64,000 bases of DNA from Eledone cirrhosa (lineage: Eukaryota): contig OZ024743.1 in the NCBI GenBank assembly GCA_964016885.1, positions 279,124,001 through 279,188,000 of the forward strand, written 5' to 3'. Both the position numbers and the translations under genes were made by a program. Position 1 is the stretch's first letter. Every line of letters starts with the position of its first letter. The notes under the pieces were generated by a model. The model saw nothing but the letters and a program-made list of their open reading frames with translations, did no database searches and had not been told where the DNA came from. Below, piece by piece: positions 1 to 64,000 of this stretch.

Positions 1-39
1 ATAAAAGAAACAGCCCTAAGTATTTTTTACGATTCGCTC

Positions 40-810
40 TGTTCATTGCTAAACATTAGCTGCAAAACATCGCAGCAGTAGATAATATATTACCTTGTAG
101 AATGTTATTAAAGCTGTGCATATCCGTTGAATAATACATTTTTTTGTAGAAAAAAAAAATTTCCATTAAAATGAACACGAATGTGACACTGTTTTATTAC
201 ATACGAATATTTGGTCTTTTTCTAAAAGAAACTACTGGCATCATTTTCATAATCTATAGAATAATATTTTGGAATTTTTTAAGACGTGTGATGCGAAAAT
301 GTGTGATGAGCTAGAAAACCAAAGAAATGACATCTCTATCTTTCTGACATCTTCAACGAATTAAATGAGGTGTACATCAAATGTCAGGGCAACAATAAAA
401 ATCTGATTAGAGTAAAAACATTTTTTTTTATTAATAAAATGACATTTTATAAAAATAGTATTACAAGACGAGATTTTCATTAGTTTCTAATTATAAGAAC
501 TAATAGTAGTGATTTGATATTAGATACAGATGGGGAGGACTATTTTCTCTGTTTTAGGTAAGGAAAAATGATATAAAAACCAAATTTAAAGTCTTTGGTG
601 AGCTAAAAATACGCGAATTGGCAATAATATTTGTGACTCACTTTTTGCTTATCCAAACATATTTGAAGATTTAATAGACATACAAAAGAACTTTGAAGTT
701 TGCGTATTAAGAATTTGAGTCAAACGTACAAAACAAGAAATAGCTTCTCGATACTTTTTATTTTTTCATACATGATCGAGAGAGGATTCAATATCATGTT
801 GCAACTATGT
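40..810 (+). pseudogene. Decayed hAT (Charlie/Buster, ZBED8/SCAND3-like) transposase remnant
   Basis: Manual translation gives VHC*TLAAK (~40-66), LLHTNIWSFSK (~195-227, cf. LLHTEVRWLSK), YLSDIFNELNEVYIKCQGNN (~337-396, cf. YLADIF..LN.LN..LQG) and MIERGFN (~772-792, cf. hATC ERGFS). Many stops and frameshifts. Confidence 0.65.
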
Positions 811-1386
811 GACTTTCAACTTACAAAAGAATACAAATCATTTCTATAGTTATTGATTTATTTACTACTGTTAAATCTATCGGGTTTGGTGTTAGCTTAT
901 ACAAATATCTGGAATGAGGGGATAAGCGAAACATATTTAAGAAGGACTGTTGCAATCTTTCCTCGTTGACACGATATTTATATTTCAGAAAGACATCAGA
1001 CCCTACATTTATGACCCTAAGTCTTTCGCACGTGACCATTATATTTTTATTCACCCCGTGCGATAGGAAAGCAAAATCGACTTCGGATGGGGTTAACATT
1101 TAAAGGGAGTAATTAAATTTTATCAAGTCTAGAAGACCAAAGACAAAGCTGACTTCTGTTCAAATTTGAACTTAGAACGTACAAGGATGTAACTGAAGAC
1201 ACCCCCCCCCCCACACACACACACCAATATCGTTCAAATTTCTACCTATTCTGAAATTCATTACCTCTCTAAAAAAAAACTACAACATCAATAAAAGATA
1301 TCGACAACAACAAGATAAACACCAACAATAAAATAATGATCAAGATAATAACACTGAAGAAGAAAATGAATTAGAAAGATATAGAA

Positions 1387-1470
1387 AGAAAAAGAAAAAG
1401 AAAAAGAAAAAGAAAAAGAAAAAGAAAAAGAAAAAGAAAAAGAAAAAGAAAAAGAAAAAGAAAAAGAAAA
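1387..1470. repeat. (GAAAAA)n hexanucleotide microsatellite
   Basis: Directly visible. Confidence 0.95.
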
Positions 1471-2318
1471 TAAGAGTAGAATTATAAGGTGAAACAAAAA
1501 GCCAATTTTAAGAAAAGACCAGCACCCCTAACAACTCCCACATATCTCCCTTCCACTATATTCTAAATTGAGACAGATATTTCAGCTTTAAATATGGTTG
1601 AACTTTCTTCATTTTCATTTAGTCAGTCGCCATTTTCTCTCCCAACACCCTTTTCCCCCCCTTCATAACCACGTCAATCTCTCTTTATCATACTGTCCAT
1701 TAAGTTCTCCCACCCCGATTGTAATTTTACTCTGTCTTCTAATAAACAAAGAAAACACTCTAGAACATTCTTTACTGATTTTCGTATATATTTTTATAAA
1801 TATTTTATAACGATCGTTTAAATATATTTTTTTGTGGTTTTAAATTTTGTCTTTTCTACCAAAGTTCTACAAGCATTTTTGTTTTCAGTTCATTATATAT
1901 ATATATATATTTAATTTCTTTTCCTGAATTTTCGGCCACACTTCATTTATTTTCTTTCATTATTTAATTTTATCTCTTCCTTTCCTTCTAACCTTTCCTT
2001 CTTTCTTTCGTTTTCCTTTCCTGTCTTCCTTGTTCTCTTTACTCCTTTCATTCTTTCTAACTTATTTTGACTTTTCCACAAGAATGTTCTTAATATTTTT
2101 TTAGTTTCCTCTTAATTCCCCCCTCTTTATCTCATTCAATATTATTCTACTAACGTCATTCACCCGTCATTGTCATCATCATCCTTTTCTTTCACTTGCT
2201 CTCACTGTGACTCCCTACACATTTCATTTTATATTTCTCATTTTTTTTAATGCAAGCATTTACTCTCTTTCACTTCTATCTCTCACACTTTCTAAATCAC
2301 ATTTTGCCGTTCCTTTAC

Positions 2319-2424
<106 letters not shown>

Positions 2425-3387
2425 TCTCACCCACGCCTGGTCTATTCTTCGATATTCTTCTCTCCATGTGTATCTCATTCGCTCAAAAAACTTCTTCAAT
2501 TTCATTATAATCCTTTTTACATCGTATTTCCTCTGGTCTCCATCTATTTTGCACTAACTTTCTCTCACTCCTATAATCTTACTCCCTTTCCTCTGGTCTC
2601 TCCCTCTCCCTAATTTTAATTTATCTTCTATCACTACCTTCTCTCCCCCCGTTCATTTGATTTTTTCCCTCCTATTTTCTCACGTTCATATTCTCGGTTA
2701 GTTTCCACTTCCATTAATTTTTAGTTTTTCCTCTGTTTCACTTTCACTCACTCTGTATTCATTTTTAATCTCTTCTTCATTCTCTCCTACTCCGTTGCTT
2801 TCACATAAAGGCAAGGTCCCTTCACAGAGCATTGTCTAAAAATGTAGAAAAAAAACCTTGGTTAATCTATTGTCAGAGGAATTCGCTCCCCTGATTTGAA
2901 ATTGTGAGGATAGTTTAGGTTGATTACATAGTTTTTATCATTCACCATATTCAGAATCCAAGCCTCTACGTTTATTTATGCATTTCCTGCAGATCACTCC
3001 CATCAAACATTTTCGCCTCTAACCTTCCTTGACATACATAATCAAAGTATAATTACTTTCTCCTTTTCGTTATATATTTAGCCGTGTTCCAGACAAGTCA
3101 ACTTGCTAAGTGAGGCTGATTGTCTTAGAAGATCTTCTGAGATAGAAGGATGTCTGACCCATTCAACAAATTCCCCACTTAGGGCATTTTCTAAATTCGT
3201 TCTAGGAGCTCTCTATATTGCTTACCTCTCACTATCTGACCACCCCCAAAATGAGATTTTGACTTGAAATTGCATGGATAATGTCAATTGATATTTTTCC
3301 TGCAATCATCTTCAGAATGCGAGATTCTGCTTCTATGTATATAATTAATTCGGGGCGCTTCTCTTAGGATATTTCAGCTGTGGCATT

Positions 3388-3436
<49 letters not shown>

Positions 3437-4937
3437 CTGTGTATACGTGCGTGTGCGTGAGTTTTGAAATCTGGTTTCTTAGGCGTTTACGAAAGAGAAA
3501 AAAACTGTTGTTTCTCGCTTAATCAGTAGGAAAGAAGATGCTCATGTCTCTGGCAAGAGAAAGCTAGCAAGATATCCTAAAAACCGGAGGCCTGACCTGA
3601 ATGTTTGCAACCGAATGTTTACTCTGCTAAAAGTACAAAAGACACGGATGATAGTGTTAAATATGGAAAGAAATTATAGCTACCGCCCAAATAGAGAATA
3701 GCAGAATTTGAACTCAGAACGCAAGGAAGCGGAATAAATACCACAATTAATTTCATCAGAGGTTCTAACACTTCTGCCAAATTTCTACTACCTATTATTC
3801 GCAGTTTAATAAAAAACAAATTAACGGGAATCATTTCGCAATTCAGAAACAAAACTCAGTTAATGACTAATGCTATTTTGAATCTTACAGCAAGTATGGC
3901 AGGCAACTTAGGAAGTATTTCTGTGTCATTATCCTTTCTCAGTAAAGTATATATATATTATCACACTTACCGACATGCTGATGAAAGAGCCACTAAGTAT
4001 ATATGCTGGAATGTATATTTATTGGCGTAGAAATATTTTTCAAAATGTGTTTAAGGTATAAATTTCGCTTGGGTTCTATCCTTAAAGATAAGCAATAGCA
4101 ATGTAAGCGTTAATATATTTCAGACAAAGAGCTTAGAAAAATCAAACTAGATAAAAATTAAAAGAAATAACAAAAAGAGTGGTATTGTGCCTATGTTCCA
4201 AATATGTGATCTTGAAGGCTGCTGATGAAGAAATTGGTAACACAACAGAAACAAATTCTTTGCAGCTTTTAAGTTCTTGTGTTCAAATCCCAGGTTAATG
4301 TTGATTTTCATCCCCAACAAGTTCGTTAGAATATGTACCAGTACTGTGATTGATGTAATCAGTTCTCTTCTTGTTCAAAGTCTGCGAAGGTTCTTATATG
4401 CACCTCAGGGTGTCAGTGCATGATTTTCGTACACGCGTATCTGTATTTGTGTGAGTACGTATGTATGTATGCATATGTATGCATACATAGGTACTACATC
4501 GGTTTATATGTGTAAGCATGTGTCTACGTACTTAATTGTACGTGTGTGTTTCCATGTGCGTGTTTGAGTGCGTGAGTGTGTCTGTTTTTCTATTTACTTG
4601 CTTGTGAGCATGTGTGTATGTGTATGCGTGTGTGTAACAACTGACAGCCTATATATATGGAACATGAGAACATCCAAGAATACATAAAGAAAGAGGAAAC
4701 CCAGAATGAAAATCAAAAGAAAATCTTCAAAGCTACGTATTTGTGTTGTGTATACTTTGGTTGTGTTGTGTTGGTATGTGTGTATACAGGCCAGCCAGTT
4801 TGTATCTCTATGTATATATGTATACATTTACTTATGCATAGATGAATGTATGCACGCACAGATATACGAATATGTGGGTTGTATTTCCCTCACTCATCAT
4901 CATCGTTTAACATCCGTTTTCCATATATACGAATATA

Positions 4938-4939
<2 letters not shown>

Positions 4940-4998
<59 letters not shown>

Positions 4999-5029
4999 CA
5001 TATATACATATATATAAACATATATATAT

Positions 5030-5099
<70 letters not shown>

Positions 5100-5153
5100 A
5101 ATATATATATATATAAACATGTTTTAACGGTTTGTTCTCCTTTATATACTTCT

Positions 5154-5221
<68 letters not shown>

Positions 5222-5247
5222 AGAAGTATATAACGGAAATTTCAATG

Positions 5248-5325
<78 letters not shown>

Positions 5326-5390
5326 CACATATATATATATATGTGTGTGTATGTGTGTGTAGGGGTGTGTACATATATTTGTGTGTGTGT
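4940..5390. repeat. (TA)n/(CA)n microsatellite cluster containing a short palindrome (5142-5233)
   Basis: TTATATACTTCTCC-(AT)n-GGAGAAGTATATAA. Confidence 0.9.
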
Positions 5391-5771
5391 TAAATATTTA
5401 GTGATAAACCACAAACATATTCTGAAGGATCTAATGGTAGAATTGGTAACATTAGAGAATGAAAATATTCCAGAAAACATTCATTGTCGGCGAAGAGCGC
5501 GATGAACAAAGACCAAAGAATATCCGACGATTTACAGCAGGGTTATAATGACAGTGAGGGTTCTTTAACCTGGTAGATGCCTCCGGTCAGGAATTCTGGG
5601 ACGTGACTACAGAGCTTTGTGTAAATACTTATGGTTGAATATAATACGTACGATTATAGTTCTGTGAGAAACGTATGTGAGTGAGTGAATGAATGAGTGC
5701 TGTGTTGTCTCTGAATCCCTGAGTGTGGGTGAATGTATGGGAGAACGGTTGAATGTGTCAATAGCTTTGTT

Positions 5772-5806
<35 letters not shown>

Positions 5807-5999
5807 GCGTGTGTGTGTGTGTGTGTGAGTGTGTGTGTGTGTGTGTATGCATGTGGGTGTGTGTATGTTTGTACGTGAAAGAGTAAGATGAATGATTGAC
5901 GTGCGCAGGAAAAGAGAGCGAGAATGATGAAGAAAAAGAAAACAGAAAGGACTAAGAAGTGAGATAATGCAATTATAAAAAAATAATTGTTTGTACATT

Positions 6000-6145
6000 A
6001 AGCACAAGGCCAGCAATTTGAAGGGAAGAGAATGAGAAAGTAGATTAAATTGATCCCAGTCGTCACTGGTGCTTTATGTTAGTGACCTCGTTAGGATGAA
6101 AGTTAAAGCTAACCTCAACTATATTTGAATGGAAAACGCAAAAGG
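6000..6145 (-). mobile_element. tRNA-type SINE copy (family repeated through the window)
   Basis: GCACAAGGCCAGCAATT...AGGATGAAAGTTAAAG...ATTTGAA is the reverse complement of the copy at 37795-37972. Confidence 0.75.
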
Positions 6146-6503
6146 CCCTAACAATACTCAGCAAAGTGTCCAACGCACTACCAATACTGACAATCTGCCG
6201 CCTTAATATTTATTTACTTATCGGCTAGTAGGGCCGAAATACAAAGGCTAATTCAAATGAACAGAGAGAGTGAGGATTTGCTTATAAAGTAACGCGTCAA
6301 CAAAGAAACGGGTAACATATACCAACTATTTCATAACGACAGCATTTCCCAATAGATGAGTGTGTGTATAAACCAGAGTAATTCTGGAACCAAATTGATC
6401 TGAAACCAATCAGTTCGCCCAGAGAATCTTAAGAAATTTCCACTCTCCACCCACTGACGCATGCTTACAGAAGGCACATACACTCGAGCCATACTCCCTA
6501 CAA

Positions 6504-6985
6504 TCATCTCCACTTTAAGAAAGAAGGTAGGAGGGGATTACGCATATCCTCCTCCACCCTCGTCTTCCATTTCAAGTGGAATTTAAAAAATAGGTGTGGA
6601 TTGTGTAGAAGAGAATTGTGCTTCTCTTCTGTCTTGTTAGTCGCATCCATCTCACAACCTCTTTCGCCACAGCCACCAGACAGGAACATTTTCCTGCCCT
6701 TCCCGGCCAGTAAAAGGTAGGGTTCGCTCTTCACGATAGAGTTGGTTGCTAGCCGAATCCGTTCTACACGCGATAATAGTTGCATGACAAATCTCCACAA
6801 GTCAGTAATATCCAGGTACAGGAGGAGTGCGTGCAGAACCATTTCTTCGCTCTGCTCGCATCTCAGACAGATCCGTCTTAAAGCATGTCCATGCCTAAAG
6901 AGTTTGTCTCGACTCCGCAGTGCTACCATGTAGCACTGTCAAGCCAGGAGTTTTCTGGATATAAACCATATTCCCTGGACCAAAC
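6504..6985 (-). mobile_element. Tx1/L1-clade LINE ORF2 C-terminal fragment (zf-RVT CCHC)
   Basis: RDKLFRHG..ICLRC..SEEMVLHALL; homologous to the ORF at 46781-47413. Confidence 0.8.
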
Positions 6986-8520
6986 GTGTACTGGAAAAAA
7001 CTTAATTAAATATCCTAATATGTTTGAGACCACTTTTACACAGTGATCAACCTCTTTTATCAAATCTTCCTGCGGCCGTTATTTAGGTGTTGAGGAATCG
7101 GCGAAAGCTGTTGTATATTATATTTATAAGCTTTAATGAGTGAACACGTAGGATTCAGCAAGACCAAAGTGGTCAAATATTTCTAGGTTGCGTAATTTCG
7201 GTGTTCAAATTGGCTATAGACCATATCTTGCAGCTATACATTTGGACAATATGAACAAAAATTCAGTAGATATATCTTTGTAGTAGCATTAACAATATTC
7301 CGAGTAACGTATTCCTTCAATGAACCACACTTTCTGTTAAACGGAGATCTGAACAACTTCATTATTTCAATTTATTCAAGATATAGATTGAATTTTCATT
7401 CAATATTAAAGTGTTGGAATCTTCTATAACATAATTTCAAAGTTTGTGTTTGCTGCAACCGCCATGATGAATTGAAAGAATAATCCTTCCTTGAAGACGG
7501 AATTCTGCTTTCTAAAGTTAATATTTCAGTTATGGTGTCTTTGGGCTATGAGGTTTCTTTGTTAACTCAAACTTCAGCGTGAAAGTATTTCCCTCTATAC
7601 CTATTGTAGATGATGCATACACAGTAGAGTGATACAAAAACTTGTATTTCTTATTAGAAAAAGAAATATTACTGAAAATCTCCAAGTCCTTATACTTTAG
7701 ATCGGATTCCTGTTAGGTTACAGATGTACGGTTGCTTCTTATGTCATTGTTATAGTAGGGACGAAAAGACCCACTGCTTTCTACGGAAGCATTGACGTAA
7801 ACGTACAACAGATCCGCCAAGTAAATATTATATTTTGAAACTTTTATTTCTTGACTCTTTATCACCTGCAACAATTAGCTTCTGAATAGTCTTCAAAGCA
7901 TTAGCTTAAATAGGGAAAGATCCACTGAACATTTCAGACCCTCATTTAAAACAACAACAACAGACTTGAGATGGTCACAATTGGGATGCTTTGAACATAG
8001 GCCAGCTGAATTAATTCTCATTTGACCCTAAATAACATCAGCATGAACAATAAAATCAAGTCGGACAAGGAATAAAGAATGCCTAATCACAGCCAAGCAA
8101 CTTCTAGAAATAGCAGTAAAATTTACATCAAAGGACAACATACTGTCTTTAAAAGGTTTTAAGATATGGTTATCCAGTAGAATGTAGTTACTAATACATT
8201 CTACATATATGCCAGCTGGTTGATCAACAAGAAGAGGAATATATTAAAGGCAATAAAGACCTACAAATAACCTGCGTTTTTAGTATGTTGTGTCACTTTC
8301 TAATCTCACTGGCTACACTGATTTCATAAACCATTCGTTCCAAGGTCTTATTTTGGATGTAGCACCCTTTAGATTAATCAATTATATTTTTGTGCATTTA
8401 AGAGAAAATAAACATATTTTGGAACACATTAGGCGTAAGGTAAAACCAAACGATATTTCAAAAAGTAATTATACATTTCCCTCTATAACTATATCTAATA
8501 AAACACTTACATTATCATAA

Positions 8521-10080
8521 TCTATACTATAATAAAAGCCGTGTCTCTCAGTCTGTCCACCACGCTCTCTATAAATAGGGAGGGAAATAATACTTCACCC
8601 CTCACTCTTTTCCCCCTAACTAACTAACCAAAACGTAACATGCGAACAAACGAAAAGAGTGCGGAGTTTTGGTGGTTGTCTGTGTGTGCGTGTGCACGCG
8701 CATATGTGAGAGTTTCTGTATGTCCTTTAACATATGGACGACGCAACGTAGATTTACAAAAAAACGTTCACTATAATGACATGTTGTTGTTATTGAAAGA
8801 GAAATACAGTGAGAGAAAGTAAAAGGATTTTTTGGGGGTGTTGTTTGTGTGTTTATGTCTTTCAACATATAGACAATGCAACACAGACTTGAGAAAAAGA
8901 CTTTCACAATAATGACATATGGTTGTTGTTGTTATTGAGAGGGCAATAAAATGAGAAAGTGTGTGTATGAAAGATAGAATTAAAAACAGGTTGTTGTTCT
9001 TATTGAGAGCGAAATACAGGGAGTGACAGGGGGGGGGGGGGATTGTGTGTGTGTGTGTGCGTAGAGGCAGTTGTCACCACACAAAGATTTTGGGTTGAAA
9101 ACGTGGGAATTTTAAGTGGAAGTCTGTTAACACGTGTGGAAAAATTGTGCAGATGTGTGTTTCTGTATGTCTCAAGGAAAATCTGGCTACAACTACTTCT
9201 AATGAAAGGCACTATCTATAATTTTTAGATCATTATGAAAATACTCAAGAATTCATAGGATTTAGTAAAATTACTAACTTTCTCATAATTAATCTGGTTT
9301 TTAAAATACAACTTAACATTAAATCACAAGGGAAGAGTTTTTGATAAAGATAAACACATTAAAAGAGTCTTCCATCGTAAAACTAGGGATGGTTTCAGGC
9401 GATATTGTATCAAAGGAGTTACATTATAGAAAATTAAAGTTAAATTCTTTATGCAATAAATGAAACAGAGTTATTAAGTTTTACATTTACAATTTCAATT
9501 TGTAGTTTTAACGAACACTACTAAAACTGGCTGCACTCCCTCAGGTCGTTAAACATTCTTTAAGAAGCAGAGCCGCTGAAATAAACATACGGAAAATATG
9601 TTTTCCTACTTCCCAATCCAATGGTGTCTCAGTCTTGTAAAAGGAAAGCAAACCACATTAATTTACTGTGCTTCGGTACCGACGCGTTGATCGGGTGCCT
9701 ACCACCAGTCTACGTCTTCGCCTGAATCTTCGACCCCTTCCTTAAGTGATTCTGCAACGGCGCTTGAGATGATTTGTTCACGCGGCCCGGCGCCCTGAGG
9801 GTGAGCTGATCCGCGATGTTCTCCTCCCACCTCCACTCCCTAAATGGCGCAAGCGCGTTGGCAAGCAGCTAAAGACCTGGGCAACGACGATCAAGGAGGA
9901 CCTCTCCGAACTCTCAGGTCCGCATATGGTCAGAACCACACCAACAAGGTGAACACAAAATACTGTAGAGGAGTATGACAGAAAAGACGACGACGGGGAT
10001 GATGACTATGATGACGATGGTATATCGATAAAGAGATATAGATAAAATAGGATATTACTAAGTGTGATATCGCCGACTAG
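8521..10080 (+). mobile_element. Non-autonomous Helitron 1
   Basis: A|TCTATACTATAATAAAA 5' end; subterminal hairpin GATATTAC-taagt-GTGATATC; CTAG|T 3' end; internal direct repeats at ~8690-8960. Confidence 0.65.
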
Positions 10081-10087
10081 TAACACA

Positions 10088-10985
10088 TCTATATATATAA
10101 AACTGAGGATATCTGTCTGTGTGTGTGTGAGTTTGAATCCCTAAAACTCAAGAACCACCCAGCCGACTCTTTTCAAATTTTATACATGTAATCCTTATGT
10201 TTCAGGGAGTGTTCTGAGTAACAAAAGATTCAAATTTTCAATGCTCTAGGGACCGCATTAGACGATTTAGCGATCTCTCCCTATAATTATTAGTCTTTCT
10301 CTTTTTAGATAGACACATGCATATAACATCGCTCCCTTATAATATCTGTCTGTATGTCTAACTCTCTACATTACGTCACTTCCCTCAGGATGTCTGTGTG
10401 TGTGTCTGTGAGTTTGAATCCCTAAAACTCGAGAAGTACCCAACCGACATTTTTCAAACTTTACATGTGTATTACTTATGTTTCAGGGAGTGTTATGCAC
10501 ATAAAAAATTCAACTTAGGGCCCGCATTAGGTGAAAAACTACGTTGTTTAACATGTTTAGGGTTTTTTTGAGTCATTACGTCAGACTAATTTCCTTGAAA
10601 TTGTAACTATGTATTAGACAGTCTCTTCTTTGTACTGTGAGCAAAGAAAATCCAACTTTTTTATGGCATTAGGTGAGAAACTTCATTTTTTCAGCTTTTT
10701 AGGTCATTTTGAGGCATTACGTCTAGCCGATTTTCCTGAACTTTCAGGGCATATTATGCACATAAAAAAAAATTCATTTTCTTGATCCCATAGGGTCCGC
10801 ATTAGGTGAAAACCTGCATTTTTCCTGCTTCATCGAGGAAAATCTTAAAGATTATCCACTCATCAGAGTATTCGGTTTCTTTTCTTTACATATTGTCCAT
10901 GCATGCAGTTTTTCCACGATTAGGTCTGTTGGCGGCCCGCATTCCAAAATACCTTATCCCGTGCAACGCCGGGTACCACTGCTAG
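10088..10985 (+). mobile_element. Non-autonomous Helitron 2
   Basis: A|TCTATATATATAAAA 5' end; CCCGTGCAACGCCGGG hairpin at 10958-10973; CTAG|T 3' end; internal repeats. Confidence 0.85.
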
Positions 10986-11012
10986 TATATATACATATCT
11001 TCCTCGTGCATG

Positions 11013-11109
<97 letters not shown>

Positions 11110-11153
11110 ATATATATATATATATGTGTGTGTTTGTGCGTGTGTATAAATAA

Positions 11154-11191
<38 letters not shown>

Positions 11192-12198
11192 CTATGTGTG
11201 TGTGCGTGCATGTGTGTATGAATGTGTGTGGTGTGTTTGTGTGTCTGTGGGAATATGTCTGTTGTGGTCTTATACTTGTGTATATATGATAGATGCCAAC
11301 AAGATGACTTGCCGCAAATATCGGGACTTCCAATTTATGAAGTCTATGCTTTTTCTGCTGTTGTATCTTTTTTTTATGTTTGTTTTTCTTTTCGCTGTTG
11401 TTGTTTGGAAGAATATTTTTTGTTGCATCTGAAATTTGCAGAAATAGAAAGGAAGGAAATAGCAGCATAAATAATGAAAAATAGAAGACAAGAAGTAATA
11501 TGTACAAAGAGAAGTGAATGGAGAAGACTGATCGTGAAAGAGAATGACATATACATAGAGAGCAGGAGATACGAGAAATAGAGGTGAAGAGAGATATCAG
11601 CAGAGAGAGCAAGAAAGATTGAGAAAGGGTGAGAGAAAACTGTAAGAAAATAGTAACAATAACAATTGAAAACTAACAAAAACAACCAAAATGTATAATT
11701 TCCAATTATATGTACATATAGCCACACACATGCATTTCCATACACATATATATACCTTATAAACCCATATATATACATTCATATATATATATATATGAAG
11801 CGAATATAATCCAAAAATATATAAGCAGAATCTTTCTAGTAGAAATATTCCTTGATAACTAAGAGAATTCTAGATCCCTTTGTCTTCTTTATTATGCAAT
11901 GTTATCATTAATATACCCATTCCTTACTCTCAAAGTCTCACCCCTTCGTTTCCCCCCTCTTCTGCTTATTCTGTCCTTGCTTTCCTTCTTTCATATATCT
12001 TCTCACTATGTGTCCCCCTCTCAATTTCTCTCGAAGTATCTCTCTCTCTTTTTCTTCCTTACTCACTTCCAACCTCATTGTCATACTCTCTCCAGCCCAC
12101 CTTCTGAGACTTCATATTTTTCTTATGTTGTGGAGTATCATGTTAGAATGCATTATTATTAAGATAAAAAAAAACTGCCAGTCATCTGTTTCTTTACT

Positions 12199-12263
<65 letters not shown>

Positions 12264-12325
12264 CTTATAAACGTTATATATATATATATATATGTGCATA
12301 TATATATATATATATTTATTTATTC

Positions 12326-12356
<31 letters not shown>

Positions 12357-13014
12357 TATGCACCTATATTTATATTAAATATATACAGAGGAAAAGAACG
12401 TATATATATACATATGTTTGTGTGTGTGTGTTTGTGTATATATATATATATATCATAGTTGTGTGTAAGAGTATATGAACGTATGCGTAAACCACATGAT
12501 GTATGCATTCGAATTGTTTTGTAGTATTAAAAAAAAAAAAAATCTTTTTTATTACAATGTTTATATTTTTGGAGCCTTTGTATCAAATAAGCACCAACCA
12601 TTATTATTATTAACTTTTTTATTATTATCATTATTAAAAACTCTGTTGCTGTTATTGTTATGAATTTTTTACTTTTCCTATGTTTGGTCTATTACACACA
12701 GATATATACTCCGCTATCACCAACTGTTTCCCTTGCAACGTATGTATATTATTATCCTGTAATCTTTAGAGGTATTTTTTTGCCCCCAAAACTATTTTTT
12801 CATAGTTTTTCCCCAACGAAAAATTGCTTTATTTTCTTTGGTTGTTGTCCCAACAACTTGTATCACAGTATTTTATTTCGGGTATTTATTCTCCCAATAG
12901 AATCTAGATAAATATTCTTTTTTATTTCAATCTCTGTCAATTGATATATTTGTGTCTTCCCAACCCCTCTCTCGTTCTTTCGCTATCTCACTATTTCTCA
13001 CCCTGCATTTATAT

Positions 13015-13073
<59 letters not shown>

Positions 13074-13295
13074 TAAGTCAAAGATGTACATCCATATATG
13101 TATACTGAAATACTAGTATGTATATGAATACACACACGTATACATATGTAGATGTACCAAGTTTTTTTTTCACTGATCACTTTACTGTGAGTGGCCAGCT
13201 ATTCTGTATGTAAACACACAGACAAACCGGTTTTTAGAGTCATACTGGTTTTTGAGGAAACACCTTTCCTCTATTCTCCAGAAAGCCAGACAAGG

Positions 13296-13340
13296 AATAT
13301 TGAACTAGTTTCGTTGTTGTTACAACTCATCAGCAATATT
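13296..13340 (-). ncRNA. Minimal type-I hammerhead ribozyme, array copy 1
   Basis: Minus strand reads AATATTG-CTGATGA-GTTGT(AACA)ACAAC-GAAA-CTAG-TT-CAATATT: 7-bp stem I, intact core, 5-bp stem II, palindromic ACTAGT stem III, GUU site. Confidence 0.9.
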
Positions 13341-13765
13341 TACCTATCTTCCGGCCTCTCTAGAGAATCGTAAAAGCACATATCGCTATATGCTTTTTCT
13401 ATGAAAATTAGTAGTGGGCAGACCAACTTGCATAGAGTGTGAGTAAGTACCGGTTCAACGGAGACGATAAAAACAAATAACGAAACGAAATTAAATTTCG
13501 TTTCGTTTGTAACTCACTTTTGTATGACTGACGCTCAAACAATTAAGTCAAAGATGTACATCCATATATGTATACTGAAATACTAGTATGTATATGAATA
13601 CACACACGTATACATATGTAGATGTACCAAGTTTTTTTTTCACTGATCACTTTACTGTGAGTGGCCAGCTATTCTGTATGTAAACACACAGACAAACCGG
13701 TTTTTAGAGTCATACTGGTTTTTGAGGAAACACCTTTCCTCTATTCTCCAGAAAGCCAGACAAGG

Positions 13766-13810
13766 AATATTGAACTAGTTTCGTTGTTGTTACAACTCAT
13801 CAGCAATATT
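13766..13810 (-). ncRNA. Minimal type-I hammerhead ribozyme, array copy 2
   Basis: Identical to 13296-13340. Confidence 0.9.
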
Positions 13811-14235
13811 TACCTATCTTCCGGCCTCTCTAGAGAATCGTAAAAGCACATATCGCTATATGCTTTTTCTATGAAAATTAGTAGTGGGCAGACCAACTTG
13901 CATAGAGTGTGAGTAAGTACCGGTTCAACGGAGACGATAAAAACAAATAACGAAACGAAATTAAATTTCGTTTCGTTTGTAACTCACTTTTGTATGACTG
14001 ACGCTCAAACAATTAAGTCAAAGATGTACATCCATATATGTATACTGAAATACTAGTATGTATATGAATACACACACGTATACATATGTAGATGTACCAA
14101 GTTTTTTTTTCACTGATCACTTTACTGTGAGTGGCCAGCTATTCTGTATGTAAACACACAGACAAACCGGTTTTTAGAGTCATACTGGTTTTTGAGGAAA
14201 CACCTTTCCTCTATTCTCCAGAAAGCCAGACAAGG

Positions 14236-14280
14236 AATATTGAACTAGTTTCGTTGTTGTTACAACTCATCAGCAATATT
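14236..14280 (-). ncRNA. Minimal type-I hammerhead ribozyme, array copy 3
   Basis: Identical to 13296-13340. Confidence 0.9.
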
Positions 14281-14706
14281 TACCTATCTTCCGGCCTCTC
14301 TAGAGAATCGTAAAAGCACATATCGCTATATGCTTTTTCTATGAAAATTAGTAGTGGGCAGACCAACTTGCATAGAGTGTGAGTAAGTACCGGTTCAACG
14401 GAGACGATAAAAACAAATAACGAAACGAAATTAAATTTCGTTTCGTTTGTAACTCACTTTTGTATGACTGACGCTCAAACAATTAAGTCAAAGATGTACA
14501 TCCATATATGTATACTGAAATACTAGTATGTATATGAATACACACACGTATACATATGTAGATGTACCAAGTTTTTTTTTTCACTGATCACTTTACTGTG
14601 AGTGGCCAGCTATTCTGTATGTAAACACACAGACAAACCGGTTTTTAGAGTCATACTGGTTTTTGAGGAAACACCTTTCCTCTATTCTCCAGAAAGCCAG
14701 ACAAGG

Positions 14707-14751
14707 AATATTGAACTAGTTTCGTTGTTGTTACAACTCATCAGCAATATT
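14707..14751 (-). ncRNA. Minimal type-I hammerhead ribozyme, array copy 4
   Basis: Identical to 13296-13340. Confidence 0.9.
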
Positions 14752-15176
14752 TACCTATCTTCCGGCCTCTCTAGAGAATCGTAAAAGCACATATCGCTAT
14801 ATGCTTTTTCTATGAAAATTAGTAGTGGGCAGACCAACTTGCATAGAGTGTGAGTAAGTACCGGTTCAACGGAGACGATAAAAACAAATAACGAAACGAA
14901 ATTAAATTTCGTTTCGTTTGTAACTCACTTTTGTATGACTGACGCTCAAACAATTAAGTCAAAGATGTACATCCATATATGTATACTGAAATACTAGTAT
15001 GTATATGAATACACACACGTATACATATGTAGATGTACCAAGTTTTTTTTTCACTGATCACTTTACTGTGAGTGGCCAGCTATTCTGTATGTAAACACAC
15101 AGACAAACCGGTTTTTAGAGTCATACTGGTTTTTGAGGAAACACCTTTCCTCTATTCTCCAGAAAGCCAGACAAGG

Positions 15177-15221
15177 AATATTGAACTAGTTTCGTTGTTG
15201 TTACAACTCATCAGCAATATT
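15177..15221 (-). ncRNA. Minimal type-I hammerhead ribozyme, array copy 5
   Basis: Identical to 13296-13340. Confidence 0.9.
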
Positions 15222-15417
15222 TACCTATCTTCCGGCCTCTCTAGAGAATCGTAAAAGCACATATCGCTATATGCTTTTTCTTTGTTTTTATCGTCTCCGT
15301 TGAACCGGTACTTACTCACACTCTATGCAAGTTGGTCTGCCCACTACTAATTTTCATAGAAAAAGCATATAGCGATATGTGCTTTTACGATTCTCTAGAG
15401 AGGCCGGAAGATAGGTA

Positions 15418-15462
15418 AATATTGCTGATGAGTTGTAACAACAACGAAACTAGTTCAATATT
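15418..15462 (+). ncRNA. Minimal type-I hammerhead ribozyme, inverted copy 6
   Basis: AATATTGCTGATGAGTTGTAACAACAACGAAACTAGTTCAATATT on the + strand. Confidence 0.9.
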
Positions 15463-15754
15463 CCTTGTCTGGCTTTCTGGAGAATAGAGGAAAGGTGTTT
15501 CCTCAAAAACCAGTATGACTCTAAAAACCGGTTTGTCTGTGTGTTTACATACAGAATAGCTGGCCACTCACAGTAAAGTGATCAGTGAAAAAAAAACTTG
15601 GTACATCTACATATGTATACGTGTGTGTATTCATATACATACTAGTATTTCAGTATACATATATGGATGTACATCTTTGACTTAATTGTTTGAGCGTCAG
15701 TCATACAAAAGTGAGTTACAAACGAAACGAAATTTAATTTCGTTTCGTTATTTG

Positions 15755-15799
<45 letters not shown>

Positions 15800-15978
15800 G
15801 TGTGTTTGTGTGTGTGTGTGTGTAGCTGTGTGTGTGTGTGAGTGCATGTGTGAGTGTGTGTGTGAGTGCGTGTGTGTGTGTATATGTGAGTGAAATTGAT
15901 GATTCACACCATGAACACATCGAGTTTCCTCTTGGTGGTAATTCGTTCAGACATTTTATATATGTATATATATATATA

Positions 15979-20117
<4,139 letters not shown>

Positions 20118-20189
20118 TAAACAAGTGATTATTTGAATTATCAACTTTGCTCATATATATATATATATATATACAAACATGCCTCCATG

Positions 20190-20256
<67 letters not shown>

Positions 20257-20258
20257 GC

Positions 20259-20336
<78 letters not shown>

Positions 20337-20744
20337 GCACATATACAGGAGTTTGATATTTGGAGACCCTGCGGGATGGAATATGCGAACCTGCAGAGAG
20401 TGCAGGATCTCACCAGAGTCAACGGCCATCCAAATAGTACTTTTATTTTTCACCTGTGAGTGAAAGGCCAGTTGTCATCATAACACTTTTCTATGATAAA
20501 ACCTGCCGCTTCGAAAGTATGACGTTCACCAGTTCTCCTTTCTGGGTAGTGTTTTCGATGCTCAGAGGGTGGGATTGTTCGAGTGCAAGGCCTTTACCCG
20601 CTAAGAAAACCTTCAAAGCACAGGCATTGCTTGTTCAGGATATGTTACGGGTTTGTCTGGCTGGCGGTAGCCTAGAAGTGTACCAAATGCCATAATCTGA
20701 CAAGCGATTGCAGTACTCTTTGCAGAGTTTTCAGCCATCGTATA

Positions 20745-21750
<1,006 letters not shown>

Positions 21751-22566
21751 ATAAGGGTGGTGGATTGGCAGTATCAGTATCAGTATCAACAACTATAAAC
21801 AGGAAAGGTCAGTAATTTCCTACTACCTTATTACCAGTAAGAGAAATAGCTCAATGTAAGAACATCAGGTGTTTTACAGAGCAGGAATATAAATGACCCA
21901 ATTATCAAAGTTTTGTTCAAAGTTATGTTCAAATCGGAAATTAAACTGTTAGAAAAATTATCTGTTGAACAACTCTAATCCATGAATAAGAATACAATAA
22001 GACCACTTTACAATCCATTGCTGTAACTAACTAAAAACATTCAATATAAACATTACCTAAAATATAATTTAACATATGTAATGGAAAAGACAACAATAAC
22101 TTTGATTTTCTCAACACACACAAATTTGAACGCTATCATCACATTACATCCGCCATAAATTTTTAATACAATAACACATTTGCTTGGTATTTTATGTGAT
22201 AACTTTGCCATACAGTATTTATTTATTTATATATATATGCCTAATACCTTTGCTTGTTTCCTTTTCATATATATGACTAATGCATGTACACTTTCTACAT
22301 GCGTGCATATGTACTGCTAGTGTCCTCATTCTTTCTCAATGCCTCTTTAATTATTAGACTATTCTCTTGTATTATCTTTCGCATGTATTCCACACTGTGC
22401 TTTTAATTTTAATTTTAATTTTAATATTTGTACAATTCTCGTATAATATATGTCGCATCCATTACACTCTGAAAATACGAAACTGTTGTTCACGACATCA
22501 ATACATATGTATCTATATGATTGTTCAGTTGAATAGGAGGTTAATTATATGTACAAACTTTGATAA

Positions 22567-22613
22567 TGCTCCGATAATCCCAAACGAAAGTTTGGAAGAA
22601 ACGATTGTCAACA
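22567..22613 (+). ncRNA. Degenerate hammerhead motif in a probable Penelope remnant
   Basis: TGCT-CCGATAA-TCCCAAAC(GAAA)GTTTGGAA-GAAA-CGATTG-TC-AACA; core mutated; downstream 22621-22640 has an inverted copy at 21916-21935. Confidence 0.45.
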
Positions 22614-22669
22614 ATTAAATGATTTGAACATAACTTTGAAAATTGTGTAATTTATATATATATATATAT

Positions 22670-22728
22670 ATAGGAGTAAGTAAGACCCCGACGGCTGAGC
22701 TCAGCCGTCGGGTCTTACTTACTCCTAT
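22670..22728. repeat. Near-perfect 59-bp palindrome between (TA)n tracts
   Basis: ATAGGAGTAAGTAAGACCC(C)GACGGCTGAG|CTCAGCCGTCGGGTCTTACTTACTCCTAT. Confidence 0.92.
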
Positions 22729-22804
22729 TACCCACTCTACTACCCTAAGTATTGAGTACTTTGGTGCGTTATGGTTCACCTGGTTCCTTACCACTCTTCC
22801 CTCG

Positions 22805-22869
<65 letters not shown>

Positions 22870-22920
22870 GAATAAGGAAAAGCGAAGTAGTTTCAGATGT
22901 TCAAGTCCTTTAATAATAAT

Positions 22921-22994
22921 GCTGTGATATATATTTCAATGACGACACTGGCCACACTGTTCTGTGTGCGAGTGTCGTGTCATCATCAGACAGC
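22921..22994 (-). ncRNA. Type-I hammerhead motif with long stem II
   Basis: Minus strand reads GCTGT-CTGATGA-TGAC(AC)GACACT...AGTGTCGTCA-TT-GAAA-TATATA-TC-ACAGC; base of stem II imperfect. Confidence 0.7.
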
Positions 22995-24184
22995 TTGTTA
23001 CATAATAAGGTTATGTTTCCGAGGCAATCCAAATTGAATCGACATGGGAACGGATGAAATTCGTGCTTTTGGGCTTTTCATCCGTTCCCTTGTGAGTACC
23101 AATTCACCCCCAGCAGTCTGCGCAAGCGCATGTCCGAAGGAAGTTGACCATTAGCCACCGCAGATTTTAACGAAATTCGCTGTCAGTTCACCCTCTCAGC
23201 TAAAACAATGGCCCACCTATGCCCTTCCAAAGTTTACTGCTACCCATCACTACTGTGGCAGTCAGCCGAAAGCCAGAGGGGATGGGAAGGTGTTTGTTTT
23301 TATAGGTCATAATACTACCTTTCACTAAGCGTTGACAGCAAGACTGACCATCAACTCATAAGGGAAAATAAACTTAATTCTAGTTACTATGGTTTTACAT
23401 TGTAAGTTAAGAGTTGGAAATAAAATTAAAAAATTAAAATCCTAAATCAAATATCAGAGATTGTAAATTAAACAACTAAAAATTAACAAATTCTAAATTC
23501 AAAAATTTTTCAAGTGATAATTCGGATTGAGTAAATGTATAGATTGAAGTGAGTAAATAATATGGAGAGAGATGTTTAAGTAATAAGTTCTGAGAGGGAT
23601 TCTAGTGTCACAGTTACTCTATCCACATATTGAACGACAGTGCCGTACATTATAACGGAGGGCATTAGTCAATCTGTTACACGGTCATAATTTCCATCAC
23701 ATGGAACAAAATCAAAGAAAAACAGACATAAAGTACACAAAAGAAAAGAAAAGAACAGAACCAATAGTGAATAAGTGCAAAAACACATAGTACATATATG
23801 CAAAATGATCCATATGATTGTCCATCTGTCCATGTATAGATTGAATTGAGAGGGCTTCTGTTCAAATGCGATCTGGTGCAGGAAAATAGGGGTATATCTT
23901 ATTTTTTGTTTCCGCGTATTTATCCTGCCGAAAGTTACTATTACGCCCGTCCAGTGTCAGGGGTTTTCATCCCCATGGTATAGGGAATTTTCGGGGTAGC
24001 TCTTGGTTGGTTCCTCTCCTCTCCACCATATCGGTTACATCATAGAGCGCTCAACTAATCGGAGCTAAATATATATCACAGCATTATTTAGGGAGGTGTG
24101 TAGGATACATACATAATACACCCAGCTTTATATTATATATGTATATATCTTATAGGGTGGGTAAAACAGAGATCCATGGACGAG

Positions 24185-24292
24185 TTCTGCCGAGGTTGAC
24201 TTTGCCTTTCATCCTTACGGGGTCGATAAAATAAAGTACCAGTAATGCACTGGGTTATTGCTGGCCTTAAGTACCTAAAGTAGAAACAATTA
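24185..24292 (+). mobile_element. SINE 3' part
   Basis: GCCGAGGTTGACTTTGCCTTTCATCCTTACGGGGTCGATAAAATAAAGTACCAGT matches the copy at 37795-37972. Confidence 0.85.
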
Positions 24293-24420
24293 TTATTAAA
24301 GGACTTGAACATCTGAAACTACTTCGCTTTTCCTTATTCGATATTTACTCCGTCACCCCTATGTGGAAAAAGTACGTTGAGTGCTCGGATTGAATTGCAT
24401 CAATGTTAACCCTAATATAT

Positions 24421-24487
<67 letters not shown>

Positions 24488-24570
24488 GGAAAAATTTGAA
24501 CAGGGACAAAACAGAGAGGCAGTACAACGAATGTTTATTAATTTCACGCTCTGGAGAGTGGGGTGTTGGT

Positions 24571-24603
<33 letters not shown>

Positions 24604-24756
24604 TGTTATACTTTGGGAGGGTCATGTTGCCAATAAGAAACACACGCACCAATTGCTTTCACCTCAATTTATTATAATACATTTATAATAAATTTATAAA
24701 TTTATAAATTTCTGGTTGGTTGGTTGGTTCCACAACCAGATAGTTGTTTATATATT

Positions 24757-24799
24757 GTCATAGTTCTTTCGTCACACACTCTGTGACCTCTTCAGTGAC
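24757..24799 (-). ncRNA. Minimal hammerhead motif inside a 29-bp inverted repeat
   Basis: Minus strand reads GTCA-CTGAAGA-G-GTCACA(GAGTG)TGTGAC-GAAA-GAAC-TA-TGAC; perfect inverted repeat 24604-24632/24883-24911. Confidence 0.65.
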
Positions 24800-25155
24800 G
24801 GGATTCTTTTCTTTGTTTCTGTGCCTCTCCTTTGTTCTGTCCTACGCCATTTTGTTTCTGTGTGTGTGTTGTGTGCTCAGTCTGGCAACATGACCCTCCC
24901 AAAGTATAACATTATCGGTTTCAACACACGATTTCAGATAAAGAATCTTGCTAAACAAATTCAGAAACGAAATATATATATATATATATGCATTTATTTA
25001 TTTGGTATCTCACACGCGGATGATTTTACCCAGGCTCACTTTCTGGAATGCAATAACGTATACCAAATAAAATATATCATGTAATCGATTCCACGTGATC
25101 AAATCTAAAATTTACATTTTAGATTATCCGAAGTACACTCTGAAGCACAGTTCAA

Positions 25156-25195
<40 letters not shown>

Positions 25196-25322
25196 TATAT
25201 CCACGGTAAGTTGTGGGGTCTATTCTGCATGAAGAATTCAATGTAATCCATATGTTGAAAATGTTGTAGGTTAAGAAAAATCCCGGAAAACAACAAAACA
25301 TTAAAAAGAAAACAGAGTCATG

Positions 25323-25895
<573 letters not shown>

Positions 25896-26695
25896 AGAGG
25901 TACATAGATAGATAGATAGACGCATACATATTGCAATATATTTGAGTCAGAAAGAGAGTGAGGAGAAAGGAACGAAAATGAAAGAAATAGTAGAAAGTAG
26001 AGTATAGTGAGTAGGGAAAATACCCTCATCATGTTTACGTATATGTAGTGTTGTATTTCTTTGTGTGTGTATGCATGTGTCTCTGTGTGTGTATGTATGT
26101 GTGTGTGTCTGCATTAAATGTATATCATTTGAAATGTGTCGAAAAAAATGTTCAAGGAAAGGAAACGTACGATGTAATTTGTTGTGTGCAATGCATTAGA
26201 GAAGGTGTCGGTAAAAGGAAATAATATAATCATTATATATACACACAGTTGCTAAGCCCCACAGGCTAAATTCACACATAATGGGCAAGTTTCTTAGAGG
26301 GGAGAAAGACCGGGAATATGTTAGTTAAAAATCCCTAAGGCACAGTGAAGAAAAGAAACAAGAAAACAAGAGTCACAGTAAGAGTTGTAACAGCAGTAAC
26401 AACAGCAACAATAATAAATTGAACAATAATAACATAAATGACAACAGCAGCAACAAAAGGAAAAAAAAAATTAAATAGCATTTAAAAAGTTGCAGGCTAA
26501 TATGATAATGATGGTGATAATAATGATGATGATGATGGGGAAGGTAGTGGTGTTTTTGTTGTTGTTGCTCTTAGTGGTGTTGGTGGTGGTGTTGATAGTG
26601 ATGGGGGTGTTGGTGGTGGCGGCGGCGCTGATGATAATTATGATGCTGACTATATTGATGGTGAACTTTATAATATGTGATGATAATAATAATAA

Positions 26696-26742
<47 letters not shown>

Positions 26743-26899
26743 CTGTATGTGTATGTGTTTGTGTGTGTGTGCGTAAGCGTGCGTGTGTGTTTATAAAGAA
26801 CAACATTGATATTGAATAATGGTTTCTCTTATTAAAATGACGATGATTATGATGATGATGATAATAATAATAATTATTACTACTACCACCAAAACCAAC

Positions 26900-26972
<73 letters not shown>

Positions 26973-27395
26973 TAAAACGCAGACAACGGACATCGTGAGC
27001 CAACAGAATGAACGTATATAATATGTAAAGTAGCTTATTTACTGCGGACTAACATATGGTTTGTTAAATCCCTCCTAATTAAATTCATGTTACACAAATA
27101 AATAATTATATAAGAAGCTGTACAATATTGTACAAGCACACGCGTACACATGTGTCTGTATGTGTGTACTGCAATTGCTTGTACAATACTCTCACACACA
27201 CATACCCCCCCTCCATATATATGTATGTAAATATGTATGTATACATATATATATATATATATATAAAACACGTGGGACATATGCATGTACACATGCACGT
27301 ATGTATGTATATAAACACACACATAATATATATACACACACACACACACAATATATATACACACACACACAATATATATACACACACACACACAT

Positions 27396-27457
<62 letters not shown>

Positions 27458-27549
27458 GTTAGGCGCGCAGAGCTGGAAATATTAGTCATTTGATCCAGAA
27501 ATATTATATGGAGTAGCGAAACAATTGTAAATGGACAATATTATTATTA

Positions 27550-27660
27550 ACCGAAGTTAACTTTGCCTTTAATCCTTACGGGGTCGATAAAATAAAGTAC
27601 CAGTAATGCCTGGGTGATTGCTGTTCTTGTGCCAAATGTAGAAACAATTATTATTAATAT
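27550..27660 (+). mobile_element. SINE 3' part
   Basis: Same CCTTACGGGGTCGATAAAATAAAGTACCAGT core. Confidence 0.8.
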
Positions 27661-27984
27661 TATTATTATTATTCTCTACATTCCTTACATCAAACTAAAA
27701 TATGTTGACAATCTTTTAATAATGTCTTCCTTGTGAAATGTGTGGTCTAGTTTTGCTTATTTAATGAATATTTCCAGCTTTACGCACCTAACTTCTGCAT
27801 GAACCCAGCCACCTAGCTGCTTTCCACTGCATATTGCACATTGAGCACATGCCTTTACGCTTTGGCTTCTAACTAATTCACCATTCTCTCCTCTCCTATC
27901 TCCTCTCCTATCTCCATCTCTCTCTTTATGATTGGTTACTCTTGAACTGTGTATACATATATGTGTGTGTTTATATACATACAT

Positions 27985-29516
27985 ATTTCCGCCCAACAAT
28001 AGGTATAGAAAAATCCTTAATAGGAACAATATTAAAATATCCTTCTCTACTACTCCTAACCTAGCAGACATCATAGGAACAACGAACCACAGTAAGATCA
28101 CCAAGACACAGCACCTTAGCACAGACGCACCTACAGCTGACAATAACTATATCGGTCTTAACGACTCCCTAGCAGCATCCAATAGTGCTGGCAACAGCCT
28201 CTACAGACGCAACCAGCATAACCGCGACATGACCGGGGAACTTGTAGGACATGACGTGCGGAATAATAATCGTACCACCGTAGTGGGTTATAATGATGCA
28301 AACGACAATGTTCACCTAATGATGTGAAGAAAATTTGTTAAAGTGGCATCAGAAATCATGTATTGAGCACTTAAAAATAGTGGTGCGGGAGCGTAGATAA
28401 CAACGTAGATAGCAATAATGATAGGCTTACCGTGGGAATTAGAAAGAACCGCGACAGAAATTGCAACTGCCGCGACAGGGGACGCTGCCCCCTTAGAGGA
28501 TAATGCTTGACTGATAGGGTTATATATAGGTGCACTGTAACTAGCCACAATAGCGTTAAACATTATATAGGGGCTACCTCTGGCCCGTTCAAAATTAGAT
28601 TTGGAACACATCTCCACTCTTTCACAAATAAGAAATTAAGACACTCCACTTCGCTCGCGGACTACATCACATCATTTAAAGACTTAAACATCAGCTTTCC
28701 ACGCACTGGGATATTGTCGGCAGGGCTGCACCGTACAACTTCAAGAGGGAGTGCTATCTTTGCCTCATGGAGCTCTACCACATCATAACTGTACCCCACC
28801 AGCTCATCAAGAGCAGAGCTGAAACGACGTTAAGCTGTACACATCGCTTAAAAATATCCTTCTTCAGATGGGATATGGATGAGGAGTTAAACCGTGTACC
28901 GGGTCTCCCTGCAACAAGCGTTAACACCCCTGCGGGCAGGCGCTGCAAAAAACATCCAGGAAACTAACCATGCATCCCAGACCCAGCTTCAAATGACCCA
29001 GGCGGGTAGGTGCAGAAAAACGAGCGTCTCAAAATAAGTGTTGATTACCTGACACTATGCGTATCGACAATGGTAAGGTTGTAACCACATCTTGTAACGG
29101 ATAAAACATTTGTCCGGGAAAGACTGCCCTAACACCGGCCAGAGTTACCTCCCTTGACCTACTGCAAAATTAAAACACGCTTTTTTGGCGAAGAATGCAC
29201 TATGACGTGAACTTACCCCCCAAAACACGTTCAGGGCCATGTAAGGAACACGTTTGGTTATGTATGCCCTTGAGAAGCCCAACCGGGCGAAACGTACGTA
29301 GGTGCTGTTTTAAATAAACATGTATTAACGGTCTGTTCTCCGATTTCTTACTTTTCCACGTGCTTACGATCTGCTAACTCTCTTGCCCACTAAATATTAA
29401 CACTTCTAATATTTAATACTGCCGGCACTAGTATTGAGCACCTTCTGTATACGCTATTTGGCAAATAACTACATGTATCACCTATCCTTCCTTTTTTTCT
29501 CTCTCTCGATACGTAA

Positions 29517-29520
<4 letters not shown>
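27985..29520 (+). mobile_element. Penelope-like retroelement 3' fragment: RT-EN linker, GIY-YIG endonuclease and 3' region with HHR
   Basis: YRKILNRNNIKISFSTTPNLADII; CNCRDRGRCPLRG*CLTDRVIYRCTV...YIGATSGPFKIRFGTHLHSF...STSLADYI; C-terminal CYLCLME...SCTHR; stops and a frameshift. Confidence 0.92.
29266..29305 (+). ncRNA. Minimal hammerhead with U3-A8 variant core, 3' of the Penelope ORF
   Basis: GCCC-TTGAGAA-GCCC(AACC)GGGC-GAAA-CGTACG-TA-GG(T)GC, followed by AATAAA. Confidence 0.75.
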
Positions 29521-29576
<56 letters not shown>

Positions 29577-29578
<2 letters not shown>

Positions 29579-29589
29579 CGTAAATAAAA

Positions 29590-29620
<31 letters not shown>

Positions 29621-29680
29621 CATATATATATATATATGTATATATGTATATGTATATATATATATTTTTTTTTATTTACG

Positions 29681-29712
<32 letters not shown>

Positions 29713-29842
29713 TACATCCCATAAACACACATACACACACAAACATACATACATACATATATATATATTTATATATATATATATATATAAATATATATAT
29801 ATGTATGTATGTTTGTGTGTGTATGTGTGTTTATGGGATGTA

Positions 29843-29849
<7 letters not shown>
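29577..29849. repeat. Two adjacent palindromes centred on (TA)n
   Basis: ATACGTAAATAAAAA...TTTTTATTTACGTAT (~29577-29683) and CATCCCATAAACACAC...GTGTGTTTATGGGATG (~29707-29849). Confidence 0.85.
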
Positions 29850-29878
<29 letters not shown>

Positions 29879-30382
29879 GCTCTTTATGCATCATATATAT
29901 TCATGTTAAAGGGTATATAAAAAAGATATATACATTTCTAGATTTGGCGTTCATATTATCATTTCTTTCATATTTTCAACATCTCTCTTCTACTCTCCTG
30001 TCCATCATCACTATCGATCTGGTCATCAGTATCGCAAACACAAACTATCATCATCATCATCCGCATTGAAATAACTCACTACACTATATATATTGTTTTC
30101 ATCAACATTCCTTTTATTATTATCAACGTTCTCATCGTCACCCTCGTTATCGTTATCTCTATTATTCACTTCAAGTTGCCGGTTTTCCATCAATTTTACC
30201 TACCAAACAGACATAATTCAACGCATCAGGAAAATACACAGGACAAAAAGACAGAAAGTCTCTGAAAATTTCAAAACCAGCTTAAGTCAATATATATTTG
30301 TATATTGCTCTTGCTATATTTGTTTAAATCATTTGCCTCATTATCTTCCGTCTTTCCTAATTAAGTGAAAATATATACATAC

Positions 30383-30564
<182 letters not shown>

Positions 30565-30743
30565 TATAATAATTGTTTTCCGAAGAAGAACGAAAAGAGC
30601 CAACAGTTACACAATATATTAAGCAGAAAAGAGTTTTGATATATTTCATACAGGAATGAATGCTTCAACACGAGATATCATTTCTGTATTAACCATATTA
30701 AAATCATATATGTATATATATATATATATAAAAACAAATAATA

Positions 30744-30806
<63 letters not shown>

Positions 30807-31469
30807 ATCAATGAGTGTGTGTGTATACGTATGTTATACTTCTCATATACTTAACTTTGTTACTTAATTATCTTAATTCAAATCAACAAATTTGACGAAG
30901 TTCCGCAGATCTGGTATTTATATGTTTTCTAATAAGACATTGAAATATGAAGAAAACAAAGATAGAAACATTTCAATAATATTGTTTTCCAGGATGTGTT
31001 CATTCTCTAAATAGAAAAAAAAAATGTACGAATTCAATATCCTAAATTGCTTTATGACATGGTCGCAGTTTTAATGTGTTTATAGTAAATGAACAACATC
31101 ATTTAAACTGTTGGGCGGAAGACCATCCGTATGACCATTCTACCTTCTAGATATAGCAGTCTAATCTTCGGAAAATCACACTTTAGCGTCTTATATAAGA
31201 CAAAGTGCATTAACACATTCACACCTATAATTAAAACTTCAAACTAAGAATGCAATTCATTCTACTTCAGTTAATGTTGGTTTGACTTGGGACTACACAA
31301 CAGTAAAATCCTTTGTCCATCCTTTCGATATTAGTTTCAGTCATACTATATCCTATTCACACCAACTTTTTGGATACTCTACACGATTTGGTGCATTACT
31401 ATTTGTAATGTAAAACTCTAAATAAGTTCTCCTTGTTGCACTTGTGGTACACGCAGTCGCGCAAAGTCG

Positions 31470-32240
31470 CAACGAGGATAGTAAAGGCCTTCCCGAATCA
31501 AGACAGGAGATGAATGTAGATTAAGCTGCAATCCGACTTTAGATCAACGAATAAAGTATTCTGGCAGACCATCGGCACCTGCTTTCAGGAACTCGTCTAG
31601 GTTTCTTCTGTCTTTGGAGAGGTGCATCCTCATGAGGGGTGAGAATATCTTGCATATCTACTAAACTCGGTCTCAACTTCTGATGTACACGAGGTATATC
31701 TAGGAGCGATGGCTAATATCTCGGTGGCTCAGGTCACTCGACCAGTGAAAGAGATAATGTGGCAAGGCTTCTGGAGAAAATGAAACGCCATGCATAAAGG
31801 AGATATAATATGGCTGACTCGTATGTGCCGTGTGGCATGGATATCTGGAAAGACGCATAAGCAATGGCAATCATGAGAGATATACCCAATATCCGAAAAG
31901 AGAGACGAGAGAATGTACTAATTATATAGTGATCTCATTTTTAAGTCAATTTGGTATAGTCTATGCTAAGTGTGGGACTATGGGATGTAAAGATATTGTC
32001 GAGTCGAACAGTGGGAATTTTGATACGGATGCTGGACAGCCGACCAAATATTTACACTGTCTGTTTGTGCGCAATGTTCATCTCATGATGTGTAGAAAAT
32101 TTGTTAAAGTGGCATCAGAAAACATGTATTGAGCACTTAAACAATCTAAAGGAGGGTGGAATGTCTTAGTTCAACATTTTGTGTGATGCCTTCTGGTTTG
32201 CAAAAGGAGAGCAGTTTTAACGTCTCACAGAATACACAAT
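31470..32240 (+). mobile_element. Highly decayed RTE-clade (Expander-like) RT fragment
   Basis: NKVFWQTI (~31550); RECTNYIVISFLSQFGIVYAK (cf. NYRGISLLS.PGKVYAK). Confidence 0.6.
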
Positions 32241-32500
32241 CTCAAAAATGTGGAGGTAAAAAGTAAACTTTTTAGGCAGTCATTATTTTAAAACAACGAA
32301 AGAATTTATATATATAAACTCCAGGGTGATAAGTTTAAGTATTTAGCCATATTAAGGGATATATGCGGATTTATTCTACATTGAAAGAAAGAATTAATGG
32401 GAGAGAGAAAGAGAGAGAGAGAGGGAGAGAGACAGAGAGAGAGATGAGAAAGAGAGAGATAGAAGCTGCGTGTATTTATGTATGTGTGTATGTGTGTGTG

Positions 32501-32536
<36 letters not shown>

Positions 32537-33443
32537 CGTCTGAACAAAACGATATTGTGCAAGTGTATGTAGAGTGACAAAAGTACATAATTGGTTGCGT
32601 ATATATGAGTGAGCGTGTGTGAGTGTGCATATCCATATGCGTATGTATATATGAGTATGTGTATGTGTGTGTGTGTGAATGTGCATGTAGACATATATAC
32701 ACATATAATATAAATATAGGAAAAGTTATAGGTAAAAAACGAGTTATTGAAGGAAAAGAGAAAGAAGAAAATAAAGATGGGAGGGAGGAAAAGAAAGAGG
32801 AGAGAAAGGAAAATTGAAGGGAGAGTTGGAGAAAAGGAAAGATAGAAAGAGAGAGAGAGAGCTTGAGTGACATATAAAGGGAGATAAACGAAGATGCAGA
32901 GAGAGAGGGGAATAGATGGAGAGAGAGATAGAGGGAGATGAGAGAGAGACGGAGAGGGAGAGAGTGGGAGTGGGGTAAAGAGAGAGAGAGGGGGAGGGGG
33001 AGAAACAGAAAATTATGGGAAGGGATATTGAACTTTAAGAGAAATCGGAAGTAGAATAGTAAATGAGTTAAAGAATCAGAAGGTGTAGAGACGGAAGGAA
33101 GGAAGGAAAGAAGGAAAGAAAGGGGAAGGAAGGGTGGGTGGAGTTAGGAAGCTAAAGAGAGATAAACTAAGGCTGAAAGAAAAGGAGAAAGTATTGAAGG
33201 ACTAAATGAAGGACAGGAAGTACTTGGAAGGGTGGGAGAAATGAAGGAAGAGAGCAGATAAGGAAAGGTAGGAAGGAAAGATGTAAGGTAGAAAACAATG
33301 AAGGGAGGTTGGGTGGATGAAATGGATGAAGAAAAGAAGGGTTTATAAAATAAAGAAAGAACTTAGAAAAGTGGGAAAGAAATATATGGAAAGAGTGACT
33401 ATTGGTGGGCTTCCATAGATGTATGGATGGAATGTGGAGAATA

Positions 33444-33451
33444 GGAAGAAG

Positions 33452-33483
<32 letters not shown>

Positions 33484-33607
33484 GGTGAAGATGATGAAGA
33501 AGAACAAGAAGGAGAAGAAGAAGAAAAAGAAGAAGAAGGTGAAGATGATGAAGAAAAAGATGAAGATGATGAAGAAGAAGGAGAAGAAGATGATAATGAA
33601 GAAGAAG

Positions 33608-33640
<33 letters not shown>

Positions 33641-33780
33641 AAGAAGAAGAAGAAGAAGATGATGATGATGATGAAGAAGAAAGAGAAGAAGATGATAATG
33701 AAGAAGAAGAAGAAAAAGAAGAAGAAGAAGAAGAAGAAAAAGAAGAAGAAGAAGAAGAAGAAGAAGTAAAAGAAGAAGAA

Positions 33781-33822
<42 letters not shown>

Positions 33823-34150
33823 GAAGAAGAAGAAGAAGAAGAAGAAGAAGAAGAAGAAGGTGAAGATGATGAAGAAGAAGAAGATGATGAAGAAGAAGAA
33901 GAAGAAGGTGAAGATGATGAAGAAGAAGAAGATGATGAAGAAGAAGAAGAAGAAGGTGAAGATGATGAAGAAGAAGAAGGTGAAGATGATGAAGAAGAAG
34001 AAGGTGAAGATGATGAAGAAGAAGAAGGTGAAGATGATGAAGAAGAAGAAGAAGAAGAAGAAGAAGAAGAAGAAGAAGAAGAGAAGAAGAAGAAGAAGGA
34101 GAAGAAGAAGAAGAAGAAGAAGAAGAAAAAGAAGAAGGAGGAGAAGAAGG

Positions 34151-34184
<34 letters not shown>

Positions 34185-34185
34185 A
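33444..34185. repeat. (GAA)n/(GAT)n compound repeat with 21-bp higher-order units
   Basis: GAAGAAGAAGAAGGTGAAGATGAT-type units repeated at ~33850-34040. Confidence 0.95.
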
Positions 34186-35544
34186 TTGATCACAGAGAAG
34201 GAAATAGATAAAGAGGAAGAGGAGAAAAAAGTAGGAAAGAAAAGTAGGAAAGAAAGAATAATAAAATGAAAGAAAAAAGAAAAGAAAACGAAGAAAATGA
34301 AAACAAATGGGAAGGAAATGTCAAATGAATGATTTAACATGTCTTGTTTGTTAATAAGACATAAAAAATATATATACAAGCTCTCTCAATAAAGCTTAGT
34401 GGGTTCTCCATCGGTTTCGACGATGACAATTGTTTGTTTCACCAAATGTAATATATACCTGTGAAAATACCGTATAAGCTACTGAGAGAGTATTCCAGAG
34501 ATACGCGAGACAAGGTGACAATGATAGGCTATCGAGGTTTATCATTTCTACAGATTATAGATAGTTGCACCGGACAAAATCTCTTTATATAAACAGACTC
34601 ATTAACTGCTTAATAAACACAACCACTAGGATATGGTCCGAACATGGAAAACCGAACTCCCACAGTCCTCGCCTCCATCTCTCTCTCCCTCCCCATCTCT
34701 CCGTATGGTGAGCAAATGGGGTCCCACCTGCTGGTCTCCCCACAGCGCCGGTGGATAGAATGGATAAGGCGTTTCCCCACAGGATGGTAAGAGAGATGCG
34801 CTGGAAGAGCTATTCCAACTTGCGAGGCTCACACCTGCGGCTGGCCAGCTCAGCACCTATGGTGATGAGGAGGAAGGTAGCCCTAGGGCCAAGGACACGA
34901 GAAGTCTCCACTGCCAAGGGCACGACCGCGAACCTGTCGGAGAGTGACCGGTACTTGGAGAGGCTTGTGAGTTAAATAACATCTAGAGAAAAAGAGTAAG
35001 GTGGGGGGGGGGGGGGGGTATGTTGACTTGGAATGTAAGAAAAGTAAAATTGATTATGTTGGGATTTAAACATAGAACACAACTAGAACGAATATAGCAA
35101 AATATTCTATTAGACGCACTGTCGATTCTACTCATAGAGTGCATACAAGTAATGATTATATTTGTCTATACTATATGTGGATGACAAAACTAAACAAGGA
35201 GAAATATGGAATTTGGGTTGGTCGTTCATCACAGGCATGTGATAACACACACAGCTACAGCAACAAACATGATTCAATTTCATTAGCTTCAAAATGCAAT
35301 CACTATTCTAAAATATTATTAATTACGATTAGTAAAATAAGAAACAAAAAAAAAAATCTTCTGTCAATCTGCCTGATAAGGTGGTGAAGAATACATGTAA
35401 TTTTTTGCTTTAAGGCTTTAGCTTTTTCTTATCCCCACGTTCGCCCCCCTTTTTTTAGGGCGAAGACAAGGAGAATTTTATTCTCTTTTTGTTCTTGTGA
35501 GTGATGGCTTGCCATTTCTTATCATCATCCCAATCTGCATCCAA

Positions 35545-35850
35545 GATTGAGATACTGAGCTTATATCATGTAGACAAACATTGGGTGCTTTGAAGATCAA
35601 GAGAGAAATATTTCAGGGAGACAGTCTTTCACATTCACTGTTTGTATTGTGTATGATTCCACTTTCATTAGTATTGTGAAAGTCAAAGGCTGGTTACGGG
35701 TCTATAAGACGTGAGTTTAAGATAAACCGATTGCTTTTCATGGATGACCTAAAACTTTATCTGAAATCCTATGAATATATTGATTCCCTTGTACAGACAG
35801 TCATACATTCAGTATAAAAATGGAATTTGGCATAAAAGGTGTGGGGTGAG
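35545..35850 (+). mobile_element. R4/Dong-like non-LTR RT core fragment
   Basis: IKREIFQGDSLSHSLFVLCMIPLSLVL*KSKAGY...INRLLFMDDLKLY. Confidence 0.85.
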
Positions 35851-35857
35851 ACAGAAA

Positions 35858-36385
35858 TGATAAGATGAAACTGTCCCTGAAAAGTTTGTTGGCGGTAGCG
35901 AACGCGTACATCGCGTCCGTCTTCTACTACTACCATCGTGCCTTGCCTTCGTTCGCACCTCACCAAATTGGAACGCCTGCTATTCAACTTCTTGTGGAAA
36001 GGACAGATTCTATTGAGGAGGCGCTCCATCTGCTGCCAGCACCCACTATACGGAGGGCCGAGCATCCCTTCGTTGATGATTTGTGGTGGGCATGTCCGCC
36101 GATCCTCCTGGAGCGTCTCTGGTCTTCGACGAAATCGTACTGGCCAGTCTATACCGGAGGAATTTCGAGCTGGGTATTTTGGATAACTTCCAAAAGTCCC
36201 TCTCTTGGCAATTGCTACCTGGGGGTACTACTGCCGGTTCGAGATAAACTCTACAGACCCGAAACTGCAGTCAGACGGACCAATCAGAGATGCGTGCAAA
36301 GCGACGAAACCCTCTGTAGGCACTCATTTAGTGTCCATGTATTCCTGACATGTGAGGGTATATCGAACAGCTGCTATCACACTTT
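35858..36385 (+). mobile_element. Tx1/L1-clade ORF2 fragment with internal deletion
   Basis: LERLLFNFLWKG...QHPLYGGPSIP joined to DNFQKS...LPVRDKLYR..RCVQSDET; same family as 46781-47413. Confidence 0.8.
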
Positions 36386-37794
36386 TAATGATCACACAAT
36401 AATTATTGCTGCTGGTAGCTTACATATTGACATAGCATTTTTGTTGAAATAGTGAAGCTATCTGTGTGATAAAACATCTTTTTCTGATAGAATGCTTGAT
36501 AACTATTTAAATATTATAGTAAATATAAATATTTAAATCAAATGTTATAGCGAGTATTTAACTTTATAGGAATAGATTACAGGAGGTTCAACTATTTTGG
36601 CATGATCTTGTAATGGAATTAGTGAAATCGCAGAACAGTTCATTAGATAAATCACATTTTCATCATTTTGTAGAGTTGCCTCAATAATAAATATTTTCAC
36701 TTAAAGAGTTCCTGTTAAACATCACATTTCAATTTAGTAGGTATTTAGTTATCTCCCTTTACAAGTCTTCATTGCATAGTTGATTCCAAGATTTGTTTAA
36801 GCTACTTGTTATCTTTCCTAAGCTTTTCGTGTAATGAGTCACATCTTTTTATCTCTATTCTCACATTCTAATCCTTCTTTCTACTTTATTCTCGACATCA
36901 ATCCTATTTAAACCGACGACACATGCTACATACGGTATTAACATTACCTGACTTTTCACTTATTTCATAAGCAAGTAAGGGAAACTTTGCCTGCTCACTC
37001 ATTTTACTAGAAACAACAACGGAATCTCCAAATTTTCCCCCAATAACAAACTAACATCTTATATAAAGAAAATACTGGTAACTGCTATCCATTACACGCA
37101 AATCGAGTGGAACTTTTATTTATCGATCACGAAAGTATGAAAGGCAAATACATTTGACTTCGGTTGTATTTAAACTTAGTGTGAAGAGATTAGAAACAAT
37201 TACCAAGGCATTTAATGCGACCTTCTGATTACAATTCGCCACCTATATTATTTTCAGCTTCCACGTATGTTATACTACACCATTGTGTAAACATAACTGT
37301 ATTTGAGTTTCACGTCGATAACATGCTTAAACATTAGGGATAGTTGTTATCTACATTAATTTCATGTCTGATTTATTTCCTAGTCTGTAAATTAGCAAAG
37401 GGATATCCGTCTCTGGCTTTCTGTGCTATGAGTTTAAACCACAACGAGATCAACTTGACCTTTTCATCCCCTCGTGTCTACAATTTCAATACTGAAATAG
37501 AGTTTCTCTTTTTCTCTCCCGCCTCACTCTATCGCTATTGTTACACCTGGCTCGTGACGAGCTCTACCATGTTTAAATACACAAAGAAAGCCGCATTTCG
37601 CGATCGTGCACCAACGACTCCATCAAGGGTTAAGGGGCCAATGATAAAGATTATTTATTTTCTAACATTTAACGGTGATAAGTGTTAAAAATTACCTTCT
37701 CCAACTTCAGTCCTTATTTCAAATACACCTTGCCATCTTAAAAATATGCTGTCCACTGGATAACGTAGTCACCAATATATAAGATTATTATTTT

Positions 37795-37972
37795 GGCAGT
37801 ATCGGTAGAGGGTCGGACGCCATGCCTTTCAGCATAGTTACGTCCCTTTACGATCTGAGTTCAAATCCCGCCGAGGTTGACTTTGCGTTTCATCCTTACG
37901 GGGTCGATAAAATAAAGTACCAGTAATGCACTTGGTAATTGCTGGCCTTGTGCCTAAAGTAGAAACAATTAT
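37795..37972 (+). mobile_element. Near-complete tRNA-type SINE
   Basis: B-box-like GAGTTCAAATCCC, conserved body, (ATT)-like tail; many related copies in the window. Confidence 0.85.
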
Positions 37973-40453
37973 TTAATGTTATATATTTTTACATGTGGAC
38001 TCGGTGAATTTGTTTATGCATTTCAATTTTTAGTGTGTGTTTTCATATAGCCTGTATAAATATGTTGAAAATTATTGATGTATCAATATAATATCCATGA
38101 AGAGATTTTTAGAACATACTGAAACGCTTCGCATGCTATTAGGTCAGCATCGCAAATAAATGAATTACGATTTAGCATAAATTTTATTTCAAAAATCTGT
38201 AACCTATAATTTGGTGTAGTATCTAACATAGTAAACACTTTAAACAACACTACAGGTAATATTGTCAACATAATTTCTTTCACATCAGATATATTTGCAT
38301 TAATAATCTTAAGAATTTTATCTCAGTTTTCACCAAAAGAAATCGTAAATAACCCAATTCCGCCAAACATTCAAGACAGTATTAACTTATGCCATGTCAA
38401 TGGCAAATACCTCGATAAGTAGTTTGTGCTTTGTGCCAGTTAAGTTGAATGAAAACAATGAATAACTTTATTTACGTCCAGCGGAACATTCCATTAAATA
38501 AAGGTTTACACAGCACAGATATTCATTAAGCATTCAGTGAAAGAAAACACTAAATCTATTGCAGCATGTTCCCAAACTAAAAGATAAATATGCTATGAAA
38601 TTACATATATTGATATTTGCTAAACCATAATTAGATAGTTTAAGGTTTTAAAACTTTAACAAGCCAAATATATTTTTTGTTTTCTTTTAAATAAATACTC
38701 CTTTGGTAATGTCATCAAAATAAGTACCTCGTAAGGATTTTTAACTTGAACGCAAGCGAGATACATTTTTCTTTAAAGGTGTATTTGCCACTCAAAACAA
38801 TCCCGAATCAGCATGATTCTTGATTAACGCTATGTGGCCGCAAACATTTATGGCATATCAGATATATAATTTATTTATTTTCATTTGTTTTTTCACATGA
38901 AGCTGATTGTAACAACTTCACTGCTTTGCAATTTTTCCATGTAATATATCGCACATATAATATTTTTGGCAATACAAAAAAAAATCATTATAATGGTTTT
39001 ACAGACTGAGCGAAAGCTTTGAGATACCTGTCCTGGCACTTGCTTTTTCTGAGCTAAATTTGCTTTACATATTTCTTCTAACAGTAAAATAAAGAGAAGG
39101 ATGTAACCAACCTTCGCATCCGTACATATTGCGCACCAGTCGTATCCATCGAATATATTCCTGTGTTTATCACATACCTAATTATCATCTGGACATGTTA
39201 TATCTATGATACAAGATAGTTTGCGTTCGTTGCAATTATCATATCAGATTTCCTGTGATCCATCTCATTGTCACACTATATCCCAAATCACACAGGATCT
39301 TTGCAATAACATTTTCAATAATGTCCTTGGGTTTATATTCGTACCTGATTTTTGCTCTATCAAGTCCTCTCTTGCTGCAAACTGCCTAGTTCTCTATTTT
39401 GACTACAATGCCGTGACGCCTCTTATATTCTTTCTGAGCTAGTCGTGCATGTCTATTGGTAATATGCCATACAGTTTCTCAACTATCACCACAAATTCTA
39501 CATTTATCACTTTCTAGCGTGTGGTTATTTGTGTTGGTACGAGTATATGTCAAATTTCAAATTTTCGCAATTCTTGTTAAGGCAACTAGTTAAATATATA
39601 CGAACCCACAACACAAACACACACACACACACAGACACACTTATATGTATATAATATATATACATATACCGGCACACATACACACACACACATATATATA
39701 TATTATATATATACATATACATGTACAAAGGCACACGCACACTCACACGCACACATATATATATACACATATATATATGTATATATATGCCCATACACCT
39801 ATCATCAGCTATATCTATTACACAACATTGCTTCTGTACGACGCCCGTTCTTTGATGTATGCCGCTTTGCCGCTTTTATATACTCGTGGTTCTTGTTTTC
39901 CGTTTATTCGTTAGCAATATCATTTTACTTTTATTCTTTTATTTTTGTGTTTCATGCTTCTGCTTTTTATTAGTATTCATATTGTTTATCTTGTTGGTTT
40001 AACTGCAATATCAGATAGCACCCGTCAACTTATCTCTTACATTCCTATTCCTATCACCCTTTTCATTTTAACAGACATCTCCACTTCTGTTCGGAAATCT
40101 GTGAAACTAAATAATCCTGGGTTGACATTTCAACAGGGAATTGTGTGCGTGCGGGTATGCGACTATATTTTAAGTGTGTGTGGCTATACTGTGCGTACAT
40201 GTGTGTGAGTGTTCGCGTGAGAGAGAGAGAGAGAAGCTTATGACTTCATGTGTCTGCGAGATTGATAGAGGGTGATGATAAATTGTCTGTTTACACACAT
40301 ACACACACACACACACACACACGCACATACACGCACACACACACACACACGCACATACACGCGCACACACACACACGCACACACACAACTCCCCCCCCCA
40401 CACAAATATATATATATATATATAAATATTGTTTTAGAGTAGTGACAGTCTCA

Positions 40454-40496
40454 CTTTGATAAGTATCAAAAATTATGAAACAGAGCTCTGTCAGCT
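40454..40496 (+). ncRNA. Hammerhead U3-A8 variant, copy 1 (stems I and II damaged)
   Basis: CT-TTGATAA-GTAT(CAAAAA)TTAT-GAAA-CAGAGCTCTG-TC-AGCT. Confidence 0.6.
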
Positions 40497-40771
40497 TTAT
40501 CTCCCCTGTTTGCTGAACATTTAAAGTAAGTGAGACTGTCACTACTCTAAAACAATAGCGTAAGGTCTTCGAAATGCTTTTAATTAAGCATACAGTGTAT
40601 AGCAAAATACATTATATATACATTCATATGTATATCGTTATTTCAGAACACCAATTTTAATTTTCAATTTCTGCTTGACCGGCAACCGCTCTGTATAATC
40701 AGTTCCTGATTATTACTAGAATTCTATAAGAATCAAACATTCATGATTTTCAGCAAACAGGTGGAGTAGTT

Positions 40772-40816
40772 AGCTTTGATAAGTACCAAACAGTACGAAA
40801 CAGAGCTCTGTCAGCT
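40772..40816 (+). ncRNA. Hammerhead U3-A8 variant, copy 2 (intact)
   Basis: AGCT-TTGATAA-GTAC(CAAACA)GTAC-GAAA-CAGAGCTCTG-TC-AGCT; 12-nt palindromic stem III; GUC site. Confidence 0.85.
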
Positions 40817-41096
40817 TTATCTCCCCTGTTTGCTTAAAATTTAAACTAAGTGAGACTGTCCCTACTCTAAAACAATAGCGTAAGGTCTTCGAAATGATTT
40901 TAATTAAGCATACAGTGTATTGCAAAATACACTATATTTACATTCATATATATATCGCTATTTCAGAACACCAATTTTAATTTTCAATTTCTGCTTGACC
41001 GGCAACCGCTCTCTGTATAATCAGTTCCTGATTATTACTAGCATTCTATAAGAATCAAACATTCATGATTTCAGCAAATAGGTGGAGTAGTTAGTT

Positions 41097-41141
41097 AGCT
41101 TTGATAAGTACCAAAAAGTACGAAACAGAGGTCTGTAAGCT
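41097..41141 (+). ncRNA. Hammerhead U3-A8 variant, copy 3
   Basis: AGCT-TTGATAA-GTAC(CAAAAA)GTAC-GAAA-CAGAGGTCTG-TA-AGCT. Confidence 0.8.
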
Positions 41142-41266
41142 TTATCTCCCCTGTTTGCTGAAAATTTAAAGTAAGTGAGACTATCACTACTCTAAAACAA
41201 TAACGTAAGGTCTTCGAAATGCTTTTAGTTAAGCATACAGTGTATTGCAAAATACACTATATATAC

Positions 41267-41310
<44 letters not shown>

Positions 41311-42124
41311 ATAGAGAAATTTATGTTAGCAAAAAGCCAACAATAATTCAGACATATAAGTGACTATAACATCAAGGTGAAACATTTTTAACGTAAGGTG
41401 TGGGATAAGTAATACAATCTCAATTCAAAACAAGTCACGCAGAAAAACTTTATCCTCAGACTTTGTGTAAGTTGGGGAAGAAAGCAATACAATCTTAACT
41501 CAAGATAAAATCAAGAAAAAATACTTAACCGTCAATTTGTGGAAAACTACAAATGCACTATATAGTCTTAAAAGACTATTTCACGAAGCTTTTCAGTGGG
41601 GTTAGTCACGTTTGGCGTAGATCTTCAGTAGTGCTCAATACATTGACTGCATAGGTGTGAGCTGTCACACACACACCATATACAGGCACTCCCATATATA
41701 AATATATATATATATATATAAATAGAGGCTTAGTAAAATTGAATCTTTGGCTGTGGACAAGCAAATTCGACCTACAATATGAATGAGTTAGCAAAGCACT
41801 CCTTAGAGTAATAACATACGTTTAAATAGCTTGACAAATTGAACATTGTGGTACGCAAAATCTAACACACAATACCAAAGTAACGAAAAAACTAACAGGT
41901 TGAAAAAATACACCTGGACAAATCAAACGTTATACGGTATTTTTTTGAAGCAGGTATTTTTAATACAGGTATTTTTTTAAAGCAAAGCATTGGCCCCCCC
42001 AAAATACTAGTGGGCCCTGCAATGCTACTGTGGGCCCTGCAATGTTACCCCGTGGGCATTCTGGAGTCCACTGGCCATTGGGCAACCTGGCAACGTGGCC
42101 AGTCCGCCACTCTGTGTGTGTGTG

Positions 42125-42193
<69 letters not shown>

Positions 42194-42358
42194 GTTTTAG
42201 GACTGGTGCTCTGAAATAGCGATGTTTACATAAATGTATGATTAGTACATTTGACAATAAACCGTATGTCTAATTAAAAACATTTAGAAGACCATACACT
42301 ATCAATTTTAAAGTAGTGACTATATCACTTACTTCTTTTCGGTGAAATAAGGGAGAGT

Positions 42359-42400
42359 AGCTGACAATCTGTTTCACACTGGTTGGCGTTCATGAGGGCC
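42359..42400 (-). ncRNA. Degenerate hammerhead (core CTCATGA)
   Basis: Minus strand reads GGCC-CTCATGA-ACGC(CAACCA)GTGT-GAAA-CAGATTG-TC-AGCT. Confidence 0.55.
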
Positions 42401-42750
42401 ACACACTCCCCTGTTTCCGCCGAAAATTATAGAAGCTCGATTCTTATAGAATTCCAGTAATAATCAGGAGCTGATTACACAGAGCGGTTGCCGGCAAACA
42501 TTAGGTATTAGTATTGGGGCTTCGAAATACCGATGTATACATGAATGTATGTATATATTTGGCAATATACCGTATGTTTTGCCAAATATACTATACACAC
42601 ATTCATGTATACATCGGTATTTCAGGGCCCCAATCCTAATACCTAATTTTTGAGGACCGGCAATCGCTCTGTATAACCAGCTCCTGATTATTACTGGAAT
42701 TCTATAAGAATCTAGCTTCTATAATTTCCGGCGGAAGCAGGGGATTTCGT

Positions 42751-42792
42751 GGCTCTGATGAACGCCAACCAGCGTGAAACAGACTGTCAGCT
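42751..42792 (+). ncRNA. Minimal type-I hammerhead, canonical core
   Basis: GGCT-CTGATGA-ACGC(CAACCA)GCGT-GAAA-CAGACTG-TC-AGCT. Confidence 0.85.
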
Positions 42793-42937
42793 TCTCTCCC
42801 TTCTTTCGTCGAAAAGAAGTAAGTGACATAATCACTACTTTAAAACCGATAGCGTATGGTCTTCTAAATGTTTTTAATTAAACATACGGTATATTGCCAA
42901 ATAAAGTATACATATATTCATCCACACACACACACAT

Positions 42938-42993
<56 letters not shown>

Positions 42994-43439
42994 ATCGTTG
43001 TTATTCAAATTCCATCTTGGAAATCTATAATTGTTTCTGCATAATCACCCAACTGATCAATTCAACATTCAATAATTTAAATGGCAACCAACCATAAATT
43101 CCCATTTTGCCAGGAAACTAAAAGATATAAACATTGAGTTACTTAAAACATCAAGAAGGCTAGTTTTCGAAATGTGAGGAATATTGAGCAAGTGATTTGT
43201 GTAACCAGAGTATTAATATAAGCATTAATGGTAAAGTTATATATAGGTGAAGGAGGCATAGAAAATGGGGTGTGTAGAATTGAAATAACATAAAATTGAA
43301 AGTACATATTTAGAACGATAATATGTAATATACACGTAAACATGAACATTCTAGTATACTGCTTACATTCAACGAAAAAATATTTTACTCACACAGAATT
43401 AAAATCTGCATGAATAAACATTTTCTATTGCAAGTAAAG

Positions 43440-43860
43440 CTTTCTTGCTTTCCATCAGCATAAAGAAAACACAGGTCATTAACTAACCATTCGCTATGCC
43501 CAAACAAATTCACGGTGTCAAACTGAAACCACGAGTTCACCAGTTCCTAAACTTCCCTATAAAGGTCGATGGGAAGAATCTCAAGTATGTGAAATCGTTC
43601 ACACATATTGGCAGTATAGTGAACGCAGTAGCATTTCTCGGTGTGGAGAGAGTTAATCGTATAGGAAAAGCGACAAGTCCATTAAGCAACCTCCGCAATT
43701 GGAATGAAAGGGGCGTAAACTGGACAGAAGGATAAAGTTTTATAAAGATGTTGTCCTTACCACATTCTTATATGGGTAAATGTCTTGGACGCCATATAGG
43801 TCACACATAAACCAACTACACGTCTTTCATAAAGGTTGCCTTCACTAGGTCCAAAATATA
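43440..43860 (+). mobile_element. RTE/BovB-like RT C-terminal fragment
   Basis: SISIKKTQV; IKVDGKNLKYVKSFTHIGS..NRIGKA; VVLTTFLYG..SWTPYRSHINQLHVFHKGCL. Confidence 0.75.
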
Positions 43861-43863
43861 AAG

Positions 43864-44491
43864 GCAGTGAGACCATAATGGTTTCTTATATAGGCACAAG
43901 GCCGGCAATTTTGAGGGAAGGGAAAGTCGATTAAATCGACCTCAGTACGTTACTGGTTTATATTTTATCGCCCCCCCCCCCGCCCGTAAGGATGAAAGGC
44001 AAAGTTAACCTCGGGGAGATTTGAAATGAGATCATAAAGGGCCATAACTCTATGCTGCAAAGCATGGTGTCCGACTCTCTACCGATACTACCAATCCACC
44101 GCCCTGCAGTGAGGCCATAATAATTACTTTTGACACGAGGGCAGCAATTACTCCAGTGTATTACTGGTACTTTATTTTATCGACCTCGTAAGGATGAAAG
44201 GCAAAATTAACCCGGCTGGATTTGAACTCAGAATGGAAAGGACTGTAACTCTATGCGTCAAAGCATGGCGTCCGCAGTGTGACCATAATAATAGTTACTT
44301 ATATAGGCACAAGGCCAGTAATTTTGGGGGAGGGGAAAGTCGATTAAATCGACCCAGTGCGTCACTGGTACTTTATTTTATCGACTCCATAAGGATGAAA
44401 GGCAAAGTTAACCTCGGCGGGATTTGAGCTCAGATCATAAAGAGCCGTAACTCTATGCGTCAAAGCATGGCGTCCGCAGTGAGAACATAAT
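43864..44491 (-). mobile_element. Three SINE copies in tandem, punctuated by a 16-bp motif
   Basis: GCAGTGAGACCATAAT-like motif at 43864, 44106, 44274 and 44476; each interval holds AGGATGAAAGGCAAA...ATTTGA. Confidence 0.88.
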
Positions 44492-44632
44492 CACGACTAA
44501 GTTGTTTATATCCTCGAAATCGAAGGGAGAATCCATATTATCTATGTTTGTATGTATATATATAAATATTTCAAACATATGTGGTTTTTCAACCCTTGTA
44601 ATTTTAGACACACGGTTTACTGTGTTTCTTAC

Positions 44633-44681
<49 letters not shown>

Positions 44682-44818
44682 TATATATATATTTTCAATT
44701 TGCAAAGCCCTTTAAACTGTATGTTATTACTCTGAGGACTATACCTTGTCGAGTGCTTGGTTGCACTGGTGAAGGCACTCGTTGGCTTAGCTGCCACTCG
44801 AACTTCGAATTTGCTGTA

Positions 44819-44899
<81 letters not shown>

Positions 44900-44948
44900 T
44901 TAAGCCAAATATGTCAAATTTGGCTTCGTTTATTATAAATTAAAAATT

Positions 44949-45003
44949 ACTGCTATATATATTTCGGTGACAGCCATCATTGGCTGTGACCTCATCAGGC
45001 AGT
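44949..45003 (-). ncRNA. Minimal type-I hammerhead
   Basis: Minus strand reads ACTGC-CTGATGA-GGTCACAGCCA(ATGA)TGGCTGTCACC-GAAA-TATATA-TA-GCAGT. Confidence 0.88.
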
Positions 45004-45100
45004 CCGAATTGGTATGGAAAAGACAGGTACACATGTTGTTGAAGTGTATTTTACTCCGTCAATACATACATGCGTACCTGTCTTTTCCACACCAATTCGG

Positions 45101-45155
45101 AATGCCTGAAGAGGTCACAGCCAATGATGGCTGTCACCGAAATATATATCGTCGT
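45101..45155 (+). ncRNA. Hammerhead with decayed stem I
   Basis: AATGC-CTGAAGA-GGTCACAGCCA(ATGA)TGGCTGTCACC-GAAA-TATATA-TC-GTCGT. Confidence 0.65.
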
Positions 45156-45874
45156 AATTTTTAATTTATAATAAACCAAGCCTAATTTTACATATTTGAC
45201 TTAATTATTTTACATTACTTCGCAGTAAACAAACCAACCTTCGTACTTCGTCGAGTGCTCCAATCTGCATACTTGGGTGTCGGTAAACAACCAACATATA
45301 CTCAATATATAATATATACAGTATATATATTGTTCAAGGAGACAACAAACAGAGGTATAAAAATGTTATTACTTTTACGCTTTATATTGGAAAGAGGAAA
45401 GAAAGTTCGACGTGTCTGGCCCTTCTTCAAGAGTACAAAATAGAAACAGGATTACAATGGAGAAACAGAAAAAGGTCCAATAAACAAAACGAAAATGAAG
45501 CGGGAAAACAAGAGAACCATAAGGTTGTCTTGGTAACAAGTAAGAACGCAAAGTGGAGTGTGTGTGTAATCGTATCGTTATATATGTGAGTGTAAGTGTA
45601 AGTTTAAATGTGTGTGATGTTAAAGGTAAAATGTGTAAAGTAACAAAGATAGTGATGTATGTGCATATCCATGTGTTAGAGGTAGTGGACATGTATGTGT
45701 GAGTGAATGTAAGTTTCAATGTGTGTACTGTTTATGTACGTTGAAATAATTTTGTGTGCGTGTATAAAGTTTCGCTAGTGTAGCGTATGACCGTTAGAAG
45801 AGTGAATTAGTATGTGTGAGTATATATATAATCAACACCATAAACACAGTGCTAGTATATCTAAGAACTGACTA

Positions 45875-45930
45875 ACTGCCTGATGAGGTCATAGCCACTC
45901 AATGGCTATCATCGAAATATATATAGCAGT
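45875..45930 (+). ncRNA. Minimal type-I hammerhead, covarying paralog of 44949-45003
   Basis: ACTGC-CTGATGA-GGTCATAGCCA(CTCAA)TGGCTATCATC-GAAA-TATATA-TA-GCAGT, followed by AATAAA. Confidence 0.85.
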
Positions 45931-46007
45931 AAATAAAGGAATATGAGTTCATGCAAGTGACTTATGTTTCGTCAATATATACATATATATATATACATAT
46001 GTACTTG

Positions 46008-46335
46008 CAGACACCTCAAATATAGGTTAAGAGAAACTTGACAATAAGTAGAGGCACCCCAACTTTGAACTTGTTTATAGAATTGCTTCTACCTTTGTCA
46101 CTCTAAGTAATGCTTTAAAGAATTAACTTTTAAAACATTCACCTTTCTTTAAACCCATCAACCATGACATCCACCCATCCTGTAGACACCTGAAATATAG
46201 GCATTGTTAGCTTAAGAGAAACTTAAAAATAAGGAGTGGCATTCCAATTTGAACTTGTTTATAGAATTCTTTCTGCCTTTGTCACTCTAAATATAAATTA
46301 TAGCTTTAAAGAATTAACTTTTAAAGATTTCACTT
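46008..46335. repeat. Diverged ~140-150-bp direct repeat upstream of an HHR
   Basis: AGACACCT.AAATATAGG...TTTGAACTTGTTTATAGAATT...GCTTTAAAGAATTAACTTTTAAA occurs at ~46008-46143 and ~46182-46335. Confidence 0.8.
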
Positions 46336-46428
46336 CTCTTTCAACCAACGATCTCCACCCATTCCACTCCCCACCCTCTCCTACCACCAGAAAAGATATA
46401 AATACCACCACTTTTTACTTGGACTGTT

Positions 46429-46479
46429 AGCTTCCTGATGATTTCTCACAAATGAAACACTTCTAGTCCTGTAGAAGCT
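46429..46479 (+). ncRNA. Type-I hammerhead motif with weak stem II
   Basis: AGCTTC-CTGATGA-TTTCTCACAAAT-GAAA-CA(CTTCTAGTCC)TG-TA-GAAGCT. Confidence 0.65.
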
Positions 46480-46560
46480 CTTCTATATTAAAACTTTTAT
46501 ACTCTGCTATGTATTGAGTACCTTACTTACTGTGGTTACCTCCGACTCAACCCGGAATAA

Positions 46561-46619
<59 letters not shown>

Positions 46620-46671
46620 TGTGTGGGAGAGAAAGAGAGAGGGAGGGAGATAGATAGATATATAGATAGAT

Positions 46672-47413
46672 ATATTTCTTTATTAGCCACAGGGGCACAA
46701 CAGAAGGGGACAAATACAAAGGGGGAAGTTTATATACAATAAAAACGTGTAAAATGTTATCACAAATGGAATTTAAAAAGTTAGTCGATTTTCCCCAATA
46801 GAGGGAGACAGTTTATATGGGTAACACATACCCCCGAAAAAAAATGTGCAACCCTCATCTCCAGGAGTACGAAGAGCTTGTACTCTTTTCCTCTCCTCCT
46901 CCTTTTCCTCAACCTACAGGCTGATATTCTCGCCACTTTCACCCACCTTTCATAAAACTTGCTGGGGTACAGCACCTCTCTCTCCCTCCTGATTCTTCTT
47001 CCAAAGTGGTATTCGAAAAAAAGAATCAGTTGTTGGCCGGAGAGAAAGGTGACTGACCTCAGCCCTTTCAACCTTGTCCACCATACAACCTCTTTCGCCA
47101 TAGCTATCACACAAAGGAAAACCGCCTCTCCTTCGTTTTTGAAGGAGGGTGGCGGTTTGATCATGACAATGGACTCGGTGGTCAACTGGATTGGTCCCAC
47201 CCGCGACAATAGTCGTTCTACATAGCCCCACAGGTCAGTGACGCCCGGGCAGTGTATGAATGCGTGCGCGACGGTTTCTTCGTCTCGCACGCACCTCGGA
47301 CAGATCTTTTTTGCAGGGTCCCTGCCCGGGCGCCCATGTCTGTAGAGCTTGTCTCGAACTGGTAGAGCTCCTCGGTAGCACTGCCAGGCCAGGGACTTTT
47401 GGAAGTTGTCCAT
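46672..47413 (-). mobile_element. 5'-truncated Tx1/L1-clade LINE with 3' UTR, flanked by (GATA)n
   Basis: ORF 46781-47413 WQCYRGALPVRDKL..CPRC...ETVAHAFIHCP (zf-RVT); AATAAA then a (TATC)n tail on the minus strand. Confidence 0.88.
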
Positions 47414-47435
47414 AGATAGATAGATAGATAGATAG

Positions 47436-47502
<67 letters not shown>

Positions 47503-50500
47503 AAACGTACTAGACGTGTATATGAAGTCATAAACAATATATGTATAATATCCAACACACACGTGACACTGTGTTTTAAGCCGCGCTCTTGTCACAGAAA
47601 CCCCAATATTCCTTTTTGAACTCAACAGTTACAGGATTGTTCGCCGGAATTTAAACTCTCAATAGAAGAAGAAGAAGAAGAAGAAGAAGAAGAAGAAGAA
47701 GAAGAAGAAGAAGAAGAAGAAGAATATAAGGATGATGATGATGATGATGATGGTCATAAAGAGAACGAATTGCTGTTGTCTGTAAATATGCATGTTGGCA
47801 CGGGAGAGAAATCACACTGGTTCATATATTATGTAATGTGTGTTTATTTGCACGTAAGTGTGTTTATAGGTAAGTTGTGTGTGTGTGTGCAAGTATCTAT
47901 GTATGGATACATTTATATATGCATGTAATTGTAGAAAAAAGTATAGTCGTTAATTTCGTGTCACTGCATGGAAGTTATTGCTAAAAGAAACAAAAAAGAA
48001 TAATGATAAAAATCATGTTCGGACAGGGATGAACGCTTTGTGGAGGTCAATCGTAACATCTTTGCTCTCATCAAAATTCCTCGGGACAAAAGACAACTTA
48101 TGTGTATGATAGAAAAATAGATTTGCAGTCAATCTACTTTTTTTATTAATGTTTTCTCCTTGTAATAGATATTGTTATGTACTTTGAAGTTGTTTGGAAT
48201 CAGGTTTGTATTGGAGATTTGTTATCGTCCCCATCAGTTTAGATAAATATAAGAGCGATGAAGTAGATTTTGACATAGTTGGGTGTGGTTGTTGTAATTC
48301 TTTTCTCATTAATAGGCACAGAACTAAACTGTAAGGTTTAAGAAAGTAGAGAATAGAGACGAATATTGAAAATATGTTATGCATGCATCAGTGACGCATG
48401 GGTTAAACTAGGAGACTGAAACATTTAGAAATAGAGATTAGCACTTTCGGTACCATATTTCAAATGAAATGTATTGCCTATCATTTTCAAATATTTTTGA
48501 AAATATTTAAGATTATAGAACGATATAGTAATATAAATATGTGTTTCATTACTAAGTCGATGTTTTATCATATCATAAGCTTTTTAAATGAATATAAATT
48601 TTAAAAAGTAAGCTTAATTTTAGAGAATCAACAGTCGTTTAAGGCGTCTGGTATCAAAGGGTTTAAAAAGGACTAAGTGATTGAACGATTGAGAAAAATC
48701 GAGGGAAAAAGAAAGGAGAGAGTTAGAGGGAGAGAGGGGCATTATAAGATTGCGCAAGAGAGAAAGTGAAAGAAAGTGAACATTTTGAATCAAGAAAGAT
48801 TGCATGAAATGTTCGACTTATATTGAGTATTGTCCGCAAAAGAATTAGGTTCAATAACTTATGCTGGATTGTACCATCAATAAGATTTGATCGATTTTTC
48901 TTTTCTGTATATGAGTCATTGCTGTTATTGTTGGTGGTGTTCTTTTGGAAGTCGGTGCTGCTGTTACTTCTGTTGTGTGTACCCACTTTAGCATTGATTA
49001 ACGGCATTCCAGACGTGAATTTCTCTTATTCTTTTCAAATATTACCTCTATTAAATAAGGTTGTTACTAACTTAACAGTTGATTTTCATGCAGGTGTTGT
49101 CTACGACATATATATATTCTCCTAGAAATTTTCCTTGTCTACACTGACCAATGGACATTCTTGTACATTTACTTAGTGATTCTCTCATTACTACATCAGC
49201 AAGAATGATGATGTCTACACTTCGCTGGTGAGGCCAGAATAAGACAGAAATACGTCAGAAGATATCTTCCATACTTGCAGAAATAATTAAAATGATATTA
49301 GTCATTTACTATTTTTGTTCTTTCCTCCTCAAATAATTATTTCTACATTTGCATGATCCTGGCATTAAATATGTTAACCCAACTGAACTGCATACACAAT
49401 TTATCTATGAATACACTAACCAATGTGTTCTTTTTTGTCAGTATGGTGGGATTTGAGGAACATTTCTAATAGTTTAAGTTCCTATGCAAAGTATCTACTC
49501 GTAGGCTCATATTTCAAAATTCAATGGCTGGCGGTATGCTGTTGTTACGAGTTTTTTCAAGTTTTAGAGCAAGCTTTTTTACTTTATTTTGTTGTTGTAT
49601 ATCGCAATGGTAGCTCTGATTGATAACTTCTAAATGTATTCCAGCCATGACCAGTTCATATTTATGTATAAGCGACTGAAATGTCTAGCGCGCCATTTAT
49701 TTATTTGTAGTTGTGTGTTTGCGAATCACCTGGTATTTTTTTTTTATCAGATACGAGATAACAAAGATAACACTTCGTTAGCCAGTTGTTGCGTCATTGT
49801 TGTTGAAATATTCATCTTTCCATAGTATATGTATTCCGCATATTTGAAGCTTAGTGTTTATCAATGCATTAAAACTACCGAGGGAGCTTCTATGAAGGTG
49901 TTCGACAGCTGAAATAGTAGCCAAATCTAACTGAAAGTAGGTTTCATGTATTACAGGAAACATGGAAAAAGGGTCACTGCTAGAATGGCTTTGGTAATAA
50001 GTGTCAACGTTAAGGTAAAACAACAATAAGTATACAGTATTCCTGCTGTATAAAGTATATATGAAAAAATCAGTGTTCAATCGTTTGACTTGATTTCTAG
50101 ACAACTAACCACATCTCCCTCAAATCACACCCCATTCTCGTGGGAAAAGTAGATACACTAGACAATGTAGTCCCTGGGAACGAAATGTAGTGTTAGGCGA
50201 TGCAAGAGCACCTTTGATCGTAGGTTTGATCAATTTGTGCTGACCTAAGCCTGAACAGCAACATTCCTATAGTAATTATATTTCAATGAATGAATTAGCA
50301 TTGTCAAAATGTGTTGTTTTTTCCTTAGCCACAGGTCAGCTCTTCGCGAGTAGCTTTATCATCAACGGACCTCTTGTCGTGGCAATACAAATCTTTATTT
50401 TAATGCTGTTGATTACGCTACCAAATATGACATTCTCTTTCTTTATTATGAGAGGAGACAATGGTTTGAGGATGATGTGCCTGCTATTCTGAGTAAATTG

Positions 50501-53500
50501 AGTTTACCGTATTAATATAGCTGATGCTACGAGAATACTGGGCATTACTTTACGTGCTGTGTTGCTATAGACATGTTTATAGATAGGCATTGGACACAGC
50601 TATAGTTTTCCATTTGAGATTTCTGACATTTTGTGGGATACCATGGTCTCCTTCCGCTTGCATAGTGATAAGAATATATTACTAATTTGAGTGAAAGATA
50701 TCTCATAAACAGCTTTGTGCAGTAGAGGTTTGTAGCAGAAGGGATATTGTTGGTTTTGGAATTGCTTTGATCTTTTCGAAACTACGTTTGTTGTCGTAAT
50801 GCTTGCCATCCATAGAATTGATGCTTCTGATAGTGTTGATAGTGGTAGTCGGGTACATGGCGGTTGTCGTGTTGATGACCTTCATAGTGATGATGGTGGT
50901 AGCCTACTTGATGGTGATGATAGATTTATTCGTGTTGATCGCCTTGATGGTGTTGATAGTGGTGATTTTCGTTTTGAAGAAGCTTATGGTGTCCACCCTG
51001 TTTATGGTGCTGATGGCGTTCATCGTATTTGTGGTAGATGTGAATTGAAACAATATTAATCGTGATGGTGTCCATTACTTTATTACTTGTATACTACATC
51101 ACCACGAACATCACTGTCACCACGCCACTACCACAGCCACAACTAACAGCATTTTGATTGTCGTTGATGTCATTATCATCACCATTGCAGTCGTCGCCAT
51201 CACCGCCAACACTATTATCAACATCTTCATCATCTTGCTTGTCGTCATCATGATTAACATAACATAATTAGTGTTTCTAAAAATAGTCTATTGTTTTATA
51301 TTCAAGCAACATCATCTGTGCTGTGTCTGTCAACAGTCCAGTACACAGAAATTAATATATGCCAAAACATATAATGGTTTGATTGATGACACGAAGAGGC
51401 ACTGTTCACTACTTGAAATGGTAGAGGCAATGATAACAGGAGAAAATAATTCTGTGTTTGTTTCTGTGAGTATTTGTGTGTATATATGTGTTTGTTAGCG
51501 TGTTTGCGCGTGTGTTTGTATATGTCTTTGTAGGTCTTGAAGTGCCAGAACCGTGAAAGCATCGATAAAACATCTTGCAATATTTATTTCGGCTTCTTGC
51601 ATTCTGAATTCATACCACATCGAGGTCGACTTTGTCTATCACCCTTCCTGGGTCTATAAAATCATGTAAAGTGACTGATCATTGGTACAATGAAATCTAT
51701 TGTTATTTGGTCTCGCTTTTTGTGTTCCTCGTTCAAATCTGCCACCCATACTTAGGTGGTATAATTAATCCATTGCCCATTTTGACACCACAACCAGGTC
51801 AATTTGTGCTTTTACATGAATCCGGGCCAGATCACTGATTTCAGATCACTTCCCCTCATCCCACATCTCGGAAGCCCTGAAATATACCATTAGCAGTCTT
51901 CCTTTTCCTTACTAGGCAATGAAGAAATGTGTGTTCCTACAATAAAAGTAATATAGATAAACTTTTGGTTTATATGGGCCTTGTCCGGTGAAATGCACAC
52001 GTTAAACATCAGATTCTTGTTTATCTCACAGCACAATATATATGCACCATCCAGGAAGATTTTGCGTTGTGGGGCGATCTGCTATAAATAGCATCCAACC
52101 TCATTGAAAAGAGGGGAAATGCTAAGTCCTGTCATCGTCGAACCATGATGTCCAATGAACGGGTGAGATAATCATAGCTCTAATGCCATTGATCACAATT
52201 GACTTTGGAATAAACAACTCCAACAACAGCAGCAACATCTTATATTTACATCTTTTGTGCGAATTATGCCAGTGCAGAGCGCACCTTAACTTATCTGTTC
52301 TATAAACAATTACCATTTATCACTGCACAACAAAAGCTGTTTCTGAATGCTAATAAAGTTTCAATTCAACCATGATTAGGGTAGTAAAGAGGACAGTGCT
52401 TCCGATTCCTTTGAACCTGAATTACGAAGCTCACGAGGAGGGTATCCCTACGTGATGGCGAATTTGTAACATGCCAGCAGTGACACACCCAAGATTAGAA
52501 TATATTAGTACGCCTTCGATCATAAAACTACTGGATCATTGCTTACCTGTGGATAAATAACAACATACAATGATGACTTCAGTGGTAATTATAACATTCT
52601 AGTATATTACATGATATTCATTTTTAGTAAATTTACAACCCTCGTAATTTATGAGGAATAATTTTATGTTTTAAGCCAATTTATTTTTAAAGCATATGTA
52701 AGTTAAGGGTAGTAGTTATGTTGTTATTATGATTCATAATATTTAGATATTAACAACACCCCTCTCTTGGATAATTTTATGAGCTTAAGGAATATTCTGA
52801 TAGATTGGTTATCTTGTCAGGGAATGAGTCTCGAATTAATGTAATCCTTTATTCACATAACCGTTCTCGTGAGCAAATCCCCGTTTTTCCAATATATTCT
52901 CATAATACATTCATTACAGCTAGCCAGGCTTTATATTAATCACACTCAACTCATTCAAACAATTTGTACTTCTTATCTAACATTACTCACATCGTCGAAA
53001 TGTGATGGCATCGTTCTTATCTGTGAGAATAAGAATATATTAATTAGGTGAACGATGTCTTATAAATAGTATTGCAATTTTGTAGCATTAGGTTTATTCT
53101 CTGCTTCTGAAATCGCAAGACAACAAATTATCTCGAGAGGAAGAGATCGACGGAAATATTGACATTCTCATCCTGTGTTGCGTCGCCATTCTTGTGACCA
53201 ATGCTACTTTAATTCACTTGATATTCTATGTGAGTGGACTAAAAAATGTATCACAAATATTATTTCACAAAAGATATATTTGAAGTAAATAGCTCACAAT
53301 GGATATTCATAAAATGTACATCACAACATGAAATTCTCTACCGAAAGATATATCGAAAATATACTACACAAAAGAAGTAGAAGAAATATATTCAAGAAAT
53401 AATAAATGTGAAATATATACAACACAATATGTATAGCAACTATGTCCCAACAAAAAAAATGTTTTTAGTCTATATCACAAAAGAATGATATCCAATGACA

Positions 53501-54838
53501 AATATTTGTGGAATTATCGTGCAGAAATGTTATTATTGTACAAAAGTTGCAAAATAAATATATTTGAGAATGTTGTCCAGCACAGAATAAATATGCATCA
53601 TCTAGAGATGCCATATAAAAAGTGTATAAGCGAAATTTATTGCACATATGAAAGATAACCCACATGTTGCATAAAAACAAATACGAAAATATATTCTATA
53701 AAAATTCTGGATTATAAAATACTTCGATATATTTAAAAAAATATATTTAAAAAATCTAACAGATACTAGCAGCAAAACATTATTTTTGTAGAAATTTCTA
53801 CAATAACTGCACTTACAGTAAATGATTTTTCATTTAAAGCTTCGATAATAAATTTATAAATGACATGAAAATGGATCTTGTTACGATCGTGCGTTTATTA
53901 AGTGTATTATATAATGTAGGAGAAATGAAAATGGGTTTTACATTTGCAAATAATACAGCTTAAAGCAGGCGTTCGTCTTGCGTTTAACAGTGCATGAATG
54001 GCGTACGTATTCCCGTCGTCGTTTTTACTGTTATTATAATGGTCTCTTCTCCCCTAAACAAACTGACAGTGTGCTGTCGTTATTGTTACATAATTTGCTT
54101 TCCTCCTTTTTATGATTTCATCACCTATGCACAACTTCAATTACTAGACACTAAGTATATATTTTGCCTGCTAATCCTTATTCGGTAGATTGCCTCTAAC
54201 AGATAATAATCTTCAGTTCATATTCAGAAATTTCAACAACAAATAGAAGATCCTTTCTACTTAATTTAACCCAGCTGGTTTCAACCCCAGTATAAAGGAA
54301 GGTAAAATGCCTTGGATATTTGAAACAAATACTAACATATTTGCCAAGAACACTATGAGCAACACAGCATTTTTAGGATGCATTACATTTCACCACTAAA
54401 GAAATGTTTTTACATATCTCCATTATCATAAATGTGTTAAAAGAGATACAATTGTTAACAAATATCTGCTATTTAAAATTAGGATTACTTAATTTATCGA
54501 CAGTGTTGAAATCTATATGTTTATTCTCTAGTATCAAATATGAACACTGCCACGAATGCACCATATATGCAAATCAAGATATCAGATTTAATAAAGCTCA
54601 AAATAATAGGAGCATTATATATAGTATGGTTATTGAAATTCATTGAGTTGTTGAGTAAAATCTGAATAAAAATTCAAGCTAGTCTGTTATTCCTATTCAT
54701 TCTATACACGGCGAAACGATATCAAACGTCAGTCATTAAAGACTGTCTAGTGTATTTAATTAAATTTAATTAATTCAACCCCACACAATTAGCTGAGATA
54801 AATACATTTAATCTGTATACAATACATTATATATATAT

Positions 54839-54940
<102 letters not shown>

Positions 54941-54950
54941 TATATATATA

Positions 54951-55250
54951 TAGGTTTTGGCCAGCATTGGCCCAGGCCTTGTTTAACTTAATAGCACCCC
55001 CTAGCGAAGGCTTCTCAAATCAGGATTTGGACACCATGGCCCACTCAAGCAGGGAGTTATTGTTTGCGGAGACATGTCCGGGTGTAGGAGGTTTATCCGG
55101 GATTTCTTGAAGGAATGTTTCCAAAGACTTCATGAACTTTAAGGAGTCTGTTTCTGTTTTAATGTGTTTTGCTGTAATGTTAAAGAGGCCAATTCAGGTG
55201 AAATAATTGTGCCGTATTGTTGTTATGAGATGCAAGTTTGATTTTTTTCA
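54951..55250 (-). mobile_element. CR1/L2-group LINE 3' end
   Basis: Minus strand translates LFNITAKHIKTETDSLKFMKSLETFLQEIPDKPPTPGHVSANNNSLLEW; abuts (TA)n. Confidence 0.7.
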
Positions 55251-56056
55251 GGCCAAGCCAGCATAAAAGCTTCCTATGAAAATTAGGCTAATCACCCTGT
55301 ATACATAAGCGTTAAAACTATATCTTTGTGTCTTATTTGAGTTACAGTATGAAGCGAGGAAAGTGGTGCATATCCATTGACAACATCCGCACAATTGTCG
55401 GTTTCTTCACCCTGATTCTGCTGGAACAAAGTAGGGTGCGACAGCCACAAGCATTAAATTCACAGCTAAAGTCTTTCAAAACTTTATTCGTAAATATTTC
55501 GTATAATATTCGATATCCAAACTTTACATACATAAATGTTGGAGCTATGTTGGAGCAAACACATTAATTCTATTTCTTGTTCAGGCAGAGCCATCTTAAA
55601 AACTCCGTATGCAAATGGAGCTAATCAACCTATGTACATAGGCGTTAAAGCTGTACGTTTGTGGCAAGGAAAAGAGTGCGAAACCTTGTGAACGGGAAAA
55701 CTGCCAGAATAGCTGTCCGTTGCTTCCCCCCTCACTTGCTTTTGATGGAACAAGGAAGATGGCACCAGCCACTACCTTTAACATTCATAACTAAAGGATT
55801 TTGAATATTTATTCGTAAACATATCGTATATTTAGAAATGATGCTAAAATGATGCCTGTATTATACAATTATACACACACATATAAATATTCATAAAAAT
55901 ATATATGATAAAATCAAGGGAAAGCAAATAATTTTATATGTTCTGGCTTGTTAATTTATTAACTTGCCATTGAACCACACTGGCATACGGTCAGACTATT
56001 CTTGTATCCCTATGTGTACTATTTACATGTAGGAACACATACTTTTATTATAAATA

Positions 56057-56128
<72 letters not shown>

Positions 56129-56367
56129 CACATATGGATTGAGATATATATATATATACACGACTTGAATGACGTACGACCTAATATGTATGCTTTCGCT
56201 GACCTCTTTATCTAGAAATAGATTCGGGTAACAAACATTAAATTTCCGTCCATCAAAGATTTTGGGACAATAGAGATACTATAATCCACATTTGGGGGTC
56301 ACAATAATTGGGAAAAGGGAGGGTCAGCAATGATTAGATCTGCTCAGTCATGCGTGATTTGTGCTAT

Positions 56368-57597
56368 CTATCTAGGGCGGGTAAAATTCCCGAGATCCAT
56401 GGACGAGTTCTCTCCAGCGGTCTCTGTCCCTCATTATCGCTGCCATGTCCTGCGTCTCCAACAGACCAGTGTCTGTCCTTAGGGCATCAACATACGTTAA
56501 CCTTGGTCTTCCACTTCCATTGTGTCCATGTAGGGGCTCCCACAGGAGCACTGAGTGCAATGTCAACTCTGGATGTCGGTGAGCATATCCAGCTAACCTC
56601 AATCTCCTCTGTGTTACTTTTGAGCTGACTTTTGGGAGGCTCCCATACAGCTCTAAGTTTTTCATCCTAAGTGTATACTAATTAATGTTCAGAGCCATTC
56701 TCAGCATTCTCGTGTAGCACCCATCCACCATCTGAGTGAGTTCTTGGTCAGTGTCCAAGTCTCAGACCCGTACAGCAGCACATAATCCACTACAGCAATG
56801 AAGAGGCTGATTTTCAGGTCTTAGATGGAGAAGAAGCTCAGGGATAACGAGAACGGCTTCAGAGAGGGAAGATCAACCACCAGTCACATCCTGATGCTGA
56901 GGAGGATATTAGAGGGAGCTAGAGCAAAGTGCCTTCCTGCGGTCAGGGTTTTCATAGACTTTAGGAAGGCCTTTGATTCTGTGGACCGTCACTGCTTGAT
57001 GAAGATCTTACAGGCTTATGGAATCCCCAAGAAGATAGTGAACCTCATATCACTGCTCTACACCAACACCAAAGCCCAAGTCATTACACCTGATGGGATG
57101 ACATAGTTCTTTAAGATACTGGCTGGTGTACTCCAGGGAGATACATTGGCTCCCTACCTTTTTATCATCGTAGTGGACTATTGTATGCGCCTTGCACTGG
57201 AGAAACACCAGGACTCTGGCTTTACTGTGGCACCTGCTCAGAGCAGGAGAGTTAAGGCGAAAAAGGTATCAGATGCTGAATTTGCCGACGACATAATTTT
57301 GGTGACAAATACAGTGAAGGAGGCAGAGGATTTGATGCGGGAGTTTGAGACTGTGTCGATGAGTGTGGGGCTGAGAATGAATGAAACTAAAACAAAATAT
57401 CTGGTAGAGAATGTTGAGAAGCCAGAGGGGATCACTTATGTAAGCGCGAAGCCGCTAGATTTGGTTGAGGGCTTCCTGTATTTGGGAGCAAAGATTGGGA
57501 ATACGGAAGATGATGTGGTTGAGAGGAAGCGCAAAGCCTGAGCGGCGTGACACAGCTTGAGATCAGTGTGGAAGTCGGACCTTCGTAAAGACCTGAA
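56368..57597. mobile_element. RTE-clade LINE with 5' inversion and 11-bp target-site duplication
   Basis: 3' part on minus (56372-56822: RRLRLAGYAHRH..LLWEP..GRPRLTYVD, TAGATAG tail). RT core on plus (56825-57597: GFREGRST, FIDFRKAFDSV, GVLQGDTLAPYLF, FADDI). ATTTGTGCTAT at 56357-56367 and 57598-57608. Confidence 0.92.
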
Positions 57598-59053
57598 ATT
57601 TGTGCTATAAATAACACAAATGCCAACCATTTCCACATCTGTCAATATTACAATAACACCATTGCTTACCTCGTCGAAACTGCCACCATGCCAACCACCA
57701 CAAACTAAAAGGACACCACCATCTCAAACATCACCATTATTATCTTCATTAACATTACCAGCACAAATAACATTACCACATCACTATCACAATTAATTGC
57801 ACCATCACCAGTGTTACCAATAACACAATTACTATATCAGTATCATCGTTATCCTCACCCCTAAACTACATTTACGATCATTCCCACACCACCGTTACCT
57901 CCATATAACCATCGTCACTACCTCCTCCATTACTACATTAGCATCCTCATTAACTAACGTCACCACAACCGTTACTACTAGCATCAACAACAGCACCACC
58001 GCGAACCCAACCACAACCACTTTTACATCCTCATTACCGTCACCATTAATAACACGGTCACCATTTCTACTTCAGCCACTACTGTTATATTTTCATCACC
58101 ATCCTCATCATCAACAACATCAGCACTCTACCAGCTGACGATATGTCAACAACAAAGAGAGTCAACAACATTAACAACAAAACGAAATAAACGAAATAAT
58201 ATCAAAAACACAACACAAACATAAATACATGCAGTGCAAAGAATACTCCCGATGCTAATTAGCTAAGACTAATCAAAACGTGAACTTTCACTCGTTCTAA
58301 TTAGAAATGAGATGTGAGAATCGATTTTTCTTCTTTATTTTACCGCATACACATGGAGGGATAGGCAGTTTCCATGGCACCTTTCAGGGCCTCCGAGAAG
58401 AGTTAGGTGGAGGGACGAAGTATGGTATCCTTCAATCAAAGACTTAGTCCAATGGTAGCCAATGACTAGTTGCTGTGTATTAATCTCTGTGAGAGATTAC
58501 ATCTACCATTCATTTTACAACCAGAGAGAAATAACCTGTTGTGTTTAGTTGCGTCTTTTAATTTTCTGGGACAAATTGGAGCCAATGGCACATTTATATT
58601 TGATTTTCCATTGTTTTTTTAAACACCACCTCGGGCTTAATCTAGCATACCTATGGTCAAATATATTTTGGGCGTGACCATCCAAAATGTTTCATACATG
58701 CATCCAAGACAACACTATTCAATGTGATATTTTCCAAGGCGTTGAAGCGTGGTATGGGGGAAATTTAACTTATATTTCTATCTGGTCAAACGAACACATA
58801 AAATATCCCTTGACTGCTCGAGTAAGTACCCACAATTTACAGGTATTGGTTCAATTTGATGAACTGTCCCTCCCCTTATATACAAATATGTGCCCATATA
58901 AGAAATAGTTCATCCCCTGGAGGTGTTTAGCTCTAGATCAGATCTCATCAGTGAAGCTCATATCCCTTTTCAACATTCCAGCTGGAACCGCCTAATTTTC
59001 AATAAAAAACCGGTTACGATTAGAGAATTTGCAGCTACAGTAATGTTATATGT

Positions 59054-59089
<36 letters not shown>

Positions 59090-59264
59090 AATAGTTAAAA
59101 GAATAGAGGTGTAACACACAAGTTATTATATATTGGTAAACGGAATAGAAAATGCTGACACATATATATATTCTTTCGTTTTCCATATTATCATACTCTG
59201 CTCCGAAGGAGCATAGAGTGCTCAACCGGCATACCACCTATGGCCACATCCTAGCAACCATACA

Positions 59265-59336
<72 letters not shown>

Positions 59337-62300
59337 ATTTATTTTATTATATCTATCTATCTATATATATCTCTCTCTCTCTATATATATATATGTATCT
59401 TCTTTTTAAATTGCCTAAATAAATATATTTTGTTTGCATTTGTAATTATATCTTCATCCTTAATTAATTCAAACTAGAATAGTTCAAACTAAATTAATTC
59501 AAACTAATATTTCAACAAAATGAAATATAAACAAAATATATTCGTACACTTCGAATGCCACCGAAATTTATTTATATACAAAAACAGAAGTCTACCACCT
59601 GTAAACCCCCCTCACAAAATCAAGTTCTGATTTTTCAAAATCATTTTTTAAATTACTTTTTAAACAAGAAATCTGAGCGCTTCTTACAGATATGAAAGGT
59701 TGTATTTTTTTAAGAAATAGACGGGGTTTTAAAATTACAACGCTTAAACGTATAAGTGTCATATGTGATTAATTAATATTTCGTCGCTTATCCTTTCGTT
59801 CAATTTATACCAGTGATACATTGTTCACGATGAAGCCAAAATCTGTCTTTCTTTAACTCACTTTATCTATTCCCACTCTCTTTTATCCTTTCTCCCTCGC
59901 CTCTCTCTCTTTGTAAAAAAATGAATGCCTCTGTGGAATTAGAATGTGTTTCGAATAGCTATTGTCATTCTTTGATGTTTTTATTTGTTTCTCAACGCCA
60001 CTGTATAGTCAGCTAGTCATGTTTCAGTGAATTAATACTGATAGACGTGGCAACAAAAAATAATGACTGTTACCTAAAGAAGTCAATTCCCAAGGGACAC
60101 CTTCTGCAAGAAAAACAAATATTGAAATCTGTGCTAAGATATTTATAGTTATGAGACGAAAAATTTGAATTTGATAATTATATTTGCAACTGTATTGAAA
60201 AGAAAAAAACATAGACGTTAGAATAATGATCAAGAAAGCCAAAGGAGACAACCTTGTGTGTAATAATTAAATAAGTCTACTGAATAATTATTTTACAAAC
60301 ATAGGGATATTGTAGGAGGTTAATTAAGATCCTGTTTATTTACCATCATTTTTGAATTCATAGCTTTCTACGCTTATCTCTAATTCTCAGTTGTTCTTTT
60401 TTAAATCAATACACTCACAACCACATATATACAATCAAACTAACAAGTGTTTCTCGTTCCTTAAACTTCGCAGGTTTATCCAACCCTGTCTGTGGATGTA
60501 TCATTTTGGTGCATGTTTCTTATGATTTGTTTCATTTTTACAATGAACATATTCTAATCGGCAGGACTTTGCAAAACTGAAAACATAAACCAAATCATAG
60601 GTGGTAATGTGACGATTAGATTTGCCTCACCTTGCCGTGAGAAATCTACAACGTCGGAGTCTAGAGTTCCCTGTAGCTATTGAGTTCTTGAACAAACGCA
60701 TAATTGATTATGAAAGAGCAATTTGAGAAAAACTATAGTCACGTATATTGCTGACATACAGTTTATCTATGATCGCAAATATAGTGTTCAACATAGCACA
60801 AAATACACATATTAATAATTAGGTAATTAATCCCTTCATCCCCAAATATAAGCTTTAATGTTGCGATGAGGCCGCAGATCTCAATATGAAATGAAAATAT
60901 TATCTTAGTAATTTTCTCCTTTATGCAAGCGAAATGATATTAATTAATTTTTTTCTCCAAACTTTATAATGTATAGTGGCACCTCTCTTAATACATAAAC
61001 GTTTTGATCATTTATAGATACACCTCATATATAGATATCGGAATACGATTAAAAACATACAAGAACATTTTCAGATATATATGCATGCCAAGCAAATAAA
61101 ATATGACATCCTACCGTTTAGCAAACAACTGGCAGATGTTTCATATAAATAGTGATAATATGAATTAATGTCAGCAGATTAGATCAACAAGTGATGTTAT
61201 AAATTAAAACACATATATCATATTGACTGCTTTAGTATAAGTATTTACAAATCGTATTATAGAATATTTGCGCAGAAAATATCCAGTTCCGTGTCTTTTA
61301 AAAATATCTCTGCACCTGTCATATTTGAATACCAAATATAAAGTTTAAATTTCGGTAAAATGAATCTGTGACCCATGTTGCGTTAAAGACCAAAGAAAGG
61401 ATGCTTGGAACAATGTCCCCTGATAAGTAGCCTGCGATAACTAATGAAATGTATTGGGCACATACATTTGCATATGTATGTATATATGTATGCCTACATG
61501 CATGTATTTATATATGTTTCTCTTTCTCTTAATTTCGAGTACATCTTTGACCGGAGGACTTCAGAGAGTAGATCCACTCCGATCAGTATAGTCTATATTG
61601 TCCGAAAGAGATTCGATTAACTGACCTTACTATCGTATTCTTCACTTCTTTATTTATTTTTTTTTTTTTTTGTGACTTCAAACTGGCGGCAGTTTCTGCT
61701 TCAGATGTTAAATTCCGCGGCAAAAAACGGCTTCTTGTGGCGCCGAATGGCAGGAAGAACCCTTGGTTCAATTCAATTAAGATGTCAGAAATGCCATCCG
61801 ATCAAAGCAGGAGATTTAACCATCTTCGCTTGGACCCCTGCGAAATGTTTCAGAAGAGACAGTAAAGCCGCCAAGAGCGAAGACATGGGGGGGGGGGGGC
61901 ACTTTGGGGCTAAGCTGGAATACGACTTCACATCTGCAAATATATTATCCTAACAGACCATCGGGATATTTCTGTCGTTCTTCTCTCTTCGGATAGGTGC
62001 ATCCCCCGAAGTGAAGAGAATAAATTGCTGATCTTTTAAACCTCGTCTCAACAACAGTTTCTGATACATAAGGTGCATCCGGGAGGGATAACAGGAAATA
62101 ATCACTGGACAGATTTTAAGGGCAAAACTAACTGGCAAGAGACCAAGAAGTAGCAATCGAGTAAAATGGTTGAAGGAGAAGGAACATATCTGGAGGAAGT
62201 TTTCGTCGACTAATTGCATGGATTTCCAACTTATATCAAATATGGGAGATTTTACCGTATTTTATGTCGAATGTATGACGCTCACCTACAGAATTTGTTC

Positions 62301-62611
62301 TGGACTTATTGAAATTATCCATAATGAGGGTCATTGCATTCATCTTTTTTCTCTCTACATATTAATATGTAATAAATTGATCAATTCACTGGAATGTTTT
62401 GCATACATACATGCACACGTGTACACAAACATAACTCCATTCAGACATACATATATATACATAAATGCTATACACTCACTAAAGAATACATTCAGAAAAA
62501 TATGCATACATATATAATAAGTTATTTACATATATACATTAATACAAGTATTCAGTGGAGTAAATATACATATACATACATACGTGCATACATACATACG
62601 TACATACATAC

Positions 62612-63010
62612 ATTGAAAACGTGCTCTGTTGTTGAGATTCGCTGCCCAATTGATGTGAAGTTTGTAAGAAAAATACAAGACTAGGAGGACATCTACGGAA
62701 CATTGATGAGGAGTTTGCAGATCCAGTATCCAAGATACACCTTCAGCTTCATATCGATCATTATTGGAGCTACAGGTTATCTATCAGCCTGCTTGGACCA
62801 AAGTATGACTGAACTTGGATTTGTGGACAAAGAGCGCAGCTCCCTAATTCGTAGACTAGAAATGACTGCGATAGCTGGCACCTTCAAAATTTGCAAAACA
62901 TTCTTGCGATTCAAGGGATGACAATTTCTTTTCTTTTACAACCTTGCCACCAGGAAGGTGGCCGGTCAAATTTGTACTCGTAGTTAAGAAAATGAAAAAC
63001 ATACATATAT
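62612..63010 (+). mobile_element. Restriction-like-endonuclease non-LTR (R4/NeSL-like) 3' end within (TACA)n
   Basis: CSVVEIRCPID...IYGTLMRSLQ...ISIIIGATG...AIAGTFKICKTFL; (CATA)n-like tail. Confidence 0.7.
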
Positions 63011-63188
63011 ACATATAAAAATGCATGCATGCATACATATATAAATGCATTCATATATAAATACATGCATACATGCCTACAATAGCTATATACATAGATC
63101 TATAGATACATTTATACACATACACACACACTCACACACATATATATATATAAATATATATAAATGCACACACACACACACACACTAT

Positions 63189-63294
<106 letters not shown>

Positions 63295-63551
63295 ACATAT
63301 ATTCACACATATGAATACGCATATACGCCAAAACGCGTTAAGACAGATGTATATACGTATGAAACTAAACATATCGTCAGCCTTATAAATAGACATCCGG
63401 TTTTGTTTCGCCGTGCAACTTCCATGTTCATTTTGCTTCAACACTTTCACAAGAATGTATGGAAGCCTTTTCCGTTTTAACTACTTAGTCGTCCATGCAA
63501 CATCTTTATTTTTTTCCACTTCTATCTCATCTCAAGAAATCATTATCACCA

Positions 63552-63752
63552 CCATCATCATCATCATCATCATCATCAGCTTCTTCTTCTTCTTCTTCTT
63601 CTTCTTCTTCTTCTTCTTCTTCTTCTTCTTCTTCTTCTTCTTCTTCTTCTTCTTCTTCTTCTTCTTCTTCTTCTTCTTCTTCTTCTTCTTCTTCTTCTTC
63701 TTCTTCTTCTTCTTCGATTCATTGTAATTCTCATTGTCGATGATATTATTAA

Positions 63753-63789
<37 letters not shown>

Positions 63790-63830
63790 GTTATTATTAT
63801 TATTATTATTATTATTAATATTATTATTCA
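63552..63830. repeat. (CAT)n, (CTT)n and (ATT)n microsatellites
   Basis: Directly visible. Confidence 0.95.
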
Positions 63831-64000
63831 TCCATTCATTCATTTATTTGTTTGTTTATTTTTCAATTTATTTCATTTTATGTTTCTATGTTTATGGTTT
63901 GGTAACGATATTCGATTCGGTGGCGGAGTGTTTAGTTATTAGTAGTACATGCCTTCGGCAATTTTTTCCATTTTACTTTTATATATTTATTAGGTGATTT

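Follow-up and report, generated by a model that had tools for sequence, protein, structure and literature searches.

The array lies in a 64,000-nucleotide window of the Eledone cirrhosa genome (contig OZ024743.1), within AT-rich, microsatellite-rich DNA of a 3.0-Gb assembly. It is a 320-bp tandem of 2.6 units that are 93% identical, and it carries TTGATAA cores at positions 40456, 40776 and 41101, spaced by 320 and 325 nucleotides as the preliminary description had reported. The element spans from a 30-nt inverted piece at 40427 to approximately 41280, is flanked on both sides by (TA)n, and holds no ORF of 150 amino acids. The array represents a single aged insertion from a dispersed, non-coding family of ~320-nt repeats, called family A here. 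Family letters A to F are labels assigned in this analysis, and hammerhead positions are numbered by the convention of the cited papers. The features of the locus, together with two neighbouring insertions that serve as comparators, are listed below.

40406–40424, no strand: (TA)n run at the left border, which likely belongs to the insertion target; across 45 family loci, a TA run directly adjoins 65 of the 81 3′ ends of fragments
40427–40456, minus strand: 30-nt inverted piece, the reverse complement of 40528–40557; an inverted 5′ segment of the PLE type
40454–40492, plus strand: copy 1, a 5′-truncated hammerhead; U3-A8 core at 40456–40462, C17 at 40492
40493–40812, plus strand: first full unit, spanning 320 nt between successive predicted cleavage sites; non-coding, ~34% GC
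40748–40838, plus strand: copy 2, an intact type I hammerhead; core at 40776–40782, C17 at 40812
40813–41137, plus strand: second full unit, 325 nt
41068–41165, plus strand: copy 3, a hammerhead; U3-A8 core at 41101–41107, loop III AGGU, A17 at 41137
41138–41280, plus strand: 3′ partial unit, ending 143 nt past the cleavage site, which is the commonest 3′ end in the family
41258–41306, no strand: (TA)n run at the right border
42204–42579, minus strand: comparator, an inverted and decayed copy of sister family B; core CTCATGA
42575–42921, plus strand: comparator, a separate insertion of sister family B, which is ~74% identical to A; canonical C3-G8 hammerhead with its core at 42755

Ribozyme copies of the array

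Copies 2 and 3 are assigned by sequence to the type I hammerheads on the basis of a conserved core and three helices, with the structure open at helix I. Both pass a descriptor of the full type I hammerhead in which positions 3, 7 and 8 were left free. This bears out the earlier observation that stems I to III and GAAA are kept in these two copies, with the qualification that copy 3 has A17 in place of C17 and a loop III whose palindrome is broken. In the window, the descriptor finds 11 matches, comprising copies 2 and 3 and nine C3-G8 motifs from other families. The TTGATAA heptamer alone is not enriched (16 matches in the window versus 29.2 expected by shuffling). Its context is not a product of chance, because a scan with this type of descriptor over 1.2 Mb of the genome, taken from arbitrarily chosen round coordinates, gave 22 matches in the forward sequence versus 1 in the reversed sequence.

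Structurally, copy 2 forms a long, bulged helix I (AGCT with AGCT), a helix II at 40783–40796 (GTAC with GTAC), the GAAA at 40797–40800, and a helix III that lies inside a 12-nt palindrome at 40800–40811, followed by U16.1-C17. Helix I of family A has an internal loop ~4 bp from the core. In the predicted fold of copy 3, A17 is able to pair with U3. The start of copy 1 lies 2 nt before position 3, and this copy lacks the 5′ strand of helix I, has a mismatched helix II, and fails the type I descriptor. Its folding z-score of −1.15, compared with −5.4 and −6.4 for copies 2 and 3, indicates that it does not fold, and it could serve only as a 3′ partner half. The first full unit is highly self-paired (z = −5.1).

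No match to Rfam at gathering score is present anywhere in the window. With the Hammerhead_HH9 model, copies 2 and 3 reach 17.9 and 19.8 bits, respectively, and 26 bits are obtained for the C3-G8 sister at 42737, against a cut-off of 52. The sub-threshold score is a limit of the library and not a defining biochemical feature. That searches restricted to CUGANGA would miss this array, as had been pointed out, follows from how such searches are built; the neighbouring C3-G8 copy, however, also escapes Rfam.

Family A, its insertions and PLE-linked ribozymes

A genome search for family A returned 2,846 first-look candidates, of which 40 were scored; the best 30, the window itself aside, have 93–96% identity. 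The copies are dispersed over many contigs and are homogeneous (~94% identity). Among 45 loci, the number of units per locus ranges from 0.7 to 4.3, and both orientations are present in 28. The 3′ ends of the insertions are fixed at TA runs, the 5′ ends are variable, and inverted 5′ pieces occur. Of 81 fragment 3′ ends, 37 fall at 140–144 nt and 26 at 165–174 nt after the cleavage site. This combination of partial tandem, 5′ truncation, inverted 5′ piece and (TA)n end is the insertion signature of PLEs, and a non-LTR retrozyme mobilised by a PLE protein is therefore the most likely identity of family A. Its tandem units of 320 and 325 nt fall within the ~170–400 nt used as the unit length of retrozymes, and they are non-coding, ~34% GC, multi-copy and dispersed. 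Copies 2 and 3 also provide the two units that serve as a criterion in the available part of a recent preprint (bioRxiv 10.64898/2026.07.22.740005). The form of an autonomous PLE is lacking, in that no ORF with RT and GIY-YIG lies between the repeats and the units are directly head to tail.

Families D and E also carry U3-A8 and have no detectable DNA similarity to families A, B, C and F. Family E has 6,379 pattern matches, and the first 100 listed are all UUGAAAA and identical. In this family, both A8 and A17 are available to U3 as pairing partners. At one of its loci (L239), a PLE-type coding region lies between two ribozymes separated by 4.9 kb. Upstream of another family E ribozyme is a 770-aa ORF whose matches to RVT_1 and GIY-YIG exceed the Pfam cut-offs. 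Family D has 243 matches, the first 100 listed being all U3-A8 with N7 as U in 93, A in 6 and G in 1. Its ribozymes are found in 740-bp direct repeats around a 714-aa ORF fragment; this fragment has PLE-like motifs, but its match to GIY-YIG is weak (E 0.057). Over 245 residues, the proteins of families D and E share 22% identity. Together with family A, U3-A8 hammerheads amount to at least 7,400 pattern matches in three families (850 + 6,379 + 243). One of these three families is a very young PLE family. No close C3-G8 relatives of D or E were found near 24 PLE ORF fragments, so the switches in these two families are unpolarised.

The genome is rich in PLE ORF fragments. A profile search of 1.3 Mb (0.04% of the genome) found no autonomous PLE with DNA similarity to family A. 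The profile of families A, B, C and F gave strong matches in 134 loci and in the window, all of them units of the A/B/C/F type, and no match in any locus of the ORF-linked families D and E. Two pairs of ribozymes on the same strand, with spacings of 3.8 and 4.5 kb, were considered as a PLE and rejected; they are separate or duplicated insertions with no PLE ORF between them. Also set aside as partners were PLE fragments near the family A loci L004, L030, L065 and L115, which belong to different PLE families and look coincidental.

Origin of the U3-A8 pair and competing explanations

Positions 3 and 8 do not covary among the copies of family A. An exact pattern in which the rest of the ribozyme was fixed matched 868 ribozymes, 850 of them U3-A8, both counts being lower bounds for this reason; the reversed-pattern control gave 0. 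Another base is found at position 3 in seven matches and at position 8 in 12, with one match common to both, which leaves 17 single 3-8 mismatches and one C3-G8 from a sister family. The preliminary description had named a lack of covariation across family copies as grounds for refutation, and such covariation is absent. The three copies in the window did not change independently; they inherited U3-A8 from a single master common to the family.

In the 11 columns of the core, 2.3% of bases deviate from the column majority, versus a background of 2.4%, as counted in 182 fragments from 46 loci, a set that includes loci chosen for variants at 3 or 8. Core decay thus proceeds at the background rate, and therefore inserted family A copies decay neutrally. 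On the same grounds, selection on individual inserted copies was rejected. Shared variants occur in 22 of 320 columns, and their absence from the 11 columns of the core does not by itself reach significance. Both C-to-T and G-to-A changes are frequent where a genome is AT-rich. Inside family A, the helix II pair 10.2-11.2 is T-A in 79, C-G in 14, T-G in 1 and unpaired in 6 ribozymes (n = 100). Contigs from three runs of one sample, which may be the source of the assembly and hence are not independent support, reproduce the T-to-C and A-to-G variants of helix II, and have no variant at 3 or 8 among the matches listed.

The sister families have a different pair. Of the first 100 among 281 family C matches, 89 are C3-G8, 11 are mismatched and none is U3-A8; family B has 37 CTGATGA and no U3-A8 among 44 anchored matches from 30 loci; and family F, known from one locus only, has C3-G8. 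Families A and C are ~90% identical; of 338 columns, 33 differ, and 24 of these differences fall on the branch leading to A. Their cores differ only at the complementary 3-8 pair and the free N7. A tree was built from 29 natural copies, namely nine each from A, B and C, being the first after length filtering had left 29, 31 and 30 copies, respectively, and two from F. Family A forms one clade (100/100) that is joined with C (100/100), and B and F fall outside; neither B nor C is recovered as a single clade, and F has a long branch. The position of B and F outside A and C makes C3-G8 ancestral, with both bases changed on A's branch along with N7. On these alignments, the change from C3-G8 to U3-A8 arose on family A's own branch.

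In a comparison of 19 copies from four families, 96.2% of cells are paired and both partners have changed in 16 of 28 pairs, versus 36–46% of cells and 2–4 pairs in slid-partner controls; these covariation counts come from related sequences and are inflated by kinship, and the shuffle control is not a probability. The 3-8 pair in the same copies is CG in 11, UA in 8 and unpaired in none, in agreement with the initial proposal that U3-A8 preserves the pair as a compensatory core. Selection for cleavage likely acts on the source elements of family A and not on the window locus, because 3-8 covaries between families and two unrelated PLE families carry U3-A8. The preliminary description had attributed the double change to selection for cleavage; this is likely in view of the between-family covariation, but the selection had been placed at the wrong level, that of the locus. 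Against selection, the switch in family A is a single event, and this case was picked for showing it.

Some of the data might also be read as the remains of a larger element. The units might be the pseudo-LTR of an undiscovered autonomous PLE, with the copies representing its 5′-truncated ends and having no circular RNA cycle of their own. Such an arrangement has a parallel in families D and E, whose ribozymes are pseudo-LTR ones that flank PLE ORFs, and retrozymes are reported as pLTR-derived in the part of the preprint available (bioRxiv 10.64898/2026.07.22.740005). However, family A loci consist of head-to-tail 320-nt units, up to ~4, with unrelated flanks and no common upstream ORF, and the ribozyme pairs 3.8 and 4.5 kb apart have no PLE ORF between them. 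We regard this explanation as unlikely, and it would leave the argument on the ribozyme and U3-A8 unchanged. A local satellite that grew by tandem duplication of DNA, with no RNA intermediate, would fit the observation that units are more alike within a locus (divergence of 4.75% versus 5.9% between loci; rare variants common to 8.4% versus 0.3%). This uniformity is also expected if each insertion was copied from one circle or one homogeneous array. A single ribozyme subtype is present in 35 of 37 family A loci; locus L030 mixes two, which is unexpected from one circular template. Inverted copies share rare variants as often as direct copies (8.2% versus 8.5%), and the dispersal over many contigs, with inverted 5′ pieces and with 5′ ends that vary while the 3′ ends are fixed at TA runs, is not that of a satellite. 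The dispersed, polar insertion pattern has already largely ruled out local duplication, which we consider extremely improbable.

A further alternative accepts the mobility of the family and dispenses with catalysis. The family A ribozyme might be weak or dead, with U3-A8 reached by drift through two common transitions and the PLE protein recognising other parts of the RNA. Decay of the core at the background rate in inserted copies is consistent with this idea. In the available parts of the published work, hammerhead cleavage is not required for PLE insertion in vitro (PMC11167929), and of nine Xenopus retrozyme dimers tested in vitro, one was cleaved and eight were not (bioRxiv 10.64898/2026.07.22.740005). 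Drift does not readily account for the pattern of change, since A's branch holds 24 of the 33 column differences from C, yet the core changed only at a complementary pair and at N7. Helix II covaries inside family A as well. Moreover, the 22 matches of the 1.2-Mb census comprise 15 C-G, 5 U-A and 2 U-U, both of the latter single and weakly paired, and neither this census nor the D and E listings contain a multi-copy family in which a 3-8 mismatch is fixed, whereas paired U3-A8 occurs in three unrelated families. Drift in an inactive ribozyme therefore seems quite improbable, and the retrozyme interpretation is retained below.

Predicted folding, proposed cycle and relation to known systems

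All folding figures are ViennaRNA predictions. The preferred fold of a single family A ribozyme pairs the 5′ strand of helix I and U3-U4-G5 with helix III, and the cleavage-competent fold lies 3.6–4.1 kcal/mol above it. The perfect 12-nt palindrome of helix III is predicted at −20.1 kcal/mol as a duplex and −1.8 kcal/mol as a hairpin. For transcripts of two units, the probability of the double hammerhead exceeds that of each monomer fold in six of seven natural pairs; it is 0.01–0.26 in five pairs and below 0.0001 in two. For the window's own pair this probability is 0.03; its minimum-energy fold contains a pair between the U3 of copy 2 and the A17 of copy 3, which by analogy resembles the C3-G17 trap in the portion of PMC3884650 available. 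In a circular monomer, the predicted cleavage-competent fraction is at most 0.003 (0.3%). Such predicted dimer-on, circle-off behaviour follows the logic described in the accessible part of PMC4209133.

The anatomy of the array, its family, the fixation of U3-A8, its C3-G8 origin on A's branch and the helix covariation are directly supported. We consider it probable that the array is an aged 2.6-unit insertion of a likely non-LTR retrozyme with family-wide U3-A8 and predicted double-hammerhead cutting, likely copied by a PLE into (TA)n. Under this proposal, a tandem locus would be transcribed, and two adjacent ribozymes would pair through the 12-nt helix III palindrome and cut after C17 to release a 320-nt monomer. 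The monomer would then circularise, and pairing of U3-U4-G5 with the CAG of helix III would protect it from being cut again. A PLE protein with RT and GIY-YIG would nick AT-rich DNA and copy more than one unit, presumably starting from two preferred internal sites ~143 and 170 nt after the cut, and would leave 5′-truncated tandems with inverted 5′ pieces. After insertion, copies such as that in the window would decay neutrally. The C3-to-U and G8-to-A changes would have been kept because only sources with an intact 3-8 pair went on spreading.

A more specific role for U3 can be suggested on a tentative basis. In family A, U3 may compensate for the palindromic loop, as it would weaken a misfold between the core and the palindromic helix III, raise the competent fraction about a hundredfold, and so retune the dimer-on, circle-off switch; U3-A8 would then be a folding fix reached at least three times in the mobile ribozymes of this genome. 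When C3-G8 is put into family A, the predicted gap widens to 6.5–7.0 kcal/mol, the double-hammerhead probability falls in seven of seven pairs, and the competent fraction of the circle falls about a hundredfold in six of seven. Family C, with C3-G8, has a predicted gap of 1.3 kcal/mol and a loop III that breaks the complementarity between core and helix III. Against this idea, family B keeps C3-G8 with a predicted gap of 8.35 kcal/mol and is as abundant (3,115 candidates), and the effect in D and E is smaller, at ~1.7 kcal/mol. Relief of a misfold as a general rule was rejected because of family B, which has C3-G8 despite a larger predicted gap, and the folding fix as a whole is a doubtful proposition.

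The compensatory core in what is likely a functional retrozyme family is real and well supported. The novelty of U3-A8 implied at the outset does not hold, as the variant is already published (PMC3088659, PMC4209133), and the locus alone therefore adds little. Its interest lies in a natural matched pair, namely sister families ~90% identical in which the 3-8 pair differs and the direction of change is resolved. With these matched families it could be tested cleanly, in the native setting of U3-A8, whether the variant brings a cost, a benefit or neither. There is also an annotation gap, since the at least 7,400 U3-A8 pattern matches here are missed by canonical descriptors. No U3-A8 tandem retrozyme family and no resolved switch from C3-G8 to U3-A8 between sisters was found in open-access main texts, and the supplements of PMC4209133 and PMC7229834 may list further U3-A8 cases.

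Family A resembles the metazoan non-LTR retrozymes, as described in the available parts of PMC7229834 and bioRxiv 10.64898/2026.07.22.740005, in its short tandems of non-coding, low-GC units of ~300 nt, in having one type I hammerhead per unit, in its highly self-paired monomer, and in the presence of PLEs alongside; a PLE origin of retrozymes is argued in the latter source. It differs from them in its U3-A8 pair, in being known here from DNA and not from circular RNA, and in its helix III, which has 4 bp within a perfect 12-nt palindrome, compared with the 1–2 bp described for non-LTR retrozymes. The insertions resemble those of endonuclease-bearing PLEs. In the accessible text of PMC8557442, PLEs form partial tandems with 5′ truncation and an inverted 5′ copy and target microsatellites, and in that of PMC11167929 AT-rich DNA is nicked on both strands and reverse transcription begins inside the RNA. 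Family A shares the partial tandems, the 5′ truncation, the inverted 5′ copies and the microsatellite and AT-rich targets, together with a hammerhead in the repeat and a probable internal start of reverse transcription, but unlike these PLEs it encodes no protein.

Among U3-A8 ribozymes, those of the Cercyon PLE of Schistosoma mansoni are comparable. The available part of PMC4209133 reports U3-A8 in Schistosoma PLE hammerheads, with ~1,300 motifs found through a changed descriptor, and family A similarly combines 3-8 covariation with a PLE-linked type I hammerhead that requires a change of descriptor. The Cercyon motifs are minimal, without helix III, heterogeneous and mostly single, whereas those of family A have full helices and are homogeneous and in tandem. 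Several natural hammerheads have C3-G8 covarying to U3-A8, and such ribozymes are active in vitro, according to the part of PMC3088659 available. Compared with these natural examples, the ancestral and derived states are present here in sister families that are ~90% identical.

Sister families and duplicated insertions of family A

Family F is a divergent sister of family A (the dispersed ~320-nt repeat with a U3-A8 hammerhead), to which it is ~74% identical, and its C3-G8 hammerhead is built differently. This family and sister family B are represented by the following features.

Window 42204-42921: family B insertion, present as an inverted pair
L156:9176-9998, minus strand (G000:C1:245009176-245009998): family F tandem of identical 310-bp units

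The part of the unit outside the ribozyme is conserved across families A, B, C and F, which suggests a common recognition or promoter element. A profile built from these four families also matches weakly at window 55395-55523 (E 0.2) and 55671-55840 (E 0.002), where a degenerate hammerhead-like stretch is found. The region is possibly an old, distant relative. The junction of the family B inverted pair forms a long hairpin (window ~42500-42650) with sub-threshold microRNA matches in Rfam, which are most likely chance matches to the inverted repeat.

At two sampled loci, L062 (G000:C2:103049500-103058500) and L081, entire family-A insertions are repeated together with their flanks, at a spacing of 4.46 kb in L062 and as ~500-bp units in L081. 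These repeats are either DNA-level duplications that occurred after insertion or assembly artefacts.

Penelope-like elements with U3-A8 hammerheads

Two families of Penelope-like elements (PLEs) carry U3-A8 cores.

L238:7070 (plus), L239:3265 and 8180 (minus), G000:C1:36491000-36510999: family E hammerheads
L142:460-6429, minus strand (also L114; G000:C4:320000000-320009999): family D element

Family E is a very young PLE family. Its element carries a near-intact ORF with RT and GIY-YIG, and a pattern search of the genome yielded 6,379 U3-A8 hammerhead matches with a UUGAAAA core, near-identical among the first 100 listed. The predicted cleavage site is U16.1-A17, and therefore U3 could pair with A17 in place of A8, an apparent conflict built into the core. 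Family D, the second PLE-like element, has 740-bp direct repeats that each contain one U3-A8 hammerhead with a variable N7, and 243 pattern matches across the genome.

ORF fragments and other C3-G8 hammerheads

The window contains these additional features.

35850-36452 (plus) and 46781-47509 (minus): ORF fragments
13069-15281 (minus) and 15425 (plus): 470-bp tandem, 4.7 units, 99% identical
44940-45150 and 45870-45935, both strands: canonical hammerhead family with a long helix II and loop III TATATA

In translation, the ORF fragments give the impression of a zinc-binding C-terminus like that of a protein encoded by LINE-type retrotransposons. In the 470-bp tandem the canonical C3-G8 hammerhead occurs five times, there is also a single inverted copy, and the predicted cleavage site is U-U; seven further matches in 1.2 Mb sampled at arbitrary round coordinates indicate a young, abundant family. 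The TATATA-loop family has a third, decayed copy near 45100. Elsewhere, an abundant PLE family (L139, L162, L180, L197) carries a C3-G8 hammerhead ~200-250 nt past the ORF end, with one additional base after A9 and a helix III of 1 bp.

Follow-up and report, generated by a model that had tools for sequence, protein, structure and literature searches.

A palindromic repeat in Eledone cirrhosa as a probable insertion of a hammerhead retrozyme, with paired changes across the subfamilies of its family

The palindrome at 42191-42921 of the window (the whole 64,000-nt stretch of contig OZ024743.1 analyzed here) is very probably one insertion of a hammerhead retrozyme of about 315 nt, non-coding, non-autonomous and mobilized by Penelope-like elements (PLE), whose subfamilies would have been founded by RNAs that kept the ribozyme fold. 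The family is a retrozyme of a known class and an ordinary member of it, as reflected by its PLE-type insertion and by a core covariation that had already been published. It bears out the known point that retrozyme and PLE hammerheads tolerate U3-A8 and maintain their stems through compensatory substitutions.

Layout of the palindrome and of the neighboring array

The features considered in this work are the following (positions in the window; the basis of each assignment is given in brackets where there is one):

40426-41275, plus strand: separate insertion, subfamily A2, U3-A8 core (30-nt inverted piece and about 2.6 tandem units)
42113-42190, no strand: TG/CA/TA microsatellite, left target flank (sequence)
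42191-42577, minus strand: left arm, about 1.2 retrozyme units, subfamily D2 (8.8% from the D2 consensus)
42191-42269, minus strand: terminal redundancy of the left arm, repeating 42502-42577 at 81% over 79 nt (alignment)
42359-42400, minus strand: left-arm type I hammerhead, defective (sequence, alignment)
42579-42921, plus strand: right arm, about 1.1 units, subfamily D2 (4.2% from the D2 consensus)
42729-42811, plus strand: extended stem I around the hammerhead, 42729-42745 paired with 42794-42811 (fold)
42751-42792, plus strand: right-arm type I hammerhead (motif scan, alignment, pair counts)
42922-42990, no strand: CA/TA microsatellite, right target flank (sequence)

The palindrome is a head-to-head double copy between the two microsatellites, each arm coming from a repeat of about 315 nt, with an identity between arms of 86-87% over about 345 nt. 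The inverted arms 42223-42494 and 42657-42928 were 87% complementary and the inner segment (42495-42555 and 42592-42652) 90%. The left arm, read from 42577 to 42191 on the minus strand, ends at the long 3' end and is fused to the TA/CA microsatellite; the right arm ends at the short 3' end, followed by (CA)n(TA)n. The redundant outer end of the left arm includes a "tail" of about 27 nt that is absent from the right arm. A sequence-only reading of this DNA had seen here the start of a second unit (about 42200-42270 resembling about 42515-42577), and the alignment confirmed the repetition; since the left arm is long-ended under the long-plus-short rule described below, this start corresponds to read-through plus the PLE tail. 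No reading frame of at least 130 aa overlapped 42191-42921, and the GC content of the surrounding 2-kb bin was 37.8%.

No private mutation was common to both arms, and the left arm had about twice the divergence of the right one from the consensus (21-23 vs. 10-11 changes). Hyper-editing, of the A-to-I or any other type, was rejected as the cause of this excess, the mutation spectrum being ordinary, dominated by C-to-T and G-to-A and with no excess of A-to-G. In the inverted pairs L001, L011, L014, L063, L087, and L123 one arm was also often around twofold more diverged, which is partly an effect of ascertainment.

In fold predictions a read-through transcript of the palindrome paired arm on arm (-465 kcal/mol), with every hammerhead pair at probability 0. 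Each strand carries a single hammerhead, so that no monomer could be released from this locus, and the two consecutive complete hammerheads that define an active copy in the available text of a 2026 preprint (10.64898/2026.07.22.740005) are lacking. Given the single hammerhead per strand, the mutation of the left one and the predicted folding of arm on arm, this copy is likely dead or inactive as an insertion. The short 3' end (42593-42611 and its homologues) lay within a predicted hairpin with an AC-rich loop, resembling the AC-rich stem-loop at which, in the available part of PMC11167929, the anole PLE begins reverse transcription.

The neighboring array, about 0.9 kb away, contains hammerheads at 40456 (5'-truncated), 40776, and 41101. 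The right arm of the palindrome aligned with 40602-40947 at 74.8% identity over 349 nt (E 3e-57) and with 40920-41272 at 73.8%, and both arms showed 72-75% identity to the array unit; the earlier claim of homology with the 40426-41270 unit was thus upheld. It had also called the palindrome a sister subfamily, which did not hold. D2 and A2 stand at opposite ends of a ladder that comprises about 15 subfamilies, and because their consensuses are only 78% identical, with at least seven intermediate subfamilies between them, sequence comparison identifies the palindrome and the array as two independent insertions from opposite ends of the family.

Hammerhead motifs

The right-arm hammerhead reads GGCT-CTGATGA-ACGC-CAACCA-GCGT-GAAA-CAGACTG-TC-AGCT, with C3 at 42755. 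Stem I is GGCU/AGCU, the core CUGAUGA occupies 42755-42761, and stem II is ACGC/GCGU, with A10.1-U11.1 as closing pair and followed by GAAA; stem III is the palindromic ACAG-A-CUGU and the cut is predicted after C42788 (GUC). All the letters of a type I core are present (C3 U4 G5 A6 N7 G8 A9, G12 A13 A14, A15.1-U16.1, and H17). In the left arm the change of G5 to C at 42394 gives CUCAUGA, which departs from that core; stem II is ACGC/GUGU, with one G-U pair, and the cut site would fall between 42363 and 42362. The array hammerhead reads TAGCT-TTGATAA-GTAC-CAAACA-GTAC-GAAA-CAGAGCTCTG-TC-AGCT.

Both motifs occupied the same alignment columns, as the sequence-only reading had proposed to check, CTGATGA-ACGC-CAACCA-GCGT-GAAA (42755-42779) matching TTGATAA-GTAC-CAAACA-GTAC-GAAA (40776) column for column. 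Its comparison of CTGATGA-ACGC/GCGT with TTGATAA-GTAC/GTAC was correct for the right arm and wrong for the left one (CTCATGA, ACGC/GTGT). Similarly, the "canonical core" it assigned to the palindrome describes the CUGAUGA and GAAA of the right arm, but neither the left arm, nor the A10.1-U11.1 closing pair, nor a stem III that is 3 nt shorter in D2 than in the array. The G10.1-C11.1 pair, replaced in D2 by A10.1-U11.1 and present in the subfamily of the array, is described as highly conserved at stem II in the accessible text of PMC4209133; a partial literature search found no paper on A10.1-U11.1.

Three helices with stem I open were found across 30 copies (96.6% of 385 cells paired), and the extended stem I displayed compensatory changes between subfamilies (pairs 70-153, 71-152, and 73-150). 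Loop 2 (CAANNA) and a bulge in stem I, as candidate partners of a loop 1-loop 2 tertiary contact, are reminiscent of the Schistosoma ribozyme. In both subfamilies thermodynamic folds predicted stem II (p about 1) but gave the active-form stems I and III a p of 0.01 or less; monomer circles were more stable than shuffles (z -4.3 and -6.2; 60 shuffles). As a monomer, stem III of D2 would have to form with 3 bp and a 3-nt loop. The energy model gave +2.1 kcal/mol for its monomer hairpin vs. -1.8 in the array, and -6.9 vs. -20.1 kcal/mol, respectively, for the self-duplex. Stem III was self-complementary at every length across subfamilies, and this palindromic form fits cleavage as a dimer, to which such a stem is suited according to the available text of PMC4209133, with axolotl data in the available part of PMC7229834. 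Rfam models at gathering thresholds matched nothing in the 64-kb window, a result that is uninformative as the hammerhead motif is plain by eye.

Other repeats were noticed in the window and elsewhere. A second hammerhead family at 44894-45210 and 45875-45930 formed an inverted pair with 143-nt arms (92%); CTGATGA lies at 44998 on the minus strand, the plus strand has a decayed copy near 45107, and a further copy is at 45880. This second family has a long stem II, a palindromic TATATA stem III, and a relative in L195. Further short hammerhead repeats of unrelated sequence appeared at L186:685, L190:6713, L199:6266, L188:5986, and L193:858, three with (TA)n as a flank or at their end. A SINE-like repeat of about 200 bp was present as three tandem copies and dispersed relatives (43875-44476, 37096-37155, and 37836-37936), and the fragments 6611-6956, 27971-28874, 35932-36379, and 46970-47413 of the window matched retroelement reading frames present in L185 by tblastn.

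Size and subfamilies of the family

In the 3.0-Gb genome, a 30-mer near the 3' end of the unit matched exactly at least 5872 times, one lying upstream of the ribozyme at least 2476 times, and the hammerhead-anchored patterns had at least 3069 matches in all. Each reversed control gave 0 against these thousands of matches, which indicated that the repeat family is not a product of chance. Unit lengths of 315 and 320 nt, together with the absence of coding capacity, fall within the range of non-LTR retrozymes (about 170-400 nt, low GC). A partial search, of papers alone, found no description of the family, which is weak evidence.

From loci L001-L150 we collected 284 anchored candidates. The greater part of the unit was present in 198 of them, and removal of duplicates left 187; 75 partial copies were added for consensus building only. 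Fifteen subfamilies were set by clade and diagnostic letters, four of them resting on 2-3 copies each. The subfamily tree was ladder-like and was built without outgroup, so that the ladder carries no direction of change. U3-A8 occurred in six subfamilies (A1-A5) and C3-G8 in nine (B, C, and D).

Paired changes across subfamilies

Positions 3 and 8 of the hammerhead form a Watson-Crick tertiary pair of the core. CUGAUGA and UUGAUAA differ by a joint change at these positions (C3-G8 vs. U3-A8), and among the anchored genome matches C3-G8 was counted 1748 times and U3-A8 1225 times, with C3-A8 (50) and U3-G8 (46) adding up to 96 mismatched copies out of 3069. The mismatched copies were found on ordinary subfamily backgrounds, as expected of single later mutations. 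On the subfamily tree the swap was one event; the genome counts therefore reflect linkage and not repeated selection. The available text of PMC11167929 reports loss and rescue through C3G/G8C, and natural C3-G8/U3-A8 covariation was already known from about 1300 hits in PLE hammerheads of Schistosoma (PMC4209133, available part).

In 30 chosen copies, five of 13 pairs, namely 3-8 and the four that make up stem II, presented changes on both sides, in 40 cells; slid registers gave 0 to 1 double-changed pair, 0 to 7 cells, and at most 40% pairing. Stem II appeared as GUAC/GUAC, GCAC/GUGC, GCAU/AUGC, AUAC/GUAU, ACAC/GUGU, and ACGC/GCGU, and swaps between A-U and G-C occurred too in the extended stem I, whose pairs were picked by us from the sequences themselves, and in two small hairpins near the 3' end. 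With the homologous columns, these double changes sustain the earlier proposal of one family with conserved RNA structure. In eight of the 15 consensuses A-U or U.U took the place of G10.1-C11.1; U.U was found in four (B3, C1a, C3, and D1) and alternated with A-U along the ladder. The cut site of D1 and C3 was, in addition, GUU. The core displayed 0 changes at 9 positions vs. 52 at 154 positions outside, an invariance that follows in part from the use of hammerhead motifs as anchors in collecting the copies.

Covariation was evaluated in the 187 copies with an R-scape-like test written for this analysis (G-test with APC, 30 parsimony null alignments on the tree), and the check proposed in the sequence-only reading had a divided outcome. 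Three of 24 named pairs passed the tree-aware null, namely 10.2-11.2 (E 0.0007), 3-8 (E 0.006), and 10.3-11.3 (E 0.04), with 10.1-11.1 and one stem I extension pair at E 0.10; none of the 34,716 column pairs passed the all-pairs test (best E 0.95, for 10.2-11.2).

The covariation could be mere co-inheritance of subfamily-diagnostic letters, with the ribozyme as a passenger no longer under selection. The failure of every pair in the all-pairs test, the single 3-8 event and the unpaired diagnostic columns, which reached G scores about as high as the 3-8 pair, agree with such a reading, and the U.U of the four consensuses and the shrinking of stem III towards D2 could be decay. We nevertheless consider it unlikely. 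Co-inheritance predicts no complementarity, whereas the 11 variable pairs were 95.7% paired. In a null of random pairs with matching initial complementarity and as many changes, the value was 72.8 ± 6.3%, and none of 5000 draws reached that of the real pairs. Moreover, 10.2-11.2, the top-scoring pair overall, switched more than once, and stem III kept its self-complementarity at all lengths. In subfamily consensuses 289 of 296 cells were paired over 20 pairs; private mutations of individual copies broke pairing 203 times and kept it 118 times. Taken as sequence evidence resting on perhaps ten independent events, these data indicate that the hammerhead structure is conserved in the family, and the paired changes across subfamilies likely reflect selection on the RNA fold.

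Insertion architecture

Architecture was analyzed in 80 insertions (137 arms) chosen by a pattern of the 3' region. Fixed 3' ends were present in 114 of the 137 arms, 59 short and 55 long, about 27 nt apart (about 141-143 and 168-172 nt past the cut site, respectively), and (TA)4 or more directly followed 92 of these 114 arms. The 5' ends were scattered, reflecting 5' truncation, and 39 arms were longer than one unit, all of them running on into the same repeat unit. Ten of the 137 arms spanned two cut sites, so that tandem hammerheads, a mark of non-LTR retrozymes, exist at the level of the family. Only three of 137 arms had 5' ends within 3 nt of the cut site, with no run-off peak; the lack of a pile-up there argues against cleaved linear RNA as the usual template.

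Forty-nine of the 80 insertions were head-to-head, none was tail-to-tail, and 31 had a single arm. Among 35 palindromes scorable for both ends, 33 were long plus short, two short plus short and none long plus long (binomial p about 2e-8 vs. even choice), and long plus short was found in 53 of 57 in a wider, overlapping set; the palindrome at 42191-42921 obeys this rule, with a long left arm and a short right one. Both arms belonged to the same subfamily group in 59 of the 60 confidently typed pairs (out of 78) vs. 30% expected, and chimeric palindromes from two subfamilies were discarded as an origin, with only one case among the 60. All features of PLE-type insertion were found, namely truncated 5' ends, partly tandem units, a 5' copy in inverse orientation, a tail on one side, and a microsatellite as target. 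The available text of Craig et al. (2021, PMC8557442) describes PLE insertions with incomplete tandem repeats, inversion of the 5' copy, one end bearing a tail of 30-40 bp, and a bias towards (TA)n, and that of Frangieh et al. (PMC11167929) maps the tail to two internal start sites of reverse transcription, with both target strands cut and extended, and reports hammerhead cleavage to be dispensable in vitro for insertion by the anole PLE.

Same-strand tandem hammerheads about 320 nt apart were observed by eye as nine pairs among the first 100 U3-A8 matches vs. 0 for C3-G8; in the 3'-anchored sample, arms spanning two cut sites were nine of 84 nearer the A query and one of 53 nearer the D query. 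The U3-A8 excess could reflect slower cleavage or later expansion of arrays.

Candidate helper elements

The genome has many GIY-YIG elements, including two long ORFs with both RT and GIY-YIG, and the repeats of the RT plus GIY-YIG elements themselves carry other hammerheads and end in (TA)n. No terminal repeat matching the unit was found in 50 GIY-YIG loci (50 of 150 scored matches, from 10,596 first-look candidates), and comparison of 30 free 5' flanks with one another gave two matching pairs, neither of which pointed to a shared position in the unit. This absence of a matching PLE repeat, together with free 5' flanks lacking a fixed common sequence, suggested that the unit is non-autonomous. 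Weak local alignments between the unit and pseudo-LTRs (pLTR; scores 25-32, just above shuffles) were rejected as AT-rich noise. Matches of PLE ORFs near family copies by tblastn (L016, L093, L106, L140, and L149) had no common junction; by eye, a TA tract separated family copy and PLE in L149 and L152, and the copy in L152 is inserted into the TA tract behind another PLE.

An autonomous PLE was located at L181:952-5931 (G000:C1:145870000-145877500), with two pLTRs 4979 bp apart and an ORF of 938 aa with RT and GIY-YIG. This type, also found in L182, L186, L190, and L192, has a U3-A8 hammerhead (TTGAAAA), and its long 3' end has TTCTAATA in common with the A-type unit. A second autonomous family (L152, L175) carries TTGATAA, also U3-A8. 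On weak evidence, both families are put forward as candidate helpers.

The unit might instead be a solo pLTR of an autonomous PLE and not a stand-alone retrozyme, which we regard as quite improbable. The PLE insertion signature is there; pLTRs of PLEs carry type I hammerheads, including U3-A8 (PMC4209133 in its available text, and the L181 and L175 families), and the preprint 10.64898/2026.07.22.740005, in the part available, derives animal retrozymes from pLTRs. Against it, what followed in each of the 39 over-length arms was the same unit again, no match among the 30 free 5' flanks pointed to a common unit position, and the 50 GIY-YIG loci gave no pLTR match, the only one, L152, being the insertion behind another PLE. 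A DNA-born palindrome, by fold-back or local inverted duplication of the array, or as a MITE-like or hairpin element, has hardly any probability, for in spite of the long inverted arms and the related array about 0.9 kb away the palindrome is 78% identical to the subfamily of the array and 96% to its own dispersed subfamily, its arms share 0 private mutations and have unequal fixed ends with variable junctions, and single-arm copies are common (31/80).

Proposed origin and significance

For a PLE-mobilized, non-autonomous retrozyme we propose the following origin. Source loci with two tandem hammerheads would have given multimeric RNA that cleaved itself, probably as a dimer in view of the palindromic stem III; this RNA may have circularized or remained multimeric, the template being either a circle or an uncleaved multimer. 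The RT-endonuclease of an autonomous PLE likely carried out the insertion into the TA/CA microsatellite: it would have cut both target strands and primed one cDNA from each. These cDNAs would have begun at two internal points of the RNA, to be joined head to head afterwards. Only RNAs keeping the fold would have gone on to found subfamilies, with inserted copies decaying, and it is because founding RNAs had to keep the fold that changes at C3-G8/U3-A8, stem II, and stem I would have become fixed in pairs.

More tentatively, and with doubt prevailing, the family may be a natural mutational series of the hammerhead within one genome, and its palindromes a record of a dimeric PLE enzyme that primes the two strands at two fixed start sites of the RNA. 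If so, the series would span C3-G8/U3-A8, then G-C, A-U, and U.U at 10.1-11.1, and a stem III loop reduced by 3 nt towards obligatory dimer cleavage, and there would be in vivo a rule assigning strand to priming site that was not observed in vitro. The ladder of about 15 subfamilies offers natural variants for relating pairs 3-8 and 10.1-11.1 and the length of stem III to cleavage rate and dimer dependence, and the near-strict long-plus-short rule constrains how PLEs make inverted insertions.

Comparison with known systems

The comparisons below refer to the available parts of the cited sources. As in metazoan non-LTR retrozymes (Cervera and de la Pena 2020, PMC7229834; Li, Clavereau and Pollet 2026), the unit is short, AT-rich and non-coding, with one type I hammerhead, it occurs from monomers to multimers with autonomous PLEs alongside, and a circular RNA template is proposed. 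Unlike them, the family consists mostly of dispersed insertions of 1-2 units, 49 of 80 being head-to-head palindromes, and the palindrome studied lacks two tandem intact hammerheads.

The C3-G8/U3-A8 covariation and a palindromic helix III suited to dimers are shared with the U3-A8 PLE hammerhead Cercyon of Schistosoma mansoni (PMC4209133), and consensus families with compensatory changes and dual motifs on opposite strands with PLE-borne hammerheads in general (PMC4209133). In contrast to the latter, the family has a stem II of 4 bp, no extra nucleotide after A9, a G10.1-C11.1 pair that is often replaced, and a long extended stem I.

With PLE insertions (PMC8557442; anole Poseidon PAc, PMC11167929) the family has in common 5' truncation, partly tandem units, inversion of the 5' copy, a single tailed end, insertion into microsatellites, and two internal start sites of reverse transcription, whereas it has no ORF and its tail is of about 27 nt instead of 30-40 (PMC8557442). 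For Poseidon PAc in vitro the start site was equal on both strands (PMC11167929), in contrast with the 33 of 35 long-plus-short pairs obtained here. Finally, copies of one family that keep the core while their stems vary in a compensatory way are also known from the hammerhead of the Dolichopoda pDo500 satellite (PMC2837043), which is a satellite of about 500 bp compared across species, whereas the present family is dispersed within one genome.
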